This document shows, piece after piece, positions 1 through 63,872 of a stretch of DNA of 63,872 bases. Origin of the DNA: Euprymna scolopes (lineage: Eukaryota). Numbering within the stretch: position 1 is the stretch's first letter; each line of letters starts with the position of its first letter. The stretch lies in the NCBI GenBank assembly GCA_053919585.1, contig CM132820.1; one strand, 5' to 3'. The notes under the pieces were generated by a model. It did not search any database and was not told the DNA's origin. It worked only from the letters and a program-made list of their open reading frames with translations. Both the position numbers and the translations under genes were made by a program.

Positions 1-11281: not shown

Positions 11282-11534
11282 TATATATATATATATAACA
11301 CGTATTTATATACTTAAATGTTATTTGCCAAAAATTCGTTCAATTTGTGGATAAAGTTTTAGTTTGAAGTAAAAATAAGGATTTAATTTTAAAATTCTAC
11401 TAAAATCTATTATGAGAAGCCAAATATTTTAAGTTTTTTTAATTTAATAGGTTAATCCAATATTTTGTACTAGTCCTCAGTGTAAAAATGGTAAAACTTT
11501 AAACAAACATAATTATAAATAACCTACAACTACA

Positions 11535-11585
<51 letters not shown>

Positions 11586-12221
11586 CTACCTAGCTCTACG
11601 AATGTATTGAGCTCTGTTGAAGTAAATACTGAAAATTTACGCATAAAATTATATTTTCTTTCTTCCTTTATTATATTTACTTAAGGTGGATATTGAAAAT
11701 CATATCTATTCATATATTGAAAAGAAAACCAAGTGACAAGGTGCTTGCTGGCTATAATTATGTTTTAATATTATATTTTAGACGATATTTCGGAGCAATA
11801 TCTCTTCATCAAGTTATTGAGGACGAAGTTCGTTTTGATATTTTATATTCTCTATTTACTTGTATCTATTATTTCTGTATATTCTGTGCGTTCAGTGTTG
11901 ATTTTAACGGTGTTTTTTTTCGACTTTTAATCATATCAAACGGATATTTTAAAAGTAGAAATAAAACAATAAAAAAGGAAATTATTTTATTTCAAACGAA
12001 ATATGAAGTAAAATTTCATTTATGCCTTTTAACTAATTATGTTTTAAAACTTTTGAAATTTTAGATTGAAGACGATGTTGTCATTTTTATTTATTCTTGT
12101 GCTATTGCAAACTTTAAATATTTCCATTTTCTTTCAGCAAATTCTTTTCTTCGCCAAATCCTATTTCATTCCAATAAATGCAAACGAAACAAAAGTATTT
12201 GTTTTCCGAGGGACGTACATT

Positions 12222-12272
12222 TCTCTGATGAGTTTTGGTGGTATTCCGCTATTCAACGAAACACGTGTAAGA
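12222..12272 (+). ncRNA. Type I hammerhead ribozyme motif (family G), canonical
   Basis: tct-CTGATGA-GTT..TGGTGG(tatt)CCGCTA..AAC-GAAAC-ACGT-GTA-aga; all core nucleotides present; palindromic stem III ACACGTGT. Confidence 0.8.
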
Positions 12273-12385
12273 CATAATTCTTAAAAATATGAATAAAATA
12301 TTATAAGTAAGAAATAAGTACATATTCGGGTTTTGAAATGATAACTAACAACACAGACAGACAGACAGACAGACAGACACCCCCC

Positions 12386-12431
<46 letters not shown>

Positions 12432-12443
12432 TATGTATATATC

Positions 12444-12830
12444 CTACACTAATAATTCCCGAAAGGATGAAACACTAGTGTCTGTAGTATTTAATAATTA
12501 TTATAGTAAATAATTATGTCAGCCCCTGTAAAAAAACCTGTTTCTTTTTGTTTAGCACTTTCTGTAGAAATTAAGTCAGGCAATTTAACTCATATGTGCA
12601 GATCTTCATATAATGATTGGATCACTTTGACAGACATTTAAAAAACATTTAAAAATAAATGTTTAGATTTCAACAGTATTTCTCGCGGTTAACGGTAGCC
12701 GAATGGATTAGGTCCTTGCTAATGAAGCCTGAGATGGCTTCTGTTGCCGCGTTCGAATCTATCGACCGGTTTTAATCGTGACATCATGCACTGATGATTC
12801 CAGAAAAGATGAAACACTAGTGTCTGTAGG
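12444..12830 (+). mobile_element. Retrozyme-like unit (family H): hammerhead - spacer - tRNA-Ser-like head - hammerhead
   Basis: Hammerheads at 12444-12487 (core decayed to CTAATAA) and 12787-12829 (CTGATGA...GAAAC-ACTAGT-GTC); predicted cleavage sites after 12482 and 12824 are 342 nt apart; A box TAGCCGAATGG 12696-12706, B box GTTCGAATC 12751-12759. Confidence 0.75.
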
Positions 12831-12839
12831 TATTTAATC

Positions 12840-12905
<66 letters not shown>

Positions 12906-12934
12906 TATATATATATTAAGTTATGAAAATATAT

Positions 12935-13227
12935 ATGGCAATTAAGCTACACAGAATATTCCGCGTTTCATCCACGCTAAGATTCGTCAGGCGAAGAGTT
13001 GTGGTTGTTTCACGTTTTTATATATGCGCATTCTATTGAGTTTTTAGTTAGTCAATCAGATTCCTAGTTTACACTGCTCCATTCCTAATCAGTTAATAGG
13101 CAGGCACATACAGGACAAAGGCCCAGTTGACCTTGAGTTAACCCTTCCTTTGTGTTTTGTTTTTTTAGCGGGGACCGTAGATATCTAGTGATTTGACCTG
13201 TTTTAAACCTAGATGTAGTTAAATGTG

Positions 13228-13228
<1 letters not shown>
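12935..13228 (-). mobile_element. Penelope pLTR-like segment with TATA box and family E hammerhead
   Basis: Minus strand TATATAAAAA (~13015-13024) lies ~25 nt upstream of CTGACGA-ATCT(tagcgt)GGAT-GAAA-CGCGGAA(ta)TTCTGTG-TA-GC (12943-12992). Confidence 0.55.
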
Positions 13229-13280
<52 letters not shown>

Positions 13281-13297
13281 GTTATATATATATATAT

Positions 13298-13550
13298 ATG
13301 CACAGATCATCGTATAACGATTAGATCACTGTCTGACAGACGTAAAGAACATTTAAAACTAAAATGTTTAAATTCAACTTTATTTCACGCGATTAATGGT
13401 AGCTGAATGGATACGGTCTTTGCTAATCGAGCTAGCTATGGCTCATATTGCCGAGTCCGGATCTGTAAACTGGTGTTAATCGTGACACCCTGCACTGAGG
13501 ATTCCCGAAAGGATGAAACAATAGTCTGTATTTAATTATTATAGTAAAAA
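13298..13550 (+). mobile_element. Third, 5'-truncated copy of family H (tRNA-like head plus hammerhead 13491-13530)
   Basis: Colinear with 12594-12845; tgca-CTGAGGA-TTCC(cgaa)AGGAT-GAAAC-aata-GTC-tgta; flanked on both sides by (TTA)n tracts. Confidence 0.75.
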
Positions 13551-13580
13551 AATAATTATATATATATAAACGAAATCAGA

Positions 13581-13649
<69 letters not shown>

Positions 13650-13655
<6 letters not shown>

Positions 13656-15131
13656 TCTACTAGTTACATATGTGTCCTTTGTGTTAGTTTTATTTTTTGT
13701 CATGGTGTCCACTTTTTATTGTTTATTTTATTGTTGTTTTCATTGCTTTTATTTAATATTTTGTTATTATGTGCTTTAATTATAATCTCTAAATTTTCGC
13801 AGCAGCTGTATGATAACTTTAGGTTATTTTTATTGAAAATTTTGTGTAAGGACTTGGTTGCGGGGAAGTGCTTTTCGATTAGATCTAGAAATTTCTTGCC
13901 AAGTTTTGGTTTTAACATTTGATTTTATGGCGCCGTATACCAGATTATATTACTTTTTCTTCTATTTTTATTTTATTTTCATTGATGTTTTGTTACTTAT
14001 ATTTGATATCAATATTTTGTATCCACTATTTTGAGAGCTGTTTCGTAGATATTGATTGACCTGTCAAATACATTTTCATCGCTTGAGTTATTGGTGAGTC
14101 TACTTACGATCGAGTTAGGAATCGGTTTTATAATTGATGGTGAGTGATTGGACTTAGGGTTTACGTATATTGGATTAGCGTTATCTTTTAAGTAGGGTTA
14201 ATATGTGTTTTTATCTAAATTTAATGTAACGTCCGGGAAGTTTTTTTTATGTTAGGTAGTACGTCTATTTTTAGGCCTACTTTTTCATTTACTTGTGTAT
14301 GATTTTTATAAAATTATCTCACTTGACTTTGTTGGAGTCTTTTATTATAGCTAGTCCATAATCTCTATATAGGCCGATATCCGTTGTATCAAATATGTTT
14401 GTGTAGGTATATAGAATGAATAACCCCACAAGATCTGATGCCTCTGCAGAATCCAGAGCTCCCATCGCCAAATCAAAAGAATTTGTCATTTTAGTTTTTA
14501 TACATTGGTTATTGTTATTTACTAGAACTGATTTTCTACATTTTTTTAATCCATAGATATATCAGTGTGTGACTCGGCAAACTTCAGGGCAATGTTGAAA
14601 AGTTCTTAGGATATCGAGGGATGTCTATGATGTCGAACTGTATAAACGTACATTTATTTTTGTTTTCTATATTTTTAAACAAAGTGATTGCTTCGGCGGT
14701 ATTTGCCCACTGGTTTAATTGTAGGTCTTGTTTGATTTGTTTGTTTACTCTAGAAAGTATTGCTTTGCTAATTCTACCTATTTATTTGAGTTCTAGGGTT
14801 ATTATTGAAGTCATCTTTTGGCAAAATGTATGCTTCTCTAGGTTTCAATTTGCCAACTTTATCGCTATTTTTTAATTTATCGGTGATTTGTTTACTTTCA
14901 GTATTTATTATATCTATGTAGTCGCATTCGTTTGTATCCAGTTTTTTGTAGTTTTTTTTAAATGTTTCCTTTGATTAGTTTCTTATATTCTTGTTTATCG
15001 ATTTTATAAAAATGTCTAGTTTTATCTGCTTTTACAAAGATTTTATTAGAGTTATGTAATTTCCGTTGGAAATTTTTTATGTTGATTGTGAAATGCTAAA
15101 TTTTTAATTACGTTTAAAAGGTCATTTTCAA
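13650..15131 (-). mobile_element. Penelope-like retroelement RT pseudogene (Naiad-type), frameshifted, endonuclease missing
   Basis: Minus-strand motifs in order: FENDLLNVIKN, IFVKADKTRHFYKIDK, LNQWANT, FIQFDIID, FDLAMGALDSAEASDLVGLFIL, IGLYRDYGL (catalytic YRDD mutated), LGKKFLDLIEKHFP..LHKIFNKNNLKLSYSC, then a frameshifted CNCR before the (AAT)n tract. Confidence 0.88.
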
Positions 15132-15325
15132 CTCTAATAACATCTTTGTAAAAGCAGATAAAACTAGAAATTTTTATAAAATCGATAAACAAGAATATAA
15201 TAAACTAATCAAAAGAAAACATTACAAAACACTACAAAAAATTGGATACAAACGAATGTGACTACATAGATATAATAAATACTGAAAGCAAAAAAATCAC
15301 CGATAAATTAAAAATTAGCGATAGA
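15130..15325 (+). repeat. Inverted duplication of the 5' part of the Penelope-like RT
   Basis: Reverse complement of ~14860-15053 (encodes IFVKADKTRNFYKIDKQEYNKLI on the plus strand). Confidence 0.85.
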
Positions 15326-15702
15326 CCTGAAATTTGCTATATAGGATATTCAAATGGGTAGAAAACTTTTAAATCCGTTTTCATCCAAAAAAGGGCTGTT
15401 AAGGGGTCATCCTTTAATCTCTTATACCACTCAAAAACTTATACTCGGTTCATGCAAGATGGTCTAAAAAGCAGTCTGGAGCATTTCATTCGTTAAATCC
15501 GGAAGTAGAGCCTTACCTGGGATCGTTAAGAGTTCCGGTATATATGGACGGTGGTTGAGTCCATTCCCCCACAACAACCATTCCTAAGCTGATTTCTCCA
15601 GGTGTGAAATCAGTATTTTTTCTTTTAAGGGCAAACCAGCAAGGAGTTTGTGCACTTTCTCTTTCTGCCTGAGCGTCTTGGTTCTGGCATGACTTGTGGA
15701 GG

Positions 15703-15730
15703 TTAGGGTTAGGGTTAGGGTTAGGGTTAG
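15703..15730 (+). repeat. Interstitial telomeric-type tract (TTAGGG)4TTAG
   Basis: Direct reading. Confidence 0.9.
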
Positions 15731-17289
15731 TTTTCTATGTCAAAAACATCATATACTGTCTTAATCACCTCTACGCCTTCCTGTGGTGGTTCTGCTTGAT
15801 CCTCAGGGGGTGCGTTTCATTATTTGGTTCAGGTGTTTTTATGTTCAAATTTTGGCCCTGAATAATGTATATGACATTTCCGATTCTTCGTGAGATCGTG
15901 CCCAGTTCCTAAAAGGAAACGTTGTTCTTGAAATGCTTAAAATAAACTTTATAGTCGATTTCAACTGGGGGTGTGGCATCTGGTATTTAAGATGCATGAG
16001 CGAATGCTATACTGGCTAGCGTCGCTAACCACTATTATATCCAAATCCGGGTTAAAATGAGTTAGGAACAGTTTTGAGGTAAGGATCTTTTTATTTCTTG
16101 AAATGATGCCTGGCAATTTGATGTCCATTCCCAAGGTTTATCTTTCTTTAGTAATTGGTTAAAGGTTGCACACAGTTAGAGCATGTTGGGGATAAACCCT
16201 TGATAATAATTTACCAAGCCTAAAAAGCTTTGTAGTTGTGCTTTGTTTTTCAGTGCTAACTTCTTTTTAATAGCGGTCGCTATGTCCGGATCTGGGCGTC
16301 TGCCATCTTTATCAATGATATGTCCTAGGTATTTGATTTTTTGTAAAAAAAATTCACACTTGTCTTCTTTGACCATAAAACCATACTTTTGTATTCGCCT
16401 GATTACTTGTTTGCTATGGTTTGCGCATTCCTACTTGCTTTTTCTCCGCTATAATAATGTAAATATGCGATGGCGTTGTCAAGGTCGCCCAGCATGGTAT
16501 CCATGACTTGCTGTAATATAGCAGGTGCTACTTTGACTCCGAACGCGAGCCCTTTGTATCTGTACAAACCCCGATAGTCTATTTTTTATCTCCTCCACCA
16601 GGAAAAAAAGAAATGCAGTTTACTCTTTTCTTTATTCCATTTTTCAAACACCAAGCGGGAAATAATGATTATTTTCACACTATTTGAAATAATTGGGAAA
16701 AATACGTTTCAAAATAAAATGTTCACTTAACAATTTTAAGACGTTTGAGTTTTCTTTTTTTAGACAAAACGGAAACAGGACTATTCAAAAAAAAAAAAAA
16801 AAAAAAAGATAAAAACTAAAAAAAAAAATAAAATAAATATTAACCTCGTGTTTACCTTTAATTATGCTGTTTAACTGACACAAACATAAATGGTCTCATG
16901 AGCGCAAAATTGTTTTGATTTTTTCCTTTAGCATAAAAAAGTAAAAAAAAAGAAATGTATATTTTTCCAAGGGGGAAAACAATAGAGTACAATTTTTTTC
17001 TTTTTAGTCATGCAGCGAGAACAACAGCGACGAATTTTTTTAACACTCAACACAGTAAGATGATTAAGAATTTAATCTTATTTTTGTCCTTTTAGAGCCT
17101 TTGAAATGTACTTTTCCGGTATGATGGACAGACAATTTTTTCTTGTAAAAAGATTTTATTTACAGTTTTTCGTCTCGTGCTTGTCTTGTTCTGAATTCTT
17201 TTTTTTTAATTCGGGAATTGGGTTTTACGCGGTTAATTTTTTTAAGTCAATAATATTGTTATTCTTTCCCAAATGAAAAATATTCTTCC

Positions 17290-17452
17290 TCGAATTCTCG
17301 TATTGTCAGTGTTATGGGTACACTGGTTTATTAAATTCCTTTTTCTTTCGCGAGTTTTCGAATCCTCTGTTGCCAATGTTATGGGAACATTGATTTATTG
17401 AATTCCTTTTCCTTTTGTGAGTTTTCGAATCCTTTTGTCGCCAGTGTTATGG
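17290..17452 (-). repeat. Tandem ~68-bp units, each containing the LTR end plus a primer-binding site
   Basis: Minus strand: CCATAACA-c-TGGCGACAAAAGGATTCGAA, CCATAACA-t-TGGCAACAGAGGATTCGAA, CCATAACA-c-TGACAATACGAGAATTCGAG. Confidence 0.75.
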
Positions 17453-19642
17453 CACTGAATTAACCACAATAAAAACAGTACGGTGTAAGACAAGACGTGT
17501 ATCAATAAAATACAAAAAAGTGTTACAGAATGGAAAGAGTGTTTGCGTTCCACCGAGCATGCGAAGTTAAATCCGGAACTAAACCCCTACCTGCCATCGT
17601 TAAGAGTTACGGTATATATATACGGGCGGTGGTTGAGTCCATTCAGAGGGTGGTTCTCCACTAACAAAATTTTAATTTTCTACGTTAATTCCTATATATT
17701 TACAAAAGTCTGTTAAATTGTCGATATGTTTGTGACTTACATTGGCCCAACCCCCGCTTTTGGTAAGTAGTTCCCACTGTTGAGGCAGCGAAAAGTTAAA
17801 TGAATGGATTTTCTAAAAATTTAAATTGTCCTGTTAACCCCACATTAAAAGCTCCCCTGAAAATATGTGAGGGGAGCATATTGTCAAATTTTCATATAAG
17901 GAAAGAACAGTAGCTGACTTATATTACGTAGATATTAATATGTCACTTTTTCTGTTTGATCTGTTGTGATTATCTTTTATGTACGTGATAGTGCAGCTTG
18001 TTTCATAAAAATGAGATAAGCACTATCCCTGTGACAGGACCACAGGTAAAGTAAGCCTGGGTACCGTGTTGCCACATACACCTAAATATGAATTAGGATA
18101 CATAACAATGGAACAAGCCATGGGAGGGACTCAGAAGAAAGATCTGAGTCATGATGGGCAGGAGCTCTCTCGTTGGCCAACATTGGGGAACCGGTCGTAA
18201 TCCTGCAGATGTTGGCTTCTCTTTTAATTTCAGGAATATGACCACAGACAAAAACAGGTAAGTAATCTTGATTGCATGCACATGCCGAGTGCAGCCGAAA
18301 CACAAGAAAGCCGTAATGAACAGAACAGCAAGTTGAAAAGACATATAAAGAATTTGGACTAAAGAATGGAAAACGGATAGTCATGGAATGTTACTATAGG
18401 AGCAAGCCGAAAAATAGAGGCTTCCGAAAAGGAATGAAAGAAATATGGGACATGTTTACTGACTGCTCGACAACTGAATAAGAAAGTGTAAATCAAGCCA
18501 GACAGATCCCTAAAAGAGGCTGGCTCTCCAAGCTGGAACTACTGAAAATTCAACAAAAAGTAGATGGTGTAGTAGATCAAATATACCACGAGCGAAAAAA
18601 AAAAGTAGAAGACCGCTAAAACATTAACATCGAGGCTTAGCATCTTGAAGAAAACGAAATCACAGAACTAACGGAAGAAGATGCAAAAGAAGTAGAAAAC
18701 ATCAAATGGCTTATGCACGAGAATAAAACAAAACTACCATCTCTACGGAACGAAGCGAGGAACAGATTAAAATTAGAAACGGAAAATGTAAATAGACTCC
18801 TTCCATTTATCTCAACAAAAACAATCACAAACATCAACAATTAAAAATATGTGGGGGCAAAATCAGTAAACACGAAGCTAAAACCCGAAACAAAAAAACT
18901 GACCAAAGCAAAGAATCTACCAAACCTAGATGAGAAATGAGACTTAAAATCCACATCAAACTTAGAAAAGAAGCTAAAACCATAAATTAAATGAATAACA
19001 GAAAAAAAGGAAATAAAACTCAATATGAAACATGAATAGTTAAAACAAAGAATATAAGCAAAAAAAAAAAAATAATAATAAATAAATAAATAAATAAAAA
19101 GGAAAAGTGAGAAAATACAAATACAAACAAAGCAGGTGCTTTTTAAATCAATGAAAGGTAGTTTTACCAAAACATGAACGAAGGAATAACAAGAATAGAG
19201 CACCCAGATTCAACAGAAACCAGGCACTTCTGGAACCAAATATGGGGACAGCCACAAGACTACAACTAAATCCCTAAATAGCTGAAAGTCATGAGAAATG
19301 AACTCCAGGAAATTGAATATTGGTTCAAAAAATTCACGACACTCCATGATAGACTGGTGAAAAATCTGAAAAGATTTATTTATAACATAGAAGTACCAGA
19401 ATGAATGATTAAAGGAAGAACTACGTTAATAGAAAAAGACACAAAAAAAGAAAAAAAAAAGAAAAAAGAAGAAAATAGAGGGACGACCTAAAGCAATTAC
19501 AGACCGATACTTACCGACAATGTGGAAAAATGTAACTGCACAACCGAGTGAACACATCTACTACTCCATAACTCTCGCGCGCTACTGCTTAAGGAACAAA
19601 AAGGATGGCGTAAAGGAAAAAAGAGGGACCCAGGACTTAATA

Positions 19643-20553
19643 CGGGGGTGTCTAAAAATGTACTCACACTTTAACCCTTGCTAACATGCTGTCTTTTTTG
19701 TGTTGCAGGTGTGAGGTGTCAACCACAGCATGGTAGGAAATCAACTTAGCTTGGAAGAGAGGAAGGTTGTCTTGAAATGTTATTGGAAGACAGAAAACGC
19801 TATTGAAGTGCAAAGACGATTCAGAAGGGAATTCGCAAGACCACCACCAACGCGCCGGACCATTGCTCGCATCAAAAGAAATTTGAAGCAGATGGAACCA
19901 TCCAGAACGTCAACAAGAAACGTTCTGGACGACCTCGGACATCCACGAGCCCTGGAAAAGAAGAGAAGGTGCAGGAAACACTCTTTCGATCACCACAGAA
20001 ATCATTTCGACAAATTACTCGGGAAACCCACATCTCAAAAGATAGCATCCATCGCATCATGAAGCGTCTGCGCTGGAAATGCTACATTCCAACACTAATT
20101 AATGCTCTCAACGAAGACAATCCTGACCGGAGAGTCGAATTCTGTGAATGGTACCTGTCAAAATGTGCAGAAGATGCAGGGTTTCCACACAAAATTGTGT
20201 GGAGCGATGAAGCAACGTTTAAATTAAATGGCACCATTAATTGCCATAATTGCACGTACTGGAGTCCTATAAATCCTCATCTAACACTTGAACACCATGT
20301 AAACTTGCCAGGAGTAACAGTGTGGTGTGGGATATCCGCACTGGGCATCATAGGGTCATTTTTTATTAACGGAACTGTCACTAGTGAGAGATACCTTAAC
20401 TTGCTTCAGGAGTTTGTTGATCCACAAATTTCGGACATGATTCTTTAATCACATTTATCTTCTGTATTCGAAGCTATTCCATTTCACTGTATGTTCATAA
20501 ATAAAGGATTTCTCGTCATTCGAAGTGTGAGTACATTTTTTTGAGACACCCTG
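19643..20553 (+). mobile_element. Tc1/mariner-superfamily DNA transposon (rosa/DD41D-like), 911 bp, deletion derivative
   Basis: ~30-bp TIRs (CGGGGGTGTCTAAAAATGTACTCACACTT / AAGTGTGAGTACATTTTTTTGAGACACCCTG) with TA on both sides. Confidence 0.92.
19730..20448 (+). pseudogene. Transposase pseudogene (one frameshift near 19875, C-terminal DDE/D half deleted)
   Basis: HTH region [24 protein letters not shown], first catalytic Asp motif [33 protein letters not shown]; stops before the second Asp motif. Confidence 0.88.
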
Positions 20554-20849
20554 TATATACATATACATAGATCATAGACCTTCACTCGATGAGTGCAAAG
20601 AGGACTTGGGACCTTGGGATAGCTTATTGCCACTCAAATTCCAGTGAGGACCAATTGCTGCTACCCACGACAAATCAATGGTAAACGATTGTTGCGATAA
20701 CGCAAATTAATTTACCGAAAGTGTACCGAAACAGATTGAGAGTACTAGAAATCTCGGAAGACTTGTTTTCACTCAGGCTTCAGAGAACACCACACTTTCT
20801 TCTCAAAGAGAATTTTCTGATGATAGCCTCTGTGAATACTCTTAGTGGG

Positions 20850-20896
<47 letters not shown>

Positions 20897-21470
20897 CACG
20901 TGTTTTTCATTAACCGTAATAATCCTAATTCGGTGTGGCAAAACAAAATCGCGCGCGCGCGTGTGTGCGCGCGTGTGCGTGTGTGTAAACAGTCTGGGCG
21001 TAACAGGGTCTGAAATCAATTAGGAACCTTCAGAGTCAATTATGCCGAAATGAATATTCATCAGCGAAAATTATCCTCAAAACAAAATGAAATGTACTGC
21101 TGGGTTTTATTTCATTTATTCATTCATATTTTTTACAAGGGAGTCACCACTTATTAAGACCCAATGGCCATTCGAGGATAAGGGTTAATGAGTGTCAGAT
21201 GGTCGATAAGACAACGTTATAATGATCAACAGTAATGGAAATTCAGTAAAATTTGATTATTTAAGAGGATGGCTAAACAAGACCCTGTTGGATCACGTTA
21301 TAATCAGCTAGTAAACAGCAGCTCCGCGGTATAGAGTCTGGTAAAGGAAGGAAACCTTGTTTATGGAACTTGCGCTTAATTTTAGACACATATAGAGAGT
21401 ATGGGAACTTGTTGACTGTGGTTGTAGTTAGACGAGGGTTTGTTGCTAATGTTTGGCTTGGAATAATATG

Positions 21471-21524
<54 letters not shown>

Positions 21525-21973
21525 ATATGAATGGGAACAAATACATTGAGGATATTGCGATGGCTGCTGCAAAGAAGGTTCCTGGAAAGTGAGAAAACTT
21601 AAAGAAACAGCTCACATGCTCCGACATAACAACCTACTGAGCAAACCAAGCGTAGAGCTGAATGCAATTTGGACACGTCTAATGGAGAGAGAAAACCTTG
21701 AATAACAACATAGGTTTAACATTAACAAAAACCAACTAAGAATTATCCTAGTGACATATGGCCGAGTATTCCTAGACGTTGTATCAAAGTTTACAGTTAC
21801 CCAAAGGTGCTGAGTTCAATCCTGAACGAAGGCAGTGAAAAGTAACATTCAAAACAGAGAATCAGCAACTATGTCCCAGAGCCTAGCTGGAGTCCGAACA
21901 CGGTACCCCCGTAATAATAATAAAGGGTTGGGTTCGAGACTCCTAACAAACAGTTCCCCAGTTCGATACAAAA

Positions 21974-22015
21974 CACCTGATGAAGGCTGGAGGGCAAAAC
22001 GGCCGAAACGTTGTG
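21974..22015 (+). ncRNA. Minimal type I hammerhead motif (family I)
   Basis: cac-CTGATGA-a-GGCTG(gagggcaaaa)CGGCC-GAAAC-GTT-gtg; stem III is the loopless palindrome AACGTT, as in dimeric Penelope-type hammerheads. Confidence 0.7.
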
Positions 22016-22099
22016 ACTATTACAACCAAGATGAGGAAGTCAGTCCGACAATCTCAATAAATGAAAACACCTCATCTCAAAAATACAAACAATTACTAA

Positions 22100-22650
22100 G
22101 GTTCCCTCTATCGAGCTAAAAGACTACTCACGCCTGAGAGTATCCCGTACCTTTACAAGGCCACCATTCGCCCATGCATGGAGTATTTTTGCAATATCTG
22201 GGCCGGTGCATCTACCACAAGTCTCTTCCTCTTAGATAGCCCCCCCCCAAAGTGTTTAACCTAGTAGGCCCCACTTTGTCAACAAAACTCCAACTCTTGT
22301 CCCATTGCCGCGACGTTGCATTTCTGTGCCTGTTTTACAAGTATTTTAATGAAATGAGTTCTGATGAACTCGTTGCACTTGTGCCCCCTCGACGTGTAGC
22401 ATATCTCCGACTAACCCGCTTAGAAACAAAATCAAACCCCTCATAGTCAAGATCCACAAATGCTAGAAAGCTTTCTACTTTAATAGTCTCTTCTCCCGAA
22501 CAGCTAGACATTGGAATTCCCTTCCTGCTACCAGCTACCCTGACTGTACTCATACGCAGAAGCTTAAATGTAACGTAAACCAGCATCTTGTTAATTTTCC
22601 CTAGTCACGGTCCTTAGGTTCAATTGGCTGGCAGATCCACTCGTATAAAT
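22100..22650 (+). mobile_element. 3' fragment of a CR1/L2-group LINE
   Basis: LYRAKRLLTPESIPYLYKATIRPCMEYFCNIWAGA and LSHCRDVAFLCLFYKYF...ELVALVPP match the post-RT region of CR1-group ORF2. Confidence 0.8.
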
Positions 22651-22972
22651 ATTGACATATATAAATAAGTACGTTGATATGTGTGGAATAAACAATATTC
22701 TCAATGTCTATTGTAGACCAATCTGATCCTTGGGTTATATTTGATGACATAAGGTCAGCCACGCGCAAATGAGGTCACCTGCGAATATAATCACGTGAGT
22801 TTGGAGCGAGAGAGAGATTTTAGATTTTGAAATCGTACCGTTTTGAAATCTCGTAGCGAACAGGCACTGAAAATAACGCACACAGACAAAACTATAGGGC
22901 GTAAATAGACCATCAGTCTGTTTGTCAGTATATCTATCGACCCATGCATTTGTCTATCTCTAGTTTATAATC

Positions 22973-23391
22973 ACTAGTGGGCGGGCACCGGCTTTGCCCG
23001 GACGCAAAATACGCTTAAATATGATATTTTAATTTGTCTAGATATCGTATATATTATTATAGCGACGTAATTTGAAAAGTGCGGAAAGTGCCATCAGCTA
23101 GAATCGAAACTGAAACTGTAGCATCCAAAGCTGGTGACGTTACCACTGTAAGAACGTGACACACATATGAACTGGTTATAAATAAAAAATAAATTAAGAT
23201 GAATGTACAAAATGAATAACGATTTTTTTTCAATTTTGACCCATGTTGACCTCTTAAAAACTATTTTACCCGGCTAAAGAGCGATAAAATATCGGCCCGT
23301 AAAAATCCAATCATTTGAGACACTTAGCGCCGCTCTGCGACTTTTGGTTTCGGAGGAGATAGAGTTTGAACATATTGAGACAAACAGACAT
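22973..23391 (-). mobile_element. Non-autonomous Helitron-like element containing a tRNA-like segment
   Basis: Minus-strand end CCGGGCAAAGCCGGTGCCCGCCCACTAG|T; tRNA-like TACAGTGGTAA...GTTTCGATTC on the minus strand at ~23090-23150. Confidence 0.4.
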
Positions 23392-23859
23392 NNNNNNNNN
23401 NNNNNNNNNNNNNNNNNNNNNNNNNNNNNNNNNNNNNNNNNNNNNNNNNNNNNNNNNNNNNNNNNNNNNNNNNNNNNNNNNNNNNNNNNNNNNNNNNNNN
23501 NNNNNNNNNNNNNNNNNNNNNNNNNNNNNNNNNNNNNNNNNNNNNNNNNNNNNNNNNNNNNNNNNNNNNNNNNNNNNNNNNNNNNNNNNNNNNNNNNNNN
23601 NNNNNNNNNNNNNNNNNNNNNNNNNNNNNNNNNNNNNNNNNNNNNNNNNNNNNNNNNNNNNNNNNNNNNNNNNNNNNNNNNNNNNNNNNNNNNNNNNNNN
23701 NNNNNNNNNNNNNNNNNNNNNNNNNNNNNNNNNNNNNNNNNNNNNNNNNNNNNNNNNNNNNNNNNNNNNNNNNNNNNNNNNNNNNNNNNNNNNNNNNNNN
23801 NNNNNNNNNNNNNNNNNNNNNNNNNNNNNNNNNNNNNNNNNNNNNNNNNNNCGCGTATA

Positions 23860-25200
23860 AATTTCTATTTCGGGCGACTACTCTGAAGTAGAGAGTGTGA
23901 GCCATCTGGCGTCCACCTGTAAGGTTCCGCTGGAGGACGGCTACTATACATTGCGACATAATGGAGTGTGTAAATATCTCCCCTGGGCCATCTGTAAAAA
24001 GTTGAATATTAAATTTAGCAGTCCTGAAAGAAACAATTGCAATTCTTACAACTACGTCCCTAGAAAACAGAGATAATAAACTTGGCATAGTGTTATATGA
24101 CAAGGAAAAAGAAGCAACTTTAATAGGTTGTTAGTATCCCCAATGATGCTTAGAAATTAGTATCCTCAAAAATGCTGAGAGGAAAAATAAGTCAGAAATT
24201 CTGCAGAAATAAGTAGACTCCTCATTGGGCGGTTTGTCCGCCCACGATTTTGTTTGAACCTATCAGATTGTTTGTTATTACTAGCTGCTGAGGGTAAACT
24301 TTGCGCAAAATTTATCTTTTCAGATCTCAAGTTTGGCGCCAAGAGTACCCTCGGCAATTAGTTATTACAAGCAATCTGATAGGTTCAAACAAAATTGTGG
24401 GCAGACAAACCGACCAATGAGGAGTCTGCTTATTTCTGTAGAATTTCTTAGTTATTTTTCCCTCTCAGCATTATTAGGGATACTAATTCTAAGCATCATA
24501 GAGAATACTAACATAGACTCAGTTTGAAATGGAGGTTCGAAATTAACTTGTAGCCTCAAAATCACTTTGTTTCATTGAGACGTTTTAATGCCCTAATATG
24601 GGGCGAAAGGTTATTATTATTTGCAAACATCGATGTCCTTATGTTGGGCAAATTATTATGTTATTGCACGTTATTGTGCTCTGTGAATCAACTGACTTTC
24701 ATCATTACAATATAATGTCCGTCAGAGATGAAATTAAGGACTACAGTTTGACCTGTCATTTGTCCGTCATTTGGACGATTATCTACAGTGAACTCCATGA
24801 GGTTACCAGACTAGCAGTATTCATTTTGGGAGGCATAACTCTACTCTTCAATCTGTTGCAGCGTTCTTCATCAGCGGAGTTTTGTATTCAGCATATCGCG
24901 AAGATGGACTATTACCATTTTAGGGTGTTACCGGCTCAGTACAGTAGATAGCTAAAGATAACGTGAAAAGAAACTGGAATCTTAGGAAGATTTCTATCAT
25001 TGCAGTAATTATAGGAGCAACTGGGCTCATGAAAAGCATCTCAAAAACAAACTGGCAGATGTACCGGTGAACCAAGTGCAAGAGAGATGCAACTAATTGC
25101 GCTTGAAGGGCACTTAGAATCTTAAAAAAAAATCTCTCGGTTGAAATGTATTAGATAGTTGGTGAATGTCTGGCATCCGGTAGGAAGCCTCATCCCCAGC
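23860..25200 (+). mobile_element. 3' part of a second RLE-type LINE (zinc knuckle and endonuclease), interrupted by ~0.8 kb of other sequence
   Basis: ESVSHLASTC...YYTLRHNGVCKYLPWAICK (23895-24005), IVLYDKEKEATLI.VSIPND (~24150), then VKRNWNLRKISIIAVIIGATG...MQLIAL (24955-25130). Confidence 0.7.
24129..24513. mobile_element. 385-bp near-complete palindrome (MITE/foldback-like)
   Basis: Arms ~24129-24313 and ~24330-24513 are reverse complements; both strands give near-identical peptides in the ORF track. Confidence 0.85.
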
Positions 25201-25718
25201 TAAATCAAAATGATAAAAAAATTAAAAGAAAAACATAAACATATACCCATGAGCACACGTACACACACGTATGTATACACATAGGTATACACAGACACGC
25301 GCATACACACGTGCGCGTATACAGACATATGCACAAAAACATACATACACATGCACACTGAGATTAAAAATAAAATCATTAACGTCGACAAATGTCTTCT
25401 TTCTATCCTTTAGGCCATTTTCCGTTGAAAAAGAGGAACCGTCAAGCTGAATGAGTCTCGTCTGAAACAAAAAGCGCAGTTCCAATATGGCGGCCGTATG
25501 AACGAGCACCCCCTCCCCCCCACACACACCTCATTCATCACATTCAAATAATGGCTGTCGAAGAAGGAACGCCGTGCCGGCAAAAATAAATAAAACTGCC
25601 TTCAATTATTAGTTCATCTCTTCATTATATACGCCCTGTCACTATTGAAAGAAGCTCTGTCATTTGGTCCGCCCGTTTGTCCGTCACGTTTAATTGTTTT
25701 TAAAACAGCATCTCCACT

Positions 25719-25792
<74 letters not shown>

Positions 25793-26039
25793 CACACTTA
25801 AACGACACGTATACCCCGGAGGAGCTTCGTCTGCCTGCTACATTTAAATTTAAACTTATATTTTCGTTTGACACAACGCGGTTATTTAATAGACGTATCT
25901 GATTTGAGATTTGAGATACATCTAAGAAACGATATAAAAGGTTACGGTTGTCGAGGAATCAAGATTAAATGTAAAGCTGTAACGCCTTTCATTTGTCACG
26001 GTTGCGTTTACAATAAAAATCTTTTCATGCATACATTTG

Positions 26040-26566
26040 AAATTACATATAAATTGATCTGTAACGCGCATTATATAAACAGCATGTCAATCAATCTGTC
26101 ACGCGCAGTTTAAAAATAGCATTTTAAATAATCTGTCACGTTTAATTTTAAAAATAGAATGTCAATTAATCTGCCACCCACATTTTTAAAATAGCATGTC
26201 AATTAATCTGTCACGCCCATTTTAAAAACAGAATGTCAATTAATCCGTCACGCGCATTTTTAAAATAGCGTGTTAATTAATCTGTTACGCGCATTATAAA
26301 AATAGTATGTCAATTCGTCTGTCACATTATTTTATAATAACATGCCACTTAATGTGTCACATTTAGTTTGAAATAACATGGAAACAGTTTCATTTCGTAT
26401 ATCATACGAAAGTTCAAAATAGCGTGTCAATTTGTATGTCACATCTAAGTTTGAAATTGCGTACCAATTAGTATGTAATGCATAGTTTGAAATAACATGC
26501 CAACAGTTTCATTTAGTATATCATACCAAAGTTCAAAATAGCGTGTCAATTTTTATGCCACATCTA
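26040..26566 (+). repeat. Diverged 36-38-bp proto-satellite plus 119-bp duplicated trimer at the array edge
   Basis: Units like TTTAAAATAGCATGTCAATTAATCTGTCACGCGCAT; 26365-26483 is repeated at 26484-26602. Confidence 0.85.
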
Positions 26567-29500
26567 AGTTTGAAATTGCGTACCAATTAGTATGTAATGC
26601 ATAGTTTGAAATTGCGTACCAATTAGTATGTAATGCATAGTTTGAAATAGCGTACCAATTAGTATGTAATGCATAGTGTGAAATTGCGTACCAATTAGTA
26701 TGTAATGCATAGTTTGAAATTGCGTACCAATTAGTATGTAATGCATAGTTTGAAATTGCGTACACATTAGTATGTAATGCATAGTTTGAAATTGCGTACC
26801 AATTAGTATGTAATGCATAGTTTGAAATTGTGTACCAATTAGTATGTAATGCATAGTTTGAAATTGCGTACCAATTAGTATGTAATGCATAGTGTGAAAT
26901 TGCGTACCAATTAGTATGTAATGCATAGTTTGAAATTGCGTACCAATTAGTATGTAATGCATAGTTTGAAATTGCGTACCAATTAGTATGTAATGCATAG
27001 TTTGAAATTGCGTACCAATTAGTATGTAATGCATAGTTTGAAATTGCGTACCAATTAGTATGTAATGCATAGTTTGAAATTGCGTACCAATTAGTATGTA
27101 ATGCATAGTTTGAAATTGCGTACCAATTAGTATGTAATGCATAGTTTGAAATTGCGTACCAATTAGTATGTAATGCATAGTGTGAAATAGCGTACCAATT
27201 AGTATGTAATGCATAGTGTGAAATAGCGTACCAATTAGTATGTAATGCATAGTTTGAAATTGCGTACCAATTGGTATGTAATGCATAGTTTGAAATTGCG
27301 TACCAATTAGTATGTAATGCATAGTTTGTAAATTGCGTACCAATTAGTATGTAATGTATAGTTTGAAATTGCGTACCAATTAGTATGTAATGCATAGTTT
27401 GAAATTGCGTACCAATTAGTATGTAATGCATAGTTTGAAATTGCGTACCAATTAGTATGTAATGCATAGTTTGAAATTGCGTACCAATTAGTATGTAATG
27501 CGAAGTTTGAAATTGCGTACCAATTAGTATGTAATGCATAGTGTGAAATAGCGTACCAATTAGCATGTAATGCATAGTTTGAAATAGCGTACCAATTAGT
27601 ATGTAATGCATAGTTTTAAATTGCGTACCAATTAGTATGTAATGCATAGTTTGAAATTGCGTACCAATTAGTATGTAATGCGAAGTTTGAAATTGCGTAC
27701 CAATTAGTATGTAATGCATAGTGTGAAATAGCGTACCAATTAGTATGTAATGCATAGTTTGAAATTGCGTACCAATTAGTATGTAATGCATAGTTTGAAA
27801 TTGCGTACCAATTAGTATGTAATGCATAGTTTGAAATTGCGTACCAATTAGTATGTAATGCATAGTTTGAAATTGCGTACCAATTAGTATGTAATGCATA
27901 GTTTGAAATTGCGTACCAATTAGTATGTAATGCATAGTTTGAAATTGCGTACCAATTAGTATGTAATGCATAGTTTGAAATTGCGTACCAATTAGTATGT
28001 AATGCATAGTGGGAATTGCGTACCAATGAGTATGTAATGCATAGTTTGAAATTGCGTACCAATTAGTATGTAATGCATAATTTGAAATTACGTATCAATT
28101 AGTATGTAATGCATAGTTTGAAATTGCGTACCAATTAGTATGTAATGCATAGTTTGAAATTGCGTACCAATTAGTATGTAATGCATAGTTTGAAATTGCG
28201 TACCAATTAGTATGTAATGCATAGTTTGAAATTGCGTACCAATTAGTATGTAATGCATAGTTTGCAATTGCGTACCAATTAGTATGTAATGCATAGTTTG
28301 AAATTGCGTACCAATTAGTATGTAATGCATAGTTTCAAATTGCGTACCAATTAGTATGTAATGCATAGTTTGAAATTGCGTACCAATTAGTATGTAATGC
28401 ATAGTGGGAATTGCGTACCAATGAGTATGTAATGCATATTTTGAAATTGCGTACCAATTAGTATGTAATGCATAGTTTGAAATTACGTACCAATTAGTAT
28501 GTAATGCATAGTTTGAAATTGCGTACCAATTAGTATGTAATGCATAGTTTGAAATTGCGTACCAATTAGTATGTAATGCATAGTTTGAAATTGCGTACCA
28601 ATTAGTATGTAATGCATAGTTTGAAATTGCGTACCAATTAGTATGTAATGCATAGTTTGAAATTGCGTAGTATTTAGTATGTAATGCATAGTTTGAAATT
28701 GCGTACCAATTAGTATGTAATGCATAGTTTGAAATTGCGTACCAATTAGTATGTAATGCATAGTTTGAAATTGCGTACCAATTAGTATGTAATGCATAGT
28801 TTGAAATTGCGTACCAATTAGTATGTAATGTATAGTTTGAAATTGCGTACCAATTAGTATGTAATGCATAGTTTGAAATTGCGTACCAATTAGTATGTAA
28901 AGCATAGTGTGAAATAGCGTACCAATTAGTATGTAATGCATAGTTTGAAATAGCGTACCAATTAGTATGTATTGAATAGTTTGAAATTGCGTACCAATTA
29001 GTATGTAAAGCATAGTTTGAAATTGCGTACCAATTAGTATGTAATGCATAGTTTGAAATTGCGTACCAATTAGTATGTAATGCATAGTTTGAAATAGCGT
29101 ACCAATTAGTATGTAATGCATAGTTTGAAATTGCGTACCAATTAGTATGTAATGCATAGTTTGAAATAGCGTACCAATTAGTATGTAATGCATAGTTTGA
29201 AATTGCGTACCAATTTGTATGTAATGCATAGTTTGAAATTGCGTACCAATTGGTATGTAATGCATAGTGTGAAAAAGCGTACCAATTAGTATGTAATGCA
29301 TAGTTTGAAATTGCGTACACATTAGTATGTAATGCATAGTTTGAAATTGCGTACCAATTAATATGTAATGCATAGTTTGAAATTGCGTACCAATTAGTAT
29401 GTAATGCATAGTTTGAAATTGCGTACCAATTAGTATGTAATGCATTGTTTGAACTTGCGTACCAATTAGTATGTAATGCATAGTTTGAAATTGCGTACCA

Positions 29501-32500
29501 ATTAGTATGTAATGCACAGTTTGAAATTGCGTACCAATTAGTATGTAATGCATAGTTTGAAATAGCGTACCAATTAGTATGTAATGCATAGTGTGAAATT
29601 GCGTACCAATTAGTATGTAATGCATAGTTTGAAATTGCGTACCAATTAGTATGTAATGCATAGTTTGAAATTGCGTACCAATTAGTATGTAATGCATAGT
29701 TTGAAATTGCGTACCAATTAGTATGTAATGCATAGTTTGAAATTGCGTACCAATTAGTATGTAATGCATACTTTGTAAATTGCGTACCAATTAGTATGTA
29801 ATGCATAGTGTGAAATAGCGTACCAATTAGTATGTAATGCATAGTTTGAAATAGCGTACCAATTAGTATGTAATGCATAGTTTTAAATTGCGTACCAATT
29901 AGTATGTAATGCATAGTTTTAAATTGCGTACCAATTAGTATGTAATGCATAGTTTGAAATTGCGTACCAATTAGTATGTAATGCATAGTTTGAAATTGCG
30001 TACCAATTAGTATGTAATGCATAGTTTGAAATTGCGTACCAATTAGTATGTAATGCATAGTTTGAAATTGCGTACCAATTAGTATGTAATGCATAGTTTG
30101 AAATTGCGTACCAATTAGTATGTAATGCATAGTTTGAAATTGCGTACCAATTAGTATGTAATGCATAGTGTGAAATAGCGTACCAATTAGTATGTAATGC
30201 ATAGTTTGAAATAGCGTACCAATAAGTATGTAATTCATAGTTTGAAATTGCGTACCAATTAGTATGTAATGCATAGTTTGAAATTGCGTACCAATTAGTA
30301 TGTAATGCATAGTTTGAAATTGCGTACCAATTAGTATGTAATGCATAGTTTGAAATTGCGTACCAATTAGTATGTAATGCATAGTTTGAAATTGCGTACC
30401 AATTAGTATGTAATGCATAGTTTGAAATTGCGTACCAATTAGTATGTAATGCATAGTTTGTAAATTGCGTACCAATTAGTATGTAATGCATAGTTTGAAA
30501 TTGCGTACCAATTAGTATGTAATGCATAGTTTGAAATTGCGTACCAATGAGTATGTAATGCATAGTTTGAACTTGCGTACCAATTAGTATGTAATGCATA
30601 GTTTGAAATTGCGTACCAATTAATATGTAATGCATAGTTTGAAATTGCGTACCAATTAGTATGTAATGCATAGTTTGAAATTGCGTACCAATTAGTATGT
30701 AATGCATAGTTTGAAATTGCGTACCAATTAGTATGTAATGCATAGTGTGAAATAGCGTACCAATTAGTATGTAATGCATAGTTTGAAATAGCGTACCAAT
30801 AAGTATGTAATGCATAGTTTGAAATTGCGAACCAATTAGTATGTAATGCATAGTTTGAAATTGCGTACCAATTAGTATGTAATGCATAGTTTGAAATTGC
30901 GTACCAATTAGTATGTAATGCATAGTTTGAAATTGCGTACAAATTAGTATGTAATGCATAGTTTGAAATTGCGTACCAATTAGTATGTAATGCATACTTT
31001 GTAAATTGCGTACCAATTAGTATGTAATGCATAGTTTGTAAATTGCGTACCAATTAGTATGTAATGCATAGTTTGAAATTGCGTACCAATTAGTATGTAA
31101 TGCATAGTTTGAAATTGCGTACCAATGAGTATGTAATGCATAGTTTGAACTTGCGTACCAATTAGTATGTAATGCATAGTTTAAAATTGCGTACCAATTA
31201 GTATGTAATGCATAGTTTGAAATTGCGTACCAATTAGTATGTAATGTATAGTTTGAAATTGCGTACCAATTAGTATGTAATGCATAATTTGAAATAGCGT
31301 ACCAATTAGTATGTAATGCATAGTTTGAAATTGCGTACCAATTAGTATGTAATGCATAGTTTGAAATTGCGTACCAATTAGTATGTAATGCATAGTTTGA
31401 AATTGCGTACCAATTAGTATGTAATGCATAGTTTGAAATTGCGTACCAATTAGTATGTAATGCATAGTTTGAAATTGCGTACCAATTAGTATGTAATGCA
31501 TAGTTTTAAATAGCGTACCAATTAGTATGTAATGCATAGTTTAGAATTGCGTACCAATTAGTATGTAATGCATAGTTTGAAATTGCGTACCAATTAGTAT
31601 GTAATGCATAGTTTGAAATTGCGTACCAATTAGTATGTAATGCATAGTTTGAAATTGCGTACCAATTAGTATGTAATGCATAGTGTGAAATAGCGTACCA
31701 ATTAGTATGTAATGCATAGTGTGAAATAGCGTACCAATTAGTATGTAATGCATAGTTTGAAATTCCGTACCAATTGGTATGTAATGCATATTGTGAAATA
31801 GCGTACCAATTAGTATGTAATGCATAGTTTGAAATTGCGTACCAATTAGTATGTAATGCATAGTTTGAAATTGCGTATAAATTGGTATGTAATGCATAGT
31901 TTGAAATTGCGTACCAATTAGTATGTAATGCATAGTTTGAAATTGCGTACCAATTAGTATGTAATGTATAGTTTGAAATTGCGTACCAATTAGTATGTAA
32001 TGCATAGTTTGAAATAGCGTACCAATTAGTACGTAATGCATAGTTTGAAATTGCGTACCAATTAGTATGTAATGCATAGTTTGAAATTGCGTACCAATTA
32101 GTATGTAATGCATAGTTTGAAATTGCGTACCAATTAGTATGTAATGCATAGTTTGAAATTGCGTACCAATTAGTATGTAATGCGAAGTTTGAAATTGCGT
32201 ACCAATTAGTATGTAATGCATAGTGTGACATAGCGTACCAATTAGCATGTAATGCATAGTTTGAAATAGCGTACCAATTAGTATGTAATGCATAGTTTGA
32301 AATTGCATACCAATTAGTATGTAATGCATAGTTTGAAATTGCATACCAATTAGCATGTAATGCATAGTGTGAAATAGCGTACCAATTAGTATGTAATGCA
32401 TAGTTTGAAATTGCATACCAATTAGTATGTAATGCATAGTTTGAAATTGCGTACCAATTAGTATGTAATGCATAGTTTGAAATTGCGTACCAATTAGTAT

Positions 32501-35500
32501 GTAATGCATAGTTTGAAATTGCGTACCAATGAGTATGTAATGCATAGTTTGAACTTGCGTACCAATTAGTATGTAATGCATAGTGTGAAATTGCGTACCA
32601 ATTAATATGTAATGCATAGTTTGAAATTGCGTACCAATTAGTATGTAATGCATAGTTTGAAATTGCGTACCAATTAGTATGTAATGCATAGTTTGAAATT
32701 GCGTACCAATTAGTATGTAATGCATAGTGTGAAATAGCGTACCAATTAGTATGTAATGCATAGTTTGAAATAGCGTACCAATAAGTATGTAATTCATAGT
32801 TTGAAATTGCGAACCAATTAGTATGTAATGCATAGTTTGAAATTGCGTACCAATTAGTATGTAATGCATAGTTTGAAATTGCGTACCAATTAGTATATAA
32901 TGCATAGTTTGAAATTGCGTACCAATTAGTATGTAATGCATAGTTTGAAATTGCGTACCAATTAGTATGTAATGCATACTTTGTAAATTGCGTACCAATT
33001 AGTATGTAATGCATAGTTTGTAAATTGCGTACCAATTAGTATGTAATGCATAGTTTGAAATTGCGTACCAATTAGTATGTAATGCATAGTTTGAAATTGC
33101 GTACCAATGAGTATGTAATGCATAGTTTGAACTTGCGTACCAATTAGTATGTAATGCATAGTTTAAAATTGCGTACCAATTAGTATGTAATGCATAGTTT
33201 GAAATTGCGTACCAATTAGTATGTAATGTATAGTTTGAAATTGCGTACCAATTAGTATGTAATGCATAATTTGAAATAGCGTACCAATTAGTATGTAATG
33301 CATAGTTTGAAATTGCGAACCAATTAGTATGTAATGCATAGTTTGAAATTGCGTACCAATTAGTATGTAATGCATAGTTTGAAATTGCGTACCAATTAGT
33401 ATGTAATGCATAGTTTGAAATTGCGTACCAATTAGTATGTAATGCATAGTTTGAAATTGCGTACCAATTAGTATGTAATGCATAGTTTGAAATAGCGTAC
33501 CAATTAGTATGTAATGCATAGTTTAGAATTGCGTACCAATTAGTATGTAATGCATAGTTTGAAATTGCGTACCAATTAGTATGTAATGCATAGTTTGAAA
33601 TTGCGTACCAATTAGTATGTAATGCATAGTTTGAAATTGCGTACCAATTAGTATGTAATGCATAGTGTGAAATAGCGTACCAATTAGTATGTAATGCATA
33701 GTGTGAAATAGCGTACCAATTAGTATGTAATGCATAGTTTGAAATTCCGTACCAATTGGTATGTAATGCATATTGTGAAATAGCGTACCAATTAGTATGT
33801 AATGCATAGTTTGAAATTGCGTACCAATTAGTATGTAATGCATAGTTTGAAATTGCGTATAAATTGGTATGTAATGCATAGTTTGAAATTGCGTACCAAT
33901 TAGTATGTAATGCATAGTTTGAAATTGCGTACCAATTAGTATGTAATGTATAGTTTGAAATTGCGTACCAATTAGTATGTAATGCATAGTTTGAAATAGC
34001 GTACCAATTAGTACGTAATGCATAGTTTGAAATTGCGTACCAATTAGTATGTAATGCATAGTTTGAAATTGCGTACCAATTAGTATGTAATGCATAGTTT
34101 GAAATTGCGTACCAATTAGTATGTAATGCATAGTTTGAAATTGCGTACCAATTAGTATGTAATGCATAGTTTGAAATTGCGTACCAATTAGTATGTAATG
34201 CGAAGTTTGAAATTGCGTACCAATTAGTATGTAATGCAAAGTGTGACATAGCGTACCAATTAGCATGTAATGCATAGTTTGAAATAGCGTACCAATTAGT
34301 ATGTAATGCATAGTTTGAAATTGCATACCAATTAGTATGTAATGCATAGTTTGAAATTGCATACCAATTAGCATGTAATGCATAGTGTGAAATAGCGTAC
34401 CAATTAGTATGTAATGCATAGTTTGAAATTGCATACCAATTAGTATGTAATGCATAGTTTGAAATTGCGTACCAATTAGTATGTAATGCATAGTTTGAAA
34501 TTGCGTACCAATTAGTATGTAATGCATAGTTTGAAATTGCGTACCAATTATTATGTAATGCATAGTTTGCAATAGCGTACCAATTAGTATGTAATGCATA
34601 GTTTGAAATTGCGTACCAATTAGTATGTAATGCATAGTTTGAAATTGCGTACCAATTAGTATGTAATGCATAGTTTGAAATTGCGTACCAATTAGTATGT
34701 AATGCATAGTGGGAATTGCGTACCAATGAGTATGTAATGCATAGTTTGAAATTGCGTACCAATTAGTATGTAATGCATGGTTTGAAATTGCGTACCAATT
34801 AGTATGTAATGTATAGTTTGAAATTGCGTACCAATTAGTATGTAATGCATAGTTTGAAATAGCGTACCAATTAGTACGTAATGCATAGTTTGAAATTGCG
34901 TACCAATTAGTATGTAATGCATAGTTTGAAATTGCGTACCAATTAGTATGTAATGCATAGTTTGAAATTGCGTACCAATTAGTATGTAATGCATAGTTTG
35001 AAATTGCGTACCAATTAGTATGTAATGCATAGTTTGAAATTGCGTACCAATTAGTATGTAATGCGAAGTTTGAAATTGCGTACCAATTAGTATGTAATGC
35101 ATAGTGTGACATAGCGTACCAATTAGCATGTAATGCATAGTTTGAAATAGCGTACCAATTAGTATGTAATGCATAGTTTGAAATTGCATACCAATTAGTA
35201 TGTAATGCATAGTTTGAAATTGCATACCAATTAGCATGTAATGCATAGTGTGAAATAGCGTACCAATTAGTATGTAATGCATAGTTTGAAATTGCATACC
35301 AATTAGTATGTAATGCATAGTTTGAAATTGCGTACCAATTAGTATGTAATGCATAGTTTGAAATTGCGTACCAATTAGTATGTAATGCATAGTTTGAAAT
35401 TGCGTACCAATTAGTATGTAATGCATAGTTTGCAATAGCGTACCAATTAGTATGTAATGCATAGTTTGAAATTGCGTACCAATTAGTATGTAATGCATAG

Positions 35501-38500
35501 TTTGAAATTGCGTACCAATTAGTATGTAATGCATAGTTTGAAATTGCGTACCAATTAGTATGTAATGCATAGTGGGAATTGCGTACCAATGAGTATGTAA
35601 TGCATAGTTTGAAATTGCGTACCAATTAGTATGTAATGCATAGTTTGAAATTACGTACCAATTAGTATGTAATGCATAGTTTGAAATTGCGTACCAATTA
35701 GTATGTAATGCATAGTTTGAAATTGCGTACCAATTAGTATGTAATGCATAGTTTGAAATTGCGTACCAATTAGTATGTAATGCATAGTTGGAAATTGCGT
35801 ACCAATTAGTATGTAATGCATAGTTTGAAATTGCGTACCAATTAGTATGTAATGCATAGTGTGAAATAGCGTACCAATTAGTATGTAATGCATAGTTTGA
35901 AATAGCGTACCAATTAGTATGTATTGCATAGTTTGAAATTGCGTACCAATTAGTATGTAAAGCATAGTTTGAAATTGCGTACCAATTAGTATGTAATGCA
36001 TAGTTTGAAATTGCGTACCAATTAGTATGTTATGCATAGTTTGAAATAGCGTACCAATAAGTATGTAATTCATAGTTTGAAATTGCGTACCAATTAGTAT
36101 GTAATGCATAGTTTGAAATTGCGTACCAATTAGTATGTAATGCATAGTTTGAAATTGCGTACCAATTAGTATGTAATGCATAGTTTGAAATTGCGTACCA
36201 ATTAGTATGTAATGCATAGTTTTAAATTGCGTACCAATTAGTATGTAATGCATAGTGGAAATTGCGTACCAATTAGTATGTAATTCATAGTTTGTAAATA
36301 GCGTACCAATTAGTATGTAATGCATAGTTTGAAATTGCGTACCAATTAGTATGTAATGCATAGTTTGAAATTGCGTACCAATGAGTATGTAATGCATAGT
36401 TTTAAATTGCGTACCAATTAGTATGTAATGCATAGTTTGAAATTGCGTACCAATTAGTATGTAATGCATAGTGTGAAATTGCGTACCAATTAGTATGTAA
36501 TGCATAGTTTGAAATAGCGTACCAATTAGTATGTAATGCATAGTTTGAAATTGCGTACCAATTAGTATGTAATGCATAGTTTGAAATTGCGTACCAATTA
36601 GTATGTAATGCATTGTTTGAAATTGCGTACCAATTAGTATGTAATGCATAGTTTGCAATAGCGTACCAATTAGTATGTAATGCATAGTTTGAAATTGCGT
36701 ACCAATTAGTATGTAATGCATACTTTGTAAATTGCGTACCAATTAGTATGTAATGCATAGTGTGAAATAGCGTACCAATTAGTATGTAATGCATAGTTTG
36801 AAATAGCGTACCAATTAGTATGTAATGCATAGTTTTAAATTGCGTACCAATTAGTATGTAATGCATAGTTTTAAATTGCGTACCAATTAGTATGTAATGC
36901 ATAGTTTGAAATTGCGTACCAATTAGTATGTAATGCATAGTTTGAAATTGCGTACCAATTAGTATGTAATGCATAGTTTTAAATTGCGTACCAATTAATA
37001 TGTAATGCATAGTTTGAAATTGCGTACCAATTAGTATGTAATGCATAGTTTGAAATTGCGTACCAATTAGTATGTAATGCATAGTTTGAAATTGCGTACC
37101 AATTAGTATGTAATGCATAGTGTGAAATAGCGTACCAATTAGTATGTAATGCATAGTTTGAAATAGCGTACCAATAAGTATGTAATTCATAGTTTGAAAT
37201 TGCGTACCAATTAGTATGTAATGCATAGTTTGAAATTGCGTACCAATTAGTATGTAATGCATAGTTTGAAATTGCGTACCAATTAGTACGTAATGCATAG
37301 TTTGAAATTGCGTACCAATTAGTATGTAATGCATAGTTTGAAATTGCGTACCAATTAGTATGTAATGCATTGTTTAAACTTGCGTACCAATTAGTATGTA
37401 ATGCATAGTTTGTAAATTGCGTACCAAGTAGTATGTAATGCATAGTTTGAAATTGCGTACCAATTAGTATGTAATGCATAGTTTGAAATTGCGTACCAAT
37501 AAGTATGTAATTCATAGTTTGAAATTGCATACCAATTAGTATGTAATGCATAGTTTGAAATTGCGTACCAATTAGTATGTAATGCATAGTTTGAAATTGC
37601 GTACCAATTAGTATGTAATGCATAGTTTGTAAATTGCGTACCAATTAGTATGTAATGCATAGTGTGAAATAGTGTACCAATTAGTATGTAATGCATAGTT
37701 TGAAATAGCGTACCAATTAGTATGTATTGCATAGTTTGAAATTGCGTACCAATTAGTATGTAAAGCATAGTTTGAAATTGCGTACCAATTAGTATGTAAT
37801 GCATAGTTTGAAATTGCGTACCAATTAGTATGTAATGCATAGTTTGAAATAGCGTACCAATAAGTATGTAATTCATAGTTTGAAATTGCGTACCAATTAG
37901 TATGTAATGCATAGTTTGAAATTGCGTACCAATTAGTATGTAATGCATAGTTTGAAATTGCGTACCAATTAGTATGTAATGCATAGTTTGAAATTGCGTA
38001 CCAATTAGTATGTAATGCATAGTTTGTAAATTGCGTACCAATTAGTATGTAATGCATAGTTTGAAATAGCGTACCAATTAGTATGTAATGCATAGTTTGA
38101 AATTGCGTACCAATGAGTATGTAATGCATAGTTTTAAATTGCGTACCAATTAGTATGTAATGCATAGTTTGAAATTGCGTACCAATTAGTATGTAATGCA
38201 TAGTTTTAAATTGCGTACCAATTAGTATGTAATGCATAGTTTGAAATAGCGTACCAATTAGTATGTAATGCATAGTTTGAAATTGCGTACCAATTAGTAT
38301 GTAATGCATAGTTTGAAATTGCGTACCAATTAGTATGTAATGCATAGTTTGAAATTGCGTACCAATTAGTATGTAATGCATAGTTTGAAATTGCGTACCA
38401 ATTAGTATGTAATGCATAGTTTGAAATTGCGTACCAATTAGTATGTAATGCATACTTTGTAAATTGCGTACCAATTAGTATGTAATGCATAGTGTGAAAT

Positions 38501-41500
38501 AGCGTACCAATTAGTATGTAATGCATAGTTTGAAATAGCGTACCAATTAGTATGTAATGCATAGTTTGAAATTGCGTACCAATTAGTATGTAATGCATAG
38601 TTTTAAATTGCGTACCAATTAGTATGTAATGCATAGTTTGAAATTGCGTACCAATTAGTATGTAATGCATAGTTTGAAATTGCGTACCAATTAGTATGTA
38701 ATGCATAGTTTTAAATTGCGTACTAATTAATATGTAATGCATAGTTTGAAATTGCGTACCAATTAGTATGTAATGCATAGTTTGAAATTGCGTACCAATT
38801 AGTATGTAATGCATAGTTTGAAATTGCGTACCAATTAGTATGTAATGCATAGTGTGAAATAGCGTACCAATTAGTATGTAATGCATAGTTTGAAATAGCG
38901 TACCAATAAGTATGTAATTCATAGTTTGAAATTGCGTACCAATTAGTATGTAATGCATAGTTTGAAATTGCGTACCAATTAGTATGTAATGCATAGTTTG
39001 AAATTGCGTACCAATTAGTATGTAATGCATAGTTTGAAATTGCGTACCAATTAGTATGTAATGCATAGTTTGAAATAACGTACCAATTAGAATGTAATGC
39101 ATTGTTTGAACTTGCGTACCAATTAGTATGTAATGCATAGTTTGTAAATTGCGTACCAATTAGTATGTAATGCATAGTTTGAAATTGCGTACCAATCAGT
39201 ATGTAATGCATAGTTTGAAATTGCGTACCAATGAGTATGTAATGCATAGTTTGAACTTGCGTACCAATTAGTATGTAATGCATAGTTGAAATTGCGTACC
39301 AATTAATATGTAATGCATAGTTTGAAATTGCGTACCAATTAGTATGTAATGCATAGTTTGAAATTGCGTACCAATTAGTATGTAATGCATAGTTTGAAAT
39401 TGCGTACCAATTAGTATGTAATGCATAGTGTGAAAAAGCGTACCAATTAGTATGTAATGCATAGTTTTAAATAGCGTACCAATAAGTATGTAATTCATAG
39501 TTTGAACTTGCGTACCAATTAGTATGTAATGCATAGTTTGAAATTGCGTACCAATTAGTATGTAATGCATAGTTTGAAATTGCGTACCAATTAGTATGTA
39601 ATGCATAGTTTGTAAATTGCGTACCAATTAGTATGTAATGCATAGTTTGAAATTGCGTACCAATTAGTATGTAATGCATACTTTGAAATTGCGTACCAAT
39701 GAGTATGTAATGCATAGTTTGAACTTGCGTACCAATTAGTATGTAATGCATAGTTTGAAATTGCGTACCAATTAATATGTAATGCATAGTTTGAAATTGC
39801 GTACCAATTAGTATGTAATGCATAGTTTGAAATTGCGTACCAATTAGTATGTAATGCATAGTTTGAAATTGCGTACCAATTAGTATGTAATGCATAGTGT
39901 GAAATAGCGTACCAATTAGTATGTAATGCATAGTTTGAAATAGCGTACCAATAAGTATGTAATTCATAGTTTGAAATTGCGTACCAATTAGTATGTAATG
40001 CATAGTTTGAAATTGCGTACCAATTAGTATGTAATGCATAGTTTGAAATTGCGTACCAATTAGTATGTAATGCATAGTTTTAAATTGCGTACCAATTAGT
40101 ATGTAATGCATAGTTTGAAATTGCGTACCAATTAGTATGTAATGCATAGTTTGAAATTGCGTACCAATTAGTATGTAATGCATAGTTTGTAAATTGCGTA
40201 CCAATTAGTATGTAATGCATAGTTTGAAATTGCGTACCAATTAGTATGTAATGCATAGTTTGAAATTGCGTACCAATGAGTATGTAATGCATAGTTTGAA
40301 ATTGCGTACCAATTAGTATGTAATGCATAGTTTGAAATTGCGTACCAATTAGTATGTAATGCATAGTTTGAAATTGCGTACCAATTAGTATGTAATGTAT
40401 AGTTTGAAATTGCGTACCAATTAGTATGTAATGCATAATTTGAAATAGCGTACCAATTAGTATGTAATGCATAGTTTGAAATTGCGTACCAATTAGTATG
40501 TAATGCATAGTTTGAAATTGCGTACCAATTAGTATGTAATGCATAGTTTGAAATTGCGTACCAATTAGTATGTAATGCATAGTTTGAAATTGCGTACCAA
40601 TTAGTATGTAATGCATAGTTTGAAATTGCGTACCAATTAGTATGTAATGCATAGTTTGAAATAGCGTACCAATTAGTATGTAATGCATAGTTTGAAATTG
40701 CATACCAATTAGCATGTAATGCATAGTTTGAAATTGCGTACCAATTAGTATGTAATGCATAGTTTGAAATTGCGTACCAATTAGTATGTAATGCATAGTT
40801 TGAAATTGCGTACCAATTAGTATGTAATGCATAGTTTGAAATTGCGTAGCAATTGGTATGTAATGCATAGTTTGAAATTGCGTACCAATTAGTATGTAAT
40901 GCATAGTTTGAAATTGCGTACCAATTAGTATGTAATGTATAGTTTTAAATTGCGTACCAATTAGTATGTAATGCATAGTTTGAAATAGCGTACCAATTAG
41001 TACGTAATGCATAGTTTGAAATTGCGTACCAATTAGTATGTAATGCATAGTTTGAAATTGCGTACCAATTAGTATGTAATGCATAGTTTGAAATTGCGTA
41101 CCAATTAGTATGTAATGCATAGTTTGAAATTGCGTACCAATTAGTATGTAATGCATAGTTTGAAATTGCGTACCAATTAGTATGTAATGCGAAGTTTGAA
41201 ATTGCGTACCAATTAGTATGTAATGCATAGTGTGAAATAGCGTACCAATTAGCATGTAATGCATAGTTTGAAATAGCGTACCAATTAGTATGTAATGCAT
41301 AGTTTGAAATTGCATACCAATTAGTATGTAATGCATAGTTTGAAATTGCATACCAATTAGCATGTAATGCATAGTGTTAAATAGCGTACCAATTAGTATG
41401 TAATGCATAGTTTGAAATTGCATACCAATTAGTATGTAATGCATAGTTTGAAATTGCGTACCAATTAGTATGTAATGCATAGTTTGAAATTGCGTACCAA

Positions 41501-44500
41501 TTAGTATGTAATGCATAGTTTGAAATTGCGTACCAATTAGTATGTAATGCATAGTTTGCAATAGCGTACCAATTAGTATGTAATGCATAGTTCGAAATTG
41601 CGTACCAATTAGTATGTAATGCATAGTTTGAAATTGCGTACCAATTAGTATGTAATGCATAGTTTTAAATTGCGTACCAATTAGTATGTAATGCATAGTG
41701 GGAATTGCGTACCAATTAGTATGTAATGCATAGTTTGAAATTGCGTACCAATTAGTATGTAATGCATAGTTTGAAATTACGTACCAATTAGTATGTAATG
41801 CATAGTTTGAAATTGCGTACCAATTAGTATGTAATGCATAGTTTTAAATTGCGTACCAATTAGTATGTAATGCATAGTTTGAAATTGCGTACCAATTAGT
41901 ATGTAATGCATAGTTTGAAATTGCGTACCAATTAGTATGTAATGCATAGTTTGAAATTGCGTACCAATTAGTATGTAATGCATAGTGTGAAATAGCGTAC
42001 CAATTAGTATGTAATGCTTAGTTTGAAATAGCGTACCAATTAGTATGTATTGCATAGTTTGAAATTGCGTACCAATTAGTATGTAATGCATAGTTTGAAA
42101 TTGCGTACCAATTAGTATGTAATGAATAGTTTGAAATTGCGTACGAATTAGTATGTAATGCATAGTTTGAAATTGCGTACCAATTAGTATGTAATGCATA
42201 GTTATAAATTGCGTACCAATTAGTATGTAATGCATAGTTTGAAATTGCGTACCAATTAGTATGTAATGCATAGTTTGAAATTGCGTACCAATTAGTATGT
42301 AATGCATAGTTTGAAATTGCGTACCAATTAGTATGTAATGCATAGTTTGAAATTGCGTACCAATTAGTATGTAATGCATAGTTTGAAATTGCGTACCAAT
42401 TAGTATGTAATGTATAGTTTTAAATTGCGTACCAATTAGTATGTAATGCATAGTTTGAAATAGCGTACCAATTAGTACGTAATGCATAGTTTGAAATTGC
42501 GTACCAATTAGTATGTAATGCATAGTTTGAAATTGCGTACCAATTAGTATGTAATGCATAGTTTGAAATTGCGTACCAATTAGTATGTAATGCATAGTTT
42601 GAAATTGCGTACCAATTAGTATGTAATGCATAGTTTGAAATTGCGTACCAATTAGTATGTAATGCGAAGTTTGAAATTGCGTACCAATTAGTATGTAATG
42701 CATAGTGTGAAATAGCGTACCAATTAGCATGTAATGCATAGTTTGAAATAGCGTACCAATTAGTATGTAATGCATAGTTTGAAATTGCATACCAATTAGT
42801 ATGTAATGCATAGTTTGAAATTGCATACCAATTAGCATGTAATGCATAGTGTTAAATAGCGTACCAATTAGTATGTAATGCATAGTTTGAAATTGCATAC
42901 CAATTAGTATGTAATGCATAGTTTGAAATTGCGTACCAATTAGTATGTAATGCATAGTTTGAAATTGCGTACCAATTAGTATGTAATGCATAGTTTGAAA
43001 TTGCGTACCAATTAGTATGTAATGCATAGTTTGCAATAGCGTACCAATTAGTATGTAATGCATAGTTCGAAATTGCGTACCAATTAGTATGTAATGCATA
43101 GTTTGAAATTGCGTACCAATTAGTATGTAATGCATAGTTTTAAATTGCGTACCAATTAGTATGTAATGCATAGTGGGAATTGCGTACCAATTAGTATGTA
43201 ATGCATAGTTTGAAATTGCGTACCAATTAGTATGTAATGCATAGTTTGAAATTACGTACCAATTAGTATGTAATGCATAGTTTGAAATTGCGTACCAATT
43301 AGTATGTAATGCATAGTTTGAAATTGCGTACCAATTAGTATGTAATGCATAGTTTGAAATTGCGTACCAATTAGTATGTAATGCATAGTTTGAAATTGCG
43401 TACCAATTAGTATGTAATGCATAGTTTGAAATTGCGTACCAATTAGTATGTAATGCATAGTGTGAAATAGCGTACCAATTAGTATGTAATGCTTAGTTTG
43501 AAATAGCGTACCAATTAGTATGTATTGCATAGTTTGAAATTGCGTACCAATTAGTATGTAATGCATAGTTTGAAATTGCGTACCAATTAGTATGTAATGA
43601 ATAGTTTGAAATTGCGTACGAATTAGTATGTAATGCATAGTTTGAAATTGCGTACCAATTAGTATGTAATGCATAGTTATAAATTGCGTACCAATTAGTA
43701 TGTAATGCATAGTTTGAAATTGCGTACCAATTAGTATGTAATGCATAGTTTGAAATTGCGTACCAATTAGTATGTAATGCATAGTTTGAAATTGCGTACC
43801 AATTAGTATGTAATGCATAGTTTGAAATTGCGTACCAATTAGTATGTAATGCATAGTTTGAAATTGCGTACCAATTAGTATGCAATGCATAGTTTGAAAT
43901 TGCGTACCAATTAGTATGTAATGCATAGTTTGAAATTGCGTACCAATTAGTATGTAATGCATAGTGTGAAATTGCGTACCAATGAGTATGTAATGCATAG
44001 TTTGAAATTGCGTACCAATTAGTATGTAATGCATAGTTTGAAATTGCGTACAAATTAGTATGTAATGCATGGTTTGAAATTGCGTACCAATTAGTATGTA
44101 ATGCATAGTTTGAAATTGCGTACGAATTTGTATGTAATGCATAGTTTGAAATTGCGTACCAATTAGTATGTAATGCATAGTTTGAAATTGCGTACCAATT
44201 AGTATGTACTGCATAGTTTGAAATTGCGTACCAATTAGTATGTAATGCATAGTGTGAAATAGCGTACCAATTAGTATGTAATGCATAGTTTGAAATAGCG
44301 TACCAATTAGTATGTAATGCATAGTTTTAAATTGCGTACCAATTAGTATGTATTGCATAGTTTGAAATTGCGTACCAATTAGTATGTAATGCATAGTTTG
44401 AAATTGCGTACCAATTAGTATGTAATGCATAGTGTGAAATAGCGTACCAATTAGTATGTAATGCATAGTTTTAAATTGCGTACCAATTAGTATGTAATGC

Positions 44501-47500
44501 ATAGTGTTAAATAGCGTACCAATTAGTATGTAATGCATAGTTTGAAATAGCGTACCAATTAGTATGTAATGCATAGTTTGAAATAGCGTACCAATAATAT
44601 GTAATGCATAGTTTGAAATTGCGTACCAATTAGTATGTAATGCATAGTTTGAAATAGCGTACCAATTAGTATGTAATGCATAGTTTGAAATTGCGTACCA
44701 ATTAGTATGTAATGCATAGTTTTAAGTTGCGTACCAATTAGTATGTAATGCATAGTTTGAAATTGCGTACCAATTAGTATGTAATGCATAGTTTGAAATT
44801 GCGTACCAATTAGTATGTAATGCATAGTTTGCAATAGCGTACCAATTAGTATGTAATGCATAGTGTGAAATTGCGTACCAATTAGTATGTAATGCATAGT
44901 TTGAAAAAGCGTACCAATTAGTATGTAATGCATAGTTTGAAATTGCGTACCAATTAGTATGTAATGCATAGTGGGAATTGCGTACCAATGAGTATGTAAT
45001 GCATAGTTTGAAATTGCGTACCAATTAGTATGTAATGCATAGTTTGAAATTACGTACCAATTAGTATGTAATGCATAGTTTGAAATTGCGTACCAATTAG
45101 TATGTAATGCATAGTTTGAAATTGCGTACCAATTAGTATGTACTGCATAGTTTGAAATTGCGTACCAATTAGTATGTAATGCATAGTTTGAAATTGCGTA
45201 CCAATTAGTATGTAATGCATAGTTTGAAATTGCGTACCAATTAGTATGTAATGCATAGTTTGAAATTGCGTACCAATTAGTATGCAATGCATAGTTTGAA
45301 ATTGCGTACCAATTAGTATGTAATGCATAGTTTGAAATAGCGTACCAATAAGTATGTAATTCATAGTTTGAAATTGCGTACCAATTAGTATGTAATGCAT
45401 AGTTTGAAATTGCGTACCAATTAGTATGTAATGCATAGTTTGAAATTGCGTACCAATTAGTATGTAATGCATAGTTTGAAATTGCGTACAAATTAGTATG
45501 TAATGCATAGTTTGAAATTGCGTACAATTAGTATGTAATGCATAGTTTGAAATTGCGTACCAATTAGTATGTAATGCATAGTTTGAAATTGCGTACCAAT
45601 TAGTATGTAATGCATAGTTTGAAATTGCGTACCAATTAGTATGTAATGCATAGTTTGAAATTGCGTACCAATTAGTATGTAATGCATAGTTTGAAATTGC
45701 GTACCAATTAGTATGTAATGCATAGTTTGAAATTGCGTACCAATTAGTATGTAATGCATAGTTTGAAATTGCGTACCAATTAGTATGTAATGCATAGTTT
45801 GAAATAGCGTACCAATTAGTATGTAATGCATAGTTTGAAATTGCGTACCAATTAGTATGTAATGCATAGTTTGAAATTGCGTACCAATTAGTATGTAATG
45901 CATAGTTTGAAATTGCGTACCAATTAGTATGTAATGCATAGTTTGAAATTGCGTACCAATTAGTATGTAATGCATAGTTTGAACTTGCGTACCAATTAGT
46001 ATGTAATGCATAGTTTGAAATTGCGTACCAATTAGTATGTAATGCATAGTTTGAAATTGCGTACCAATTAGTATGTAATGCATAGTTTGAAAGAGCGTAC
46101 CAATTAGTATGTAATGCATAGTTTGAAATTGCGTACCAATTAGTATGTAATGCATAGTTTGAAATTGCGTACCAATTAGTATGTAATGCATAGTTTGAAA
46201 TTGCGTACCAATTAGTATGTAATGCACGGTTGTAAATAGCGTACCAATTAGTATGTAATGCATAGTTTGAAATTGCGTACCAATTAGTATGTAATGCATA
46301 GTTTGAAATTGCGTACCAATTAGTATGTAATGCATAGTTTGAAATTGCGTACCAATTAGTATGTAATGCATAGTTTGAAATTGCGTACCAATTAGTATGT
46401 AATGCATAGTTTGAAAAAGCGTACCAATTAGTATGTAATGCATAGTTTGAAATTGCGTACCAATTAGTATGTAATGCATAGTGGGCATTGCGTACCAATG
46501 AGTATGTAATGCATAGTTTGAAATTGCGTACCAATTAGTATGTAATGCATAGTTTGAAATTACGTACCAATTAGTATGTAATGCATAGTTTGAAATTGCG
46601 TACCAATTAGTATGTAATGCATAGTTTGAAATTGCGTACCAATTAGTATGTACTGCATAGTTTGAAATTGCGTACCAATTAGTATGTAATGCATAGTTTG
46701 AAATTGCGTACCAATTAGTATGTAATGCATAGTTTGAAATTGCGTACCAATTAGTATGTAATGCATAGTTTGAAATTGCGTACCAATTAGTATGCAATGC
46801 ATAGTTTGAAATTGCGTACCAATTAGTATGTAATGCATAGTTTGAAATAGCGTACCAATAAGTATGTAATTCATAGTTTGAAATTGCGTACCAATTAGTA
46901 TGTAATGCATAGTTTGAAATTGCGTACCAATTAGTATGTAATGCATAGTTTGAAATTGCGTACCAATTAGTATGTAATGCATAGTTTGAAATTGCGTACA
47001 AATTAGTATGTAATGCATAGTTTGAAATTGCGTACAATTAGTATGTAATGCATAGTTTGAAATTGCGTACCAATTAGTATGTAATGCATAGTTTGAAATT
47101 GCGTACCAATTAGTATGTAATGCATAGTTTGAAATTGCGTACCAATTAGTATGTAATGCATAGTTTGAAATTGCGTACCAATTAGTATGTAATGCATAGT
47201 TTGAAATTGCGTACCAATTAGTATGTAATGCATAGTTTGAAATTGCGTACCAATTAGTATGTAATGCATAGTTTGAAATTGCGTACCAATTAGTATGTAA
47301 TGCATAGTTTGAAATAGCGTACCAATTAGTATGTAATGCATAGTTTGAAATTGCGTACCAATTAGTATGTAATGCATAGTTTGAAATTGCGTACCAATTA
47401 GTATGTAATGCATAGTTTGAAATTGCGTACCAATTAGTATGTAATGCATAGTTTGAAATTGCGTACCAATTAGTATGTAATGCATAGTTTGAACTTGCGT

Positions 47501-50500
47501 ACCAATTAGTATGTAATGCATAGTTTGAAATTGCGTACCAATTAGTATGTAATGCATAGTTTGAAATTGCGTACCAATTAGTATGTAATGCATAGTTTGA
47601 AAGAGCGTACCAATTAGTATGTAATGCATAGTTTGAAATTGCGTACCAATTAGTATGTAATGCATAGTTTGAAATAGCGTACCAATTTGTATGTAATGCA
47701 TAGTTTGAAATTGCGTACCAATTAGTATGTAATGCATAGTTTGAAATTGCGTACCAATTAGTATGTAATGCATAGTGTGAAATTGCGTACCAATTATTAT
47801 GTAATGCATAGTTTGAAATTGCGTACACATTAGTATGTAATGCATAGTTTGAAATTGCGTACCAATTAGTATGTAATGCATAGTTTGAAATTGCGTACCA
47901 ATTAGTATGTAATGCATAGTTTGAAATTGCGTACCAATTAGTATGTAATGCATAGTTTGAACTTGCGTACCAATTAGTATGTAATGCATAGTTTGAAATT
48001 GCGTACCAATTAGTATGTAATGCATAGTTTGAAATTGCGTACCAATTAGTATGTAATGCATAGTTTGAAAGAGCGTACCAATTAGTATGTAATGCATAGT
48101 TTGAAATTGCGTACCAATTAGTATGTAATGCATAGTTTGAAATTGCGTACCAATTAGTATGTAATGCATAGTTTGAAATTGCGTACCAATTAGTATGTAA
48201 TGCACGGTTGTAAATAGCGTACCAATTAGTATGTAATGCATAGTTTGAAATTGCGTACCAATTAGTATGTAATGCATAGTTTGAAATTGCGTACCAATTA
48301 GTATGTAATGCATAGTTTGAAATTGCGTACCAATTAGTATGTAATGCATAGTTTGAAATTGCGTACCAATTAGTATGTAATGCATAGTTTGAAAAAGCGT
48401 ACCAATTAGTATGTAATGCATAGTTTGAAATTGCGTACCAATTAGTATGTAATGCATAGTGGGCATTGCGTACCAATGAGTATGTAATGCATAGTTTGAA
48501 ATTGCGTACCAATTAGTATGTAATGCATAGTTTGAAATTACGTACCAATTAGTATGTAATGCATAGTTTGAAATTGCGTACCAATTAGTATGTAATGCAT
48601 AGTTTGAAATTGCGTACCAATTAGTATGTACTGCATAGTTTGAAATTGCGTACCAATTAGTATGTAATGCATAGTTTGAAATTGCGTACCAATTAGTATG
48701 TAATGCATAGTTTGAAATTGCGTACCAATTAGTATGTAATGCATAGTTTGAAATTGCGTACCAATTAGTATGCAATGCATAGTTTGAAATTGCGTACCAA
48801 TTAGTATGTAATGCATAGTTTGAAATAGCGTACCAATAAGTATGTAATTCATAGTTTGAAATTGCGTACCAATTAGTATGTAATGCATAGTTTGAAATTG
48901 CGTACCAATTAGTATGTAATGCATAGTTTGAAATTGCGTACCAATTAGTATGTAATGCATAGTTTGAAATTGCGTACAAATTAGTATGTAATGCATAGTT
49001 TGAAATTGCGTACAATTAGTATGTAATGCATAGTTTGAAATTGCGTACCAATTAGTATGTAATGCATAGTTTGAAATTGCGTACCAATTAGTATGTAATG
49101 CATAGTTTGAAATTGCGTACCAATTAGTATGTAATGCATAGTTTGAAATTGCGTACCAATTAGTATGTAATGCATAGTTTGAAATTGCGTACCAATTAGT
49201 ATGTAATGCATAGTTTGAAATTGCGTACCAATTAGTATGTAATGCATAGTTTGAAATAGCGTACCAATTAGTATGTAATGCATAGTTTGAAATTGCGTAC
49301 CAATTAGTATGTAATGCATAGTTTGAAATTGCGTACCAATTAGTATGTAATGCATAGTTTGAAATTGCGTACCAATTAGTATGTAATGCATAGTTTGAAA
49401 TTGCGTACCAATTAGTATGTAATGCATAGTTTGAACTTGCGTACCAATTAGTATGTAATGCATAGTTTGAAATTGCGTACCAATTAGTATGTAATGCATA
49501 GTTTGAAATTGCGTACCAATTAGTATGTAATGCATAGTTTGAAAGAGCGTACCAATTAGTATGTAATGCATAGTTTGAAATTGCGTACCAATTAGTATGT
49601 AATGCATAGTTTGAAATTGCGTACCAATTAGTATGTAATGCATAGTTTGAAATTGCGTACCAATTAGTATGTAATGCACGGTTGTAAATAGCGTACCAAT
49701 TAGTATGTAATGCATAGTTTGAAATTGCGTAGCAATTAGTATGTAATGCATAGTTTGAACTTGCGTACCAATTAGTATGTAATGCATAGTTTGAAATTGC
49801 GTACCAATTAGTATGTAATGCATAGTTTGAAATTGCGTACCAATTAGTATGTAATGCATAGTGTGAAATTGCGTACCAATTAGTATGTAATGCATAGTTT
49901 TAAATTGCGTACCAATTAGTATGTAATGCATAGTTTTAAATTGCGTACCAATTAGTATGTAATGCATAGTTTGAAATTGCGTACCAATTAGTATGTAATG
50001 CATAGTTTGAAATTGCGTACCAATTAGTATGTAATGCATAGTTTGAAATTGCGTACCAATTAGTATGTAATGCATAGTTTGAAATTGCGTACCAATTAGT
50101 ATGTAATGCATAGTTTGAAATTGCGTACCAATTAGTATGTAATGCATAGTTTGAAATAGCGTACCAATTAGTATGTAATGCATAGTTTGAAATTGCGTAC
50201 CAATTAGTATGTAATGCATAGTTTGAAATAGCGTACCAATTAGTATGTAATGCATAGTTTGAAATTGCGTACCAATTAGTATGTAATGCATAGTTTGAAA
50301 TTGCGTACCAATTAGTATGTAATGCATAGTTTGAAATTGCGTACCAATTATTATGTAATGCATAGTGTGAAATTGCGTACACATTAGTATGTAATGCATA
50401 GTTTGAAATTGCGTACCAATTAGTATGTAATGCATAGTTTGAAATTGCGTACCAATTAGTATGTAATGCATAGTTTGAAATTGCGTACCAATTAGTATGC

Positions 50501-53500
50501 AATGCATAGTTTTAAATTGCGTACCAATTAGTATGTAATGCATAGTTTGAAATTGCGTACCAATTAGTATGTAATGCATAGTTTGAAATTGCGTACCAAG
50601 TAGTATGTAATGCATAGTTTGAAATTGCGTACCAATTAGTATGTAATGCATAGTTTGAAATTGCGTACCAATTAGTATGTAATGCATAGTGTGAAATTGC
50701 GTACCAATTAGTATGTAATGCATAGTTTTAAATTGCGTACCAATTAGTATGTACTGCATAGTTTGAAATTGCGTACCAATTAGTATGTAATGCATAGTTT
50801 GCAATAGCGTACCAATTAGTATGTAATGCATAGTGTGAAATTGCGTACCAATTAGTATGTAATGCCTAGTTTGAAATTGCGTACCAATTAGTATGTAATG
50901 CATAGTTTGAAATTGCGTACCAATTTGTATGTAATGCATAGTGGGAATTTCGTACCAATGAGTATGTAATGCATAGTTTGAAATTGCGTACCAATTAGTA
51001 TGTAATGCATAGTTTGAAATTACGTACAAATTAGTATGTAATGCATAGTTTGAAATTGCGTACCAATTAGTATGTAATGCATAGTTTGAAATTGCGTACC
51101 AATTAGTATGTAATGCATAGTTTGAAATTGCGTACCAATTAGTATGTAATGCATAGTTTGAAATTGCGTACCAATTAGTATGTAATGCATAGTTTGAAAT
51201 TGCGTACCAATTAGTATGTAATGCATAGTGTGAAATAGCGTACCAATTAGTATGTAATGCATAGTTTGAAATAGCGTACCAATTAGTATGTATTGCATAG
51301 TTTGAAATTGCGTACCAATTAGTATGTAAAGCATAGATGAAATTGCCTACCAATTAGTATGTAATGCATAGTTTTAAATTGCGTACCAATTAGTATGTAA
51401 TTCATAGTTTGAAATTTCGTACCAATTAGTATGTAATGCATAGTTTGAAATTGCGTACCAATTAGTATGTAATGCATAGTTTTAAAAAGCGTACCAATAA
51501 GTATGTAATTCATAGTTTGAAATTGCGTACCAATTAGTATGTAATGCATAGTTTGAAATTGCGTACCAATTAGTATGTAATGCATAGTTTGAAATTGCGT
51601 ACCAATTAGTATGTAATGCATAGTTTGAAATTGCGTACCAATTAGTATGTAATGCATAGTTGTAAATTGCGTACCAATTAGTATGTAATGCATAGTTTGA
51701 AATTGCGTACCAATTAGTATGTAATGCATAGTTTGTAAATTGCGTACCAATTAGTATGTAATGCATAGTTTGAAATTGCGTACCAATTAGTATGTAATGC
51801 ATAGTTTGAAATTGCGTACCAATGAGTATGTAATGCATAGTTTTAAATTGCGTACCAATTAGTATGTAATGCATAGTTTGAAATTGCGTACCAATTAGTA
51901 TGTAATGCATAGTTTGAAATTGCGTACCAATTAGTATGTAATGCATAGTTTGAAATTGCGTACAAATTAGTATGTAATGCATAGTTTGAAATTGCGTACA
52001 ATTAGTATGTAATGCATAGTTTGAAATTGCGTACCAATTAGTATGTAATGCATAGTTTGAAATTGCGTACCAATTAGTATGTAATGCATAGTTTTAAATT
52101 GCGTACCAATTAGTATTTAATGCATAGTTTGAAATTGCGTACCAATTAGTATGTAATGCATAGTTTGAAATTGCGTACCAATTAGTATGTAATGCATAGT
52201 TTGAAATTGCGTACCAATTAGTATGTAATGCATAGTTTGAAATTGCGTACCAATTAGTATGTAATGCATAGTTTGAAATAGCGTACCAATTAGTATGTAA
52301 TGCATAGTTTGAAATTGCGTACCAATTAGTATGTAATGCATAGTTTGAAATTGCGTACCAATTAGTATGTAATGCATAGTTTGAAATTGCGTACCAATTA
52401 GTATGTAATGCATAGTTTGAAATTGCGTACCAATTAGTATGTAATGCATAGTTTGAACTTGCGTACCAATTAGTATGTAATGCATAGTTTGAAATTGCGT
52501 ACCAATTAGTATGTAATGCATAGTTTGAAATTGCGTACCAATTAGTATATAATGCATAGTTTGAAAGAGCGTACCAATTAGTATGTAATGCATAGTTTGA
52601 AATTGCGTACCAATTAGTATGTAATGCATAGTTTGAAATTGCGTACCAATTAGTATGTAATGCATGGTTGTAAATAGCGTACCAATTAGTATGTAATGCA
52701 TGGTTGTAAATAGCGTACCAATTAGTATGTAATGCATAGTTTTAAATTGCGTACCAATTAGTATGTAATGCATAGTTTGAAATTGCGTAGCAATTAGTAT
52801 GTAATGCATAGTTTTAAATTGCGTACCAATTAGTATGTAATGCATAGTTTGAAATTGCGTACCAATTAGTATGTAATGCATAGTTTGAAATTGCGTACCA
52901 ATTAGTATGTAATGCATAGTGTGAAATAGCGTACCAATTAGTATGTAATGCATAGTGTGAAATAGCGTACCAATTAGTATGTAATGCATAGTTTGAAATT
53001 GCGTACCAATTAGTATGTAATGCATAGTTTTAAATTGCGTACCAATTAGTATGTAATGCATAGTTTTAAATTGCGTACCAATTAGTATGTAATGCATAGT
53101 TTGAAATTACGTACCAATTAGTATGTAATGCATAGTTTGAAATTGCGTACCACTTAATATGTAATGCATAGTTTGAAATTGCGTACAAATTAGTATGTAA
53201 TGCATAGTTTGAAATTGCGTACCAATTAGTATGTAATGCATAGTTTGAAATTGCGTACCAATTCGTATGTAATGCATAGTTTGAAATTGCGTACCAATTA
53301 GTATGTAATGCATAGTGTGACATAGCGTACCAATAAGTATGTAATTCATAGTTTTAAATTGCGTACCAATTAGTATGTAATGCATAGTTTGAAATTGCGT
53401 ACCAATTAGTATGTAATGCATAGTTTGAAATTGCGTACCAATTAGTATGTAATGCATAGTTTGAAATTGCGTACAAATTAGTATGTAATGCATAGTTTGA

Positions 53501-56500
53501 AATTGCGTACCAATTAGTATGTAATGCATAGTTTGAAATAGCGTACCAATTAGTATGTAATGCATAGTTTGAAATTGCGTACCAATTAGTATGTAATGCA
53601 TAGTTTGAAATTGCGTACCAATTAGTATGTAATGCATAGTTTGAAATTGCGTACCAATTAGTATGTAATGCATAGTTTGAAATTGCGTACCAATTAGTAT
53701 GTAATGCATAGTTTGAAATTGCGTACCAATTAGTATGTAATGCATAGTTTGAAATTGCGTACCAATTAGTATGTAATGCATAGTTAGAAATTGCGTACCA
53801 ATTAGTATGTAATGCATAGTTTGAAATAGCGTACCAATTTGTATGTAATGCATAGTTTGAAATTGCGTACCAATTAGTATGTAATGCATAGTTTGAAATT
53901 GCGTACCAATTAGTATGTAATGCATAGTGTGAAATTGCGTACCAATTATTATGTAATGCATAGTTTGAAATTGCGTACACATTAGTATGTAATTCATAGT
54001 TTGAAATTGCGTACCAATTAGTATGTAATGCATAGTTTGCAATAGCGTACCAATTAGTATGTAATGCATAGTTTGAAATTGCGTACCAATTAGTATGCAA
54101 TGCATAGTTTGAAATTGCGTACTAATTAGTATGTAATGCATAGTTTGAAATTGCGTACCAAGTAGTATGTAATGCATAGTTTGAAATTGCGTACCAATTA
54201 GTATGTAATGCATAGTTTGAAATTGCGTACAAATTAGTATGTAATGCATAGTTTTAAATTGCGTACCAATTAGTATGTAATGCATAGTTTGAAATAGCGT
54301 ACCAATTAGTATGTAATGCATAGTTTGAAATTGCGTACCAATTAGTATGTAATGCATAGTTTGAAATTGCGTACCAATTAGTATGTAATGCATAGTTTGA
54401 AATTGCGTACCAATTAGTATGTAATGCATAGTTTGAAATTGCGTACCAATTAGTATGTAATGCATAGTTTTAAATTGCGTACCAATTAGTATGTAATGCA
54501 TAGTTTGAAATTGCGTACCAATTAGTATGTAATGCATAGTTTGAAATTTCGTACCAATTAGTATGTAATGCATAGTTTGAAATAGCGTACCAATTAGTAT
54601 GTAATGCATAGTTTGAAATTTCGTACGAATTAGTATGTAATGCATAGTTTGAAATTGCGTACCAATTAGTATGTAATGCATCGTGTGAAATTGCGTACCA
54701 ATTATTATGTAATGCATAGTTTGAAATTGCGTACACATTAGTATGTAATGCATAGTTTGAAATTGCGTACCAATTAGTATGTAATGCATAGTTTGAAATT
54801 GCGTACCAATTAGTATGTAATGCATAGTTTTAAATTGCGTACCAATTAGTATGCAATGCATAGTTTGAAATTGCGTACTAATTAGTATGTAATGCATAGT
54901 TTGAAATTGCGTACCAAGTAGTATGTAATGCATAGTTTGAAATTGCGTACGAATTAGTTAGTAATGCATAGTTTGAAATTGCGTACCAATTAGTATGTAA
55001 TGCATAGTGTGAAAGTGCGTACCAATTAGTATGTAATGCATAGTTTGAAATTGCGTACCAATTAGTATGTAATGCATAGTTTGAAATTGCGTACCAATTA
55101 GTATGTAATGCATAGTTTGCAATAGCGTACCAATTAGTATGTAATGCATAGTTTGAAATTGCGTACCAATTAGTATGTAATGCATAGTTTGAAATTGCGT
55201 ACCAATTAGTATGTAATGCATAGTTTGAAATTGCGTACCAATTAGTATGTAATGCATAGTGGGAATTGCGTACCAATGAGTATGTAATGCATAGTTTGAA
55301 ATTGCGTACCAATTAGTATGTAATGCATAGTTTGAAATTACGTACCAATTAGTATGTAATGCATAGTTTGAAATTGCGTACCAATTAGTATGTAATGCAT
55401 AGTTTGAAATTGCGTACCAATTAGTATGTAATGCATAGTTTGAAATTGCGTACCAATTAGTATGTAATGCATAGTTTGAAATTGCGTACCAATTAGTATG
55501 TAATGCATAGTGTGAAATAGCGTACCAATTAGTATGTAATGCATAGTTTGAAATAGCGTACCAATTAGTATGTATTGCATAGTTTGAAATTGCGTACCAA
55601 TTAGTATGTAAAGCATAGATGAAATTGCGTACCAATTAGTATGTAATGCATAGTTTGAAATTGCGTACCAATTAGTATGTAATGCATAGTTTGAAATTGC
55701 GTACCAATTAGTATGTAATGCATAGTGTGAAATTGCGTACCAATTAGTATGAAATGCATAGTTTGAAATAGCGTACCAATAAGTATGTAATTCATAGTTT
55801 GAAATTGCGTACCAATTAGTATGTAATGCATAGTTTTAAATTGCGTACCAATTAGTATGTAATGCATAGTTTGAAATTGCGTACCAATTAGTATGTAATG
55901 CATAGTTTGAAATTGCGTACCAATTAGTATGTAATGCATAGTTTGAAATTGCGTACCAATTAGTATGTAATGCATAGTTTGAAATTGCGTACCAATTAGT
56001 ATGTAATGCATAGTTTGTAAATTGCGTACCAATTAGTATGTAATGCATAGTTTTAAATTGCGTACCAATTAGTATGTAATGCATAGTTTGAAATTGCGTA
56101 CCAATGAGTATGTAATGCATAGTTTTAAATTGCGTACCAATTAGTATGTAATGCATAGTTTTAAATTGCGTACCAATTAGTATGTAATGCATAGTTTGAA
56201 ATTGCGTACCAATTAGTATGTAATGTATAGTTTGAAATTGCGTACCAATTAGTATGTAATGCATAATTTGAAATAGCGTACCAATTAGTATGTAATGCAT
56301 AGTTTGAAATTGCGTACCAATTAGTATGTAATGCATAGTTTGAAATTGCGTACCAATTAGTATGTAATGCATAGTTTGAAATTGCGTACCAATTAGTATG
56401 TAATGCATAGTTCGAAATTGCGTACCAATTAGTATGTAATGCATAGTTTGAAATTGCGTACCAATTAGTATGTAATGCATAGTTTGAAATAGCGTACCAA

Positions 56501-59500
56501 TTACTATGTAATGCATAGTTTGAAATTGCGTACCAATTAGTATGTAATGCATAGTTTGAAATTGCGCACCAATTAGTATGTAATGCATAGTTTGAAATTG
56601 CGTACCAATTAGTATGTAATGCATAGTGTGAAATTGCGTACCAATTAGTATGTAATGCATAGTTTGAAATTGCGTACCAATTAGTATGTAATGCATAGTG
56701 TGAAATTGCGTACCAATTAGTATGTAATGCATAGTTTGAAATTGCGTACCAATTAGTATGTAATGCATAGTGTGAAATTGCGTACCAATGAGTATGTAAT
56801 GCATAGTATTAAATTGCGTACCAATTAGTATGTAATGCATAGTTTGAAATTGCGTACCAATTAGTATGTAATGCATAGTTTGAAATTGCGTACGAATTAG
56901 TATGTAATGCATAGTTTGAAATTGCGTACGAATTTGTATGTAATGCATAGTTTGAAATTGCGTACCAATTAGTATGTAATGCATAGTTTGAAATTGCGTA
57001 CCAATTAGTATGTACTGCACAGTTTGAAATTGCGTACCAATTAGTATGTAATGCATAGTGTGAAATAGCGTACCAATTAGTATGTAATGCATAGTTTGAA
57101 ATAGCGTACCAATTAGTATGTAATGCATAGTTTGAAATTGCGTACCAATAAGTATGTATTGCATAGTTTGAAATTGCGTACCAATTAGTATGTAATGCAT
57201 AGTTTGAAATTGCGTACCAATTAGTATGTAATGCATAGTGTGACATAGCGTACCAATTAGTATGTAATGCATAGTTTGAAATTGCGTACCAATTAGTATG
57301 TAATGCATAGTGTGAAATAGCGTACCAATTAGTATGTAATGCATAGTGTGAAATAGCGTACCAATTAGTATGTAATGCATAGTTTGAAATAGCGTACCAA
57401 TTAGTATGTAATGCATAGTTTGAAATTGCGTACCAATTAGTATGTAATGCATAGTGTGAAATAGCGTACAAATTAGTATGTAATGCATAGTTTGAAATTG
57501 CGTACCAATTAGTATGTAATGCATAGTTTGAAATTGCGTACCAATTAGTATGTAATGCATAGTTTGAAATTGCGTACCAATTAGTATGTAATGCATAGTT
57601 TGAAATTGCGTACCAATTAGTATGTAATGCATAGTTTGAAATTGCGTACCAATTAGTATGTAATGCATAGTTTGAAATTGCGTACCAATTAGTATGTAAT
57701 GCATAGTTTGAAATTGCGTACCAATTAGTATGTAATGCATAGTTTGAAATAGCGTACCAATTAGTATGTAATGCATAGTTTGAAATTGCGTACCAATTAG
57801 TATGTAATGCATAGTTTGAAATTGCGTACCAATTAGTATGTAATGCATAGTGTGAAATTGCGTACCAATTATTATGTAATGCATAGTTTGAAATTGCGTA
57901 CACATTAGTATGTAATGCATAGTTTGAAATTGCGTACCAATAAGTATGTAATGCATAGTTTGAAATTGCGTACCAATTAGTATGTAATGCATAGTTTGAA
58001 ATTGCATACCAATTAGTATGCAATGCATAGTTTTAAATTGCGTACTAATTAGTATGTAATGCATAGTTTGAAATTGCGTACCAAGTAGTATGTAATGCAT
58101 AGTTTGAAATTGCGTACGAATTAGTATGTAATGCATAGTTTGAAATTGCGTACCAATTAGTATGTAATGCATAGTGTGAAAGTGCGTACCAATTAGTATG
58201 TAATGCATAGTTTGAAATTGCGTACCAATTAGTATGTAATGCATAGTTTTAAATTGCGTACCAATTAGTATGTAATGCATAGTGGAAATTGCGTACCAAT
58301 GAGTATGTAATGCATAGTTTGAAATTTCGTACCAATTAGTATGTAATGCATAGTTTGAAATTACGTACCAATTAGTATGTAATGCATAGTTTGAAATTGC
58401 GTACCAATTAGTATGTAATGCATAGTTTGAAATTGCGTACCAATTAGTATGTAATGCATAGTTTGAAATTGCGTACCAATTAGTATGTAATGCATAGTTT
58501 GAAATTGCGTACCAATTAGTATGTAATGCATAGTGTGAAATAGCGTACCAATTAGTATGTAATGCATAGTTTGAAATAGCGTACCAATTAGTATGTATTG
58601 CATAGTTTGAAATTGCGTACCAATTAGTATGTAAAGCATAGATGAAATTGCGTACCAATTAGTATGTAATGCATAGTTTGAAATTGCGTACCAATTAGTA
58701 TGTAATGCATAGTTTGAAATTGCGTACCAATTAGTATGTAATGCATAGTGTGAAATTGCGTACCAATTAGTATGTAATGCCTAGTTTGAAATAGCGTACC
58801 AATAAGTATGTAATGCATAGTTTGAAATTGCGTACCAATTAGTATGTAATGCATAGTTTTAAATTGCGTACCAATTAGTATGTAATGCATAGTTTGAAAT
58901 TGCGTACCAATTAGTATGTAATGCATAGTTTGAAATTGCGTACCAATTAGTATGTAATGCATAGTGGGAATTGCGTACCAATGAGTATGTAATGCATAGT
59001 TTGAAATTGCGTACCAATTAGTATGTAATGCATAGTTTGAAATTACGTACCAATTAGTATGTAATGCATAGTTTGAAATTGCGTACCAATTAGTATGTAA
59101 TGCATAGTTTGAAATTGCGTACCAATTAGTATGTAATGCATAGTTTGAAATTGCGTACCAATTAGTATGTAATGCATAGTTTGAAATTGCGTACCAATTA
59201 GTATGTAATGCATAGTATGAAATAGCGTACCAATTAGTATGTAATGCATAGTTTGAAATAGCGTACCAATTAGTATGTATTGCATAGTTTGAAATTGCGT
59301 ACCAATTAGTATGTAAAGCATAGATGAAATTGCGTACAAATTAGTATGTAATGCATAGTTTGAAATTGCGTACCAATTAGTATGTAATGCATAGTTTGAA
59401 ATTGCGTACCAATTAGTATGTAATGCATAGTGTGAAATTGCGTACCAATTAGTATGTAATGCATAGTTTGAAATAGCGTACCAATAAGTATGTAATTCAT

Positions 59501-62500
59501 AGTTTGAAATTGCGTACCAATTAGTATGTAATGCATAGTTTTAAATTGCGTACCAATTAGTATGTAATGCATAGTTTGAAATTGCGTACCAATTAGTATG
59601 TAATGCATAGTTTGAAATTGCGTACCAATTAGTATGTAATGCATAGTTTGAAATTGCGTACCAATTAGTATGTAATGCATAGTTTGAAATTGCGTACCAA
59701 TTAGTATGTAATGCATAGTTTGTAAATTGCGTACCAATTAGTATGTAATGCATAGTTTTAAATTGCGTACCAATTAGTATGTAATGCATAGTTTGAAATT
59801 GCGTACCAATGAGTATGTAATGCATAGTTTTAAATTGCGTACCAATTAGTATGTAATGCATAGTTTGAAATTGCGTACCAATTAGTATGTAATGCATAGT
59901 TTGAAATTGCGTACCAATTAGTATGTAATGTATAGTTTGAAATTGCGTACCAATTAGTATGTAATGCATAATTTGAAATAGCGTACCAATTAGTATGTAA
60001 TGCATAGTTTGAAATTGCGTACCAATTAGTATGTAATGCATAGTTTGAAATTACGTACCAATTAGTATGTAATGCATAGTTTGAAATTGCGTACCAATTA
60101 GTATGTAATGCATAGTTCGAAATTGCGTACCAATTAGTATGTAATGCATAGTTTGAAATTGCGTACCAATTAGTATGTAATGCATAGTTTGAAATAGCGT
60201 ACCAATTACTATGTAATGCATAGTTTGAAATTGCGTACCAATTAGTATGTAATGCATAGTTTGAAATTGCGCACCAATTAGTATGTAATGCATAGTTTGA
60301 AATTGCGTACCAATTAGTATGTAATGCATAGTTTGAAATTGCGTACCAATTAGTATGTAATGCATAGTTTGAAATTGCGTACCAATTAGTATGTAATGCA
60401 TAGTGTGAAATTGCGTACCAATTAGTATGTAATGCATAGTTTGAAATTGCGTACCAATTAGTATGTAATGCATAGTGTGAAATTGCGTACCAATGAGTAT
60501 GTAATGCATAGTATTAAATTGCGTACCAATTAGTATGTAATGCATAGTTTGAAATTGCGTACCAATTAGTATGTAATGCATAGTTTGAAATTGCGTACGA
60601 ATTAGTATGTAATGCATAGTTTGAAATTGCGTACGAATTTGTATGTAATGCATAGTTTGAAATTGCGTACCAATTAGTATGTAATGCATAGTTTGAAATT
60701 GCGTACCAATTAGTATGTACTGCATAGTTTTAAATTGCGTACCAATTAGTATGTAATGCATAGTGTGAAATAGCGTACCAATTAGTATGTAATGCATAGT
60801 TTGAAATAGCGTACCAATTAGTATGTAATGCATAGTTTGAAATTGCGTACCAATAAGTATGTATTGCATAGTTTGAAATTGCGTACCAATTAGTATGTAA
60901 TGCATAGTTTGAAATTGCGTACCAATTAGTATGTAATGCATAGTGTGACATAGCGTACCAATTAGTATGTAATGCATAGTTTGAAATTGCGTACCAATTA
61001 GTATGTAATGCATAGTGTGAAATAGCGTACCAATTAGTATGTAATGCATAGTGTGAAATAGCGTACCAATTAGTATGTAATGCATAGTTTGAAATAGCGT
61101 ACCAATTAGTATGTAATGCATAGTTTGAAATTGCGTACCAATTAGTATGTAATGCATAGTGTGAAATAGCGTACAAATTAGTATGTAATGCATAGTTTGA
61201 AATTGCGTACCAATTAGTATGTATTGCCGAGTTTGAAATTGCGTACCAATTAGTATGTAATGCATAGTTTGAAATTGCGTACGAATTTGTATGTAATGCA
61301 TAGTTTGAAATTGCGTACCAATTAGTATGTAATGCATAGTTTGAAATTGCGTACGAATTAGTATGTAATGCATAGTTTGAAATTGCGTACCAATTAGTAT
61401 GTAATGCATAGTTTGAAATAGCGTACCAATTAGTATGTAATGCATAGTGTGAAATTGCGTACCAATTTGTATGTAATGCATAGTTTGAAATTGCGTACCA
61501 ATTAGTATGTAATGCATAGTGTGAAAAAGCGTACCAATTTGTATGTAATGCATAGTTTGAAATAGCGTACCAATTAGTATGTAATGCATAGTTTGAAATT
61601 GCGTACCAATTAGTATGTAATGCATAGTTTGAAATTGCGTACCAATTAGTATGTAATGCATAGTTTGAAATAGCGTACCAATTAGTATGTAATGCAAGTT
61701 TGAAATTGCGTACCAATTAGTATGTAAAGCATAGTTTGAAATTGCGTACCAATTAGTATGTAATGCATAGTTTGAAATTGCGTACCAATTAGTATGTAAT
61801 GCATGGTTGTAAATAGCGTACCAATTAGTATGTAATGCATAGTTTGAAATTGCGTACCAATTATTATGTAATGCATAGTTTGAAATTGCGTACACATTAG
61901 TATGTAATGCATAGTTTGAAATTGCGTACAAATTAGTATGTAATGCATAGTTTGAAATTGCGTACCAATTAGTATGTAATGATTAGTTTGAAATTGCGTA
62001 CCAATTAGTATGTAATGCATAGTGTGAAATAGCGTGCCAATTAGTATGTAATGCATAGTTTGAAATAGCGTACCAATTAGTATGTAATGCATAGTTTTAA
62101 ATTGCGTACCAATTAGTATGTAATGCATAGTTTTAAATTGTGTACCAATTAGTATGTAATGCATAGTTTGAAATTGCGTACCAATTAGTATGTAATGCAT
62201 AGTTTGAAATTGCGTACCAATTAGTATGTAATGCATAGTTTGAAATTGCGTACAAATTAATATGTAATGCATAGTTTGAAATTGCGTACCAATTAGTATG
62301 TAATGCATAGTGTGAAATTGCGTACCAATTAGTATGTAATGCATAGTTTGAAATTGCGTACACATTAGTATGTAATGCATAGTTTGAAATTGCGTACCAA
62401 TTAGTATGTAATGCAAAGTGTGAAATAGCGTACCAATAAGTATGTAATTCACAGTTTGAAATTGCGTACCAATTAGTATGTAATGCATAGTTTGAAATTG

Positions 62501-63872
62501 CGTACCAATTAGTATGTAATGCATAGTTTGAAATTGCGTACCAATTAGTATGTAATGCATAGTTTGAAATTGCGTACAAATTAGTATTTTATGCATAGTT
62601 TGAAATTGCGTACAATTAGTATGTAATGCATAGTTTGTAATTGCGTACCAATTAGTATGTAATGCATAGTTTGAAATTGCGTACCAATTAGTATGTAATG
62701 CATAGTTTGAAATTGCGTACCAATTAGTATGTAATGCATAGTTTGAAATTGCGTACCAATTAGTATGTAATGCATAGTTTGAAATTGCGTACCAATTAGT
62801 ATGTAATGCATAGTTTGAAATTGCGTACCAATTAGCAAGTAATGCATAGTTTGAAATTGCGTACAAATTAGTATGTAATGCATAGTTTGAAATAGCGTAC
62901 CAATTAGTATGTAATGCATAGTTTGAAATTGCGTACCAATTAGTATGTAATGCATAGTTTGAAATTGCGTACTAATTAGTATGTAATGCATAGTTTGAAA
63001 TTGCGTACCAATTAGTATGTAATGCATAGTTTGAAATTGCGTACCAATTAGTATGTAATGCATAGTTTGAACTTGCGTACCAATTAGTATGTAATGCATA
63101 GTTTGAAATTGCGTACCAATTAGTATGTAATGCATAGTTTGAAATTGCGTACAAATTAATATGTAATGCATAGTTTGAAATTGCGTACCAATTAGTATGT
63201 AATGCATAGTTTGAAATTGCGTACCAATTAGTATGTAATGCATAGTTTGAAATTTCGTACACATTAATATGTAATGCATAGTTTGAAATTGCGTACCAAT
63301 TAGTATGTAATGCATGGTTGTAAATAGCGTACCAATTAGTATGTAATGCATAGTTTGAAATTGCGTACCAATTCGTATGTAATGCATAGTTTGAAATTGC
63401 GTACCAATTAGTATGTAATGCATAGTTTTAAATTGCGTACCAATTAGTATGTAATGCATAGTTTGAAATTGCGTACCAATTAGTATGTAATGCATAGTTT
63501 GAAATTGCGTACCAATTAGTATGTAATGCATAGTTTGAAATTGCGTACCAATTAGTATGTAATGCATAGTGTGAAATTGCGTACCAATTAGTATGTAATG
63601 CATAGTTTGAAATAGCGTACCAATTAGTATGTAATGCATAGTTTGAAATTGCGTACCAATTAGTATGTAATGCATAGTTTTAAATTGCGTACCAATTAGT
63701 ATGTAATGCATAGTTTGAAATTGCGTACCAATTAGTATGTAATGCATAGTTCGAAATTGCGTACCAATTAGTATGTAATGCATAGTTTGAAATTGCGTAC
63801 CAATTAGTATGTAATGCATAGTTTGAAATTGCGTACCAATTAGTATGTAATGCATAGTTTGAAATTGCGTAC
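26567..63872 (+). repeat. 36-bp tandem satellite, about 1,040 copies, consensus AGTTTGAAATTGCGTACCAATTAGTATGTAATGCAT
   Basis: Head-to-tail, single orientation, mostly 0-2 substitutions per unit, occasional 35/37-bp variants, no insertions seen; continues past the window end. Confidence 0.99.

What the first reader, a model, noticed from the sequence alone, without database searches (positions are those of the whole stretch)
12444..13550. tRNA-Ser(GCU)-headed retrozyme: 342-nt ribozyme-to-ribozyme unit with internal Pol III promoter
Seen: two same-family hammerheads with GUC sites 342 nt apart and a third copy downstream. Copies 2 and 3 are each preceded by GGTAGC(C/T)GAATGG...TTGCTAAT...variable-arm hairpin...B box. 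The hairpin differs yet still pairs (GAAGCC/GGCTTC vs GAGCTA/TGGCTC). Known: the head resembles eukaryotic tRNA-Ser(GCU); metazoan non-LTR retrozymes are few-hundred-nt tandem units that yield circular RNAs; schistosome Sm-alpha combines a tRNA-derived promoter with a hammerhead. Inference: a self-transcribing, self-cleaving, probably circRNA-forming SINE/retrozyme hybrid mobilised by a Penelope-like RT such as the adjacent one. This is my best candidate for an undescribed system. Copy 1 has a dead core, so this particular locus may be inactive.
Basis: partly seen in the sequence, partly recalled or inferred. Interest (0 to 1): 0.88.

Follow-up and report, generated by a model that had tools for sequence, protein, structure and literature searches.

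The report
Hammerhead retrozyme with tRNA-derived module
This is one locus of a very abundant non-coding mobile element whose 342-base unit runs from one hammerhead ribozyme to the next and carries a decayed serine-type tRNA piece with Pol III promoter boxes; it is a new variant of the known retrozyme and Sm-alpha-type elements, not a new kind of system.

Summary
Hammerhead (HHR) GUC sites lie at 12482, 12824 and 13526, and the first two are exactly 342 nt apart. A tRNA-like stretch sits just 5' of HHR2 and HHR3.

Copy 1 plus copy 2 form one insertion of about 1.1 units. Copy 3 is a separate, 5'-truncated insertion of a sister subfamily (77% identity).

Genome-wide, the majority HHR 34-mer has 34,577 matches at up to 3 mismatches (control 0). 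In 56 copies:
- The 3' end is fixed 35-36 nt past GUC (48/56), usually abutting (TA)n.
- 5' ends are scattered; 22/56 copies (14/27 in the sample unbiased for length) reach a second HHR.

This is the partial-tandem, tailed, (TA)n-targeting style of Penelope-like elements (PLEs), so the element is a non-LTR retrozyme.

The tRNA module is derived from a class II tRNA. It matches Ser/Leu tRNAs of this genome better than 1500 random genomic windows do, and Ser(GCU) fits best. Its A-to-B box spacing is kept. It is internal, though, not a 5' head, and no longer a cloverleaf.

Pol III transcription, self-cleavage and circular RNA remain unproven; polyA RNA-seq reads were uninformative. The neighbouring PLE-like RT gene is a decayed bystander on the opposite strand. 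This window's locus lacks a promoter upstream of its dead HHR1 and is probably inert.

The scan noted this family elsewhere in this genome (s1-244825 and others).

The parts
12441..12482 (+). Copy 1: 5'-truncated upstream partial unit (unit positions about 301-342). It consists of the 3' part of a hammerhead with a dead core (CTAATAA at 12449-12455), and its GUC ends at 12482. It is preceded by a (CA)n(TA)n microsatellite.
   Evidence: BLAST 12441-12482 = unit 301-342, 86%
12483..12824 (+). One complete 342-nt ribozyme-to-ribozyme unit, running from the base after GUC of HHR1 to the C of GUC of HHR2. It is 87% identical to the family majority sequence and carries a T5 run at unit positions about 63-67 that the majority sequence lacks.
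12483..12517 (+). AT-rich 35-nt segment immediately 3' of the cleavage site. In 48 of 56 family copies the element ends at the end of this segment, so it is the PLE-type 'tail'.
12689..12778 (+). Module derived from a class II tRNA (Ser(GCU)-like). Its parts are the A box (12696-12706), an anticodon-loop relic TTGCTAAT (12716-12723), the variable-arm hairpin (12724-12741) and the B box (12750-12760). ARAGORN and the Rfam tRNA model do not call it.
12785..12830 (+). HHR2: type I hammerhead with an intact core. Its parts are helix I (12785-12790 with 12825-12830), CUGAUGA (12791-12797), a short helix II with a U-U pair at 10.1/11.1, GAAA, and the palindromic helix III ACACUAGUGU. The cleavage site is after C12824.
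   Evidence: (Rfam Hammerhead_1, 16.1 bits, E 0.25, below the gathering score of 34)
12825..12845 (+). Start of the 3' tail after HHR2. It runs into a (TA)n tract (12844-12900), so the element ends here.
13296..13559 (+). Copy 3: a separate, 5'-truncated insertion (unit positions about 110-342 plus tail) of a sister subfamily. It carries an A box (13400-13410), a decayed B box (13454-13464), HHR3 with the core CTGAGGA (13495-13501), a shortened helix III, GUC at 13524-13526 and a tail at 13527-13559. It is flanked by (ATT)n and (TA)n.
13700..15100 (-). Context, not part of the element: a frameshifted remnant of an abundant RT plus GIY-YIG-like (PLE-like) retrotransposon on the opposite strand.

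Best explanation
The region holds two insertions of a high-copy, non-coding, non-LTR retrozyme family that is probably mobilised by Penelope-like elements (PLEs).

**Unit anatomy.** The unit is about 342 nt with 37% GC. In order it contains:
- a 35-36-nt AT-rich tail segment;
- about 170 nt of body;
- a roughly 90-nt relic of a class II tRNA (best match Ser-GCU) that keeps A and B boxes at tRNA-like spacing;
- directly after that, a dimer-type type I hammerhead.

**Shown.**
- The unit and its abundance.
- The fixed 3' end 35-36 nt past the cleavage site.
- The scattered 5' ends, which often reach into or past a second hammerhead.
- The (TA)n association.
- The tRNA ancestry of the module.

**Inferred.**
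- A copy of at least about 1.5 units has a promoter module upstream of a complete HHR-unit-HHR stretch. About 11% of copies are that long.
- Pol III would transcribe such a copy from the internal A and B boxes.
- The two hammerheads would pair through their palindromic helix III and cut out a 342-nt monomer.
- A tRNA ligase would circularise the monomer.
- A PLE reverse transcriptase, primed from a nicked (TA)n target on the AU-rich tail segment, would copy the circle or a multimer for about 0.4 to 2 turns.

The window's own locus (1.1 units, dead HHR1, no promoter upstream of it, a T5 run) is a dead-on-arrival copy.
For: **Family and unit.**
- The 325-nt query matches end to end at 85-89% in all 40 scored loci, out of at least 3600 candidates. 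Partial units abut several of them.
- The majority HHR 34-mer occurs 34,577 times at up to 3 mismatches; the reversed control gives 0.

**Ends of copies.**
- 48 of 56 copies end at unit position 30-35.
- Lengths run from 138 to 707 nt.
- 22 of 56 copies are at least 412 nt long and so include a second HHR. In the 3'-anchored sample, which is unbiased for length, this is 14 of 27.
- (TA)4+ lies at the 3' junction in 44 of 56 copies and at the 5' junction in 28 of 56, against 2.3% background.
- These traits match published PLE traits: a 30-40-bp tail, partial tandems and (TA)n targets (PMC8557442).

**tRNA module.**
- Its local alignment scores against this genome's Ser and Leu tRNAs are 31-40. 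None of 1500 random genomic windows reaches those scores.
- A tRNA-Thr control scores 18, reached by 52 of 1500 windows. Other parts of the unit score at null level.
- The A-to-B box start spacing is 54 nt, against 53 nt in the genome's own tRNA-Ser(GCU) (sequences).
- TGCTAAT and TTCGAATCT(C)ATC are shared specifically with Ser(GCU).

**Hints of Pol III transcription.**
- The majority unit has no TTTT but five AAAA runs (P = 0.06 by shuffling).
- RNA-seq reads of the family show a 3-6:1 strand bias.
- A second, unrelated HHR family in the window also has a B-box-like stretch just upstream of its HHR (6481-6587).

**Hammerhead.**
- All core positions are present.
- 93% of cells pair in the three helices, against 24-49% when the partners are slid.
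- Rfam gives Hammerhead_HH9 22.9 bits (E 0.0012) on a majority-type copy.
- The palindromic helix III duplex has -13.4 kcal/mol, while the monomeric HHR fold has only -3.9 kcal/mol. That makes it dimer-type, like PLE and newt HHRs (PMC4209133).

**PLEs in the genome.**
- An RT plus GIY-YIG-like family gives 24,665 first-look hits and ends in (TA)n.
- Its look-alike clusters carry RVT_1 and GIY-YIG.
Against: **No functional evidence.**
- In three polyA RNA-seq runs, reads cross both GUC sites with no pile-up of starts or ends there.
- 82-84% of the reads fit the reference only partly, as expected for scattered read-through of old copies.
- Junction-spanning reads are also encoded by DNA tandems, so they do not show circles.
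- The strandedness of the libraries is unknown.

**Hammerhead weaknesses.**
- It scores below Rfam gathering thresholds.
- It has a non-canonical U-U pair at 10.1/11.1.
- It shows no covariation.
- Thermodynamically it prefers an inactive hairpin.

**tRNA module weaknesses.**
- It is not a cloverleaf: the anticodon stem is lost and the T stem is broken. ARAGORN and the Rfam tRNA model do not detect it.
- Its A box departs from the consensus at one position.
- 5' ends are not enriched at the predicted start site.

**Other points.**
- The absence of TTTT is only marginally unusual.
- No array longer than about 2.1 units was seen in 56 copies.
- The family is old: about 9-10% divergence from the majority sequence.
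- No sequence similarity was found between the element's 3' end and the 3' end of the PLE-like family examined or a second HHR family (z 0.7-2.1). The partner element is therefore not identified.
Confidence: 0.55

Rival explanations
1. Ordinary PLE-dependent SINE with no circular stage. Linear transcripts, from Pol III or from read-through, are reverse transcribed. The partial tandems are made at integration by template switching of the PLE reverse transcriptase, as for PLE pseudo-LTRs. The hammerhead is merely a borrowed PLE 3'-end module needed for recognition.
For: - PLEs themselves insert as partial tandems with a 30-40-bp tail (PMC8557442).
- The 3' end is fixed, and no array above about 2.1 units was seen.
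- No read-end pile-up occurs at the GUC sites.
- The monomeric HHR fold is weak.
Against: - About 170 nt of every full copy lies upstream of the only promoter-like module. A single-unit Pol III transcript therefore cannot be the template.
- In the 3'-anchored sample, copy lengths cluster just above one unit: 10 of 27 fall within 343-433 nt, against about 5 expected if lengths were uniform. That fits a circular or unit-length template.
- Known metazoan retrozymes with the same layout do make circles (PMC7229834).
Confidence: 0.3
2. The tRNA-like module is not a promoter. It is either a dead relic of the SINE from which the family arose, or a structural or tRNA-mimic element: part of the long hairpin predicted for the monomer, a ligase or RNase P/Z handle, or a block to reverse transcription. 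Transcription would come from read-through of host genes.
For: - The cloverleaf is lost, and ARAGORN and the Rfam tRNA model do not call the module.
- In the predicted monomer fold, the A-box and B-box regions pair with each other in a long hairpin (MFE z = -3.4).
- Most RNA reads continue into unrelated sequence.
- A published review states that metazoan retrozymes seem to lack promoters (PMC7761336).
- 5' ends cluster at unit positions 285-325, just 3' of the module.
Against: - The A and B boxes and their spacing are the best-kept tRNA features, while the stems decayed.
- There is no TTTT on the sense strand.
- RNA reads are strand-biased.
- B-box-like sequence recurs next to an unrelated HHR in the same window, and in many other scan notes that are unchecked.
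Confidence: 0.2
3. A local tandem repeat or segmental duplication (satellite-like) with chance hammerhead-like and tRNA-like motifs.
For: The region is full of microsatellites, and a 36-bp satellite fills 26567-63872.
Against: - Tens of thousands of dispersed copies lie on all large contigs, with a common 3' end.
- The motif counts are far above chance.
Confidence: 0.01

Closest known systems
Metazoan non-LTR retrozymes (Cervera and de la Pena 2020, PMC7229834; Li, Clavereau and Pollet 2026 preprint, 10.64898/2026.07.22.740005)
   Same: - The unit is non-coding, has low GC (37%) and falls within the 170-400-nt range.
- Each unit carries a type I hammerhead.
- Head-to-tail repeats let a monomer be excised between two ribozymes.
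- The family co-exists with PLEs.
- The helix III is dimer-type and palindromic, as in amphibian retrozymes.
   Different: - It carries an internal tRNA-derived A/B-box module. Published accounts report no promoter in metazoan retrozymes (PMC7761336), and neither paper mentions tRNA-like parts.
- The copies seen here are partial tandems of at most about 2.1 units with a fixed 3' tail in (TA)n, rather than long arrays.
- Circular RNA is not shown.
Sm-alpha / Sj-alpha SINE-like elements of Schistosoma (Ferbeyre et al. 1998, cited from memory; PMC2770079 reports that tRNAscan calls tRNA-Gln-like heads in them)
   Same: - A tRNA-related, Pol III-type part is combined with a hammerhead ribozyme in a repeat of a few hundred nt.
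- The repeat is dispersed, partly tandem and present in very high copy number.
   Different: - The host phylum is different, and so is the parent tRNA (class II Ser-type here, against Gln-like).
- The hammerhead here is dimer-type with a U-U pair at 10.1/11.1, whereas Sm-alpha's is canonical and efficient.
- No sequence comparison could be run here, so any relation is by design, not shown by homology.
Pseudo-LTR and tail architecture of Penelope-like elements (Craig et al. 2021, PMC8557442; Cervera and de la Pena 2014, PMC4209133)
   Same: - Partial tandem insertions.
- A 30-40-bp tail.
- A (TA)n insertion bias.
- A minimal or dimer-type hammerhead near the 3' end.
   Different: - There is no ORF.
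- No similarity was detected to the 3' end of the abundant RT plus GIY-YIG-like family examined.
- A tRNA-derived module is present.
Newt/salamander satellite 2 (Epstein and Gall 1987; now counted among the retrozymes)
   Same: - A unit of about 330 nt.
- A dimer-dependent hammerhead with a palindromic loop 3.
- Its own promoter inside the repeat (from memory: an snRNA-type promoter).
   Different: - The promoter type here would be a Pol III type 2 (tRNA-like) promoter.
- The organisation is dispersed partial tandems rather than satellite arrays.

Membership tests
Type I hammerhead ribozyme | Conserved catalytic core: C3 U4 G5 A6 N7 G8 A9, G12 A13 A14, the A15.1-U16.1 pair and H17 | tested here: met
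   - Present in copy 2, in copy 3 (N7 = G) and in the family majority sequence.
- Not met in copy 1 (CTAATAA).
- 41 of 56 copies keep at least one intact core motif.
Type I hammerhead ribozyme | Three helices around the core, with helix I open-ended | tested here: met
   - Helix I has 6 bp. Helix II has 3 bp plus a U-U pair at 10.1/11.1. Helix III has 3-4 bp and is palindromic.
- 93% of cells pair, against 24-49% when the partners are slid. There is no covariation.
Type I hammerhead ribozyme | Reaches the Rfam gathering score | tested here: not met
   - Hammerhead_1: 16.1 bits against 34.
- Hammerhead_HH9: 22.9 bits against 52, E 0.0012.
- From my own knowledge, not checked here, minimal PLE-type hammerheads often fall below these thresholds.
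Type I hammerhead ribozyme | Self-cleavage after H17 | not testable with these tools
   PolyA RNA reads show no pile-up of ends at the sites. That is a weak negative, because cleaved fragments would lack polyA tails.
Metazoan non-LTR retrozyme | Non-coding unit of 170-400 nt and low GC, with one type I HHR per unit | tested here: met
   The unit is 342 nt with 37% GC and one HHR per unit.
Metazoan non-LTR retrozyme | Head-to-tail repeats of two or more units | tested here: inconclusive
   - 22 of 56 copies span two HHR sites.
- One copy has two full units.
- None exceeds about 2.1 units.
Metazoan non-LTR retrozyme | Expressed as small circular RNA cut at the HHR sites | tested here: inconclusive
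   Family reads are present in RNA-seq and cross the junction, but DNA tandems encode the same joint. No ends were seen at GUC, and only polyA libraries were available.
Metazoan non-LTR retrozyme | Co-existence with autonomous PLEs | tested here: met
   - An abundant RT plus GIY-YIG-like family is present.
- Its look-alike clusters carry RVT_1 and GIY-YIG.
- Pfam itself gave no hit, so PLE membership of that family rests on motifs and look-alikes.
tRNA-derived SINE | tRNA-related region with A and B boxes | tested here: met
   Significant similarity to the genome's own class II tRNAs, with box spacing of 54 nt against 53 nt.
tRNA-derived SINE | The tRNA-related region is the 5' head, and copies start at it | tested here: not met
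   - The module lies at unit positions about 205-296.
- Only 3 of 56 copies start within 190-210, against 3.4 expected by chance.
- Most copies carry about 170 nt or more upstream of it.
tRNA-derived SINE | The 3' tail is shared with an autonomous partner | tested here: inconclusive
   No similarity was found to the 3' end of the one RT-EN family examined or to a second HHR family. Other PLE families were not examined.
Sm-alpha-type SINE-like element | Sequence homology to Sm-alpha or Sj-alpha | not tested
   No Sm-alpha sequence was available through the tools. The resemblance is one of design only.

The most novel reading that the evidence does not exclude
A self-transcribing retrozyme. A tRNA-Ser-derived internal Pol III promoter drives a tandem of at least 1.5 units. 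Its dimer-type hammerheads then release a 342-nt RNA that is circularised and copied by a Penelope-like reverse transcriptase into (TA)n tracts.

If true, this would supply the promoter that metazoan retrozymes are said to lack. It would also define a Pol III SINE class mobilised by PLEs in molluscs, present as several convergent tRNA-plus-hammerhead families in one genome.
Probability: 0.35. Interest if true: 0.7.

Novelty: new variant of a known kind. Interest (0 to 1): 0.5.

Why it matters
How animal retrozymes are transcribed is an open point. A 2020 review says they seem to have no promoter and depend on read-through transcription (PMC7761336).

This family has tens of thousands of copies and keeps tRNA-type A and B boxes at native spacing right next to its ribozyme. 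That makes the question directly testable.

The family also links three lines of work that are usually treated separately:
- tRNA-derived SINEs;
- Sm-alpha-type ribozyme repeats;
- PLE-dependent retrozymes.

It offers a concrete model in which only copies of at least about 1.5 units can act as sources.

For annotation, the practical point is that roughly 35,000 hammerhead sites and tRNA-like pieces in this genome belong to one repeat family. They should not be called as ribozyme genes or tRNA pseudogenes.

Tried and rejected
- **Rfam, whole window at gathering thresholds.** Only a 5S rRNA was found.
- **ARAGORN and the Rfam tRNA model.** Neither found anything on the window copy or on a majority-type copy.
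- **Strict tRNA-Ser pattern in the genome.** No match. An Rfam tRNA search of the genome returned only a giant tRNA-Thr/Lys array. Real Ser and Leu tRNAs were finally found with an 18-mer.
- **Pfam.** No hits on the minus-strand ORF pieces, on the 666-aa RT-EN ORF or on its homologues. A profile search of PDB sequences also gave none. PLE membership of that family therefore rests on motifs read by eye and on Atlas look-alikes.
- **Shared 3' end.** Comparing the retrozyme 3' part with another HHR family that lies beside the RT-EN element gave no significant similarity.
- **Covariation in the HHR.** None was found, as expected for neutrally decaying copies of one master.
- **RNA read-end analysis.** Uninformative in polyA libraries.
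- **Satellite or segmental-duplication reading.** Rejected.
- **Ferbeyre et al. 1998.** The paper is not held in the library.
Full report
**Observation.** Reading window 12000-14200 confirms three same-type hammerhead (HHR) motifs on the + strand.
- Their GUC triplets end at 12482, 12824 and 13526, and the first two are exactly 342 nt apart.
- Copy 1 has CTAATAA in place of CUGAUGA, so its core is dead. Copy 2 has an intact core. Copy 3 has CUGAGGA and a shortened helix III.
- The motif CTGANGA..GAAACANTAGT occurs twice in the window, against 0.00 expected from shuffles.
- Upstream of HHR2 and HHR3 lie an A-box-like TAGC(C/T)GAATGG, TTGCTAAT, a 5-6-bp hairpin and, in copy 2, CGTTCGAATCT.
- Between copies 2 and 3 the hairpin shows one double change (A-T to G-C) and one wobble change.
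- Copies 2 and 3 are only 77% identical over 230 nt.

**What the unit is.** A search of the whole 5.9-Gb genome with 12521-12845 returned at least 3600 first-look candidates.
- All 40 scored hits matched the whole 325-nt query at 85-89% identity, and several had a partial unit abutting upstream.
- The stretch between HHR1 and HHR2 is therefore entirely element sequence, and 342 nt is the true repeat unit.
- The majority HHR 34-mer occurs 34,577 times at up to 3 mismatches, spread evenly over both strands; the reversed control gives 0.
- From memory, 46 large contigs fits a decapodiform cephalopod; the highest-numbered large contig seen among the hits was C46.
- RNA runs labelled 'mollusc metagenome' hold the family's words.
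- Together these suggest a cephalopod-like mollusc, but this is inference only.

**Anatomy of copies.** I analysed 56 copies.
- 29 came from the full-length search.
- 27 came from a search anchored on the last 108 nt, which does not select on length.

*3' ends.*
- The 3' end lies at unit position 30-35 in 48 of 56 copies. That is 35-36 nt past the cleavage site.
- It is followed by (TA)4+ in 44 of 56 copies.
- The 5' junction also abuts (TA)4+ in 28 of 56 copies. Background in the window is 2.3%.

*5' ends and lengths.*
- 5' ends are spread over the whole unit.
- Lengths run from 138 to 707 nt.
- 22 of 56 copies reach a second HHR (14 of 27 in the anchored sample).
- About 11% are at least 1.5 units long.
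- None exceeds about 2.1 units.

A fixed tail of 30-40 bp, partial tandems and (TA)n targets are the published hallmarks of PLE insertions (PMC8557442). A type I HHR in every 170-400-nt low-GC unit is the definition of metazoan non-LTR retrozymes (PMC7229834). In the window, copy 1 plus copy 2 (about 12441-12845) is one such insertion of about 1.1 units. Copy 3 is a separate insertion, truncated at unit position about 110. It belongs to a sister subfamily with at least 4171 candidates.

**The tRNA-like module.** ARAGORN and the Rfam tRNA model do not detect it, in the window copy or in a majority-type copy. I therefore fetched real tRNA genes of this genome and aligned them to unit positions 200-300.
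- Scores are 31-40 for Ser(GCU), Ser(AGA), Ser(UGA) and Leu(UAA). None of 1500 random genomic windows reaches them.
- A tRNA-Thr control scores 18, reached by 52 of 1500 windows.
- The other two thirds of the unit score at null level.
- Shared blocks are GGTGGCCGA(A/G)TGG (A box), TGCTAAT (the Ser-GCU anticodon loop) and GTTCGAATCT(C)ATC (B box and 3' T arm, specific to Ser-GCU).
- The A-to-B box start spacing is 54 nt, against 53 nt in the genuine gene.
- The anticodon stem is lost and the T stem is broken.
- In the predicted monomer fold the two box regions pair with each other in a long hairpin (-87.4 kcal/mol, z = -3.4).

The module is therefore a class II tRNA derivative, best assigned to Ser(GCU). 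It is internal, at unit positions about 205-296. Copies do not begin at it: 3 of 56 5' ends lie within 190-210, against 3.4 expected by chance.

**The ribozyme.**
- The majority sequence has every core nucleotide, a 6-bp open helix I, a 3-bp helix II closed by a non-canonical U-U pair at 10.1/11.1, and the palindromic helix III ACACUAGUGU.
- 93% of helix cells are paired across 65 sites, against 24-49% when the partners are slid. There is no covariation, as expected for decaying copies of one master.
- Rfam scores are sub-threshold: 16.1 bits for Hammerhead_1 and 22.9 bits for Hammerhead_HH9.
- The canonical monomer fold has only -3.9 kcal/mol, against -13.0 for an inactive hairpin. Two copies can form a 10-bp helix III duplex of -13.4 kcal/mol.
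- This is the dimer-dependent design described for newt, PLE and amphibian retrozyme HHRs (PMC4209133, PMC7229834).

**Transcription and RNA.** Two hints point to Pol III.
- The majority unit has no TTTT but five AAAA runs (P = 0.06).
- A second, unrelated HHR family in the window also has a B-box-like stretch just before its HHR.

I laid three polyA raw-read RNA-seq runs and one RNA contig set on a 1.36-unit natural copy.
- 775-1200 reads per run matched at 85% identity or more.
- There is a 3-6:1 strand bias, but the libraries' strandedness is unknown.
- 82-84% of the reads run on into unlike sequence.
- No pile-up of starts or ends occurs at either GUC site.
- A few reads show unit-to-unit continuity, but DNA tandems encode the same joint.

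Expression in some form is therefore shown. Cleavage, circles and Pol III are not. PolyA libraries are the wrong material for this test.

**The neighbouring 'Penelope-like RT'.**
- The minus strand of 13700-15100 holds frameshifted pieces of a very abundant family (24,665 first-look hits).
- A better copy (L113) has a 666-aa ORF. Read by eye, it shows RT motifs, a CX..C linker and a GIY-YIG-like C-terminus, and it ends in (TA)n.
- Pfam and PDB sequence searches gave nothing.
- Its look-alike clusters carry RVT_1 plus GIY-YIG, which is the PLE combination.
- In the window it lies on the opposite strand and is decayed, so it is a bystander.
- Its 3' UTR shows no HHR, and no significant similarity to the retrozyme's 3' part was found. 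The actual partner element is not identified.

**Mechanism proposed (inferred).**
1. A copy of at least about 1.5 units has the promoter module upstream of a complete HHR-unit-HHR stretch.
2. Pol III starts upstream of the A box and transcribes through both ribozymes. The unit contains no terminator.
3. The two HHRs pair through helix III and release a 342-nt RNA.
4. A tRNA ligase of the RtcB type circularises it, as shown for other retrozymes (PMC7229834).
5. A PLE endonuclease nicks a (TA)n tract.
6. The AU-rich tail segment anneals to the nick, and reverse transcription proceeds for 0.4 to 2 turns.
7. The second junction often forms by (TA) microhomology again.

In the anchored sample, copy lengths cluster just above one unit: 10 of 27 fall within 343-433 nt, against about 5 expected. 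This fits a unit-length or circular template, but it is weak evidence.

The window's locus has a dead HHR1, no promoter upstream of it and a T5 run, so it should be inert.

**Comparison and novelty.** The closest known kinds are:
- metazoan non-LTR retrozymes;
- newt satellite 2.

The new points are:
- a class II tRNA-derived A/B-box module inside a retrozyme unit. This is of interest because reviews state that metazoan retrozymes seem to lack promoters (PMC7761336);
- the host lineage;
- the clear (TA)n-targeted, fixed-tail, partial-tandem census.

The scan had already noted the same design many times in this genome. One follow-up on the same chromosome (s1-244825) reached the same verdict: a new example of a known design. 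I rate it a new variant of a known kind, interest 0.5.

**Limits.**
- The copy samples are small and drawn from the best-scoring candidates.
Subfamily comparison, which would best test constraint on the boxes and the ribozyme, could not be done.
- No step of the RNA life cycle was observed.

Noticed in passing
window 26567-63872: A 36-bp satellite array of at least 1036 copies, 95% matching, runs to the end of the window. It explains the giant multi-frame ORFs listed on the minus strand.
   Followed up: partly
window 12937-13215 (HHR on minus strand at 12965-12990); also 6882-7043 and L113:1545-1690, 4256-4512, 5234-5312: A second hammerhead family of about 250 nt has the core CTGACGAATCC..GGATGAAAC and a palindromic helix III (GAATATTC). 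It ends in a short tail plus (TA)n. In L113 and in the window it lies just downstream of the RT-EN element on the same strand, and in L113 it also lies inverted at that element's 5' end. It may therefore be that element's terminal (pseudo-LTR) part rather than an independent element.
   Followed up: partly
window 12205-12270 (+): A further hammerhead-like motif with a canonical G10.1-C11.1 pair, a long two-part helix II and the palindromic helix III ACACGTGT (CTGATGAG..CGAAACACGTGTA). It belongs to a different family from the finding.
   Followed up: no
window 6481-6587 (+), cut by a masked N stretch at 6588: Another family has a B-box-like GATTTCGAATCTCGC 19 nt upstream of a hammerhead-like motif (CTGATGAGTCGTAGACGACGAAG..GTC; the fourth base after GAA, position 15.1, is G rather than the canonical A). 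This is a second tRNA-like plus HHR pairing in the same window.
   Followed up: partly
window 967-996, 5204-5233 (+), 3929-3967 (-), 21977-22009 (+): More CTGANGA..GAAAC motifs from other families. Together the window has 9 such motifs, against 0.07 expected.
   Followed up: no
window 1495-1610 (+): A full-length 5S rRNA match (66.3 bits). Whether it is a gene or a 5S-derived SINE was not checked.
   Followed up: no
G000:C11:1.68-2.16 Mb (loci L061-L090): A huge array of tRNA genes, mostly tRNA-Thr(UGU) with some Thr(AGU), Thr(CGU) and Lys(UUU). ARAGORN called hundreds of them in the (overlapping) fetched pieces. In addition, the Ser-type 18-mer GGCCGAGTGGTTAAGGCG has 3404 matches genome-wide, including long arrays on C7.
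   Followed up: no
window 16176-16376 (-) and 19730-20448 (+): A Ty3/gypsy-type pol fragment and a mariner/Tc1-like transposase fragment, both identified by eye from the ORF translations.
   Followed up: no
window 11049-11281: A long, nearly perfect inverted repeat (arms of about 100 nt) that ends in (TA)n. An earlier scan note reads it as a hammerhead variant.
   Followed up: no
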